In this document: positions 1 through 64,000 of the stretch, one piece after another | Layout: each line of letters starts with the position of its first letter | How positions within the stretch are numbered: the stretch's first letter is position 1 | Source of the DNA: Thalia democratica | Taxonomy: Eukaryota | Assembly: GCA_965202585.1 (NCBI GenBank) | Contig: OZ241832.1 | Location: 63,116,001 to 63,180,000 of the forward strand | Direction of reading: 5' to 3' | Length of the DNA stretch: 64,000 bases | Position numbers and translations under genes: made by a program | Notes under the pieces: generated by a model | Seen by the model: the letters and a program-made list of their open reading frames with translations, nothing else | Told to the model about the DNA's origin: nothing | Database searches by the model: none

Positions 1-60
1 TTTAAACTAGCAAACTTTATTTAAAATTTTAAAGAAAAATGATTTTATTTATAATATACA

Positions 61-1602
61 GATGTCTTTAATATTCGTTTGAAGGATTACAATTCAGGAT
101 GACTAAAGACAGATTAAAACTGTTTAAGATAGTATTTCTGATTCAAAAAGTAGCAACCCTACTCATGCGTGTTATTGGCATTTCAACCTGATTTTGTTTT
201 CGTTTTCAGAAAAGCATATCTAATATTAAGATTACCACTAGTTTTTATTTTTAATTAAAACTTCCTCAAGGTTTTTGAAAGTACACAGCTTTTGGTCTAT
301 TTTTAATTTAAAGTTAAGTTTAAGGTGAAAAACTGTGTTAAATAGTTTATTAAAATAAAAAGATACTTAAATGCTAATTCAAATGTGTTTATAAAAAAGT
401 TTTTGATAATGACAAAGTTTTTTTTATCTATATGTTAGATTTACTTCAAAAAAAAATTTTCTTACTTAATATGTAAACATTGTTTAAAATTTTATCTTAT
501 TTGCTGATTTTTGTTTAAAATTCTATAATGTTTTTGCCTAAATTGTCAAATTCCAGATTTCTAGGTAAAGTGGCAACCCTGTTATAATTATTCTCTCTAA
601 AAAAACATTTAACCTTTTGATTTAAACTTAGACTATTAAATAGTAGTCTTAATTTTTATTCTATCTGGGTTATAAAAGCTTTAACTAAAAAAAATTATAA
701 GAAGATTTATAATATAGGAGTTAAAAAAATATTTGTTTCTTTTCTTTAGCAAACACTCTTGAAATAGCATTTAAAAAGTATTTTATGTTTTGTATATAAC
801 AATATGTAATTTGAAATAACAAGTAAAACTTTAATATCCTATAAAGTGTAAAATTAGTTTTCAAATTATACAATTTTTGATACAATGAAAAAGTTTTTTT
901 TTTCAAATGTTTCACACTTCTTTAGTATTTTAATAAAGTTTAATAGTTCAATTAAAAATTGTTATTTATCATCTCTTATTAAATGTTTTTATATATTTTA
1001 TTATGCAGTTTGAATAGTCAAGGTTAGTTTAAGGTTTAAGTGTAAACTGTGACTAGTAATGATTTATTTTCAATAATCATGTTAGTTGAAATATTCTTTA
1101 CTAAACTTAATGAAATTAAATTCATTTTGAAATTAAATTCTTTATTTTGAAATTAAAACATTTTTTGGCCTTTAAATTATAAATATATCATAAACTTTTT
1201 GTCTGTTTGTTATAACTATGGTGTTTAAGGTGTTCAAACTTTATTAACATAATATTTTCCTGTGATTGAATCATACTTTAAATGAGATTTAATTGATTAA
1301 GTTTCAATATTTCGTTGTTGCATATTGATTTTTCTTTATTTAATTTTTTCTTTAATTTTTTTAATTAATTAAGAGTATAAATTAATTAATAGAATTTATT
1401 ATAAGTGGTGAAGTATTACTGCCACTAGAAGCTCTTTATATAAAATCCTTAGGTGAACAGAATATTTTTTTTGCAGTTAAGTGTGCATAGATTTTGATTA
1501 ACTTGAAGACCACTGATTTAAGTTATTACAAGCTTCTCTATAAATTACTTTCTGTACAAATTTTTAATTGATATAAAATAAGAAATTCCTTATTAGATTA
1601 AG
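61..1602 (+). repeat. Deleted direct copy of the block upstream of Kelch copy B (third copy of the segmental duplication unit)
   Basis: 61-1260 aligns by eye with about 11740-12900, about 1280-1335 with about 13795-13865, and about 1470-1600 with about 14640-14785, all in direct orientation. It then joins the BACK-domain codons of copy A directly. Confidence 0.85.
227..581. mobile_element. hAT-like MITE (CAGGGTTGCC / GGCAACCCTG termini), copy in duplication unit A
   Basis: Right end GTGGCAACCCTG at 570-581, decayed left end TAAGATTACCA at 227. Sits at the same position in the unit as the copies at 11885 and 28636. Confidence 0.7.
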
Positions 1603-2852
1603 ATGCAATATCTTCTGCAAGATCTTCACTTAACTGTTTTTAAATACATTGAACGTTGTTTAAGTATGATAGTTGAAACAGAGAGCTTTTTAGAGTTAGA
1701 TTTTTATACTGTCTCTAAAATACTTGGAAGTTCTAGCCTACAAATCGATTCAGAAGTTGAAGTTCAAAATGCTGCAAATAAATGGATAAATCATAACATA
1801 GAAGAACGTGGCAAATTTGCAAAACAATTATTATTAAAAGTTCGTCTAAATCTTTTATCAGATCACTGTTTGAAATATCTCATAAATTTTTCTTCGTGTT
1901 TTTCTAAGAATAATGATTGTCTTGAAGTGTTAGAAAATAGAGATAACTTTTATCAGAGTTTGTCTACTATTTATGATAAAGGTAGACACTGTAACCAAAA
2001 CATGTTTAATATTCTTATTTTTGGAGGTTTTGAGAGAAGTTTAAGAGAAACTTTTAAACAAGTAAAAGAATTTGGTCGAGTTAATTTCCCAGAACTACCT
2101 CTAATGTTAGAAAAACGATATTTTTCCAAAGCAGTTTGTCTAAAAGGAGAATTTTATGATTTTTGTGGATATAACATAGACGGTCGTGTAAAATCAGCTG
2201 AAAAATATTCATCTGTTTTTAAAAAATGGGTTAAAGTAACTGATATACCTGATGACCGTCAACTTTTTTGTGCCTGTACATTTATTGGTACCATTTTCCT
2301 ATTTGGTGGTCATACTAATGAATCTGGTTGTTTAAGTTCTTGTTTGCTATTTGATGTCAAAATGTTAAAATGGAAAAATGTTGCAAAAATGAACAAAACA
2401 AGATCACATGCAGCTTGTGCAATATAAGAAGAAAATATTGTTGTTTCAGGTGGATGTTATTATGTCAGTGATGTGAACACTGTAGAATTATATGATGTTT
2501 ATGTTGATAATTGGAAAAAATGACAAATATGATAGAAAGAAGAAGTGATCATAGTTTAGTTAGTGTTAAAAACAAATTGTTTGCAATTGGTAGTGGTGCG
2601 AGTTTAAACCCAAGTTATGAAGTTTTTGATAGAATTAGCAATATGTTTGTAACGTTTAAAACACCTAATATTCTTTCAAAAAACGTGAAAGCTGCAACGG
2701 TTGGAAGTAAAATATTTTTATTTCAATTTAATACTAAAGTTGTACTATATTATGATGTTGATAAAAATGAATGGTTAGAAAAATCTTGTGTAGCTACAGA
2801 AAATCTTAGTCATTATTCGAATGTCAAAGTGCCTTTCTATAAATATAACTAG
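1603..2852 (+). pseudogene. BACK-Kelch (KLHL-like) pseudogene, copy A, 5'-truncated
   Basis: BACK motifs YIERC, FLELDF, LQIDSEVEV and VRLNLL are followed by Kelch repeats (LFGG, YDV..W). In-frame TAA at 2425-2427 (GCA ATA TAA GAA GAA AAT ATT GTT GTT TCA GGT GGA), and a 1-nt frameshift in the A-run at 2515-2520. Exon 1 and the start of exon 2 are missing. Confidence 0.9.
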
Positions 2853-4261
2853 TATATAAAATGTGTAACTTTGTAGTGGTTTGAGAAAGTTTTATATTTA
2901 TTTTGCACTTATGAATTTAAATACGTAAAAGGATGAATAATAAAATTTGGTAACTAAAGTATATTTATTAGTCTTTCTATACATTTATTTAATTTAAATT
3001 TGCCATTTTTTACAAAGCTTATTTTTTAGTACTATAAATGATTTTTTCTAAGTCAAACAAACAAGTAACTCTAGATATGTACACTAATCAAATTGATAAG
3101 CATTATGTTTTGTATGGTGAATAACGATTCTTTATCCGTTGGAAACATTTTCTTTTATGAAACTTTATTTGATTTAGTATGTAAGAAAGTCTGGTTCTCA
3201 ACACAAACAAACGTTTCTAGTGAATAAAAAATAGAATGAGAGTTTTTCTGTTTCATAAATTTTACAAAACGTATATAATTTTTCTATATTTTTTTCTCTT
3301 TTAAGGTTCAATTACCAAAAAGAGTAGAGCTTATATTGTTTTCTTTGATTAAATAAACTCCACTAAGAATCCCATTTTTATAATCTGCTTATGTTTAAAT
3401 ATCAATTTGTTCTAACGTAAAGAAAATATTAATTCGATTTAATGCATAGAGTTAACTGTTGTTATTGTACTAATATGTATTTATAAATAAATTAATGTAG
3501 CTATACTATTGTATATATATATTAGTCTTCAGCTAATTTAAACACATAAAAGAACAGAAATTGAGTAAAAAACTATTGTGTATCACTTTTTAATATATGT
3601 AATTACTTTATACATTAATAAAAATAGAACAATTGAATTTAAATTTAAGAAAAACTATTACTACCAAAACTATTCTAATAACTTTTTTAAAATATGATTA
3701 GTATTACTTACATTCAGCTGATTGTTATCACTCGTAAGTAAAATTAGTAAAGCAATAATAATTGTAAATATTTTTTATTTATTAGTTTAAACACTTTGTC
3801 TGCTTTAAAAATAAAAGAGTATAATTTATTTTAATTGTAGCTTTCTAGTGAGCTAGTACGGTTAAAATTTTTTTTATAAAATAAAATATTCTTTTTCCAT
3901 TTATTTAATTTTAACTTGTACTGGAAGGTTAAGATTCGTATAAGATTGAAAATTAAGGCTAAATAAATTTTTAAGATAAGTTAAGTATTTAAGACTGGAA
4001 AACTACTTGTTTTCTTTTATTAAAAACAATGTTTGCAACTAAGCGTATTAATAAAAAAATTTTTAAATTCAAAACGGAGCTTAATTTTTAATATAATCTA
4101 AGTTTTAATTAAGAAAACCATACTTCCTACTCAATTAATAAAGGTTTTAAAATAGCATCACTTATTTTAAATTCTAAGAGATAATTTAATATTTAGAGTT
4201 ACGATAAGTTAGAAAAAAAAATTATATAAAAATATAGGTCTCATAATAAAAAAGTACTTAC

Positions 4262-4532
4262 TAAACTTTTGATGATTCCATAGATCCCAACATTTAATCT
4301 TTTTTCTTTTTTTGTTTAACTTTCCGTGAAGTTTAACTTCCACTGCTTTGTCTACCATTGACTTTTTGGTGTATTTCCCAGTTTTTTTAACCAATTTGAG
4401 ATTTACTATTTGCTTAAAAGCCGATAATACTTTTCTTATAGTGACGTCATGATTTGTTTCAAGTTGACTAGACAGGAAAGCATTTATTAGCAATAAATCG
4501 TAGTTGCTTTGAACCTTAAAAGATTTGACCAT
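4262..4532 (-). CDS. Candidate first coding exon of an unknown gene
   Basis: ATG at 4532 and 90 open codons with higher GC than the flanks. Ends at a canonical GTAAGT donor (4261-4256, phase 1). TATA-like and TGACGT motifs lie upstream. No recognisable domain. Confidence 0.3.
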
Positions 4533-4779
4533 CTCCTCCGTGTAGTAAAAAAATAAAATCTAACACATACGTCACACGTTGTTTACTATATAAGACTGTC
4601 TATATACGATTTGTGTAGTCACCGAAATATTTTTGTAAACTTATCTAATTAAATTGTCAACTGATCGGTGGATAGAGTTTATTTTCATATTTTTACATAT
4701 CTACTTTAAATTAAAGTTTAACTACAAATATTAAGTTTTTGATACACAAATACTTTTTACAAAATCTGCTGACAATATA

Positions 4780-5130
4780 TAACATTATAGTATTAATAGA
4801 TACAGTAATTTAAACTATCTACATTCTAAGTTTTTGAAACAGCTTTAAACTAATAGATTTGAATTAAACTTCAACACTTAACAAAAGCTTCGCGTTAAAA
4901 CAATGCTTAAACTAAAATAATTGATAAACTTAATAGACTTTAACAATAATGTTTAATAACAATGTTTTCGAATTACTAACGGTCGCTCAGTGCTAATTTA
5001 CTTAATCCTGCCTGGTTAGTTGCTCATAGCTGTTTTTCTCTTAAGTATAATGTTAATTTCTGATAAGCGTGATTAGGACGAAACCGGTCGTGGATTGTCT
5101 TGCATTCTGTTGTCGTTGTTGTTGTTGGTA
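4780..5130 (+). mobile_element. Possible decayed Penelope-like element 3' end with a degenerate hammerhead ribozyme
   Basis: GGACGAAACCGGTCGTGGATTGTCT (5076-5100) matches the hammerhead of the 43-44 kb array. Core mutated to CTGATAA (5060-5066); CCTGCCTG at 5007-5014 is separated from it by about 46 nt. Upstream frameshifted KFLETAL..IDL..STLN-like peptide resembles a GIY-YIG C-terminus (weak). Confidence 0.5.
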
Positions 5131-7449
5131 GTTAAGTTGAGTTTATAATTTATTACTGATGCAGAAAAAACAAAAACTATATTGACGATGACAAAACTGG
5201 GTACTGTTAATTTATATATAAATATTGCTTAAAAATTTATATTTTTTATTTTTACCTTATGATCTATTTTCATTTGTGCAATTTAGTTGTACTAAATAAA
5301 CTAAATTCAAAACAAACATTTTTATTGAATATTTGTAATTTTTTAACTAATACAAGTTATCGAAAACCACTATCATCTCAAAATCTTAAGTACTACTTAT
5401 ATAAATTCTCTCAAGAAGTAACTAAAAAAAGAGTAATTCGTTTAAGAAAACACTTGTTATAAGATTAAAATTTTTGACTCTTTACAATAAAAAGTTATCC
5501 AAACTTTTTAAAACAGTTTGCAACTTTGTAAATATTAATCTGAAATAAAAGTTCTTTGCACTTTATTAATACAATTACTTTGTTGCATAGAATAAGATGT
5601 AAGAAAGTTTCACAACTTAATAATTTTGTTTAGGTGCTTTTCACTAATTATGTTTCAAATGTTAAATTAAAATCTACTTGAAAGTTATATGTTTTAAAGC
5701 TAATTTTTTAGATTTCTTATAGGAAGTCGCAACACAAAAACTCGAGCATGTAATTCAAAGTTAAACATTTTTTATTCTGTCTTCCGCGCTGTTTATTTAT
5801 GGAATTCTAATACTTTTGATCTAGAGTAGCTTTATTTAAGTTTATTGTTTTAGTTTATAAACAAGAAAGCATTTGAAAGCTTTTCTATTCAATTCATAGT
5901 TAGTAGCTTTTATAAAATCGGTTATATTACTGTGAAACATATAAAACTAAACAAAAACTATTTGAATACTTTGTTTTCTTTGAAGTCTCTAGTATGTATA
6001 AAAGTTTTTGTAGATTTTAAAAATTTAAACGTCTTAATAACCATACCGGACTATAAAAAAGTCTTTAAGTGTCTTTCATTCATATGTTCAGTAATATTGT
6101 TTTCTTTATACTTTGCTAAAGGTTGGTTATAAATTTAAGAATAAAATTCTAAACTTTTTATTTTTACTTTAAGTTCAAAGTTTTAGTGTAAATGTAATAA
6201 AATTCCAGCTTCACTTTCTGTTCCATTTGGTTTAATACTGAATAGTATAAAATCAGTCAAGCAAACAATTTTTTTCGGTATAAAATTGAAGAAAATTGAA
6301 AACATAGCTATGTAAATCAGCCATAGAAAGTGTAAAGAGATTTGATTCAAGACCTTCAAGATTATTTATAATCTTAACCTAGTTGCTATTTATTTAGTTG
6401 ATAGTGAAATAGTTTTTTTCATTCAATTTTTTCTTTTAATTTAAATGTCCCTAAAAAAGTTCAAAATGTTTAAAGCCAAAGTAGTCTTATGAGATAAAAA
6501 AACAGTAGTTTTAAATCTTTCTACATTTATGTATTAAAATTATTTTATACCTGATCTATACTGTAGTTGCTTGATAGGATTTTTTGAAGATTTTTTTGCA
6601 AATCTCAGGCTAAATAGGTCGGTTTCAAAATATAAAATTTTGCGACCTTAAACTTTCTTTTTTTAAAAATTATCTACTATTTTATAGCTAACTAGTTCTT
6701 ATGTTATATCAGGGGTCGGCAAACTGCGGCCCGCGGGCCAATTGCGGCCCGCGGGCCAATTGCGGCCCGCAAAGGGTAAATCTGCGGCCCGCGAGCACGT
6801 TATTTTTTTGAATGGACTGCGGCCCGCGAAAGAAAATTTTGTGGCCCGCGAGCATGTGAACGTGGCCCGCTGAGCAAAAATATATTTCAAGTTAAATTTT
6901 TTTCGGTAATTCGATTTAGTTTGATTAGTTTGGTTTTAAATCTCTGTATAATATTTTAAAATAATTAGAAGAAACTACTGCTTTAGTTTAAAAATGTGAA
7001 AAAGCCAGATTAGCATTCTAAGAGGACATTTTAATCAGTTTCATAATAACTTCTTTTTACAACAGCAAGTAAATATTTAAAAAAAAGATTGTACAGAGTG
7101 CTTGGATTTACCAAGTTGGCTATATAATACCTATTTATTAAATAAATAAATGCAAATGTTTTCCATTTTATGCAAGAGTATTGCACAGTAATTAAGTAAA
7201 GTATCGTTTTTTAATAGCTTAGATATACTTTTTCAATATTTTTTATATCTCAGTTTCTTTTATAGACTTTTTATTTGTAAATGTTATATTTTAGTGTAAC
7301 AATATTTAAAATAACACAGTGATAAGAAATAACGTTTATTTGATTTTTGTTTTGACATACTTTATTTTTTTATAAGTTTTCTATGCACTTTAAATTATTT
7401 TCTATACACACCAACTTAAAAAGTAGCTCATATTTTAAACCACTTTTTT

Positions 7450-9150
7450 TAAAATACTTTAATTAGTTTAAGTTTAATTTATGCATAATTTTCTAACATT
7501 GTTGTTTCTACATGTAATACCTAAATTTGTACAGACACATTTAAAACGATATATATGATATAAATTAATATAGTTTTTGCTAGGGTTTTCATTTTCATTG
7601 TTCAATCATTGGTTTTGTCAAACTAAGTTAATTTTTATGCCTTGCATATTAATTTACACAATTGCTGTTTTTTGGATCTACCATTTAATATAAACTAGAT
7701 TTAGGGATGTCAAATTTATTAAGTTTGTACATTATTAATCAAAGTAGTTCAAATTCAAGCGAATGAACAACTAAATATTACCACACATCCGACTATCACT
7801 ATTTGAAGACTTAAAATCTCAGGCCAACTTATTCATTTTTTAAGTTTTTGGCTAGAATTGCTTTTTGTATACAAAAATATCAGGAATGTTTTTGTTGACT
7901 CAGACTCGCTTTTTTGCATGAAAGAGTGGCAATTTAAACTTATGATGTATGTTTTTCTCACTCAACAGTGTTAGTTTGAGTTATAATATCTGTTAAAGTT
8001 TAAGTCTTGCAGCTGATATAGTACAAAATATTATTTATATTATTGTGTACATTTAAGTGTGAACAATCAGTGTTGCCTAAAAACGTGAATCCCGGAAAAG
8101 CTTTGAATTTGAACATTTATGCTTAAAAATTCTGGAAAAAAACTTGAATTTGAGAATTTTTGATAAACCTGGAAACTCAAACAAAATTTACACGTAAAAT
8201 AGTTAAGTTTCGATTTGACACAAAAAAATTACCAAATAAATATTTTTTTATTGAAAAATTTATTAAAGTAGCTTAACAGTATTTTTTAATATTGATATAT
8301 ATATTTTTTAAACACTTTTTCAACTTTAATTAAACTTTATACTAAAAATAAAAGAAGAAATTGTACTTCCAAAAACTTTGTATTGGTGCATTGCACCTTT
8401 ACTTGTAAAATTTCACCGATTGTTGTGCTTCGCGTTGGAACTATACCAAGAAATTATACTAAAATGTCAAAATTAGTAAAAACAACTCTAGTAAAAATTC
8501 TCAGATGAGCATTAGTTTTTTCTATCAGTGCTCTCATCTTAACAGATTTATTAAAGTCTTAATTTGATTTATTCGACTTTATAATCTTAATGCATTTCCA
8601 AAACACGACTTCTTGTTGTCATTAAAGAAATAAACAAAAGTTTTTCATTACCGCCAACATAAATTCTTTAAAAAAGTTTTCAATTATAAACGGTATCTCA
8701 TTTTAATTAATAAATTTTGCTACTTTATAACTTGCCTTAAAAATTTTTTCTGACAATTCTGTAGTTACTGAAGATGATCATGTGCTTTGTTGGAACTGAC
8801 TTTGGTGATTTGTTTTTTTATCATTTGTCGCAATGACTCCCAACTAACGTTTTTTTATTCTTGTAGCTTGTCTTATATTTTCCAGTACTAATTTTAAATG
8901 CAATATTTTTATTGCAGATAAAGAATTGCTATAATGCTTAATAAAAAATATTTTTTTACTTCGTTAATGACCCAATAAAGTTTTATACTTTCGTTAAACT
9001 TTTATAAGAAACTTAATTGTCCATTCCAGGTGACCAATCTTTTTTTGGCATGTAATTTATTTACTGTTAATAACCTTCGTTATTTATTTATGTTGTAAAC
9101 TTTATTTTAACTGGGTTTCCACACAAACAGGCTATTTTAAAAGCTTTAAA
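7450..9150 (-). pseudogene. Degenerate hAT (Charlie/GTF2IRD2-like) transposase
   Basis: Broken minus-strand peptides in the expected order: ICNKNIAF, SEKIFKASYKVAKF..PF....KEFMLAV, DESTD...AHLRIFTRV...FD....FLGIVP..STTIGE, then QKAILAKNLKMN. Many stops and frameshifts; ends approximate. Confidence 0.8.
8068..8345. mobile_element. hAT-like MITE fragment nested in the Charlie element
   Basis: Starts CAGTGTTGCC and continues like the 28636 and 33826 copies. Another end fragment (GTGGCAACCATG) ends at 9412. Confidence 0.65.
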
Positions 9151-10079
9151 GCTTAGGTTTATGTGAAATTTTTGTTTCAAACACTTTAAAAAAATCTTTC
9201 AATTCTCAGAATAGTTTTTATGACTGCAGTGTAGTTTACTAATTGTAATTTTTTATTGTTTTCTTACACTTTGTGTACTTTTTGATAATTATGATATCTT
9301 AAATAGGTATTTAAGCTTGATTAACAACTATTTATTAGCTTTTTAAACTTTTAATAAACTTAGGCTGATTTAATACAACTCAGACATTTTTGCTTTTCAA
9401 GTGGCAACCATGTAAAACACTAACTACTAATAAGATATTTTTCAAAGTGTTCGAGAATTAATTATGCTAAAGAATTTGTTTCAGCTTTCTGGAATAAAAA
9501 AAAAGTAATTATTTATTAAGTTAACTAATTACTAAATTTTTAAGTGATTGTTAATTATTTAACACGCAAAAACTTTTTTTTAAAGTAAGTATTTTTAGAA
9601 ATATGAAAAAAGGGCTGATAATATATCAAATGTATAAAAGTAACCCATAAACTGTCTTTAAAGTTAGGTTTTTATAGAGAGTTAGGTTGTAAATAAAATT
9701 ACATAAGTATTAAGTTGAACTTATTAAGTGCTTATAAAAGTACATAGTTTTTTAACACTTAAGTATATTAGTCAACGTAAATTCTTTTCTATCAAATATT
9801 AATTTATATAGGCATTATATGTATAGCTAAAAGTCATTTAAAGTGATAAGGTGAATAAAAGTAAAACTTTTCTCTACTGTGACTAAAACTAAAACCAAAA
9901 GATTATTCAAATGTCACTAAAACTAAAACTGCGGCCCGCCAAGACTTTATAAACTTGAAATTTGGCCCGCGATCACCAATTGCCTGCCGACCCCTGTGTT
10001 ATATGAAGAAAAAGGGATTTACCCTTGATTAACTGTATATTTTCCATTTTATAAAGCTTGTCTTTCATTATTCGTCTTT

Positions 10080-11860
10080 TTTTTGAAAAAAAGTCATGAC
10101 AGACTCAGGCTAGATTTGCTTAACTCAGACTAATATTTTATTCTAAAAAACTGCAATTCTGTTTATAATTTAATTTAGGTTTTATTATGAGTCAGGACTG
10201 TTAAAACTTTTCTTTAAAATACAATCTGACTTAGGATGTCTTTTTTTTTGCAAAACTTAAACTAATTTTAATATATTTGTCAAATCTCTATATGCTTTTA
10301 AGACACAGATATTTAAAGTCTTTTTTTTTACTTTACGTCTAATTTAGCTGATTACATTGATAATAATGTTTTTTTTCAGAATAGATTAGCTTTATACTTT
10401 TCCAGCTTTTTCTAAAATTTAAAATACCCATGCTGGTTTGATGTAACTCATGCTAGGTTGTCACACACTCAGGATAACTTGGGTTAGTTAAAGTGTTTTG
10501 GATTTTAAGGATAATTTGGTATATTTCAGGCTAATTTAGATTAGTTTATAATTAAAAAACCACTCAAAATAACTCGGGACAGCTTAATTTTTTAAATAAA
10601 AAACTCAGCTTAATTTCAAAAATGTTTGAAAATTTTTATCTATACTTCTAGATCTTAAATGAGATCTTTTTGAATTGATTCAATTTTGTAGTTTTCTCTA
10701 GCCAGTTTTGTTTAAATTGTTTTATTAAACACTATATCTAAGTTAAGAAATATTTGTAAATAACCTTATTTAAAGGATTAAAACTCAGGATTAATCAGGA
10801 CAGTTCAAAACTGTTTAAGATAGTATTTTAGAGTTAAAAAGTAGATATCCTGCTCATGCTCCTTATTGCTTCTCAGATTGTTTTTTTTTTGTTTTAAATA
10901 AGGCAAAGCTTTTATTATGTTGGTTAAATCATTAAATCATTAAATAATTTGAGTTTAAGTTAAACTACTAATCAGGAATTATAATTAAAATTCTATGCAA
11001 GTTGATATGTTAACTCTAAAAAATGGCAACTATGTTAATTTTCAGTTTTAGGTTATATTATGAGTCAGGGTTGCTTTTCACTTAAGCTAATTAAATCTTT
11101 TTTATAAGTACAATCTGACTAAGAATGTCTTTTGCAAAACTTAAGCTAGTTTTGATTTTTTATTAAACATCTTAAAACGCTTAAACGACTTATAGTTTAG
11201 ACTTTCAAAGTTTGTTTTACTATTTAAGGTCTAACTAAACTTATTATATTAACGATAATTTTAAGCATTATGGGATGATAAGCTTTTTACTATTACATTA
11301 TTTTTACTTTCTTGTTATTTAAAACTCTAGATGCCCCTTGCTAGTTTGATGTTGGGATTGTCCCACACTCAGAATAAATAAGGTTACTTAAATTTTTTGG
11401 AAATTTTTTTTGGTATATTTTAGGTTATCATAGAATACTTAAATTAAAAAAAACACTAATAATAAATCAGGTAAACTTTTTTAATAAAAAACTTAGCATG
11501 CTTTCAATTTTTTTTTTTAAATTCTGTCAAGGGTTTTATTTAAATCTTGTAGATTTTTTTTTGATTTAGTTTCAATATTGTGATATTTCTAGCATGTTTG
11601 CAAAATGTAAGAAACACACATTTTTCAACTCTTATATTATAACTCTTTAGATAAATGTTTTTAAATAAGCAAACTTTTTTAAAAATCTTTTAAAAAAATA
11701 ACTTCAATTAAAAAAATATATGCTTTACTGTTCTTTTAAAGGATTACGATTCAGGATGACTTAGGACAGATTAAAATAATTTAAGATAGTATTTCTATAT
11801 CAAAAAGTAGCAACCATACTCATGCTCCTTATTGGCTACTTAGTCTGATTTTAGTTTGGA
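10080..11860. repeat. Diverged tandem duplication (about 0.9-1 kb unit) of a CTCAG/CTGAG-rich dispersed repeat
   Basis: 10140-10620 matches 11040-11500 and 10780-10880 matches 11740-11850; mirrored at about 29000-30750. Fragments also occur at about 33230-33290 and 51575-51660. Confidence 0.7.
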
Positions 11861-11884
11861 TTTTCAGAAAGGCACAGCTAATAA

Positions 11885-12274
11885 CAGAATTGCAATTGGT
11901 TTATCAACATTTTTTCCAGATATTGACAATTTCCTCCAGGCTCTTAAAAGTGTACCATTTTGGGTCTATTTTTAGTTTAATATTAAGTTTAAGGTATAAA
12001 ACTGTATTAAGTAGTATAAAAACAGAAAAGATACTGTATGCTACTTCAAATGTTTTAAAAAAATGAAAGTGACAAAAAATTTCTTATGTAGATGGTAACA
12101 TTTTTGTGTAAATAAAAATGTTTATACTTTACATGTAAAAATTGTTTGAAATTTTAGATTTTTTTGTGATTTTTGTTCAAAATTCCAGGTTTCATTCAAA
12201 ACTTTTCAAAATCCGGATTTTATTTTGCCTGATTTGTCAAATTTGAGATTTTTCGAGGTAAAGTGGCAACCCTG
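11885..12274. mobile_element. hAT-like MITE, copy in duplication unit B
   Basis: CAGAATTGCA...GTGGCAACCCTG termini with TAATAA on both sides. Same position in the unit as 227-581 and 28636-28990. Confidence 0.75.
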
Positions 12275-14587
12275 TAATAACTATTCTTTTTATAAAATAA
12301 TACTTAATCATTTGATTTCAGTTAGACTACTAAATAGAAGTCTTACTTTTTATTTTATGTGAATTAAAAAGCTTTAATTTAAATAATATTATCAGAATAT
12401 TTTTAATATGAAAAAGGAAAAAATATTTCATTAATTTATTTTGCAAACACTCCTGAAACTGAATTCAAGTTTTTTTTATGTTTTGTATACAACCATATGT
12501 AACTTAAAATAACAAGTAAAAGTTTAATATTCTATAAAATGTAAAATTAGTTTTTAGCTAAATAAATTTTAACACAGTAAAAATACTTTTTTCCAATGTT
12601 TTATAGTTCTTCAGTATTTCAATTTAGCTGAAGGATAAAAAAAAATATTGTTAAATATCATCTCTTTTAAATATTTTTATATATTTTATTCTGTAAATGG
12701 AATAGTCAAGGTTGGTTTGAATTTTAAGTGTTAACTCTGAATAGTAATGATTTATTTTAAATAATCGTGTCAGTTACAATATTTTCTACTAAACTCAAGG
12801 CCATTTTTTTAAAATTAAAACCTTTTTGCCTTAAATTAATAATATTAAAAAAAATTTTTGTCTGTTTGTTATAACTTTGATATTTCAGGTGTTCAAACTT
12901 TACTAACAATACTTTTTTTTCAGTCTTTGGCTCATACTACTATTTCAAATAAAAGTATATTTTGTCTCAAAAAATACCATTTCTGCTATAAGTACAATAC
13001 TTCATTTTATTGCTAAGTATGTATTGCAATGACATTTTTACTGAATTGTTTTTTGCATGTAACACAGCTTTTACTTACTATAACTAGTAATTTTTTTACT
13101 AAACTAAGCTGCAATTAAAAATTAATTAGAAACAATAAGAAGCTTTAGATAATTACAGTAAAAATTTTATTATAGTGAATAATACCAACCTCAAATTACT
13201 GTAATGTGCTCATTTGTATTAAAAAATAGCTTTAAAGGTTAATTAAATATAAAATTCGTCACCATTTTTCTACTACTAAGTATTATATTTTTTTATACAA
13301 TTTTAATTAGATTAAAAGCAAGTTAAATAATTTAAATGTTTAAAACACATTCAGTCTACTCAGCTCAGGATAACTTTCAGAATTCTTTGAAGACTTATAC
13401 ACTGAGACATGTTCGTTTTTATATTTTTCTTTAATCACAAGAAAATTACAAAACTTCAAACCCTTTTTTAGTTGTGCATTTATTAAGTTGTTGAAGTATT
13501 GTGAGCATCAAATATTTTAGATCATAACTAGATAATTTTTAAGTTTTTAGCTTAAGTTTTATTTTAGAATTTTTTTACTTAGCTGATATCAGACTGGTCT
13601 TTTGTCACTCAGACTGACTTTTTTTAACTTCTAAGAGTGACAACTCTATAACAGTCTCTTAACCAAATTGCTATATTGAGGTTTCAACATACTCGTAAAA
13701 TTTCAATTTTTATTTAGGCCTAATAGGGATGTTTTTTTATACACCATTTCCTAACAGTCTGAGATACCTCAAAATTTTAAAGAAGTTTTATATTTTAAAT
13801 GACATTAAATTGATTAAGTTTTAACATTTTGTTATTGCATATTGTTTTTTAATTACTTGATTTTTTTTTTAATTTTTACTAATACTTAAAAAGAAGTTAG
13901 GAAAGTTTACAGTCAAAATAGATAATTTTTTTCACTCCAAAAAGTGACAACAGTGTTAATTTGTTACAAACATTAAAAAAAGTTATTTATGATAAATCTA
14001 AAAAACAATATTATAACATGTTTATGTTGACGACAGCTTAACTTTTAACTTTCGTTTTATTTGTAAGAAATAAATGACAATCTTTCACTATCCTGTATTT
14101 CATGGAGTGCAAAAGTTTAATAAATGAAATTAATAATATGATTCAAATACACAGATCTTAGGTCCAAAAATTTCTGTTCAGGTGCAGCAATATTTAATAA
14201 ACGAAATCTTTATATATGTATTATTTTATTTAGCTAATATTGATTGATTTATCGTTTACTTTTAGTTTAACATTTTAATAATATACAGTAAATAAAAATA
14301 GTATGATAGAAATATAATAAACTAACTTAAATATGTAGTTTTATAATGAAGTGTTTTAAGAACATTGGGTGCTTAGTAGAGATTGTGGAGTTATATTTAT
14401 AAAAATTTGTATCTAAGAAAAAAATTATAAAAATATTGTGGAGAAAAAGTCAAAAAAAAAGACTTACTTTTTAGTGTACTAACAGATAAATTGAATTTAT
14501 TAGTAAGTTATATTCAATATAAGAGCTAAATTTTTGAATAAGTAAAAACAGTTGTTTATAAGAATGTAAATTATTTAATGAAATTAA

Positions 14588-14785
14588 TTAAAAGATATTC
14601 TGTGTTCCTGCCATTAGATGCTTTTCAAAATTAGATCTTAGCAGAAAGAATTTTATTTTGCAGTTTATCGTGCATAGAATTTGATTAACTAGACGACCAC
14701 TGATTAAATTGTTACAAGCTTCTTTATAAACTATTTTCTGTACAGATTTTAAATGATATAGAACTAGAAACTCCTTATTAGACAA
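14588..14785 (-). other. Orphan coding-like fragment (SNKEFLVLYHLKSVQKIVYKEACNNLISG...KFFLLRSN), divergent from Kelch B
   Basis: 65 open codons with a TTG start, possibly a damaged ATG. A frameshifted homolog lies at about 1470-1600, fused directly to copy A. From memory it may resemble the N-terminus of some invertebrate BACK-Kelch proteins (unverified). Confidence 0.3.
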
Positions 14786-15370
14786 TCTTTTTTAACTACT
14801 TATTTTATAATAACTTGTGTTGATTAAAAATCAAAGTCCAACATACTTATTAATAGTTTTAATAACATGATCGATTTTTCAGTTTCTAAATTATATTATA
14901 GAACAGATTTGAACTTAGGCAATGTGGTATGAAAATGTTTAGAAATTATTTATTCATAACTATGTACTACATTGACTAAAGTAAAGAAAGTTTTTTTAGT
15001 TTGTTGTTGCTAATATACTTAAATGATAAAATAATAAACATTACAGTTTTTTAATTGCTAACTATAAAAAAGGTAAAACAATAGAACTAATATAAATAAA
15101 TATTTTTATATCAACTGTTTATAAAAGTTAACTATATTATAAATTTATCATTTGTTATAATTTTGTATAGTACCTAATATTATGAAGCTAGAAGTCATCT
15201 TTGTCTAATCTAACTGTTTTTAGTACACATATTAATATATCAAGAAGTTAAATACAAAACCTTAATAACTTTATTTTAAACTTTCTTTAAGCATTTTGAA
15301 AATTTGTATTGTATTATACAAAATTTAATTTATTGAAAATTGACAATTTTTTAGATTATTTAAAGTTAGT

Positions 15371-15548
15371 ATGAAAAAAACTGCAGTTACACAACACAAA
15401 ACCAACTTAACTGAAAACAATCAGAGTGAAGTTGGTATAAAGAATATAAATGTTAAAGAAACATCAATACAATTTAACAGCTGTGTGAAATTTCTAACAA
15501 TTTGCAAGCAAACTGCAAAGAAAAAGTTACAAGGTTTTAATAAATCTG
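15371..15548 (+). CDS. Kelch copy B, exon 1 (59 codons + 1 nt)
   Basis: ATG at 15371, GTAAGT donor at 15549. Splices in frame (TCT G|GT AAA ATG) to the acceptor TTTTTTTAG ending at 16381. Colinear with the copy C exon, without indels or stops. Confidence 0.85.
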
Positions 15549-16088
15549 GTAAGTAAGAATTAAGATAATTATTTATAAAACTTGCACTAGTCTTATACCA
15601 GTAGTTTAAACTATTTATTAACAAATCTATAAACGTATTTAAAATACCTATTTAGGAAATGTGCTTTATCATTAAAAACACTTGAATTTTATTTTGAAAT
15701 TACATTAATCAAAAAAAAAAATTTGTTCGCTTTACTGAAAAAAAAACTAAAAAATTTCTTGTATTACCAAGAAACTAATAATCTTTAAAAAATGGTAGAA
15801 AATATACTTTTGAAATATTTAGTAATAAAATTTAAAATTTAAAACTGTAAAAATTTTTTTTTATTAAATGAGTTAACAACTTAAACTTAATCTATTTTAA
15901 TAAATTTAAAGGCTGATATATTTTTAGTTATGTTTATTAAGTCAAGTTCGTTGTTGTTGTAAGGATTCTAACGGACCCTTTTCATTCGTTTCATTTTCAT
16001 CATGAACTCCAGTTTATCTCGCACAAACTCTAAAATTAATAAAACGTCTTTTACCTTTTTTTCAATAAAAAAAAGAATGAAGTAAATT

Positions 16089-16283
16089 TAGTGACCTACC
16101 GACTCAACCGAATCCAGTTAATATTTTAAGATGATGATCGTGTCTAATCCACATAATTATTTTTATTAAATTTCTGCCGTATCCGAATATATTGTGAAAT
16201 AAAAATTCGGTCGGATCCGAATGTATTTTAAAATAAATATCCGGCCGGACCTGAAACCGAATACTAGGATCCAGCAGATCATA
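16089..16283. mobile_element. Small hAT-like MITE in the Kelch intron (shared with copy C at 25395-25562)
   Basis: Imperfect TIRs TAGTGACCTACCG / CCAGCAGATCATA and internal CCGGA/TCCG motifs. Present in both paralogous introns. Confidence 0.55.
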
Positions 16284-16381
16284 AAATTTTTATTTTAAAA
16301 CACCAGCAAAGTTCTTATAGTTATTGAACGAAAATAAAATAAAAATTTAACATGAACTAACTTAAAATAAACTTTTTTTAG

Positions 16382-17799
16382 GTAAAATGAAGAATGAAAG
16401 TTCAGAATTTGTTTCGAAAGTTTTGTCAAGTTCATTGTTTTTAGAAAAGGAAAATATGAGTAAAGTATCCAAAGTTATTAATAAGAATCTAGAAAATAAT
16501 AATGTTGTAACTTATTATCAGTTGTCTAGACTTTTCTGCTTACCAGGTCTTTATAAAACAGTGTTCAGTTATATAGAACGTTGTTTTGTTATTGTAATTG
16601 AAACTAAAAACTTTTTAGAGCTAGAAAAATTTTTAGTTTTGAAAATACTTGCAAGTTCTAGTTTACAAATTGATTCAGAACTTGAAGTTTATAATGCTGC
16701 AAATACATGGTTAGATTACAACATTGAAGAACGTAGCAAGTTTGCAAAACAGTTGTTATTGAAAGTTCGTCTAAATCTTTTATCAGAACATGTACTAAAA
16801 TATCTCCAAAATGAGTCTTCATGTATCTCTGAAAACGACGAGTGTGTTGAAATATTGAAAAACAGTGTTAGTACGAATGTGTTTAGTTCTTTTAATAAGA
16901 TTAGACAATGTAACCAAAATATGTTCAATATTCTTATTTGTGGAGGTTTTGGTACAGGACAAAAAGAATCTATTAACCAAGTGAAAGAGTTTTGTGGAAA
17001 TAATTTAGAAGAGCTAAACGACCCTCCTTCAATGTTAGAAAAACGAAATTATTCAAAAGCAGTTTGTTTTAAAGGAGAAGCCTATGTATTTGGTGGGTTT
17101 TGTCCTATATGAAGTGTTTTAAAGTCGATTGAAAAATATTCACCTGTTAGTAAAACTTGGAATTATGTTTGTGATTTGCCTGATGAACGTCAACACTTTT
17201 GTGCTTGTTCATTTATGGATAAAATTTATCTTTTTGGTGGTTATAATTATGGTTCTTTAAAATCATGTCTTCAGTTTGATGCTAAAACAATGAAATGGAA
17301 ACAAGTTGCAAAAATGAACGAGCAAAAATATTTTGCAGCTTGTTCAGTATTTAAAGATAATATTGTAGTTTCTGGTGGATGTTTTAATAACTATAATTTG
17401 AACTCAGTAGCATCATATGATGTTTTTGCTGATATTTGGGCAACAATGCCAAGTATGATTGAAAGAAGAAGTGAACATAGTTTGGTTTGTGTTAAACGCA
17501 AATTGTTTGCAATTGATGGTGCAGGATTAAACACCAATTGTGAAGTTTTTGATAAAATTAACAATATGTTTGTAACACTTAAAACACCTAGTTTTCGTTC
17601 ATTTAACGTTAACTCTATTTCAGTTGGAAGTAAGATATTTGTCTTTAATAATTATACAAAAGTTGTATTATGTTATGATGTTGATAAAGATGATTGGTCA
17701 GAAGAATCTTGTAAAGCTATTGAAAATATTCGTCAATACTCAACTGTCAAAGTTCCTTTGTGTCATAAACTTGATGATTATTATCATACTGATATGTGA
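16382..17799 (+). pseudogene. Kelch copy B, exon 2: BACK + Kelch repeats with one in-frame TGA
   Basis: ORFs 16387-17112 and 17176-17799 are in the same frame, and the only lesion is TGA at 17110-17112 (CCT ATA TGA AGT GTT). About 531 codons if read through. Confidence 0.88.
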
Positions 17800-20700
17800 A
17801 AATTTTGTAAATGTTTAAAGCTTTGAAATTTAAGATTAAAAGTTTAAAAATTGGAGTAATAGTTTTTTTAAAGTTTGCATTAACATTATTCTAATTAAGC
17901 TTTTTAGATGTTTGTTTATCATTTTTGCTAACACTAAATAGAATTTTAAATATGCTAATGATGTTTTCTTCAGATCAAGACGAAAAAAAATATCATTTAA
18001 AAAATAAAACGTATAAACTTTTAATTATTTACATTTTTGTTGTAAAACACTTATGTATCGCTTCTAAAATATATTTTGTTTAAAAAAAAAGTTTACGATT
18101 TTGTATGTAAAAATTTCAAAAAAGACACATTTAGATAAAGCTAGTTTATTTGTTTTATTAATATTATCACATGTCTAGAATTTGTACAAAAATGTTACTT
18201 ATAATAAATTGTATCAATAACTAAAATATAATAAAGTTAATGTATATTGCTTTGATATAGATATTAAAACCCTTATTTTAGGATAAGATTATATTAAAAA
18301 AAAATTATGAAGTATACAAGGTATTAAACTTTTTAAATACTTTAGAGTTAGAAAAAATTTTTGTTGTGCTTGGACGGACTTACAATAAACTTACAGTCAC
18401 TATAATTTTAATTATTATTTGATACAATCTAGGGCTATCGTAAATGTTAATAAAACTAAACAATCTTTTTAAAGCTAATCAAATTTATCCTTATCTTAAA
18501 ACTTATACCTTTTATAGTTGTTATAAATAGTAAAACCCAAAAACTGTTAGTAAACACTTAACAAAAGTATTTATTTACAATTTTCGTATTTTGTTACTAC
18601 ACTGACTAAATTATAATTTATGTATGAATTGAAGCTGTGGGTTAGGGATTAAGCTTTTAGTTTATTTTAGAACCAAAGAATTCATCACAAATACTTAATC
18701 ACGATTAACATTTGTAACGAAGTTGGTATGGTATAACTTTATTTTGTAAAATGTTTAGTTATGAACTATTTATTAGTTTATTAAGATGTTTAGGACTTAA
18801 AACTTTTGAAAGCCGCAGAGTTTTAAATTTTCAAATATTAAAAACTTAATTAATTAAATTATATGCATACAAATTTTCATTCTCAAAACAGCTATTTATT
18901 TTTATCATAGTTATTTCATAGAGTTATTATTGTCGAATGCTGGAATTTTTTTTAACATTAACTTGGTAACAGTGAATAGTTTTAAACACTTGTGGAGAAA
19001 AAATATAAGTGTTTATGTCTGCAAAATGCATTTATTATAAACTTTTGATTTTAGTAGTATAGTTACAATAGTATTACAATTTGAAAACCCGTGGCATTAC
19101 TACCCTTTCTTGCACTAAGGTCTTCATATATGATAAATTAAAAAATGTGGAAAACTTAACTTTTATTGAAAATTAAACCATAGTGTGTTGGTGACCCAAT
19201 ATTAAAAAGTTCAGTTTTGTTTGGCTGGCCATCTGTGGGCAGATTGTTAACCAGACCTTGTTGTATAAATTGTGCCTGCGAGCTAAGTGATACTTTAAAA
19301 AGTGATCTTAAACTGGGGTTAACTTATCCCTGGGAGTATATTCCCTTGTCAAAAGGGGTAAATTTTCATTATTACAAGCTCTGCAAATTTATTGCATTTT
19401 AACTTATAATTTATTGTTTAACTATAATTTCAAAAGATTGAATAAACTCTATAAACTTAACCAATTTTTAGATTTAATAAGCTTATAGTTCTAAAAGTTT
19501 ATTTTTTTTTTTCAAAATTAAACACTGTTTTGGATGTTTGGTGTAAGTTTGGTCATTACTATTCAAAAAAGGGTAATTTGGTAATAAATTTTCGAAATGG
19601 GGTAAAAAGAAAGGTAAAGAACGCTTTAGGGTGTTTACATTTTGGGCTCACTGCAGGCAATATCTTATTTTGACTATTAGGGTTTAATCTTAATAATTTT
19701 GTATAACTTAATATCTAATAGTTACTTTTTTAATACGAGTCTTATAAATGCAGGAGCTACTCAAACTACTATTTAAAAACTAGGCACATGTGTATGGGAG
19801 AGTAACTCTATTTAAAAAATAACTGAATCAATTTAAATAAACTTAAAAATTCTGAAATACAAACTACTTAAATCTCTACCAGAACAAATGCTTCATGTAC
19901 TAAAAATAAATATTTTAAGCAGGTGTAACTTTTGTGAACAAAATACTTTATATTAAGCAATAGATATCAAGTAATTTAAAAATGCAATTATAAAAATGTT
20001 GTCAATGCTTAATTAAAACCTTTATATCGTTTAAAAGGAACTTTCATATTAAACTACTTAAAATAATAAATAGATTGTCCACTAGTGTAGAGACTGGCGT
20101 ATAGTTGCTTCAATCTTACTATCTTAAAACCCTTGTTTGTTTAGTTCTCGCATATATAGTGTTTATGCGGAAGAAAATTATCTGAACAAGCAGTATCTGA
20201 TTGGTTTATTTCTTGATCATACAATACGACATGTGTGATGACGCAACCTCAAGTCAATATGAATTGCGCTGTTCATTAACGCTTGGATGAACATTTTTCT
20301 CAACTTTTTTCATTGCGACAAACGGCTATCAATATGTAATTTGTCTCATTTCTTTTTCCTGCCGTTTCGGAAGAGCATGTTTACACTACTTGTTTCTGCC
20401 GTTTTGTTTGAGGATGATTTCAACCTTCCTTTTCCAATATAAAACAAAATTATAAAAAACAAAATAAGGAAATTAAATAATAGATTTAAATTTGTAAAAA
20501 ATCTTTTATGATTAATACTCGAAAGGTTTAGTGTAATTGCTAGAAATTTTAATTTCAAAATTAATATTAAACATGATTTGCAAAACTACTAAAACAATTT
20601 CCAGTATTATGACGAAGAAAACAACATATAATAAAAAAAAGAAAGGCACCAACATATAAAAGTAATTTTTTAAATGTATTTTTGGGGAAAAAAAAATGTG

Positions 20701-23700
20701 TGTACAGTATTTAGTTTTAAAAAATGTGTTTATTCAATCTGCTTGCCTTTTAGTTAGTTTACTACATTCACTTAAAGTATGTGATTTATTTAATTAAAAG
20801 CTGAATAAAAATCCACCGTAGCTTGATTAAACAAGCATCAGTTCTTATAATAATTGTATTTGCTACTAGTGGCGAAAATACAGTTTCGTTTTAACAATGA
20901 TCAAAACATTTTTAATAATACATTACTCTGCAATTACGGGAGTTTTAAACTTCTTTTATGAAAAAACAAGTAATTTTTTTTTCTTATACTATCTGTTTAG
21001 TTAAAATGGTTTTCTAAAAGTAAAAAAATATAAGTTTGTTATACTCAATAAAACTGATAATTAAATTTAAAATAACAAAAATTTGAAAAAGACTCAAGTT
21101 GAAAAAAACACTATCGATTTAAAGTCATTTGTACAAATTTTTTAACTTAAACTTTTAATAAAGGTAAATTAGATTCACAACATTAAAACAGATTTTACTA
21201 ATGTTGAATGCACAAAAACGTATTTTGAGTTTCCGAACAACTATTAATAAGTTATTATTATTTAGTTGGTTATAAATGATACAGGTATAAATAAGTATAA
21301 AATCTAAGGTAAATTACTTATACACAATTAATAACCGTTCTATTTTAACTATGTCAGTAAGAGTGATTAAAATTTTCAAACTTATTTTTAATATCTCTTT
21401 GTTTTGCTTTATAATAAATGAACAACAATATAATTTTTTTAATCAGGCTTTAACTAATTGATTACAACTTGTTTTATTAAATTGGTTCAGTACTAATTGC
21501 TATTAGTTATAAACAATTTATAACTTGTAGTGTGTATCTTACCTTAGCACTAACCATCAACCACAGTTAATTAGGCAGTATGAAACTTTTTTTTTCTCCT
21601 AATTAGGGCTCATCAGTAAGATAAAATTACAATAAGATGCTTTTTAATTCTAATTAAAAAGTGCATTCGTAAAAACAAATAGTTATGTTGATATTTTCAG
21701 TTGCAATTTCAGTTTGAATTATAGTTAAATATTTTCATTTTTACACTATTAAATGTTTAAACAAACGCTGAACTCTTGTCGATAGTCATTTAGCTTTGTA
21801 TGGTGGTATGAGAACAATTAATAAAAATTAATATAAAGAATAAATAAAATTTAGTTACAAGTAAGTTATAAATTTGATTTTTAAACAAAACCGTAACAAT
21901 AAAGCATCCGTATGTCTAACTCTTAAAAAAGTCAATTTTTCAGTAATCATATTACTTATATCTAAAATGTTCCATAACGATCTTGGTTTAAGAAAGCATA
22001 GTAATGCAACACTTTCTCAAGTTGCTATAACATAACAACTATACTTCCATGTTAATAGAAAAAATAACCACTTAAACATGTTTCACCTGTTTGTTAATAT
22101 TAAAAGAAAAAGTAATAAAGTGTTAGTATCCAAAATACTTCTATAAATTCAAACTATGCTAAAACAAGTCTTGTATTTTTGAAAATATTTTTTAAAATGT
22201 TTCGCTAGAATAGAGTTTCTTAATATGGTCTATACTCTATATGACCCCTTCTAGGGCCATCTTAGCAAGTCGGGAGGCGATTGACTGCAAAAGGGCTAAA
22301 TGGTAGTCATGACTAGTAAAAAAGCCAAAAGGGGATACTTAATTTTGCAGAAAATTAAAAACATGCATTAGATGTTCTAGGGATTGCAATAAGTAGGGGC
22401 AAATATTTATAAAATTTCTCAAAAAAGGGCGTTTATGTTAATTAGTTTCAAAACCTTAACATAGAAAATTTGTCATCGTTTTTTTTTTTGGTTTTGTTTT
22501 ATGTCTACTAATTTTATTTTCTGATTTTAATATTACAAAAAATATGTTTTTATCGATAAATTGGTGATTTAGATTCATTTTTTTAATGACATATCAGTTG
22601 TTCGTATTACGTATTTAACAGAAATGTACTAAGAGCAAATAAAGTTGCTAAATAACAAATTGTTTTGATTTAGTTTTTTATTATGTATAAAAAATATTTA
22701 GTATCATTTTTACTTTCATTACGCAAATATTTTAAAAATAACGTCACGATCGCAAAGTGCTGCTACACTACTCTTATGTGGAGCTGGCGGAAGCGAACTA
22801 CTATTTAAGTCTAATACCGGGTCGGGCAACCACCTTACCCAGATCTGGTGGTTATCTGTTTGAACACCTTATTGATCTAAAAGTCTAACGGTTTTCATCT
22901 TCAACTCTTTTTTAAGTTAAAAGCCAGTCAGAAAGAATTATAGACTACTCAATTGTTTAATAATGACACTTTGTGTTTATCAACAATTTATTCTGCCTAT
23001 AAAATAAATGAATTTGATACTGCTTAAACAAGCAAACAAGCTCTTAATATACACACTAAACAAATTCAACTATTGTAGTTCAAATGACCTTAATTGCTTA
23101 TCATAAGTATCAGCTGTTTATATGTAGATTAAAGAAAATAAAATCTTACACTTTATACTTACTTGGTATGTTGTGTCTTTTTTCAAATTAACTGTTAACT
23201 TTTATTACTGTTTGAAACAGCGACAGATTATAATAAATAAAACACATATTTTAGTAGTATCGGTCTATTTTAAATTATACCCGTGGAAAATAACAACAGT
23301 TTATTAACTATAAATGAAAAAACAAAATTATTTATTATTCATTAACATTAGAAGCATTTTTATAAAAAAATTAACTTATTAAAAAAGTAAAATTTTGAGA
23401 TAAATTGTTTTTATAAAGAAAACTTTTTTTGTTTTTTTTTTTTGATAATTCATCTTTATAACAAAACTTTTGTATAAACGTTATAGACATATGATAGTGT
23501 TTATAAAACAACTTGTCTTCTAATTTATAAAACTTTAAACTAAGCACATCTATTTGAGTATAAAATTATAAAATTAAACATGTTTTCATACAAAGTACTA
23601 ACTTTAAAAAAAAATATTCTCAACAATAAATATCACTTTAAACGTAAAATATAAAACGTGTTCAAAAGATAAGCTTATAGTTCTAAAAGCCCTTGTTTAT

Positions 23701-23915
23701 GTTGGTCTAAAGAACACGTTTTTTATTTATTTTTAATGATTATAAAGATGACAAATTTATAATCTGAAAAACCTCTATAATATTATAAAAAATATAATAA
23801 AGATCAATAGTTATTAATTTTTTAATATTACTAACTAGACTCCTAAATTTTAAATAAATATAAAGTCATCACATATCGCCATAAAAATAATCACATAGTA
23901 AAAATTGTTATATTA

Positions 23916-25294
23916 TTACAAAGGCGCTTTTACAGTTGAATAACCTGAAATATTTTTAGTTGCTTCACAAGATTCTTCAGACCAATCATCTTTATTAACA
24001 TCATAACATAATACAACTTTTGTAAAACTTTGAAAGACAAATATTTTACTTCCAACCAAAACAGAGTTAACGATAAATGAACGAAAATTAGGTGTTTCAA
24101 GTGTTACAAACATATTGCTAATTTTATCAAAAACTTCACAATCTGTGTTTAATCCAGCACCGCCACCAATTGCAAACAGTTTGCTTTTAAGACGAACTAA
24201 ACTATGGTGGCTTCTTCTTTCAATCATACTTGGCATTGGTGTCCAAGTATCAGTAAAAACATTATATGATTCTACAGTGCTTAAATCCGATCCATTGTTA
24301 TATCCACCCGAAACTACAATATTTTCTTCAAATATTTCACAAGCTGTACGTAATTTTGCTTCGTTCATTTTTGCAACTTCGTTCCATTTCAATGTTTTAG
24401 AATCAAACTGAAGACAAGAATTTTAATAACCATAATTATGACCACCAAAAAGATAAACTTTATCCATAAATGAACAAGCACAAAAGTATTGACGTTCCTC
24501 TGGCATATCACAAACATAATTCCAAGTTTTACTAACAGGTGAATATTTTTCAACCGACTTCAAACGATTCCCACCAAACCCACCAAATACATACACTTCT
24601 CCTTTAAAATAAACTGCTTTTGAAAAATGTCGTTTTTGTAACATTAAAGAAGATTCCTGGAGTTCTTTTAAACTACTTCCACATATCTCTTTTACTTGGT
24701 TTAAATATTGTTTTTGTCTTGAACAATAACCTCCACAAATTAGAATATTGAACATTTTTTGGTTACATTGTCTACTCTTATTAGAAGAACCAGAAACATT
24801 CTGACTATCTTTATTATTCAACATTTTGACACATTCATTGTTTTCAGAAATACACGAAGACTCATTTTGGAGATATTTAAGTATTTGTTCTGATAAAAGA
24901 TTAAGACGAACTTTTGATAACAATTGTTTTGCAAATTTTCTGTTTTCTTGTATGTTATGGTTTAACCATTTATTTGCAGCACTATAAACTTCAACTTCTG
25001 AATCAATTTGTAAATTAGAACTTGCAAGTATTTTCAAGACTAAAGATTTTTCTAGTTCTAAAAAGTTTTTAGTTTCAATTACCATAACAAAACAACGTTC
25101 GATATAACTAAACATTGTTTTATAAATACTTGGTAAGTAGAACAGTCCAGACAACTGATAATAAGTTGCAGCATTATGAATTTTTGTTTTTTTATTAATA
25201 ACCATGCATACGTTACTGATATTTTCTTCTTTTAACAACAATGAACTTGATTCAATTATCGAAATATGTTCCGAATAATCATTCTTCATTTTAC
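23916..25294 (-). pseudogene. Kelch copy C, exon 2: BACK + Kelch repeats with one in-frame TAA
   Basis: ORFs 25289-24423 and 24392-23916 are in the same frame. TAA at 24425-24423 aligns with TTA (Leu) in copy B. Acceptor TTAG ends at 25295. Confidence 0.88.
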
Positions 25295-26178
25295 CTAAGA
25301 TAATTTTAATTTATGTTATATACACATTTGGTTTCGTATTTTATTTTTTATTTAACAACTATGAATACTTTAGTCGTATTTTGAAATAAAAACTTATGAT
25401 CTGCTGGATCCTAGTATTCGGATTCAGGTCCGGCTGGATGTCTATTATTAAGTATGTTAAGATATGGCTAACTATTTATAAGAATAATTATGCGGATCCA
25501 GCAGGATCAAATTTTAAATGAATCCGACTTAATCGTATTGTTATGTATCCGGTAGGTGACTAAATTTACTCTATTCAATTTATTTATTTGAAAAAAGGTG
25601 AGACAATTTTTTTGACTGTATAAATTTGTACTTCATATTCTGGACTCCATGATGAAAAGCAAAAAAAAAAGGTTTTGGCTTATTTTACGGTAGTTCAAAA
25701 ATTTACACTAGGCACTACGTAAAAAAAAAAAACACAATAGATATTACAAGAAAACATGTAAATAAAAGAACATTTTAGAATTTATGATAAAAGGCAAAAA
25801 AATGTATTTTGCGTATATTAGAATAGTGTTGAAACAAACAAAAGATACTTCGGAAAATTTTGAAAGATTAACAGGACTCGGCCAGATCTAAATTTTAATA
25901 TAAAACAAGTATCTTGATCCGGCTAGATCCTAATTTTTAAATGAGATCGGACCCTTAATTTAAAATAAAATGCAGATTCGGATCCGGCCGGATCATATTT
26001 TTTTTTAGGTCTGGTATAAAACTTACAAAAACAATAAATTCCACTTTATAATTGTAATTAAAATAATGTCGGCCTTTAATTTACACAAAATAAATTCATT
26101 TTAGTTATGAACTTATTAATTTTAAATTATTTTTTACAGTAGTAAGTTTAGAAGTATATTTTCAAAATAATCTAAATA

Positions 26179-27012
26179 CAGTAATCTCTCGCTTATTTAC
26201 GCACATTGTGTCCACAGAAAAAGTGCGTAAAGATATGAGAGATCGTAAAGATACGAGAGTAATCAAATATATTTACTACAATTGCTGTTTTTTGATATTG
26301 CTTCTGGTTAAAAACAGACTTGGGACTTTCCCACTTTTAATAGTTTATTTACTTTATTTATAAAAATGAAAACAAAGGATTATACTATACATACATTAAA
26401 AAAAATGTTTTTAATTTATGTAAAATAATAATACTTGTAGAAAAATTTTACTAATTTAAATAATAAGTAGATTTTCGCTTTATCTTTAATTATATGTGAC
26501 TTATTTGACACTTAACATTTATATCCTATTCTACTTAGCAAATTCAATTAATAATTAAGCATTTGTTTACAATTAAGAAATGGTGTGGTGTCTATATTAA
26601 AATTTGTTTCTATAATCTTTTACAAAAATATGCATTTGGTGCTGAACTGGATTTCTTCTTTTGAACAAAAATATATGAAATATAAGAAAAATGTTCAATA
26701 AAAGTTGTTTATGTTACTAAAACATTTTTTAATTTGACCTTTGCCCACACAAAGATAAACTTGTCATGCATCGTATTAAAGATGTATTAACAAAATGTTT
26801 ATCAATAAGTCAAGAAACATTAGTTTTCAAGGTCTAAAGATATAGAGAGGTGAGTTAACATTTAAAAGCATATTTTAAATTAAAAATATACAATAAACCT
26901 ATTTTGTGAATAATTAAAAAAAAAATGTTTTTGAATTTTTTAGAATTCTAAAATGCGTAACTAAACGAGAGTGCGTAACGTCACGAGTGCGTAAAGATGC
27001 GAGAGGTTACTG
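26179..27012. mobile_element. Tc1/mariner (pogo/Tigger-like) MITE in the copy C intron, 834 bp
   Basis: 26-bp TIR CAGTAATCTCTCGCTTATTTACGCAC (23/26 match), TA TSD at 26177-26178 and 27013-27014, subterminal GTGCGTAA repeats. Absent from the copy B intron. Confidence 0.9.
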
Positions 27013-27281
27013 TAGTGTATTTTTTAACTATTTATTACAGATAAATGGTTGTTTATCGGTGACACAACAAAATGTGTTATTTCTTTTAATAACGCAAATA
27101 AATTTTTGTTTGTAATTAATGTATTTTTAAATATAACTCAGATATTTCTAATGATAAGGCACATTTACTGACTAGGTATTTTAATTAACTATTATTACTA
27201 TTGATTAATTAATAAATAGTTTAAAGTAGTGGTATAAAACTAGTGCAAGTTTTATAAATAATTATTTTAATCCTTACTTAC

Positions 27282-27459
27282 CAAATTTATCGAAACCATG
27301 TAACTTTTTCTTTGCAGTTTTCTTGCAAAATGTTAGAAATTTTACACTACTGCTTAATGGTAGTGATGTTTCTTCAAGTTTTATTTTCTTAAAATCAACT
27401 TCATTCTGATTGTTTTCAGTTAAGTTGACTTTATGTTGTTTAACCGCAGTTCTTTTCAT
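27282..27459 (-). CDS. Kelch copy C, exon 1
   Basis: ATG at 27459, GTAAGT donor at 27281, phase 1. Splices in frame to 25294. Paralog of 15371-15548. Confidence 0.85.
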
Positions 27460-28635
27460 ACTAATTTTAATAATCTAAAAATGTCAATTTTCAACAAATA
27501 AAATTTCGTATAATACAGTATAAATGCACGAAAAGCTTTAAAAAAGTATGAAATAAAGTTATTAAATTCTTGTATATACTTTTTTGATATATTAATGTTT
27601 GTATTAAAAACAGTTAGATTACACAAACATGACTTCTAGTTTCATAATATAAGGTAGTATATAAAATGTAGTCAGTTTTTTTATAAGTTTTTGATAGAAA
27701 ACTATTTTTTAATTTTTATTCCATTAACTTAACTTTTTTGTTTTTAGCAGTTTAATACTGTAATGATTATTATTTTATCAAACTTTTTATTTTTCAAATA
27801 ACAAACCTGTTTTTTTAAACAACTAAATTCCTTAATCTGCTTTTATGCTTATTGAAACTGTATAAAAAGTTACATACTTAGGTAAAAGAAATGGTGCTGA
27901 ATTTTTCGTGTAATTAATCTTTTAGGTTTTCTTAAAATAATACAAATGATCAAAATTATATTTAATCAGTAATTTTAGATAGGTTAAATTCACAAAAGTT
28001 AAGGTTTTACTATAATTGTTTAAAGCTTTATATTGTTTCTAATTATTTTTTAAATCTGGCTCAGTTTACTTAATACAATACTAGTTATAGTAAGTAAAAG
28101 CTGTGTTATATGCATAAAAACAATTAAGTAAAATGATATTGCAGTACATATTTATACAAAACAAAGTATTGTACTAATAACAGAAATAATCAACTTTATA
28201 ACAAAAGATCTTTTTTTGAAATAATAGTATGAGCTATACACTGAATAATACTTTGTAAATAAAGTTTGAACACCTTAAATATCATAGTTAAATAAAACAG
28301 ATAAAAAACTTGATAAATAAACTATTTAAGGCAAATTTGAAAATCATTTGAAAAAAATTCTTTTCGTTATCTAAATTTATTTTATTTGAAAATAAATTAT
28401 ACATTTTATAGAATATAAAATTTTACTTGTTATTCCAAATTACATATTGCTATATACAAAGCATAAAGATCTTTTAAAAGAAAAGGAAGAAATATTTTTC
28501 CAACTCTCATAATATAAATCTTCTGATAAGATTGTTTAAATTAAAGCTATTAGAATAAAATGTAAGACTATTATTTAGTAGTCTAAGTTAAAACCAAATG
28601 ATTAAATGTTTTTTCTTTAGATAGAATAATTATTA

Positions 28636-28990
28636 CAGGGTTGCCTATTTACCTGGAAATTTGGAATTTGACATTTTAGGCAAAAAAAACTAAAATTTTG
28701 AACAAAAATCACTAAATAACTTAGAATTTTAAACAATGTTTTCATATACAGTAGAAAAATTTTGATTTAAAAAAAATCTACAATATAATTAAAAAATTTT
28801 GTCATTACCAAAAACTTTTTTTATAAACATTTTTGAAGTAGCTTTACAGTATCTTTTTATTTTTTTATACTGTTTATCACAGTTTTTTACCTTAAACTTA
28901 ACTTTAAACTAAAAATAGACCCAAAACTGTATACTTTTAAAATCGTGGAGGAAACCTGAAAATATTTTTTTAAAACTAGTGGCAATCTTG
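28636..28990. mobile_element. hAT-like MITE, copy in duplication unit C
   Basis: CAGGGTTGCC...GGCAATCTTG termini; inverted counterpart of 11885-12274. Confidence 0.8.
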
Positions 28991-31900
28991 ATATTAGATG
29001 TGCTTTTCTGAAAACTAAAACAAAATCAGACCGAGTAGCTAATATCAAGCATGAGTATGGTTGCTACTTTTTGTGCTGGAAGAACTATTATAAATTACTT
29101 TAAACTGTTTTGACTCATTCTGAGTTTTAATCCTTTTAAAGATTATTAAAGACAAATATTTACAAATGAAATTCTTTTCATTAAATATCAAATAGGTTTG
29201 CTTATTTAAACAATTTTATCTGAAGATTTATAATTAGAGAGTTGAAAAGTATTTGTTTATTATATTTTGCAAACATTCTAGAAATATCACAATATTGAAA
29301 CTAAATCAGAACTTTTTTTCTAATATCAAGATAAACCCTTGATAGAAATTTTTGGAAACATTGAAAACATGCGGAATTTATTTATTAAAAAAATCAAACT
29401 GACCTGATGTATTATTAGTGTTCTTTTTAATTTTTAAACAGTCTGAAATATACCAAGTCATCCTTACATTTTCAGAAAATTTAAGTTACTTTAGTTATTC
29501 TGAATATTCTGTGACAATCCTAACATAAAACTAGCAAGGCGCATCTTAAGTATTTGAATAAAGAGAAAGTCAACAACTGTAATAGTAAAAAGCTTATCAT
29601 TCTTAACTGCCAAAATTTACCATCAATATAATATATTAAATAAACCTTTAGAAGTAGAATAAATTTTGAAGTCTGAATTATAAAAGCATCTAGATGTTTA
29701 ACTAATATATCAAAAAACGCTTTAGTTTTACATAAAAAAATGACTTCCTTAGTCAGATTTTACTTATAAAAAAACTTAAATTAGCATAAGTAAAGGCAAC
29801 CCGACTCATAACTAAATCTAAAACTGAAAATTAACATAGTTGCTTTTTTTAGAGTTAACATATTAACTTGCATAGAATAAAATTGAGATTCTTAGTTAGT
29901 AGTTCAACTTGAACTCTTATTATTTAATTATTTTTTTTAGATTTTAATAGTAGCTTTGCCTTATTTAAAACTAAAACAGAATCAGTCTGAGAAGCAATAA
30001 AAAGCATGAGCAGGATTGCTACTTTTTAAGTCTAAAATACTATCTTAAATGATTTTAAAATGTCCTATTTAACCCTGAGTTTAAATCCTTTAATGAACAT
30101 TTATATATATTTCTTTTAAATATAGTTTTTAAAACAATCATTAAAACAAAGTTTGCTATAAAAATAACAAAATTGAAACAAGTAAAAAAGATCTCATTTA
30201 TGATCTAGAAATACACTTGACTGAAATTTTCTTACATTTTTGAAAGTATGCTGAGATTTTTTATTTTAAAAATCAAACTGTCAGTTATTTTGAGTGGTCA
30301 TTTTGATTTTAAAATAATATTAGTTAACCTGAAATAAAATAATCATCCTTAAATTTTCAAAAAACTTTAACTAACCTAAGTTATCCTGAGTGTGTGACAA
30401 CCTAGCATGAATTACACCAAACTAGCGTGGGTTATCTTAAATTTTTGAAAAAGCTGAAAAATTATAAAGCTATTCAATCCTGAAAACAAACATTATCATT
30501 ATTGAAATCAGATAAATTAGACCTATAATAAAAAACAGACTTTAAAAATTATCTAGAGATTTGACTATAATATCAAAACTACTTAAGTTTGTCAAAAAAA
30601 ATACTCAGTCAAAATGTATTTTTATGAAAAATTTTAACAACCCTAACTCATGATAAAACCTAGAAGTGAAAACAAACAGAGTTGCCATTTTTTAGATTAA
30701 AAGTATTATTCTGAGTTAACTAAATCTAGCCAGAATCTAACATAAATTTTTGAAAAAAAAAGAGGAATAATAGAAAAAAAATTTAAAAAATGGAAAATAT
30801 ACACTTGATTAACTCCTTTAAATAGATAAACTCCTTTAGTTTTTTTTCAACAAAAATAATAAATAGCTTAAAAATTATAGATAACTTTAAAGAAAAATGT
30901 TTAAAAGATCACAACATTTTGTTACATAAAACAAACTTAACTAGCCTGAGATTTTCAAAAAAAAATCTCAGAACAACCAAAGCAATTAACTACAATATAA
31001 ATCAGGTAAAAAGTATTTATGATACGTGAATGTTAAAAGGTTTTATACTATTGGTTTTTTTATTCCTTAATACTTTATTAGCTTTTTAGAACATTTTGAA
31101 CTGTTTTTAGGAACAGTTAAATTTTATAGAAACTATTTAAAAAAAAACCTTTACAATAAACAAAGTTTAACTTTAGAACTAATCTTGAATGCCTTGACAT
31201 AAATCTCTCTACAAACTGTTTATTGCTGGTTTATATAGCTCTGTACTCAATTTTCTTTAATTTTATTCCAGAAAAACTTGCTTTCTGGTTGACTGATTTA
31301 TATTATTCAATATTAAACTAAATTGCAATTTAAGTGAAAAAAGTATTCTTTTTACTACATCAATACTAAAACTTTCAAGTTAAGTAGAAATTCTGAGTTC
31401 AGATTTTTCTACTTAAATTGAAATCAACCTTAAGCAAAGTATAAAGTAACAACTCAACTCAACTTTTCAATGAAAAACACTTTACAATTTTTCTATAGTA
31501 CAGTTATTTAGAAAAGTTTTTTTTAAGAATCTTTATGTAAAATTTATTTACTTAAATAATGATTTCAAAAGTCTCAAAAATTTTGAAATATATTAGTGTA
31601 GTTTAAGATCTTCACAGTAATATATTAACATTATAAATAGGCTTTTAACTATGATATGATTAGGTAAGTTTTAAATGCTTCCTTGGTTGGAAATTAGAAC
31701 AATAAAGTTCAACAAAACTACTCTAAATCAGAAGTGTCAGAATTTAACAAATAAACAGCACTGAAGACTAAATAAAAAATTTTAATTCTTATTGTGAATT
31801 TCACGCAGGAGTTGTTGTTTTGCGATTTACTAATAAAGTCTATTTTCTTATTGCTATCTACTCAAACATTTCCTCTTTATATAGTATCGAGACAATTTTA

Positions 31901-32310
31901 ACTTTTAGTACGTTAATTTTTAACTTTTTTATATTAAGTGCTCTTTCACTGATGAATACTATTTACACTGCTGTTCCATTTAGTTGAATATCCTATATAT
32001 TACAAAATCAGTCAACCAGAAAGCAATTTAATCTCTTGCAAAGTTACATTTTTTACACATAGCCATATTAACCAACCAAAGTGTCTTTGCAGGAGATATT
32101 CTAGCCAAGATCTTTCAGATGTAGTTTCAGAATTAAACTTAATTATTTGTTACATTGTTTTTTGTAAAGTTCTTATCTAAAGAATGTCAATTATTATTCA
32201 AATAATGTTTTGATTAAATTCCAAGTAGAAAAAAAATCTTAAAGTATAATCCTGTTAAATTTAATTCTTCTGTAAAAGTTTTGACTACACAAAATGTATT
32301 TTAAGTCGTA

Positions 32311-32560
32311 CAGGGTTGCGACTTGAATTGGAAACCTGGAAAACCTTGAAAGACCTCGATTTTAACAATTTAATAAGCTGTAAAATTTCGATTTGACTTA
32401 AAATATCTATCATATAACAAAAACAAACGGTCATCATCAATTATTTTTTACTTAAAAACATATTTGAAATAGCTTTACAGTATCTATCAATGATTTTATA
32501 CTTGTTAACACAGTTTTTTTTTACCTTAAAATTAATTTTATAATGAAAATAGATCCAAAA
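32311..32560. mobile_element. Truncated hAT-like MITE (same family)
   Basis: Starts CAGGGTTGCG with family-typical internal sequence. Right TIR not found. Confidence 0.6.
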
Positions 32561-33294
32561 ATATGTTAAGATTAAACTAGTAAAAATAAGAAATTTGAAA
32601 GTTACAAAATATTATTAATTAGTGGCTAGCAAATAAGGGGTTAAGTAATACTTTTTTTTTGTGTTTTTGTTATCTTTAATTGTTATTTATTTATAACATA
32701 TGAGTAAACTGACAAACATTATGATTTAAAGGTTAATATTGTTTTATGCGTAAATTATTTTTTAAATGTTTGTTTATGTCATTCTACTTTTATTTTAATT
32801 TTAGAAATGTAGATTTAATTACAAATATTAAAATTGTAATTGAAATTATTAAAAAATTAAAATAATTTAGTGTTTGTTTGTAGATTCCTAAAAAGGTAAA
32901 TGTTTTATTTGTGGAACTTATTTTAAGGTATTTTTTTTATGATTTAAATATTTTATTTTTAAACTTGAAGCTACCATTTAACTACACTAACCCTTCTTAA
33001 ATTTTTATAGTGATAATGTAATAAAGTCAATAGATATTTTTTTGTATGATAGTTAGTTTTCTTTACACTAAACTTTGATAGTTTTATTACAAATTTCAGC
33101 GCTTATTCTAAAAATGTTACAATTATTTTTTTAAATAAAGATAAATTTTAATTCAGTTATAATTCACAGTCTATCTAAGTTAAACTTTTATTTAATTCAA
33201 TAATTTAAATCATCTTTTTTGTTGTCAGGTTTGCTCCACACTCAGGATAACTCAGGGTAGTTAAAAATTGTTGTTAAACTCAGGCTAACTTATG

Positions 33295-33570
33295 CAGGGT
33301 GGCCACAAAACCTGGAATCCTTGAATTTGACTATTTAGGCAAAAAAAAACAAAAAACTGGAACTTTTACATTAAATTTTTAAAATTTTAAACATCTCCCG
33401 ATCTTTTATGTTGTAAAATTTTTAAACACTTTTATGATATATGGCAAAAAGAAGTTCTTAAATATTTTTTTTTAATAAATATTTTTGATCCTATTTTTTA
33501 CTGTCATAATTTTATTAGTTTGACCTACATACGCATTTTTTGTTTTAAACAAATGTATATTACTTTTGAG
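33295..33570. mobile_element. Truncated hAT-like MITE (same family)
   Basis: Starts CAGGGTGGCCAC...CCTTGAATTTGACTATTTAGGC. Right end not found. Confidence 0.55.
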
Positions 33571-33825
33571 CTGTGGACTTTTTTAAGAATTTTATATTCC
33601 AATTTTGAATTTGAATTCCGAAGTCATGTGACCAACTCCAAGTGTAAATGTATAAATTTAAAATAGACAGTAAAGTTTCGCATCAAATAAAGAAAGAGCA
33701 TATTTGTAAACTGTAATCATAAATAATCTTAAACTTGCTGCTTCTACATTGGCTGTTCATTAAATAAAAAGTTAAGTCTCAATCCAGAATTTTTTGATAT
33801 ATTATACTGACCCCTGTGTTACATA

Positions 33826-34143
33826 CAGGGCTGCCGAAAAACCTGAGTTTTCAACAAAAATTACTAAAAAATCTGGAATTTTTACATGTTAAGTAGTAAA
33901 ATTTCAACTTGATACAAAAATTCTATCATAAGATAAAAATGACTTTGTCATTATCATTTTTTTATTAAAAAACATTTCAAGCAGCTTTACAGTATCTTCA
34001 ATGTTTTTATACTATTTAACACAGTTTCTTACCTCAGAGTTAACTTTTAACTAAAAAAAAGACCTAAAGATGTGTATTTTTAAAAACCGTGAGGAAATTT
34101 TGAAAACCTGGAGAAAATTTGCCAAAAACATTTAGCAACCATG
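33826..34143. mobile_element. hAT-like MITE (same family), complete
   Basis: CAGGGCTGCC...AGCAACCATG termini; 8-bp flanks GTTACATA / TTTATATA (6/8 match). Confidence 0.75.
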
Positions 34144-34329
34144 TTTATATAAATAGTTTAAACTATATTTAGTTTTTATTTTAGTTCTTTTCATGCATGC
34201 ATAGTTGTGTAGCACTGAAGTTAAAGTCTTAATGAATGTTTTTACAGTTCTTTCTTCAAAGCAGAGTATTGATTCCTCTCTGATAAACTTTTCATTTCTG
34301 ATTAAACAGTTAAAGTTGTCGATTTAAAT

Positions 34330-34645
34330 CAGGGTTTCCCAAAGTGGGCAATATCGCTCCTCTGGGGGCGATTTTAGTAAGTTGGAAGGCGAAAATTAGT
34401 TAGGGGGGGGGGGGGGCAGTTTTAAAACTTTGGGCGATTTTCGTGCCAAATGAGGCGAAAAAAAGGTCTTAGGTTTATTTATTAGTAATTTTGAAACTTA
34501 AACTAGAAATTCTTGAGTTGCAGATGAAGAGCAAAAAAAAAGGTCTTAGGTGTTTTAAATGTAGTTTTTTGAGTAGTCTGAGGTGGCAATAGCTTTTTTA
34601 ATTTCTTCAAAGGGGGCAATTTGACAAAAATATTTTGGGAAACTC
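34330..34645. mobile_element. Charlie-type hAT MITE (CAGGGTTTCCCAAA family)
   Basis: TIRs CAGGGTTTCCCAAA / TTTGGGAAACTC, flanks ATTTAAAT / TTTTAAAT. Internal similarity to 38372 and 57015. Confidence 0.8.
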
Positions 34646-35623
34646 TTTTAAATTGTATTTCGAAATGGTTAAAAACACTTGTATATAATTTTCTATTCAT
34701 CGTTTAACCAACACCTCTTCGTATCTTTTTCATTATTTGTATCATTTTATGACGTCATTTGTATTACCTAACAAACGTTGTACTCAAATAAGGTATACTT
34801 TAACAGCCGTAGTAAACAGAAAATCAACTTCCAATAGCAAACAATTTGTTTTTAACTACTACAATTTGAAAACTGCTGGCAATGTAATTTTGCCAAATGC
34901 AGTTAATGCTAAATTAATCAATATTTCTGAAAATATGCACATTGCAATGTCGCTGTTGCACTTAAGATGCTTTGAAGTTTATTGATAAATTAGTTTTAAT
35001 TTAAAAAGTTATAGTTTTTTTTATTGCAAGGTTTATCTGTCTTTTACGAGGAGCATGTCAGATTTACCAAGAATGTTTTTGCGCACCAGATTAAAACAAA
35101 ATTATCTTGGTGGTTTTTACTTTTTAAAATTGAAAGAAAAATTCGTAATTATTAATACTACTAACAATTTTGTAAGTTAAGAAAATATTTTAGCCAGATT
35201 CTAAAAACATGTTTGTAATCAGAAGTTTACGTCTTTTTTTAGTTTTAGTCTAACTTTTGTTTTTTAATACTTTCTTCCAAAGTGCTTGACATTTTTATTT
35301 TGTAATTTATTTCCTATTGGTTTATTTTAAAATTTGGATTATGATCACCCTATTTATTAACTACTAATTGTGTTTTAATTGTGTTAAACAATAAAAATTG
35401 TTGTTAGTTCTTAGTTATTTGCTAAATAAAACATTATTTTCAAATAAACTTATAATTGTGTTGCAGTGGTTTTATTTAGCAGTTTAATTGAACATCATAT
35501 CAGCACTAGAACATATTATAATATTAGTAAAATTTAATTGATGGTTCTTTTGGTTAAAATTTTGTCGTTACCACCGCTTGACCGCTGACAAACAAATTAA
35601 CTGTTTTATTTCGATTCTAAGAG

Positions 35624-35782
35624 CAGGGTTTGCAAACTTTTCGAGAAATAAAAATAAAAACAATGGCTTCCTCCAATTACATTTCTCAAAAAACTAACTT
35701 AAGAATACCTAAAACCTTTTTCCATTTTTACCATAAACTCAATAGTATCTAGTTGTAACCTTTACGGCTTTGGAAAATCCTG
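35624..35782. mobile_element. Short Charlie-type hAT MITE
   Basis: CAGGGTTTGCAAAC...TTTGGAAAATCCTG termini; similar but imperfect flanks TCTAAGAG / ATCTACAG. Confidence 0.6.
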
Positions 35783-36049
35783 ATCTACAGTGACTTTCCA
35801 AGCAGCCAATCACAATAGCTTACAAAACTGTAGCACGAAGAGACACGATTAAAGTTTCATCATCAGTGTTCATATTTACAATAGTAAAGTTACTCTTTTT
35901 TTGTTTGTTTTGATAAAAATTTTGTTGATAAAATATTTTTGAATAAATATAGCATAACAAACTTGTTAATTACAGTAATAAAAATTAAACAATTAGTTGT
36001 AATTAATATACTGTAGTTGAACTATAAAATATATTATATGTTATACTGA

Positions 36050-36520
<471 letters not shown>

Positions 36521-37110
36521 GTTTTTAATTTTATTTGTATGTATTAAATTTATATGATATTTGTACAAGAAATCCTAGTTGTATGTATGTATCTAACTAG
36601 GATTGCTTGTACATATAACATATAAAATTAGCTTGTTTTTAATTTTACGTGTTTATATTCATGATTTAATGTATGTAATATTTATAGCATTTTATAAATA
36701 TGAAATTATAAATTTCCTTTATCTCAATCTATCATTATTTCAGTTACAATAAATTTTCAGCAGTTCAGTTTATTAAAAATGTCAACAAGACTTTTTTCAG
36801 CAGTGTTACCAACATAATTTCAACATTGTTATAAATAATTACAATATTGTTAACCACAGATACTAATTATTATTTTTAATTATATTTCAACAGACACTGA
36901 TAATTGTTTCGTTTTTGTTCAACACATACTTATATTTATAATTAGTTTATAAAGAGATACAGACTATTAATTTGACTTTTTTTTTCATATTTATGGGTTG
37001 TTATTATTCGTTTTTAATTATTTACTAAACATTTACGGATTTTTATTTTTATGATTATTTATTTTAAATAGATTCGATTATTATTTTTATGATTATTTAT
37101 TTATATACAG

Positions 37111-37180
37111 ATACGGATGGCACTCAGCAACAGTTGTTAAGATTCCACCGGGATGTCATTTGAAAATATTTAATAAACAG
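37111..37180 (+). CDS. SMAD2/3: Smad2/3 MH2 exon b: (R)[23 protein letters not shown]
   Basis: TATACAG acceptor, GTAATA donor, phases 2/0. In frame with exons a and c. Confidence 0.92.
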
Positions 37181-37300
37181 GTAATAATATTAAATAATTA
37201 GTAATATAATGTCATTTGAAAATATTTAATAATCAGGTAATAATATTAAATAAATATTAACAGGATGTCATTTGAAAATATTTAATAATCAGGTAACAAA
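37152..37300 (+). repeat. Triplicated 3' end and donor of Smad exon b
   Basis: ATGTCATTTGAAAATATTTAATAA(A/T)CAGGTAA occurs three times, with GT donors at 37181, 37237 and 37293. Confidence 0.92.
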
Positions 37301-37684
37301 AAAGTTCTTAATTTATTTAAATGCAGAAAATATTTTATAATTATAAATTGTAATGGAAATTTATTTTCAAAGATAATTTATTTAAAATTTTTAACGATCA
37401 GTTAAAAATATTTTAAGTTATTAAAATGTTAAACTATTAACAATATAATATGTTAAAAAAAAGTAGTTAAACACTCAGGCCAGTAAAAAGTTTTTAAAAT
37501 TATAATATCATAAACCAAAGCTAGTTTTTGGACGCTTAAGTCACTTTTTTTACATTTACAATTGGCAATCGTATTAAAATGCGATACGTTTAATATTTTA
37601 TTGTCTGCTGCAAGAGTTTTTAGTTTACTTTTATATACACAGTAACAATCTCAATAGATATTATGTGTATATGTATATAAACAG

Positions 37685-37720
37685 GAATTTGCAGCCTTGA
37701 TATCATAATCAGTAAACCAT
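37685..37720 (+). pseudogene. Decayed duplicate of the 5' part of Smad exon c (EFAALIS*SVNH)
   Basis: Preceded by AAACAG and aligns codon by codon with 37961-37996. In-frame TAA at 37706-37708. Confidence 0.8.
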
Positions 37721-37894
37721 TTGGTACAGTTTCAATAAAATAATAATAATAATCAATACATCAGCAGTATCATTATTAAAAATATAAATTTAAACGTTTG
37801 TTAAGATGAAGTGCTTTCTTTATTTTCATAGGTCAGTTGAAGTGTGTTAATCCGGTAACACACAGAAACATATGGCAGTGTATTAAAAGAATGA

Positions 37895-38143
<249 letters not shown>

Positions 38144-38371
38144 TAAATTTATTATAAATAAGTAATACATGTGAGAATAGCCTAAATTTAAAGAAATGAG
38201 CACTTTTATTAAGCAGTATATTATTACTTTAAAAAAGTTCTATATCTTAAATGATTCATGCAAATATAATTTCACTTAACCACCTTTTTAAATTTGATTT
38301 TAGTAATATTTCTAACAACATGTAATAATGTTTTCATTTTGTTTTTAATTTAATTTTTATAACTTCTAAAC

Positions 38372-38655
38372 CAGGGTTTCCAAAACTTTTTTTCAAATGG
38401 CCCCCTTAAAAAAAAAATAAAAAAGCTATTGCCCCCTCCAATAAGATTACTCAAAAACCTCCTAAGACATTTTTCGCTCTTCATCAGCAGCTCAAAAATA
38501 AATAGTGTAAGTTTCAAAACTACCATTAAAAACACCTGAGACTTTTTTTTTCTTATCATCTAACTCCAGTATGTCTAGTTTTAAATTATAACCTCATGGC
38601 CCCCTGTGGACCCTTTGCTGCTCATGGTCCCTAAGGAGTTTCTTTAGGAAACCTG
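38372..38655. mobile_element. Charlie-type hAT MITE in the last Smad intron
   Basis: CAGGGTTTCC...GGAAACCTG termini; perfect 8-bp TSD TTCTAAAC (38364-38371 and 38656-38663). Confidence 0.92.
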
Positions 38656-38783
38656 TTCTAAACAAATAAAATAATATTTTCACGTGGTTTTCAATGTCAT
38701 AAATCCGTCTTAATTATACTTTTATTATTTTTTCTGATAGTATTTATCTTAGTTTTAATAATATTTTATTAAATTTTTATAAG

Positions 38784-38831
38784 AGGCAACATGTTACAAC
38801 AACTTTTTGTTGGGTAGAACTACATCTTGAT
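38784..38831 (+). pseudogene. Decayed duplicate of the 5' part of Smad exon d (RQHVTTTFCWVELHLD)
   Basis: 16 codons align with 38890-38937, 13/16 amino acids identical. The AG acceptor is one nt out of phase. Confidence 0.85.
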
Positions 38832-38886
38832 AATATTTATATCAATTTCAGTTATATTTTGATAATATTTTTATTATATGTTTTGA

Positions 38887-39011
<125 letters not shown>

Positions 39012-39012
<1 letters not shown>

Positions 39013-39077
39013 TTATGACGTCATTTTACATGTGAGGAGTCGCAATGAAGCAACACCGGTCGACGTGACGTCATAAT
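39012..39077. promoter_or_regulatory. Pair of full CRE palindromes inside a 12-bp inverted repeat
   Basis: TGACGTCA at 39016-39023 and 39066-39073; ATTATGACGTCA / TGACGTCATAAT are perfect reverse complements. Function untested. Confidence 0.35.
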
Positions 39078-39456
39078 ACGTTTAAGTTCGATGACGTGTT
39101 GCGTATTTTATTCTAACATCTCGTAGTTGCCGCTTGGTCGCATTATAATGGCCAGTTGAGTTTTTATTTTTGAAGCGGATCCTGTATAAAACTAGTGGTT
39201 CTGAAGTTTATAACGTTTTTCTTAAGTTTTTTAAGTCATAGAGTTTACAAACACTAGACTTTAACATGGCAACTACGTTCTGCAGTAGAATTAATCTGTA
39301 TTTTTCTTTTAATTAAAACGAGTTGATCCCTAGTAAAAAACAGGTTTTGAAAAATAAGTTGAGATGTATTCAGATGAGCTTACGAAAAATTTGTTTTTTG
39401 TAAAAATATTAACTTTTTTTTTTTATTTCCGTGCTTCCCAAGTTGTTTTTGTCAAA

Positions 39457-39520
39457 ATCACGTGATTAAATATTTCCCGCCAATTTTTGCATTTCGCGCG
39501 CTTTTCATGCAGATTTCAAA
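39457..39520. promoter_or_regulatory. Cluster of E-box, two E2F-type sites and a CHR-like element
   Basis: ATCACGTGAT 39457-39466, TTTCCCGCCAA from 39473, TTTCGCGC 39492-39499, TTTCAAA (reverse TTTGAAA) 39514-39520. Confidence 0.4.
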
Positions 39521-42500
39521 TTGCCCTGTACAAAAATTTGTTTTTAATTGAAAAACGTTTATTTTCGTCCGAATATGAATATAGCGTTCTAATATTTAAA
39601 GTGTTTTTGTTTTGTTTTTTTTTTTGTGTCTGAAGCTATTTGAATCAGAAAAGTAAAACAAACTAAATAATAAGAATAAATGGATTTGAAAAGGCTAAAA
39701 ACACTTTTATATTAAATGCCTATAAAAACTTATTGAAACAGACCCAATGTAATATTAAAAAAAGTATGCTGTTTACGATTTATAAAATTTTAAGTACCTT
39801 TCTTGTATTTGCCAAAAAAAAGTTCACTTGTTAAAAAATAGCCAATTGTAAAACTAAATACCAAAAAAAAAATTAACTTATTGTTCTATCAAGTAAATTG
39901 TTGCATTTTTCCAATTAAGTTGCAGTTATTATTTATTTGCACAATCAAGTTTGAATTAATTCGTTGCTAGTACATATTTTTGAGTCAAGTGCTAAAAATT
40001 CAATTATAAATGTCTTAATTTACATCATAAATTTGAAAATTTTATCATTATTTTTATAAAGTTATTTAATATAAAGTCATTTTTCCTATTACACAGTTAT
40101 CTATGTTATTTTTTTCTCTATTTTGTTTATAAGTATTTATCAATGCTTAAAAACTTACAAAATTTTTTTAAAGTTTGTGAACGAGAGTTTAATTTTTAAA
40201 ATATGTATTAAAATTTCTTCCATAAAACCAAATATGACAATTGTTTTTAAAATATTTCAGCATTTAAACTTAAATTTTTTTTATTGTTATTCTGTTATAA
40301 ATTTTTTCGTTATAAAAGTACAGTTCATTTGTTTTTGCTCGATTTATTTTTGATTGCAAATTTATTCGTGTATTTTTGGTATTGTTTGTATAATATGTAT
40401 GTCTCTAATGTAAATAAATTGCAATTTTTTATTAATTTTAACTTGTAACAAAGTAACTGAAACATTTCTGAAGCAAAATATATTGACCAAAGCACTCAAT
40501 CATTTTAACATTACTTTTTTTTCATACTAGCTTTTATAACTTTTAAATTTGTATATGATTTGTAAGAAAACATTTCGAAAAATTTCAATCACTTTAGTTG
40601 TTAAAAGCATCGTTAAGATTCCTTTGTCATAATTGAAAACCTTGTCAACCTTGAGAGCTTCTAATGTCTCAAAAAAGAACAGACATTAGAAACCTTAGAT
40701 TATATTTGAATTTAGTTTATTGATTTAACTAAAATCTTCCGATGCGCAGTATATGTTCAGCTTCTGGCAAAGTTTTGAAAAACTTGTATTTTGTTTCATT
40801 GATGATAAGTTAATCATGTTTTATTCAATGATAACAAAAATATCAGAAAACATAAGAGCTACAGGCAAAATTCAACACTAAATATATACCATCTTGCGCA
40901 AAACAAATAACTCAAGCATTAAGAAATATTTTGAAATCTGCTAATGATTTAATTATTAATGTACATTTTATAAAGTTAAATATTATTTTAGATTGCTTAT
41001 TGCAATTTTAATCGACAAATTTTTCACATTTTTTTTAGTTCTCCTGTCCTTATAATCTTTTTGCTAGCAAACCTTCCGACTTGGAAAGCTTCTTACCCTT
41101 ATTCTAGCAGTATGTGGCTTTATTTTAAATTACAAAAGTTAAAGCACCAAAGCGAAACTAATCAAAGCAAAAAAAAAATGTACACCTGAATTTTTTATAA
41201 GAACTACACAAATTTATATGAAATCTTCATTAAGTATTACTGTCAGAGGCACCACATTAAAAAAATTAAAATAAATATAATAAACAAAGAGAATAATAAG
41301 TTTCTTTTTGTATAAAGATAAAATTTGAATTAAAAGCTAAACATGTTTTTATCTACTGAAACATAAAAGCTTATCATTGACTAATTATTTTTCTGATAAA
41401 TTATTCAGTATGATTAGCTGCTACGACTATAAACTTACTAAAAATTGTAGTATTGTTTTAAACTGTATGTTTTACAATAACATTTTATGTGTATCATAAT
41501 TATTTATTTTACATGTTATGGTGTATTACATAAGAGCTTTAGTTTCTTCAAGTTATTAGAAATGGTAAAGTAAATACAAAAAATTCTTGGCAGACTGAAA
41601 AAAAGACCATTTCTAGACAATTTTATTTGTAGTAAAAACGGTCAATTGTGAAATATTGCATTATTTTTAAACATGTAAAGAATATTAAAAAACGACTTGT
41701 TTTAATGTAAAAAAATTTATTTAACTTAAATGTTTTTTAACTATATTTAGTTTTTAAACCTTGGTTGTTGATAATTAGTGCAGAATCATTTTAAATTGTA
41801 TTTGTCTAAAAATTTTTTCAAGTTATATAATTACTTTTTTGAATGTCTACTTCTAGAACGTTGTAAAAATTAAGACATTTTTTTAAACTACTTTAGTTAC
41901 TTACTTAATATAAAAGTATTAAGAAGACCCATAATATTCTAACATTTATCTATGACTTAACAACTTTTTAAAAAAACTGGTGTCAAAACAATTTCTAACT
42001 AATTGATAAGACACTAGAACGATTGATATTTAATAAAAAAGATAATGATAAATATTTAATAAAAAGGGATAATAATTCAATTAAATGTTTTTTTTTACAA
42101 ATGACTTGTTGACAAGTTATCTAATTGATTATACACTATATCTATTTTTTTATAGCCAGAACGATATATATATACAAAATTGCACATGCCTATGGTAGCT
42201 TGTTGATAAAAACAGATGCATACCAGGGTAATAAGGCCTTTATTATTTAGAATTAATAGTCGGATTTGGTTGTCAAAAAAACAAAAGCTCAAATTACAAA
42301 ATAGTGAACTTAATATACTTACCTTATTTAAACTAAATATATACTAAATTAGCTTAACATTGCTGAAGACCAATTATCAGAAACTAAGATCAGTTGAAAA
42401 TTTAAATACTTACTTAACTGAAATAATAAACAAGGTTTATAATTTTATTTATAAATAAAAACAAGTTGTACAGTAATCTTCCTTTATTGTACCAACATAT

Positions 42501-43227
42501 GTTTCTGTCAGACACGAATCAACACACTTCAACTGGAACCAGTTTAAACACAAATTATAGCTTATTCAACGTAAATAAACTTGACTTATAAAATATGCTT
42601 TTCAGCGTTTTACTACACAGACCATAGTTTTATTTCAGTGTAAAAAGTAAAATAAAAGCACATATTCAACAGTAGTCTTAAGATGAGAAGTTCAATTTAT
42701 AAAATTAGTAACGAAAACATCGCAAGATAAAAGTTAAATCGCGCAAACAACTGCAAGTGGTATCTACCTGGATGCCAGGTGAACATAAAGCCTGCTGTAC
42801 ATTCACCCTCAGTATTGCCCTTTCAACAAATTACAATAATATTAGATTTTCATATACACACAAATATCGAGTATACAAACCACGAGACTAAAGTGGAACA
42901 GAATATTAAGGTACAAACTTATTAGAAAATTTTGAAAACTGGGAGTAGAGAATCTTGAAAAGTGTTATCCAGATTTGTAGCACTACTAGTGGCTAAACGC
43001 TTGACGTTTGGTATCTGAACGTCTTGTTATTATCGCTCACATTTGTGTTTCAGAACTTTATTATTATCCAGTAAGAGACTTCTCTAGTCAATCATGTTTA
43101 TTTACTGATTATAAAGTTTGTAAATCAATCTAACAATGCTGCAATTTCATGATATTTGTTTGAATAATAATAATATATAAACAATGAACTTCACCGCACG
43201 ATCTACAACAACAGCATCCGAGACAAT

Positions 43228-43268
43228 CCTACGACCGGTTTCGTCCTTATTAGGACTCATCAGGCAGG
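43228..43268 (-). ncRNA. Type I hammerhead ribozyme 1
   Basis: CCUGC-CUGAUGA-GUCC(UAAUAA)GGAC-GAAA-CCGG-UC^GUAGG; predicted cleavage 3' of position 43233. Confidence 0.93.
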
Positions 43269-43555
43269 AATAGTCGCGTGAAACTGCTGTTGTGATCTAA
43301 CCAAGCGGGCTTAAGTACCAAGTACTGAAGCGTCCGTTTGTGGGTAAAGTCCGAAAAATTGACGCAGGCAAATCTTCACAGCTCAACGTCTTAGACATTG
43401 TCAGCTTAATGTGCGATTTTACTCTCTACGCTCGTTTTGATCAGTTTTAGCCAGTATTTATTTCGGCCATCGTCAACAATTTGAGATGTTTTTCGCCATC
43501 GAATATAAACAATGAACTTCACCGCACGATCTACAACAACAGCATCCGAGACAAT

Positions 43556-43596
43556 CCTACGACCGGTTTCGTCCTTATTAGGACTCATCAGGCAGG
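43556..43596 (-). ncRNA. Type I hammerhead ribozyme 2
   Basis: Identical core 328 bp from ribozyme 1; predicted cleavage 3' of position 43561. Confidence 0.93.
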
Positions 43597-43883
43597 AATA
43601 GTCGCGTGAAACCGCTGTTGTGATCTAACCAAGCGGGCTTAAGTACCAAGTACTGAAGCGTCCGTTTGTGGGTAAAGTCCGAAAAATTGACGCAGGCAAA
43701 TCTTCACAGCTCAACGTCTTAGACATTGTCAGCTTAATGTGCGATTTTACTCTCTACGCTCGTTTTGATCAGTTTTAGCCAGTATTTATTTCGGCCATCG
43801 TCAACAAGTTGAGATGTTTTTTGCCATCGAATATAAACAATGAACTTCACCGCACGATCTACAACAACAGCATCCGAGACAAT

Positions 43884-43924
43884 CCTACGACCGGTTTCGT
43901 CCTTATTAGGACTCATCAGGCAGG
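43884..43924 (-). ncRNA. Type I hammerhead ribozyme 3
   Basis: Identical core; predicted cleavage 3' of position 43889. Confidence 0.93.
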
Positions 43925-44105
43925 AATAGTCGCGTGAAACCGCTGTTGTGATCTAAAATCGCACACTAAGCTGACAATGTCTAAGACGTTGAGCTGTGAA
44001 GATTTGCTGCGTCAATTTTTCGGACTTTACCCACAAACGGACGCTTCAGTACTTGGTACTTAAGCCCGCTTGGTTAGATCACAACAGCGGTTTCACGCGA
44101 CTATT

Positions 44106-44146
44106 CCTGCCTGATGAGTCCCAATAAGGACGAAACCGGTCGTAGG
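44106..44146 (+). ncRNA. Type I hammerhead ribozyme 4
   Basis: Same core with loop II variant CAAUAA; predicted cleavage after 44141. Confidence 0.93.
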
Positions 44147-44433
44147 ATTGTCTCGGATGCTGTTGTTGTAGATCGTGCGGTGAAGTTCATTGTTTATATT
44201 CGATGGCGAAAAACATCTCAACTTGTTGACGATGGCCAAAATAAATACTGGCTAAAACTGATCAAAACGAGCGTAGAGAGTAAAATCGCACATTAAGCTG
44301 ACAATGTCTAAGACGTTGAGCTGTGAAGATTTGCCTGCGTCAATTTTTCGGACTTTACCCACAAACGGACGCTTCAGTACTTGGTACTTAAGCCCGCTTG
44401 GTTAGATCACAACAGCGGTTTCACGCGACTATT

Positions 44434-44474
44434 CCTGCCTGATGAGTCCTAATAAGGACGAAACCGGTCGTAGG
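44434..44474 (+). ncRNA. Type I hammerhead ribozyme 5
   Basis: Same core 328 bp from ribozyme 4; predicted cleavage after 44469. Confidence 0.93.
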
Positions 44475-47400
44475 ATTGTCTCGGATGCTGTTGTTGTAGA
44501 TCGTGCGGTGAAGTTCATTGTTTATATTCGATGGCGAAAAACATCTCAACTTGTTGACGATGGCCGAAATAAATATTGTTTAAATAAGAAATTTAAATAA
44601 CCTATAGATTACTTAATCAGTAAAAAAAGTAAAAACTTATGTTTTATCATGTATTAGTTAGAACCTTATATATTCATATAAGGGTCAAGTTAAAAATTTA
44701 TGTTTACAAAAAAAAAAAGACTTTATTGTATACTATAAGGTTTTAAGTAATTACAACCGGGAACTATTTTTGTATACAGTATGACTTAAGTAGTCTGATG
44801 ATTTAGAAACTCAGTTTTACAAACAACAGGTACAAATAGAATATAATAATTATGATTATTGAGAAACTGTATTTTTTTAACACTATAATGTATAACTTTA
44901 AGAAAGATTTCAACACAGTGTTTAAATTAAATAGTTAACCTTAAGCACTTTTCCTATTTGGATGAAGTTAATTATTTTAATATACTAAGACAAGACTTTA
45001 GGATTTCTAAAGCAATTTAAAAAAAAAAACATGTTTTTATTTCAACGAAAGTTTGATAGTTTAAGTTTCTTAAAATAAAACTAACATCTAGTTTAGTCAC
45101 TATTCATAGAAACTCTTGTTTTTTAGTAAACATAAGAACTATTATTAAAGTTTAGCATAGTTAAATTTAGTCAAAATTTGTCACAAAGAAACTTCAAAAC
45201 CAAAATTATAATTAAATAATTATTTTCGATGTTTATTTATACTTATAAAGTGCATAGTTGAACAAATACACTTTTAAGTTATTTTAAACTTTTGAACAAT
45301 CAAATTTTCTACTATATCCAGATGTATTTTTAATGTAGTAAAAAAAGAAGTTAACTAGCCTTGATTTGAATAAATAATTACTAAAGGTAGATAAAAACTA
45401 ATATTATTTCATTCTCAGTTTTTTTTTTTCATTTTTATAAAATATTCTAACTTACTTAAAATAACAAAGTTTTAACAATAATTATTTTTATATGGAACAA
45501 TGTTAGCTATTTACCTAGTATTTACTAAGCTTATTTTAAAAGGTTTATTGTAATAGTTTTGTATCCACTACTAACTTAGTCCGTAGTAAAAAAGGGCAAC
45601 AAAATAATTTAATACCATAAGGTATTATGAAGTAAACTTACTTTATATGTATAACAATCTTACAGTCGTTTAAAAACGTCGAAGATCAGTAAAGTTGGAT
45701 ATAGTCACAGAATAAAAAACTGAATTTACTACACAGAGGAAGCTTGTTAGTACAAGAATGCATGTAAAAACAAAATTATTTGCCTTTATATTGGGTTTAT
45801 GAGTGTTTTATTCAGCTTTACTAAAAGCTTTGCTGATAAGTTAGTAAAACATTTTAGTGACGCTAAAACAAACACTAGCCTACATAATAAAAATAAATTA
45901 AACTAAGTAATTATGGAGTCAAAAGTGGTTAAATCAAAGTCAAAGGTGTTAAAGTTATAATCCAATTAAGACATAAGACTAATCATATAGTTCAAAAAGT
46001 ATTTAAGTGGTATTAACTTGTAGTTGCGACAAGATTTTAACTAAATCAAAAAAAATCTTTTAAAACTCTACCATCCAAAAATTAAACCCAATGTTTTCAA
46101 AGTAGTAAGAGCAGAAACTTATTAACCAAATAAATACAGGTAGTAGATTAAAGTTTTGAAAAATATACATATTGGTGTTTCATTTCACTTTTAAAAGCTC
46201 TTTTTAGGTTTTTCTTAACAAGTTGTAAAAAAATACTTCTGATAACATATAAATAAAAAAATAGTAATAGTAGTATTTTTTAAAATATAATATTTATTAC
46301 TTACATAAAGTGCACAAAACTATCAATGGAAACACTGATATCTACATTCTTATACGTACTTATTCTGTAAATAATAAACAAAAGTAAGGTTTTGATACGA
46401 CGATTCACCATGATAAATAAATTTGAAAGCACAAATTAGAAATAAATAAAAAATACGCTGACGTTACTCACAAACGTTGGCATACAAACAAAATTAATAT
46501 TTGAATGAAGAATTAGATTCAGAGATTTGTAAAAATAATGTTGCACGTGAGACACATGGTTTTTTATTGTGCTGTTAGTTTTCAGTCAAGTGTACAACAG
46601 TGGAGTCTAGGCTGGTCACATTTTTTACTGACTAGCCCACAAACACTAGCTTACACAACAAAAATAAGTTTAATAAAGAAGTTTAGGGCGGTGTGGGTGG
46701 GATAGATTGTCAGGATGAAAGGCGCCGAAGGCACCAGCACCAAATATTACAAGATAATCATAACTTTGTCTAAATAGTTTAGACAATATAGATTTATTTA
46801 CAGACTAAACTATAATGATAATAAAAAATATTTTGTTCTTTTTTCCTCAGTAAGTTATCATTAGTACTTGAGAAGATTCTTTAACGGAACTTACAAGAGT
46901 AACATGTGTAATTAATGCAAGTTCTTTTATATATATATATAACAAAAATGAAAGTGCTTGTTTGTGACTTCACTAAAGGATTTACATAAATAAAATTAAT
47001 ATATTCTTATACTGTTTGACTTGATTTAACTAAAAAATGAAAATAACTACATAACTTAATCCAACAACTACTTTATAAATACTTAAGCTCTTAGTTCTTT
47101 TAAATATTCTACAAGCAAATAGTAAAATTTATTAGACTTTTTGAAAAGATAAAGTTTTTAGAAGTTATTTTTTTAAGTTGTTAAGTAGTTTAACAATAAA
47201 ATTAAAACAGGTTTTATGTCAATTTGCTTTGTATAATCTTTTTTCAAGTAATTTCAGTTTTTATTTAATCAATTTTTAAGAACACAAATTTTCACTAGTT
47301 GTTTTGTAACACACTATATCAAAACTTGCTACAAACATAAAAAATCTTTAACATTTAACAACATCTAGCAAATATTTATAGCTGAGTCAGTAAGTCATCG

Positions 47401-48836
47401 TTTTTGTTTATATTATCAAAAAATAAAATATTAAACCAAGTTGTTTTGAACGGAGATCTTAATTATTATTTCTTTATTTCGTGTAAATATTAGTGATTGT
47501 TTTAAAATTTTGACCACAACTAAGTTTATAAAGTTTAGACTGTCATAAAACTGACTGTATAAAAGTAAGTTTATTTAAATAGACTTTTAATTTATTTAAT
47601 ATATAAAGTTAAGTAGCTTAACAACCTGAAGACTTTATATATTACAAATGTGCAAAAATAAAATCATTAAAACTAATGCAAAGTAAAAGTAGATGTCGTT
47701 AAAAAAAATATTTTTAAGTAACTTAAAGCTATTGATGTATTTAGTTTTTATAAATTATATATGCAAGATTCGTAGTTTAAGCTCGTGTTATAATATCGAT
47801 TTTAAAATTTATCTGAACTATTCTCATTTAGCTACTAAAAAAGTATACTAGCTTCAGGTAAGGTGTTTTAAAACTTTTTTAAAGATATATTGTTAATTTA
47901 TAATAGCTGAGTTGCTTGTCAATATACAGTGTGTTGGACTTGCTGTATTGAAAACTATCAGCTATCAAATAAGCTAAATTTATAAAATAAAACGAACATA
48001 GTGTTTGCAGGTTTTTTTATTGATAGATTACCATTTATAATTTCATATGCTTTTTTAACCTTTTGAAAACAAATGAATATTTTTTTAATATACTTTTTAA
48101 AATTTAATGATATACATGGAAAAAGATAAAATTGTAGTATACCATAAACGTTCAAATATTTTTAGTTAAACCAAAAGTGTGCTTGAGAAGATTAATAAGG
48201 GTTGTAGTGCGTTTGACTTTAAATCTTTTAGTAAGTTTTAAACTTTAAATCATATTCAAAAAATTCAAAAACTAGCCAAGATATCAATGTTTTCATCCAT
48301 AAATTTTAATTGTTTTTGATGCAGAGTAAAAAGAAAAGGCCAAAATATATCTCAAAAAAGAAACAAAAATAAATTCAATGGCAGCTACGAGTTAAATTTA
48401 TAATTAACTAATTTCTTTAAGTTAGTTAACTTATTTTAAAATGATACGTAAATTAATATTTTGGTAAAGTAATGCAGAATTTATAATTAAGTTTTATTTT
48501 CTTTGTTTTGCCGATGAATAATGTTTTTATTAAGTATATAGTTAGAAAAAATATAAACCTAAGCAATTTTCATCATTAAGTTGTAAGGTGCTAGGAAGTT
48601 TTTGAATTTTAATATTTATCATACATTTATGGTTTATCCCTAATTATTGTATGATGTATACATTCCTTACTTTAATAATTTTAAAAATTATGACTTTAAC
48701 AACCTTACAGTTTTGTTCTACTAACATCTTTACAAGAAGTCTTAGTTAGTTGATTCATTACTGCTACCTTTTGACTAAACACAGTATTATATTACTGCCT
48801 AAGTTAGCTTTATTCGAAAACATGTTGACATATATA

Positions 48837-48867
<31 letters not shown>

Positions 48868-49903
48868 GGTAGAAAAACATCAGAAAATACTCACTCTCCC
48901 CTCTGCAACGATAAACGTTTTCTGAAGGTCAAGCAAGTGAGTTTGAGCTCATCACATGTTATTCCACCTGCCCTATCTTTAAATTTACTAAGAAAAAAAT
49001 TACCTTTTAACTAAAAATAAAAATGTCTATGTAAAATAAAAGAAAAAAAAAATTTAACTAACTGAAATAAAAACTAATCCTAACCCTTTATTGAAAAAAA
49101 CCTTTGGTGACACGTCATTTAGCAAACACTCACAAGGTTAAAATCTCAACACTAAAAACCACAAAGTGTGGGAAAATCATGAAGCTCAAATCCCCAAGTA
49201 AGTATTTGCCGACTCTACAACATAAAACACACCAACAATCCAATCATGTGATCACTGCCACCAGTGTGAACTCACAATCAGCTGTTGCAAACTCAAATAA
49301 ACAAATATCTAATTAAAAGTATTTAGTTCTAAAAACATAAAAAACTAACTAGAATAAAGAAATACTGTAGTATGAAAAAAAATACTACTTGTATGGATAA
49401 TAAAATATACATATATATCAACAATAAAGTCAATAAATAATAAGAGTTTTTTAAATTTGTAAGTATTAAGTTTGTACAAAACTCAAAAAATAATAATAAA
49501 TATAAAATAAAAAATAAACAAATAAAATAAGTAAAAATTATATTAATAAAATATTAAATAAAAATTAAAGAAAAAATAAAATACTAAAATTAGAAAAAAA
49601 ATAAAAAATAGTTTTTCAAATAAATAAAAACTTTGTATCAAATTTATACTTATACATCTAATTTCTAATAAAAAACATAAAAAAAACTATCTTAAATCTA
49701 ACACAATAACAAAATAAAAACAAGTAAAATAACTCAACAACAAACAAATTTATTACAATAATTTATAACAATCACTCTTTCATTACCAGGACAATTATAA
49801 AGTAAAGACCTACACATCACAATCTGATGCCCAAATAACATAAATCAAATTTCAACTCAAACAAAACATACATGTAGAAGCACTCTAGATCTACTCCATG
49901 TAG

Positions 49904-51384
49904 TTATTCAACAAAAAGTTTATATCTAAATTTAAAAGGATCTTTCTTTAAGTTTTTAAAAGTTTCAGGGACACTAGACCAAAACTTGGGACCCAAATAC
50001 CTAAAGCAGTTTAGGCCAAGTCTCGTTCTAGGTCTTTCAGTTACAAAATTCATTTTCTTTGAAAATCTTGTGTTGTGTGTGTGAACAGAGCTAGCAAGTG
50101 TAAATCTATTGTGTTCTACATCAAACCCTTTTATAGTATTACGCATCAACTTACAAATTTGCAATTTATACACATCTTTTAATTTTAGCACACCAGTTTT
50201 TTTAAATAAAGGGTTTGTTGTTGTCAAGGCAGGCACACGACAAACATACCTGATCACTCTTTTTTGCATACAAACAATTGGTTTTAAGTAACAGTCAGCA
50301 GCACTACCCAAACAGATATACAATATTGGATATGCGAATAAAACAAACTATAATATACCATTTTAAGTGTAAATGTGTCCAAATAATATCTCAATTTTGA
50401 CAAAACATAACAACTCCTAGACAATTTCGATTTCAGAGAACTCAAATGTTTCTTCCAATTCAGCTTATCATCCAAAACCACACCTAAGTATTTTATACTA
50501 TCACTCTGCTCAATAAGAAAACCATTAACCTTGACACTAAATTCACAATTTTTTGAAGTTTTATTAAAAAGCAAAAATTTAGTTTTTGAATAATTAATAA
50601 AAAGTTTATTAGCATGCAACCATTTATCAACTTTAACCAACTCCTTATTAATAATTTCATTTAAATACTCAGGATCACTGTGTTGGTAGCTCAAGCAGGC
50701 ATCATCCGCAAACAATCTCATATTTATCTCAGTAGAGGAAAAAATATCATTAATATACACAAGAAACAACAAAGGACCCAAACAAGAACCTTGTGGTATT
50801 CCAACATTCACAATTTCACGCTCAGACACAACATTATTTATGACCGTTGATTGACTTCTGTCTTTTAAATAATCTTTAAGTAAATTTAACATTGAACCTT
50901 TTATATTATAATTTTTAAGTTTAGATATTAGAATTTTATGATTAACCGTGTTAAATGCTTTAGCCAAATCAAAAATACAGAGCAATTTATTAATTTTCTC
51001 TCACCAGCCTCAATTAACTCATCAACAATCTGATTCACAGCTAGTTCAGTCGTACTATTCTCTCTAAACCCATACTGTTTTTCATGTAGCACCTCATTCA
51101 ACAAAAAGAATTTTTTCAATCTCTCACACACTAAAAACTCAAAAATTTTCGAAAATGGGGATAAAAGAGAAATAGGTCTGTAGTTATTGATGTTATTTTT
51201 TTTACCAGATTTATAAATAGGGATTACCTCAGCAAATTTAAGCGACTCAGGAAACACACCATACTCAACACATTTATTATACAATTTAGAAAGATACGGA
51301 GAAATTATTTTTGCACTGAGCTTCACAAAGCGAATATTAAGGACATCAGAACGCACACTTTTGTTTGGATTTTAAGTTTTAATA
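49904..51384 (-). pseudogene. LINE ORF2, reverse transcriptase half
   Basis: Motifs NYRPISLL, QYGFR, DLAKAFNTVNH, GIPQGSCLGPLLF, FADD, KYLGVVLD. In-frame TAA at 51374-51372 and 1-nt frameshifts near 50970 and 50305. Confidence 0.93.
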
Positions 51385-51386
51385 TA

Positions 51387-52221
51387 CAGTATACTACCGC
51401 TTAAGTACGCACTTTTTTTGGTACGCATCACGCCTTAAGTACGCACTTATCCAGAAAGACAAAGTAAAGGATGTTATACTAGAACTTATAAAAAAATTCC
51501 AGTTTTTTTGCCTAAATTTTCAATCATCAAGTTTTTCCAGATTATTTTATGTTTCCAGGTAGAATGGCCAACCTACTGAGTTAGCCTGAGACTTTCACAA
51601 CTTTTAAACTAGGGTGAGTAATCCTGAGTAGTCTAAAGTAACCTGAGATTATGACAGTCCTGTTATTAAATGTTAATAAACTAAATACTTATGTAGTGGT
51701 TGCAGAAAAGTAAAAAGAATAATGATATTTGAGCTGTAATGCTATAAAATAAATAAATATAGATGACAAAGTTAAAAAACCTACAAATACAAAATAGTTA
51801 AGTCATAAATTAATTTAAATGTACATACATTGATGTTTTGAAAATGTTTGGTAAACACAATGTAGTTTGGTACTTTTCCTCTAACAAAACAAAATGTAGC
51901 TTAATATTTTTTTTAAAATCATTGACTGACATTGACTTTCTATATTAAATGTATGTATTAATTATGTAGAAACTTTTAATAGATAAAATAAATCATTTTA
52001 AAATTTATTAAAAAATTTTACAAATTAGAATTATGTATAAAATGTTATTTAAAATAAAAAGACTTGTTTGTTTGGCTTAATTATTTGTTGGATAGTTGTA
52101 AGAAAGAAAACAAACAACTAAATTTCATATTATACTATGTCGTCAAAAAGTACGCACTACCCGTGCTAAGTACGCACTTTTTGGTCGGGTTCAATTTGCG
52201 TACTTAAGCGGTAGTGTACTG
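51387..52221. mobile_element. Tc1/mariner (pogo/Tigger-like) MITE inserted in LINE ORF2, 835 bp
   Basis: TIR CAGTATACTACCGCTTAAGTACGCA (24/25 match), TA TSD at 51385-51386 and 52222-52223. Removing it restores the ORF2 frame (EILNYIKT*NPNKS). Confidence 0.95.
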
Positions 52222-54293
52222 TAATTCAGAATCTCACTATCAGAAATTTCGTTAAAGACAAAATCATTTTCAACTGAAGCAGACAAATACTCATCATTCT
52301 TTACATCAACAATATCTTTTCTCTTTTTTAACAAATTGTCAGCAATATTTACAAAATTTTTATTCATTAGATTGCCTACACATTTTGGGTCATTCACAAT
52401 TTCACCACACTCATCAAGCACACCTTTTATTTTACATCTAGATGTAGATTTAGTGGAAACAATATTATTCACAATTTTCCATAATTTTTTACTATTTTGT
52501 TTATTCTTTTTAACTAGTTGTTTATAATAAAGTCGCTTGGAACATTCTATTACTCTGTTTAGTATATTTCGATATTTTTTAAAACAAACAGAAAATTTTT
52601 TTGTTTTATCTTTAATGGCAAATTTAAACATTAAGTTTTTAAAGTTAATTGAGATTATTATACCTTTTGTTATCCACGGTTTAGCTTTTAGTTTTTGTTC
52701 TTTTTTACTTAAAATTTTGACTGGAGCATGATCAAATACCGTCCCACTAAAAGTACTCTCAAACTCATCCCAACATTTATTAACATCTTCACAGTTTTCA
52801 GCACACAAGTTCATGCCTCTCAATTTCACTCTCAAGTCATTCAGAAAAGCTCCAACTTCAAACTTACTGAAGTCCTGAAAGGACCTCAGATCACAATACT
52901 CATTTTTAGACTTTTTGCATTTAATTTCACAGATAACAGGCATATGATCAGATATATCATAATCCACAACATTAACATTTAGCTTTTCACAATCAAAACT
53001 AGAATAAACATGATCAATCAAAGAACTAGACGAATAATCAGCAGAATGCCTAGTTGGCAAATCAACAAATTGCAAAGCACCAGCACTAGAAATACAATCC
53101 AAGTAGTCAAAAGTACGCTGATCTCCATTAAACAAGTTTATATTTATATCACCACCAATTATAAAATATTTATTCTTTTCATTTAATAGGTCTAAAACTT
53201 TAAGGAAATTTTCTTTAAAACTATCAAATGTAGTGCTTGGATGTCTATATACATTACCAACTACAAAAGATTTATTGTTTTCAAGTTTAATAGAGATCCA
53301 CAAATCATCTACATCACACTGCACAAAAGACACACCTTCTACAATCTCATAAGAGTGGCAAGCTCTAACAAAAAATGCAACACCACCAGATTGATTACTA
53401 TTAGACAATTTATTTACAAAATCATATCCATACAACTTACCTACAAAAGGTCTCAGATTTGTTAGCCATGTTTCACACACACAAATCACATCAGGCAACC
53501 CCTCAGTTACACTCAAAAATTTCTTAATTTTATAAAGATTTGCATTCAAGCTTCTTATATTCATAAAGACAATACTAATACAATTATTCTTGTTAAATTT
53601 CACACTATACAGATCTAAGTAACTCTTATTCTTAAATTCAGAAATACTAGGCTTAACAGATTCATAAAAACAATCAAAATCAAAGTTGTTAACATTCTGA
53701 AAGGGAAAAACAGACTTCTTACATATTTCACAATAAAACTTGTAATCACCTTGTTTGTATAGGCTTAGTTTAATTTTATAATCAGAAGCACACTCAACAT
53801 GACATTTTTGAAAGCATATAAAACAGGTTAAACAATTTTTCAAGTTTTTACAAATTAACTTACATTTAAGGCATGCAGACATTTTTAGCTCACAGGTTTC
53901 ACAAAAAAAGGGTAAATCATTTTTGCACATTACTGCAAACTTTTTATTTGATACTTTTGTACATTTAAGATGTATCCATTTAAAGCAGCCTTCACAAAAC
54001 AAACAATCATCTAAATTAGAGAATTTTTTAAAACAAGATTTACAGAAATCATCACTCCAAACATTAATTAGTCCTAGGTTATTTACACAGTCTATACAAT
54101 ATAAAGGATCTTCATTATTAACATAAAAATTAAACTCATGTTCAGATATTCCACAACAACTTAAATGGAACCATTTTTCACAACTATCACAACAAATAGA
54201 ATTAGTTTTTGGATATTCAAAATCTTTTTGACATACACTACAAACAGATTCTAAATCAACTAAACTATCTAACTTCAGTTTTAAAGAACTCAT
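52222..54293 (-). pseudogene. LINE ORF2, N-terminal half: three PHD fingers + apurinic-like endonuclease
   Basis: Three C4HC3 patterns in residues about 18-191, then NIRSL, ETWL, YRHP, GDIN, IDH and SDH endonuclease motifs. Open for about 690 codons up to the MITE. Confidence 0.93.
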
Positions 54294-54353
54294 TTAAACA
54301 AATTAAAAAAAATAATAATAGTATATTTATAACTTGAAACAAATAAATTATTC

Positions 54354-55162
54354 TTAGTTCTGCAGTTTTTCAATGTCTTCAACTGAGTTGATAACATTCA
54401 CTTTTGACTTCTCATCCTTTCTTAACAAAATTGTACCACTTGAGGACCATGCATATTTCCAACCATTTTCTTTTTGAAACCTTCTAGCAAGATAAAGAAG
54501 GTTCCTACTAGTTTTTGACAAGTTTTCATTGAGATAAACCCTTTCAGCCTTTATGTCAGTCAAATCAGCATTAATTAACTTCTTTTTTTCTTTTATAACT
54601 TTAATTTTTTGATCTCGAGATTTAAATGTAACTAATATAGGATTAAACATCCTCTTTCCTTCCTTCTTCTCTTGGTTGGTTCCAGCATCTATGGTCCTCA
54701 AGCGCCTAATTTTTCCAACCTGATGTCTCTCTATTCTTGATCTACTTTCTTTAAAACCTTCATTGCAACAATCTCAACATTTTCATTTTCACAAGTTGGT
54801 ACACCCTGTATTTCAACATTGTTGCCTTTCATCCAGTTTTCAATCTGATTCAGCTTAATGTTTGCTTGCTTGCCATTTTCTTCCATATCAAACATTTTTT
54901 TAGTCAACTTCTCATTTTCCAATTTCACAGTTTTTACATCCTCCTTAATTTTTTCATTCTCTGTCCTCATATCATCAAACTTTGAATACAAAAAATCAAG
55001 TGAATGCTGCAAAGAGTCAATCACTTTTTTTTGGTCAGCTAACTTATCAGTAACTTCCTTCATTTGAGTACTAAGCTTATCAGTTGACTCTTTATGCACT
55101 AAAGTCAAATTCTCAATCAATCTTTTCAACATAACACTAGTAACTCTCTCACCCATATTCAT
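54354..55162 (-). pseudogene. LINE ORF1: coiled coil + L1-ORF1p-like RRM and C-terminal domain, one frameshift
   Basis: Heptad-rich N-terminus, NNVEIQGVP, then PILVTF, VYLNENLS and WKYAWSSSGTILLRK. The two ORF-track pieces join across a 1-nt shift near 54740. Confidence 0.85.
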
Positions 55163-57014
55163 TTAATAATTCTATTTTACTTATATAAAACCTTATTCAA
55201 ATAGAATATCTCTCTCCGAATATCTTTCGGAGTACATAATAAAAATTTGTATAAAAATATAAATTTAAGAAAATAGTGTCTTTTTTTTGCTGCTAAAAGA
55301 TTATATTTTAAACAGAAAACTAACAAATTTCTCAAAAAAAATCAGCCAAACTGTTAAGGTTTTATTAGCTATATACTTAAACTTTACAAACCAAAAACTG
55401 TTTGAGAAGTTTTTTCACGTTTAGGAGTTATATTTTGTTATTTTTTTTTAATTCTACCTAATAACTGCTTTCATAACTATATGTTTCGTAAAACAGAGTA
55501 ACAACTCCTAAAGCATAATAAAAAGTTTAAAACCACTGCAAGCTAGTAAAAAGCTAAGGTAAAGCAGCACCATTTAAAAATTTATAAATGACATTGCTTA
55601 AATAATAAAACTATTTAATTGTAAATTGCAGTTTAATGCCATAAAATAAAGTATCGTTTTAAAAATTCTATTATAATAAAATTAAGTATAATTCTTATAA
55701 TGCTTTCAACATTACAACTACACTTTGTTTTTATAGTTTTGTTTTAAGTTGTGAAACTTTATAAACTAGTTTGTCATATTTGCAAAATAAAACAGTTTTG
55801 TAATATATTTGATTAAAGATAGTCGAGAACTTAAAAGCTTAATCTTGTGTCATTGATAGTAAATACGTCTAAGTTAGCATTATTAAGTAACGTATCTAAA
55901 CAACGTGAGTGATGTATGATGATACTTTTATACGAATTTTTACCGAGTCCGATAAATTTGGATCCAGATAAATAGTTATTACAATTAATCTAAATTATAA
56001 AATTTGTGAACGAAGTGCCGCTGTAATGAACTGCTGCTATTACTTGCATTATTCATTGTTTGAACTTTGAATATTAAGAGAACATTCAGAGCTTGCTGCA
56101 GTTACTTGCAGCTAGACAACAATGACCATATGTGGACTGAATTCTTGAAGCACCCAAATGATCCAACGAAAAACATAGGATAATTATTAATTAAGCATTT
56201 CATAAAAAAACAGAGGAAATACATTTTTTTATGTGCACTTAGGTGTTATTGTGTTAGCTGGTGAAAAACTACTGAAAAAATTCTTGTTTAGAACTTATTT
56301 GTGCATGTTATTGTAGGTATTGTTTAAATGTAGAGTTAATATTAAAACTGTATGTTAATTTCATTAAATAATTTGAGTTAGATTTAAATGTTTAAGAGAT
56401 TTTTAATCTTTCTATATTATTGCTCACTAAAAGTTTTTATTTAAACAATAGTTAAATGTTTTAAGTATTTTGAAATAGATTTAAACATTTGATAGTTCTT
56501 TAAGTGTTTTATAGTTTACTGCACTAAACTATATTTATTATTAAGTTTTACTTTTGCCAAGTTATTTATAAAAGTTTAAATAGTAACTTATATTTTAAAA
56601 ATAGATATTTTTTAAAGTGTTTGTGGTTATTTATATAATAAATACATTACTGAAACTGTTTTGTGTAATTTATACAAAGTAGTCTCAAATAGAATATTTA
56701 TAAGACTGTAATTAATAAAGGTAGGATTAAGTTATGATGAGTAATACTAATAAGTTAACTGTTCCACACTTTACACCGCTTCAAACTTAAAATTTTTTTT
56801 ATCCTTTATAACAAGCTTAGGACCTAGTCAATAAATTACGCTAGGTTTTAAACTTGGTCGTACAGTACATACTATTCTGTATCTAATCTGTAAAACTATG
56901 AATTTGTAAAAAAGTTTTTGGGTATTTATAATTCAGTTTGAATGACTAAGGCCTGGGTCTAGCGTAAGACAACAACTTCCAATTAAATTAACTTAAAATA
57001 ATCATTTATCAGAT

Positions 57015-57244
57015 CAGGGTTTCCCAAAGAGGGCCATGTCAGATACTTAAGGGGCCACCAGCAGCAAAAGGGTAAAAGGGGGGCAGTAAAGGAGCCACCG
57101 GGGCCATGAAGTCATAATTTTTAAGTACACTAGATATTTTCGAGTTGCAGATGAATCAAGAAAGAAGTCTTAGGTGTTTTCAATGGTAGTTTTTGAGCCA
57201 ATCTTGTTGAAGGTGGCAATTTAAAAATAGTTTCAAAAACCCTG
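57015..57244. mobile_element. Charlie-type hAT MITE (CAGGGTTTCCCAAA family)
   Basis: CAGGGTTTCCCAAA...TTCAAAAACCCTG termini; internal match to 34330 and 38372; decayed TSD. Confidence 0.78.
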
Positions 57245-60200
57245 ATCTAGTCTATCTAATTACGAGCTAACATTGTTAATATTAATAAAAAAAGTAATTC
57301 TTAGTATTTTTTTAATCACAAAAACTAGTATAGACCCCAAAATTGCAGGTACAGTTAAAAAATGTTCGGTAAGCAATTCCTGTTTATCAAAATTACTATT
57401 TCTTTATGTTTAGACTAGGAACAGCCAACCAACATAAAAATTTAAGTTACATATCACATGTATATTTAGTTAATACAAGATATTTACCTATGAATAAATA
57501 TTTTAATTCAAAATACTAAAATTTTTGCTATATCGGTCAGCAAAGCAGTAAATATGGTCAACCTACTATAAAAATTGGTTGCCCCTTCCTTATGTTGTAC
57601 CTTTACATGTTTATAACAAGCTGTTACATGATAATTCAAGTTCGGACAACTAAAATTCTTAAAAAATATTTATAAGTCTCTATCTCAATATGTTATAGAA
57701 ACTCGTAAACAATACATATGTAGGTCTTATTAATATCCACAAGCCATTTTTTGCAAAATTTTTAATATTTTTCAAGATACTTCAAATTTACTAAAAATAC
57801 TTATTAATTACATCAGCCTAATTTCTATAAATATCTAATGTTTTGCAAAAAATAGCTTGCTGATATTACAAGGATCTACATGTGTGTTATACAAATATAT
57901 ATTACTCTTTTAGTAGTATACCTTTCAATTTTATCAAGAATTTGAGTAGTCGTGCACCCATAACAAGCTGGTAGTATGTGAATCGCTGATAAGAAACTTA
58001 ATAGTTTAATGCAGCAGTTTACGTAGTAAAGGGGTGCGCAGTTGGCCATTAAATTGATAACATTAGCTCAGTAACTTTTTTTCAATTGAGACAATTCATT
58101 TATTTTTAAAAATATTTAAACTATGTACAAAAAGGCAAACCTAAATTATCTGTTGTTTAGTAAGTAACATTCTTTTGTACAAAAATGTATATTTATATCA
58201 ATTTTAGTGTTAACAGATTATTTACGTGACCCATTAAATTTTCATGACCGTTTTTAGCTGTAGTTACTATTTTAGTAATAATAATTTTTATTTGCTCCCT
58301 TTACTCTTTGTGGTAGTATTAAATTTTTCCACAAGAAAAAATTAATGAAAGTTTCTTTGGCTAATAATCGCACCTTATCATTTTGATTTATGTTGCCTAT
58401 AATAATTAAAATGGTGGTTTAACGAAACGTACTAGTTGTTTCATAAACACTGGTACTTTTTTTTTGTTATTTTGCTTCTAATCAATATATTATGAGTGAT
58501 ATATAATACAATAACTTTAAGTTGGGCAACTTAAAGTTGACCCTGGCTAAAGTAATGTAGAAAATTTTAATGATATATTATTTTAATTAAAAAAATTTTT
58601 TCCTACTCATTATATGTAAGTACCGCTACTTGAACTGAAGTTCACACCAAAAATCTTTATGCTTTACGATATACTGCCAATATACTTTTTAGAATGGTTT
58701 TAAATTTTGTAAACAATGTTACTTGATTCTCAATGATTGCTTCAAAATTAACTTTGAAAGAAGCTTTAATTGCCAATAAAAACTGCTGAAAACTCAACGT
58801 AAATATTTTAACAGCTTTATAAATAGCAAAAGTGTATACGAATCAGAAGCTTTTATAAAGATACCCGAGACTATCAGTAGAATATAACACTTGTACCAGC
58901 ATAAAGAGCATCATTCAGTTGAGAAACTGTGATGAATATAAGCTAGTTCACAAATGAGGGGATAGTAAGTGTCATTTCATGTTACCAACAAAAATGACAC
59001 TGGGTTAGTTTGTCATTTGTGCTTTAGAAAACACAAATGCAGGGTTAGAGAAGTCTATCTAATGATAAAAACCAAAAAACGACATTCGTTTGAGAGTCAC
59101 TTGGGTAAAAGATAGGGTTGGAAAGAAGAAACTTTAAATCAAATTTAAGCATGTAAGTAAAAAAAAAATCAATTTGGTTAAATAATTTTTAGATTAATTA
59201 AAAAAAGCAAATTTCAGGTATTGGCAATAAATTAAAAGTAGTTACTTGCAGTATACTGTAAAGCATAATATAAGATTTAGTCATTTTAGCTTTGATTTTT
59301 GGGTAGTTTTGAAATGGGTAAAAAAAAATTATTTTCCTGTAGTATTTAGTAACCACAATTTATATGATACTGCACACTGCAAAATTGATTAATTTTTTCT
59401 AACTTATGATAACTTAGCTAAATCTTACATCCTAACTTTACCCATGATACTACTTAACCTTATAAGTGATTAACTTAGTATATATATCAAACTCAGGCGG
59501 ATAAACAAAACATAAACAGCAAAAACGAAAAAAAAAAAAAAACAATAATGATTGTTTGTTATTTACAGCAAGTAGCTAAAACAATATACCTATTGATTAA
59601 GCTTTAGAAAATAATAGTAATTAATTTTATGTATCTATAAACGATTAAAATTTAATGAGGGATAAATACACTTTTTTACAGTTAAAACTTTAGTATCTAA
59701 AAAATAATTATCAGTATGCTACAATGTAAAAACAAGTATAATATAATAAAAGCTTAAAAGAAGCTTGAAAAATAAAAATATTGTTTGTTTTTTTAATATA
59801 AATTGAAGTTATAGCATGGCTAATCTATGAATACTTTAAACTATATAGTGAAATTTCAATTAAAAACAAGTTATCTACCTGATTAGTCTCTTAAATTACC
59901 AACAACTAAAATAATAACTTTATTTAGTAAGTCATTTAATAGACAAGTTAAAAGTTGATAATTAATACTTATTTAAATTGCATTTCTATTCAAAAATATT
60001 ACTGTTTTAAACAAATTGACAGTTATATATTATTAATTTTTAATGCTATTTTATATAAATACTTTAAGTTGAATATAAAAGTAAGTTTGTTTTAGTTATT
60101 AACACTACTCATTTTTAGTTTAGTTTTAGAAAGGGTCAATAGTATAATGCATTTTGGATGGCAGATTGTAAAATTTAATTCATTTTATTACACTTAATAA

Positions 60201-60264
60201 TACAAAGTTTCAAAAATAGCAGATTTTGATAGCTTATTATGATGTTATTCAATTTAAATGATAT

Positions 60265-60645
60265 TGACAACATTACTGTACAAGAAACTTAAGACTTTTA
60301 ATGTTTTAAGGCCATGGTGGTCATCCTGTTTTTACAAGTTTATCTTTTGTAGATTTTTATCTTAGCAATAAAAACATTTTAGCGCTTAACAAAACTCAAA
60401 AAAAAATCGAGATTAATGTTTGTTAATTTAATAAGTTATTTATAAAATGCGCAAACTTAAATAAATATCATGAGAGACTTATCACAAGATCTATTATACT
60501 TCGAAAATTTCTTTGGTTTTGTTAAGCGCTAAAAAGTTTTTATTGATAAAATAAAAATCTACAAAGATCAACTTGAAATACAGGATGACCACCATGGCCT
60601 TAAAATATTAAAAGTCTTAAGTTTCTTGTACAGTAATGTTTGTCA
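60265..60645. repeat. Foldback element: about 140-bp inverted arms, about 90-bp spacer
   Basis: CATTACTGTACAAGAAACTTAAGACTTTTAAT.TTTTAAGGCCATGGTGGTCATCCTG is mirrored at 60590-60645; arms continue inward to TCGA at about 60408 and 60500. Confidence 0.88.
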
Positions 60646-62213
60646 GTAATGGCTAAAAATTTTCTGATCGCTAAATAGTTTTTTGTATATTAGTTAAAAA
60701 CTGTCTTATAGTTTCTACTTTAAGCATTCATATAAAAACTAATGCTAGTTTTGTAAAAAAAGACCCTACTTATGGCCTTAAACCAATATATTTTCTAAAG
60801 AATTTATAATCAAACAAAACACTTAAAAACATTCAAAGAATGGTTCTAATAAATGTGTAAGATAAATAAATACTTTAGTTAACAATTTATTTAAATAGTA
60901 AATTTAATCAAGTTTGAAGAGTATACAAAATTTTCACTCCAAGATAAGTTTTTCAAAGTGAATTGCTTACTAATGTTTTTATTTTATATAATAGTTTTAT
61001 GAGTCAATACTGTAAATTTTGTACGAAATTTTAACTAAAATGTTTAAAGTTACATTTAGAACAGCTAAAAACTTCTTGTTTGCATTTTATAAGAAATTAC
61101 TCATGTTCAAAATTGTTTTAAACAAATATGTTTCAAGGTTTAAGTGTCATATGATAAAATATAATGGGTTAAATAGGGTCAGTTTTGTTTAAAAAAATTT
61201 GAAAGTGAGCAATTACAATTGTAATCAAAAAGTTGTTTGCTGTTCATTGAAAGATATTAAAACGTTAAACATAATTTACAGTATTTAACGGGTCGGCTGC
61301 AGTGGTAAGGTTTTGAGTATTTTTTATACATTATTATGCAAATGAAATAAGGAGATAATACAGCAGTACATAAATGACATCTAAAATCTTACCCCTATGT
61401 ATTTTACCAAAAATTTTAATCTTTACCATTACTTCTAAACCACCTTACTTAAATATATAACAAGTAAAACAAAAAATAAGTTTTATTAATTAAAATCCAT
61501 AATAATGAAAAATTTCATTTAAGTCAATCAGAAGATCCTAGGTTTTACAGCTGACAAGGTTAAATATTTTACAGGAGATGAGAGAAACAAATTATTATAG
61601 ATCTATTCTAAAATATAATAAGCAAAACTTATAAGTTTTATCACTTATATACAGGAAAGTATTTTAAATGATATCTGTGAAAGGGAATTGAAATTTATGA
61701 TGATTATTTACATATTAAGATTTTTTGAAACATTTTAACCTTATCCTCTGAACCTAAAATTTATTATACTTCCCTTTTAAAGTATACCACAAAAGAGACA
61801 TAAAAAAGCTGTTTGATTTATACATAAAAATGAGTCGTGTTAACACTATCACAATGTGTACTTGTGGCTTAAATTTTATAGGTCAGTAAAAATAGTTACT
61901 AAAAAATATGTATTAAATTACACATTATCTAAATTCTAATATCATTAAAATAATTTTAATCAAAATTATTTAGTAGAATTTATTATATAGTAAATTTCTA
62001 TCATTTTAAAATTATTAAGAGGGGAAATAAATAATTTTTACTTCAGCTATGTAGTAGTAATCATACAAAATAACTTTAAATTTACTCAAATAAAAGGTAA
62101 GAGTTTCTTGCTGTAAAAACAAACAAAACTTAAATATTAATTTGAAGTGGTTTCTCATCTTAGCACTTGTTCAACATGATTGTTGTAGATTGTCACCTCC
62201 CCCCCCCCCCCCT

Positions 62214-62278
62214 AGCGTACTCCACACTCCAGCGTACTCAACACTCCAGCGTACTCCACACTCCAGCGTACTCAACAC
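62214..62278. repeat. 17-bp tandem repeat x3.8 with alternating variants, after a C14 run
   Basis: AGCGTACTC(C/A)ACACTCC units at 62214, 62231, 62248 and 62265; poly-C 62199-62212. Confidence 0.9.
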
Positions 62279-62799
62279 GAACTTGAATGTGGCTGCCTTG
62301 TTGATGATTGCTGCTTGTCTCCGATGTCCACAAAAATCAGCCCATCTGTACTTCCAATCAACGAAGAGGGTTCTGCTAATTGGTTAATGAAAATAAATGT
62401 TTTTCTGTGTCAGATTAAAAAAATATATATAGTTAAGGGTTGTGGGGGTGGTAAGGAAATTTTAAGAATATTTAATAATGGTTATTAAGGCTGCACAACT
62501 ATTCAAGTTCCTAAAGTTATTTAACAGACCATATCTCAAAAAATAGTAACTTTAATAATTACCTACAAAAAAATTTTATGCAGAAATTTTGTTATTCAAT
62601 GAAATATGGGTTAAATAAGTGTTATATATACTAATTTTCAGTGGTTTTTTAATAAATATTATATTGTAAGTTTTGCTTTGCTATCAAAATCTTATTAATT
62701 AAATCTATAAAAACTTTTTTATTCTTTTTAATGATGTTTTATTTTTTGAGATACAACCTCTTAATTTTTTTAATGATTTGAATTGTCATGTAACAAGCT

Positions 62800-63720
62800 A
62801 TCACATGAAAGCTTAAAATGAAAACTAAATGCCAGTTTATGAAAATAAAAAAATTTATTTAACTTTTGAGATGAAGTATTTTTTGAAATAAATCTTTCAG
62901 ATACATAGTAGAATAAATATATTTTTTTTGATACTTAAATATTAATCAAAATAATCTTCTTTTTAATTTAATGGAGCCTAAGTTTTTTCTGGAAAGATTC
63001 CTTTTATAACTAAAAAGATTTTGAGTTTCATAAAACCTAATAACTGGTAATCTAATTTGATATTATTTTAAGTTAGGCATATCAAACTTTTAATTATTAA
63101 TAGGAAGTGAAATAAATTTGCATTAAATTCAAAATCAATAACTATAATAAAAAAATACTGTGTTATAAAGTATTGACAGAAAACACAATCTTTACACACT
63201 TAAAGATAAAATATTCTAAGACTATAAAATACTCATTAAAAAAGTAAGTTTTTTGCGGATGGTTTCAGCTTTTTGTTGTTTTCATTGAGAGTTTTCAAAA
63301 ACTTTTAAACAAAAGAGAAATTGCAGACAAAAACAATACAAAGGTGTGAAATAAATTAATACATTTCTAGAGAATTTCAGCTTATGCTATAGTTATAACA
63401 GTATGGTGGTAAATTTTAGGGAATAGGTGGGGGGTTCCAACATTTTTTTACTAAAAATTAAATTGGATCTTAAATGAAGCTTAAAGTACAAACTAAAAGC
63501 CAGTTTTTATAGAATTAAAAAATCTTATTCAACTTTTGAGACATTGTAATTTTTATAAAAAATTTCTGATACAATGTACGGACTGCAAATGTTTTGGGGT
63601 TAATTTTCTTGGAAATTAAAAAAGTTACTAAAAATCTATCTTCTCCTTCAGTTTTTGAGCTAGAGGCATCAAACTTTCAGGAAAAGTTCCTTTTATAATT
63701 TAAAAGACTTTGAATGTTAG
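62800..63720. repeat. Diverged direct repeat pair (about 62800-63040 and 63470-63720), probably DNA-transposon derived
   Basis: GAAAGCTTAAAATGAAAACTAAATGCCAGTTTATG matches GAAGCTTAAAGTACAAACTAAAAGCCAGTTTTTA, and downstream CTGGAAAGATTCCTTTTATAA matches CAGGAAAAGTTCCTTTTATAA. Confidence 0.55.
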
Positions 63721-64000
63721 AATATTGAAAATATTACAAATAAAAATTTTAGGTTAAAAAAACAAATAAAAAAAGATGGTTTTTTATTGTTAAAAATTTT
63801 ATTTTTCAAAATTAAAAAAATTCCTACATTCAACTTTTTTAAAACTTAATAATAAACAGTCTGTGAAAACTTGAAGAAGATTGCTTAAAAATGAAGGAGG
63901 AGATAGATTTTTAGTGAAATGGTATCTTTTTGTATTTTTAGTTTGCGTCTTTCATTAGGAACCTATTGAGGTCACTGACTTTGATCGCTCATATCTCAAA

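What the first reader, a model, noticed from the sequence alone, without database searches (positions are those of the whole stretch)
43175..44575. Young 328-nt hammerhead retrozyme array predicted to make self-cleaving monomers or circRNA
Seen: five intact type I hammerhead cores spaced exactly 328 bp apart within each arm, in near-identical GC-rich units. Established: non-LTR retrozymes in animals are short tandem repeats with type I hammerheads, processed into circular RNAs and dependent on other elements' RT. Inference: this is a recent and probably active family. The ORF track shows only three spurious 60-aa ORFs here, so the ribozymes would be missed by routine annotation.
Basis: partly seen in the sequence, partly recalled or inferred. 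Interest (0 to 1): 0.9.

Follow-up and report, generated by a model that had tools for sequence, protein, structure and literature searches.

The report
Young hammerhead retrozyme, Penelope-style insertion
This is a real, recently inserted head-to-head array of a 328-base non-coding mobile repeat, each copy carrying an intact self-cleaving hammerhead ribozyme; it is a clear member of the animal "retrozyme" class described in 2020, and its insertion scars match those of Penelope-like retroelements.

Summary
Window 43175-44584 is a head-to-head pair of arrays of a 328-bp unit: 2.4 copies with ribozyme sense on the minus strand, 1.9 on the plus strand. It carries five intact type I hammerhead motifs, against 0 expected by chance. 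Rfam's curated thresholds miss them; they score 39-41 bits against Hammerhead_HH9, which needs 52.

The family is dispersed across the 802-Mb genome, with 2,680 first-look candidates. The sampled copies are 96-99.7% like their consensus.

Insertions carry 8-14 bp AT-rich target-site duplications, fixed 3' ends, variable 5' truncation and frequent inverted arms. Each arm ends at one of two sites, about +58 or about +106-118 after the cleavage site. In all 16 independent inverted loci, one arm uses each site.

[quoted passage not shown] No PLE sharing sequence with the unit was found.

Self-cleavage and circular RNA are inferred, not shown. RNA-library contigs cover only the repeat, and DNA carry-over is not excluded.

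Verdict: new member of a known kind (animal non-LTR retrozymes). The scan has already found and followed up this same family on other DNA of this genome, with the same conclusion.

The parts
43156..43167 (.). Left copy of the target-site duplication, TTGTTTGAATAA. It is followed by 7 filler bases (43168-43174).
   Evidence: Read from the sequence. A contig in run X7 joins 43167 to 44593 with 4 letters between. That is an empty paralogue or allele holding a single copy of this 12-mer (tables 5 and 5c).
43175..43956 (-). Arm 1, ribozyme sense on the minus strand. In map order it holds unit positions 1-58 (the short 3' end, at 43175), two full 328-nt units (43233-43560 and 43561-43888), and a 5'-truncated piece (unit 261-328).
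   Evidence: TRF; BLAST mapping of the unit onto the window.
43210..43281 (-). Type I hammerhead ribozyme; cleavage between 43233 and 43232.
   Evidence: Hammerhead_HH9, 38.8 bits, E 7e-8, full-length alignment; core pattern.
43538..43609 (-). Type I hammerhead ribozyme; cleavage between 43561 and 43560.
43866..43937 (-). Type I hammerhead ribozyme; cleavage between 43889 and 43888.
43954..43956 (.). Head-to-head junction of the two arms. The 3 nt (TAA) are shared by both, i.e. microhomology.
   Evidence: The BLAST mapping shows the arms overlapping by 3 nt. Other loci show 1-2 nt of overlap or a gap of about 4-9 nt between the mapped arms at their junctions.
43954..44575 (+). Arm 2, ribozyme sense on the plus strand: a 5'-truncated piece (unit 140-328), one full unit (44142-44469), then unit 1 to about 106 (the long 3' end, which carries the tail).
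   Evidence: TRF; BLAST mapping.
44093..44164 (+). Type I hammerhead ribozyme (loop 2 variant CAAUAA); cleavage after 44141.
   Evidence: Hammerhead_HH9, 41.2 bits, E 1.2e-8; core pattern.
44421..44492 (+). Type I hammerhead ribozyme; cleavage after 44469.
44142..44469 (+). The one complete monomer of the plus arm, bounded by two cleavage sites. This is the predicted 328-nt linear or circular RNA.
   Evidence: Coordinates. The MFE fold is -104.6 kcal/mol, z -4.0 against shuffles, and helices I and II of the ribozyme are kept in it.
44576..44587 (.). Right copy of the target-site duplication, TTGTTTAAATAA (1 mismatch to the left copy).
   Evidence: Sequence; the empty-site contig in X7.

Best explanation
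**What it is.** The locus is a single insertion of a non-autonomous, non-coding retroelement of the animal non-LTR retrozyme class.

**Anatomy (shown).**
- Each 328-nt unit carries a canonical metazoan type I hammerhead. Helix I has 6 bp and is extended by a long stem. Helix II has 4 bp with a 6-nt loop. Helix III has only 2 bp around the palindrome ACCGGU.
- The whole head-to-head array sits between one pair of target-site duplications.
- Family members have fixed 3' ends at two alternative sites, variable 5' truncation, and frequent inverted arms.

**Life cycle (inferred from the families named).**
1. Transcripts spanning two or more units pair their ACCGGU segments into a double hammerhead.
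2. [quoted passage not shown]
3. A host tRNA ligase can circularise these monomers.
4. A circular or multimeric RNA is copied by the RT/GIY-YIG protein of a Penelope-like element. That protein nicks both strands of an AT-rich target and starts reverse transcription at two adjacent internal RNA sites, about +58 and about +106-118 from the cleavage site, one per strand.
5. The two cDNAs are joined in the middle by end joining.

This would give two inverted, 5'-truncated tandem arms with the ~50-60-nt "tail" at one end only.

**This copy's history.** After insertion, a segmental duplication carried the locus to a twin 325 kb away, and one of the two has since gained or lost a unit.
For: **Ribozyme**
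- There are five full-length matches to a type I hammerhead model, and 5 core matches against 0 expected.
- Helix I covaries between this family (UCCUGC/GUAGGA) and a sister family with the same core (GACUGA/UCAGUC). Helix II changes GUCC/GGAC to GUUC/GAAC in another relative.
- RNAalifold finds 7 of 17 pairs with compensatory changes.
- Cofolding two copies forms the intermolecular ACCGGU helix: -42.9 kcal/mol against 2 x -19.4. This is the architecture described for canonical metazoan hammerheads (PMC4209133).
- The monomer fold has z = -4.0.

**Mobility**
- The family gives 156+ matches from 40 scored of 2,680 candidates, on many chromosomes.
- Of 17 independent loci in hand, all have 3' ends at unit 55-60 or 111-116 (by BLAST mapping), and 5' ends anywhere from 1 to 306.
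- TSDs of 8-14 bp (15% GC) flank whole arrays, including inverted ones.
- An empty-site contig confirms this locus's TSD.
- Units within an array, including across arms, differ by 2.3 nt on average, against 9.3 between arrays (p 1.5e-6).

**PLE signature**
- In 16 of 16 inverted loci, one arm ends at the short site and the other at the long site. Chance expectation is about 0.47 per locus.
- The literature describes 5' truncation, partial tandems, an adjacent inverted 5'-truncated copy and a tail at only one end as PLE hallmarks (PMC8557442).
- It also shows a PLE protein that cleaves and extends both strands, and starts RT at two adjacent internal sites in AT-rich targets (PMC11167929).
- A resident GIY-YIG family (ORFs 779-918 aa, copies 94-99% alike) shows the same rule in 7 of 7 head-to-head pairs, with a tail of about 70 nt.
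- No poly(A) or microsatellite is seen at the 3' ends.
Against: - No autonomous partner was identified. Neither the 24 GIY-YIG/PLE loci and spacers fetched nor two sampled PLE families share significant sequence with the unit.
- One PLE family shows no hammerhead at all. The other carries only minimal hammerheads unlike this one.
- Transcription is not demonstrated. The RNA-library evidence is contigs only, from marine metatranscriptomes at 90-99% identity, and a multicopy repeat could appear through DNA carry-over.
- No read-level 5'/3' ends at the GUC sites, and no circular junctions, could be examined.
- The lower substitution rate in the ribozyme (0.95% against 1.69%) is only borderline (p 0.053).
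- The copies sampled are the best BLAST hits, so the family's age distribution is biased towards young copies.
- Part of the copy number comes from segmental duplication rather than transposition.
Confidence: 0.8

Rival explanations
1. The family is mobilised by a LINE-type (non-PLE) reverse transcriptase. On this view the head-to-head structure is classical L1-style twin priming.
For: 5' truncation, inversions and long TSDs are also LINE hallmarks. A degraded RVT_1-type element lies 5.5 kb away, at 49904-51356 on the minus strand.
Against: - The 3' ends carry no poly(A) or simple-repeat tail.
- Both outer ends of inverted insertions sit at fixed RNA positions. Twin priming gives a variable internal priming site.
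- The two alternative 3' ends lie ~50-60 nt apart, with strict one-of-each pairing in 16 of 16 loci. That matches the PLE tail and the resident PLE family, not LINEs.
Confidence: 0.08
2. It is a hammerhead-bearing satellite or local palindrome that arose and spread at the DNA level (unequal crossing-over, replication fold-back, segmental duplication) without an RNA intermediate.
For: The twin locus 325 kb away is a segmental duplicate (flanks 97.8-99.4% identical) and has one unit fewer. Four other loci share flanks. So DNA-level copying and copy-number change do occur.
Against: - At least 17 loci have unrelated flanks, each with its own TSD.
- The pattern of fixed 3' ends and variable 5' ends is not expected from DNA rearrangement.
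- Arrays are short (1-4 units) and dispersed on many chromosomes.
- An empty site with a single TSD copy exists.
Confidence: 0.04
3. The array is a genuine retrozyme insertion, but it is now an inert relic. It is not transcribed, or its minimal-helix-III ribozymes do not cleave in vivo, so no monomer or circle is made from this family today.
For: - No read-level RNA evidence exists, and transcription is not shown.
- Helix III is too short for a monomeric ribozyme.
- The anole PLE hammerhead needed protein to cleave, and no cleaved ends were seen in RNA-seq (PMC11167929).
- This copy predates a segmental duplication with 0.6-2.2% flank divergence.
Against: - All five cores are intact, and the commonest ribozyme variant accounts for 22 of the 65 motif hits, some of them spurious, in the loci in hand.
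- Copies up to 100% identical to this unit lie on other chromosomes.
- In RNA libraries, contigs cover only the repeat, in three studies.
- Related animal retrozymes with dimeric hammerheads are abundantly expressed as circles (PMC7229834).
Confidence: 0.2
4. The unit is not an independent retrozyme. It is a run of solo pseudo-LTRs of an autonomous Penelope-like element that happens not to be in the sample.
For: PLE pLTRs carry hammerheads and form partial tandems, and Xenopus retrozymes are sister to PLE pLTRs (bioRxiv 10.64898/2026.07.22.740005). The insertion geometry is the same as for PLEs.
Against: - No ORF of 150 aa or more, and no match to the PLE protein, lies in the ~3.5-4 kb sampled around six related hammerhead loci, apart from two ORFs of about 230 aa with no significant PLE-type Pfam domain.
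- There is no match to the PLE protein in the 1.5-kb flanks of the 30 family loci.
- Units repeat seamlessly at 328 nt.
- The two sampled PLE families have no hammerhead or only minimal ones, and no significant similarity to the unit.
Confidence: 0.1

Closest known systems
Animal non-LTR retrozymes (Cervera & de la Pena 2020, PMC7229834)
   Same: - Tandem units within the published size ranges (RNAs ~170-400 nt, repeats 150-450 bp), each with a type I hammerhead.
- No LTR, PBS, PPT or ORF.
- GC below 50%.
- TSDs longer than 4 bp.
- A stable self-paired monomer fold that leaves the ribozyme able to form.
- Thousands of copies.
   Different: - The unit sequence is unrelated to the published coral, mussel and axolotl families as far as could be checked.
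- Expression and circularity are not shown here.
- The inverted head-to-head arms and the two-site 3' ends seen here are not mentioned in that paper.
Penelope-like elements: insertion architecture and hammerheads (PMC8557442, PMC11167929, PMC4209133)
   Same: - 5' truncation, partial tandems and an adjacent inverted 5'-truncated copy.
- A tail present at one end only.
- AT-rich targets.
- A hammerhead upstream of the RT start sites.
- The same rule holds in this genome's own GIY-YIG elements.
   Different: - There is no RT/EN ORF.
- The tail is ~50-60 nt rather than 30-40.
- The ribozyme is the canonical type with loop-loop architecture, not the minimal variant found in this genome's PLE spacers.
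- No sequence is shared with the sampled PLEs.
Newt satellite 2 / axolotl retrozymes with dimeric hammerheads
   Same: A very short helix III capped by a palindromic sequence, so two tandem ribozymes are expected to pair into a double hammerhead. Unit size is about 330-350 nt.
   Different: Those are vertebrate families in very large arrays or copy numbers (up to 120,000). Here the arrays are 1-4 units, and insertion boundaries can be read.
Rfam Hammerhead_HH9 (RF02275)
   Same: It is the best-scoring covariance model, aligned end to end with the same helix I/II layout and a similar loop 2.
   Different: The scores of 39-41 bits fall below the gathering score of 52, and helix III is 5 nt shorter. 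HH9 is a single-copy conserved motif (my own knowledge, not checked here), not a repeat, so this is not a member of that family.
Plant LTR retrozymes (PMC4918200)
   Same: Non-autonomous elements whose hammerheads delimit an RNA that circularises and is thought to be the template for a borrowed RT.
   Different: The plant elements have type III hammerheads inside LTRs, PBS/PPT, 4-bp TSDs, Gypsy-type mobilisation and circles of 600-1000 nt.

Membership tests
Animal non-LTR retrozyme | Type I hammerhead ribozyme in every unit | tested here: met
   There are five full-length type I model alignments. The conserved core is intact in 5 of 5. Helices I and II are supported by compensatory changes in relatives.
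Animal non-LTR retrozyme | Short head-to-tail tandem repeats of about 150-450 bp | tested here: met
   Period 328, with 2.4 and 1.9 copies. Other loci hold 1-4 units.
Animal non-LTR retrozyme | No LTR/PBS/PPT and no coding capacity | tested here: met
   The only ORFs are three of 60 aa, and the one tested has no Pfam hit. No terminal direct repeats other than the unit itself. PBS and PPT were not searched for formally.
Animal non-LTR retrozyme | GC below 50% and TSDs longer than 4 bp | tested here: met
   The unit is 44% GC. TSDs are 8-14 bp at 9 loci. The empty site is seen.
Animal non-LTR retrozyme | Monomer RNA predicted to adopt a stable, highly self-paired structure | tested here: met
   MFE -104.6 kcal/mol, z -3.99, with 0 of 100 shuffles folding as well.
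Animal non-LTR retrozyme | Expressed as monomeric linear and circular RNA | tested here: inconclusive
   Metatranscriptome contigs (run X1, 216 contigs; also X2 and X3) lie only on the repeat and not on its flanks. But they are contigs, and DNA carry-over of a multicopy repeat is not excluded.
Animal non-LTR retrozyme | Self-cleavage at the predicted site | not testable with these tools
   This needs in vitro transcription. Only the fold and the dimer prediction are available.
PLE-mobilised (non-autonomous PLE) element | 5' truncation, partial tandems and an adjacent inverted 5'-truncated copy | tested here: met
   Of 17 independent loci, 9 are inverted, and 5' ends range from 1 to 306.
PLE-mobilised (non-autonomous PLE) element | Two alternative 3' ends (the tail), with the tail at only one end of an insertion | tested here: met
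   Ends fall at unit 51-60 or 106-118. All 16 inverted loci are heterotypic. The resident PLE family gives 7 of 7.
PLE-mobilised (non-autonomous PLE) element | Sequence similarity to an autonomous PLE at the 3' end or pLTR | tested here: not met
   No BLAST similarity to the 18 GIY-YIG loci at E up to 1. Only a 19-nt match, E 0.013, in three spacers of a second PLE family. The sampling is incomplete: 3,227 PLE candidates exist.
Rfam Hammerhead_HH9 (RF02275) | Score at or above the curated gathering threshold | tested here: not met
   38.8-41.2 bits against a threshold of 52.

The most novel reading that the evidence does not exclude
The strict one-of-each pairing may be a real mechanistic rule of Penelope-type integration. 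It was seen in 16 of 16 retrozyme insertions and 7 of 7 resident PLE pairs: the short 3' end sits on one arm and the long, tailed end on the other. On this reading a dimeric RT/EN complex primes on both nicked DNA strands at once, from two adjacent start sites on one circular or multimeric RNA. This young, small, ORF-less family would then be a natural minimal substrate that makes the long-open question of who mobilises animal retrozymes, and how, directly testable. The published in vitro work saw no strand preference for the two start sites, so coupling within one event would be new.
Probability: 0.3. Interest if true: 0.6.

Novelty: new member of a known kind. Interest (0 to 1): 0.4.

Why it matters
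Animal retrozymes are abundant sources of small ribozyme-made circular RNAs, but their mobilising enzyme has been argued only from co-occurrence and pLTR phylogeny.

This family is young enough that insertion boundaries, TSDs, 5' truncation points and arm junctions can be read base by base. They reproduce the Penelope signature that the same genome's autonomous elements show. That is independent, structural support for PLE-driven mobilisation, and it offers a compact 328-nt substrate for testing it.

For annotation, it shows that curated Rfam thresholds miss thousands of functional-looking hammerheads in this genome.

For the locus itself, nothing suggests a host function.

Tried and rejected
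1. **Rfam at gathering thresholds** over the whole window: no hit. Hits appear only in E-value mode.
2. **Search for the autonomous partner.**
   - BLAST of the unit against 18 GIY-YIG loci gave nothing, and against 3 PLE spacers only a 19-nt match.
   - Rfam E-value scans of 21 PLE loci or spacers found no hammerhead.
   - Six other hammerhead loci, sampled over ~3.5-4 kb around the ribozyme, had no RT/EN ORF.
   - The 19-nt match between unit 40-58 and the ORF start of PLE family 2 (E 0.013) is not conserved in a sister copy and was judged chance.
3. **Local structure in the two tails.** Neither the retrozyme nor the PLE tail folds better than shuffles (z -0.98 and +1.19).
4. **Selection on the ribozyme** from within-family variation: only borderline (p 0.053).
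5. **Expression.** Both run searches returned only contig-kept runs, so starts, ends, strand and circular joints could not be read.
7. **A paper search for the core sequence** returned only engineered ribozymes.
8. **The organism** could not be named. It is an animal genome of 802 Mb and about 25% GC, and its repeat turns up in marine metatranscriptomes.


Full report
**1. Observation**

The stretch 43175-44584 is non-coding DNA of 44% GC inside a window of 25% GC. Tandem Repeats Finder gives two abutting arrays of period 328: 43175-43956 (2.4 copies, 99% matches) and 43954-44575 (1.9 copies, 98%). The two arrays are reverse complements of each other, with inverted arms of 521 and 511 nt at 99%. 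So the locus is a head-to-head pair of short tandem arrays.

The hammerhead core pattern occurs five times in the 64-kb window, all here, against none in 100 shuffles. Spacing is exactly 328 within each arm. On the minus strand the cuts fall between 43233/43232, 43561/43560 and 43889/43888. The three 60-aa ORFs are there, and the one tested has no Pfam match.

**2. The ribozyme**

At Rfam's curated thresholds the window has no hit. In E-value mode all five motifs align end to end with the type I model Hammerhead_HH9 at 38.8-41.2 bits (E 1e-8 to 7e-8). The gathering score is 52, and the shortfall comes from a helix III that is 5 nt shorter than the model.

The motif has these parts:
- a 6-bp helix I (UCCUGC/GUAGGA), extended by further pairs;
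- a 4-bp helix II (GUCC/GGAC) with a 6-nt loop;
- the invariant CUGAUGA and GAAA;
- a helix III of two pairs around the self-complementary ACCGGU;
- the cleavage triplet GUC.

This is exactly the "canonical metazoan type I" layout. In that layout an unstable helix III with a palindromic cap makes two neighbouring ribozymes pair into an active dimer (PMC4209133).

Several results support this reading:
- Cofolding two copies forms the intermolecular ACCGGU helix (-42.9 kcal/mol against 2 x -19.4). The lone motif mispairs its core.
- A sister family elsewhere in the genome keeps the same core and loop 2 but has a fully swapped helix I (GACUGA/UCAGUC). Another relative changes helix II to GUUC/GAAC.
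- RNAalifold finds compensatory changes in 7 of 17 pairs.
- The 328-nt monomer folds into a long branched rod (-104.6 kcal/mol, z -4.0) that keeps helices I and II, as described for animal retrozyme circles (PMC7229834).

**3. The family**

The window's genome is 802 Mb. A BLAST of one unit gave 156+ matches from only 40 scored of 2,680 first-look candidates, on at least ten large contigs. Thirty full units from the loci fetched are 96-99.7% identical to their consensus. That sample is biased towards the best matches.

A run of a coded organism (X7, kind not recorded) piles contigs on the repeat at 100-1000 times the summed depth of the flanks.

The hammerhead model also has 33,509 rough candidates in the genome, so several ribozyme-bearing families coexist.

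**4. Insertion anatomy**

I mapped the unit onto 22 distinct loci, 17 of them independent after removing segmental duplicates. Positions are counted in ribozyme sense from the cleavage site.
- Every arm ends 3' at unit 55-60 or at 111-116 by BLAST mapping. Across all loci the ranges are 51-60 and 106-118, because the exact base is blurred by AT-rich microhomology.
- The 5' ends fall anywhere from 1 to 306.
- Whole arrays, simple or inverted, are flanked by AT-rich direct duplications of 8-14 bp (15% GC). Some have a few filler bases.

For this locus the duplication is TTGTTT[G/A]AATAA, at 43156-43167 and 44576-44587. A contig in X7 joins 43167 to 44593, that is, an empty paralogue or allele with a single copy of the 12-mer.

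Arm junctions show 1-3 nt of overlap or a gap of about 4-9 nt between the mapped arms; here it is 3 nt at 43954-43956.

Units within one array, including units on opposite arms, differ by 2.3 nt on average, against 9.3 between arrays (p 1.5e-6).

Together this says each array, both arms included, was made in one target-primed event from one template lineage, and that the tandem units were copied seamlessly from a multimeric or circular RNA. None of the 3' ends read carries a poly(A) or simple-repeat tail.

**5. Whose machinery**

Nine of the 17 loci are head-to-head, and seven more can be read directly from the table. In all 16, one arm ends at the short site and the other at the long site. 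With about 60% short ends overall, chance gives about 0.47 per locus.

Three further loci carry short internal inverted fragments that reach no 3' end. They do not bear on the rule.

The literature on Penelope-like elements describes just this pattern:
- heavy 5' truncation, partial tandems, an adjacent inverted 5'-truncated copy, and an extension or "tail" at only one end (PMC8557442);
- a purified PLE protein that cleaves and extends both DNA strands, prefers AT-rich targets, and starts reverse transcription at two adjacent internal RNA sites that define the tail, downstream of the hammerhead (PMC11167929).

The genome itself supplies a control. A GIY-YIG search finds 69+ hits, many in close inverted pairs. 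One family of about 3.2 kb has open frames of 779-918 aa. Its nearest Atlas clusters carry RT, HTH_animal and GIY-YIG domains, and its copies are 94-99% alike. It has short and long 3' ends about 70 nt apart, and 7 of 7 head-to-head pairs are heterotypic. A second family, 40% identical with ORFs of about 960 aa, sits in seamless tandems.

I could not find the partner:
- The unit shares no significant sequence with any sampled PLE.
- Family 1 shows no hammerhead.
- Family 2 has only minimal hammerheads in its spacers. This echoes the coral case, where canonical motifs sit in retrozymes and minimal ones in PLEs.

So "works like a PLE passenger" is well supported, while "derived from a known PLE here" failed the one test I could run.

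**6. History of this copy**

MH2-domain exon fragments of a Smad-like gene lie about 5 kb upstream on the plus strand (window 36083-36181 and 37937-38077). They recur in roughly ten paralogous blocks on the same contig.

Only one other block, 325 kb away, carries the retrozyme. It has the same flanks (97.8-99.4% identical), the same junction and the same ends, but one unit fewer in the minus arm. The insertion therefore predates the latest segmental duplication and postdates the earlier ones. Array length has changed since.

**7. Expression**

Both run searches returned only runs kept as contigs. Laid on 42900-44800, one marine metatranscriptome (X1) places 216 contigs on 43156-44627 and none on the flanks. 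Two other RNA-labelled studies give a few contigs at 90-95% identity, two of which bridge the cleavage site at 44469.

This shows that the repeat, or close relatives, is present in RNA libraries. It does not show transcription, cleavage, strand or circularity, and DNA carry-over of a repeat with thousands of copies cannot be excluded.

The sense strand has a T5 run in every unit. Long Pol III multimers therefore seem unlikely (inference).

**8. What this locus could produce (inference)**

- Plus-strand transcription would yield antisense RNA from arm 1, then two ribozymes and one complete monomer (44142-44469).
- Minus-strand transcription would yield three ribozymes and two monomers.
- Any transcript crossing 43954-43956 could fold back into more than 500 bp of duplex.

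**9. Verdict**

It is a new member of a known kind, animal non-LTR retrozymes (PMC7229834). Its unusually legible scars tie it to Penelope-type integration, in line with the hypothesis of PMC7229834 and bioRxiv 10.64898/2026.07.22.740005.

Earlier notes of this scan on other DNA of the same genome reached the same reading for the same 328-bp family. I derived it independently and tested it here.

Noticed in passing
window 49904-51356 (minus strand): Three overlapping or adjacent ORFs, two of them with RVT_1 reverse-transcriptase matches (E 4.5e-22 and 2e-8). This is a degraded LINE-like element 5.5 kb from the array.
   Followed up: partly
window 36083-36181 and 37937-38077 (plus strand); G000 C8 62.05-63.48 Mb: Smad MH2-domain exon fragments. 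The same two fragments recur in roughly ten blocks along 1.4 Mb of this contig, which suggests a segmentally duplicated Smad-like gene or pseudogene cluster. Only the last two blocks carry the retrozyme.
   Followed up: partly
L002 / L012 (G000 C8:63484741-63485823): This is a twin of the locus 325 kb away, with identical flanks, junction and ends but one full unit fewer in the minus arm. Copy number therefore changed after the segmental duplication.
   Followed up: yes
L050 3473-3503 (-), L051 3545-3575 and 3880-3910 (-), L052 519-549 (+): A second repeat family has the same hammerhead core, loop 2 and ACCGGUC, but a completely swapped helix I (GACUGA/UCAGUC) and an unrelated body. Related families at 74-81% identity to the 328-nt unit are in L053 and L054.
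   Followed up: partly
L043-L048 (e.g. L043 5407-8961): A young Penelope-like family of about 3.2 kb has a C-terminal GIY-YIG domain, open frames up to 918 aa, no detectable hammerhead, frequent head-to-head pairs, and two alternative 3' ends about 70 nt apart, always one of each per pair.
   Followed up: yes
L056 849-869, L058 722-742, L034 945-965 (-), L041 2321-2345; G000 C7:24117525-24127369: A second Penelope-like family (40% identical protein, ORFs of about 960 aa) stands in seamless tandems of period about 3.58 kb. It has a minimal hammerhead (CUGAAGA ... GAAAGUA with a 7-bp helix I) in the spacer. L057 holds a third minimal variant.
   Followed up: partly
L049 443-465 and 776-798: A pair of minimal hammerheads 333 nt apart (CUGACGAG ... 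GAAAGUA), unrelated in sequence to the 328-nt family. It lies 17.7 Mb upstream on the same contig.
   Followed up: partly
L014, L016, L023, L026 (G000 C5 10.56-11.56 Mb): Four copies of the same 1.4-unit insertion share flanks at 96-97% identity. This retrozyme copy rides inside a larger dispersed or segmentally duplicated repeat.
   Followed up: partly
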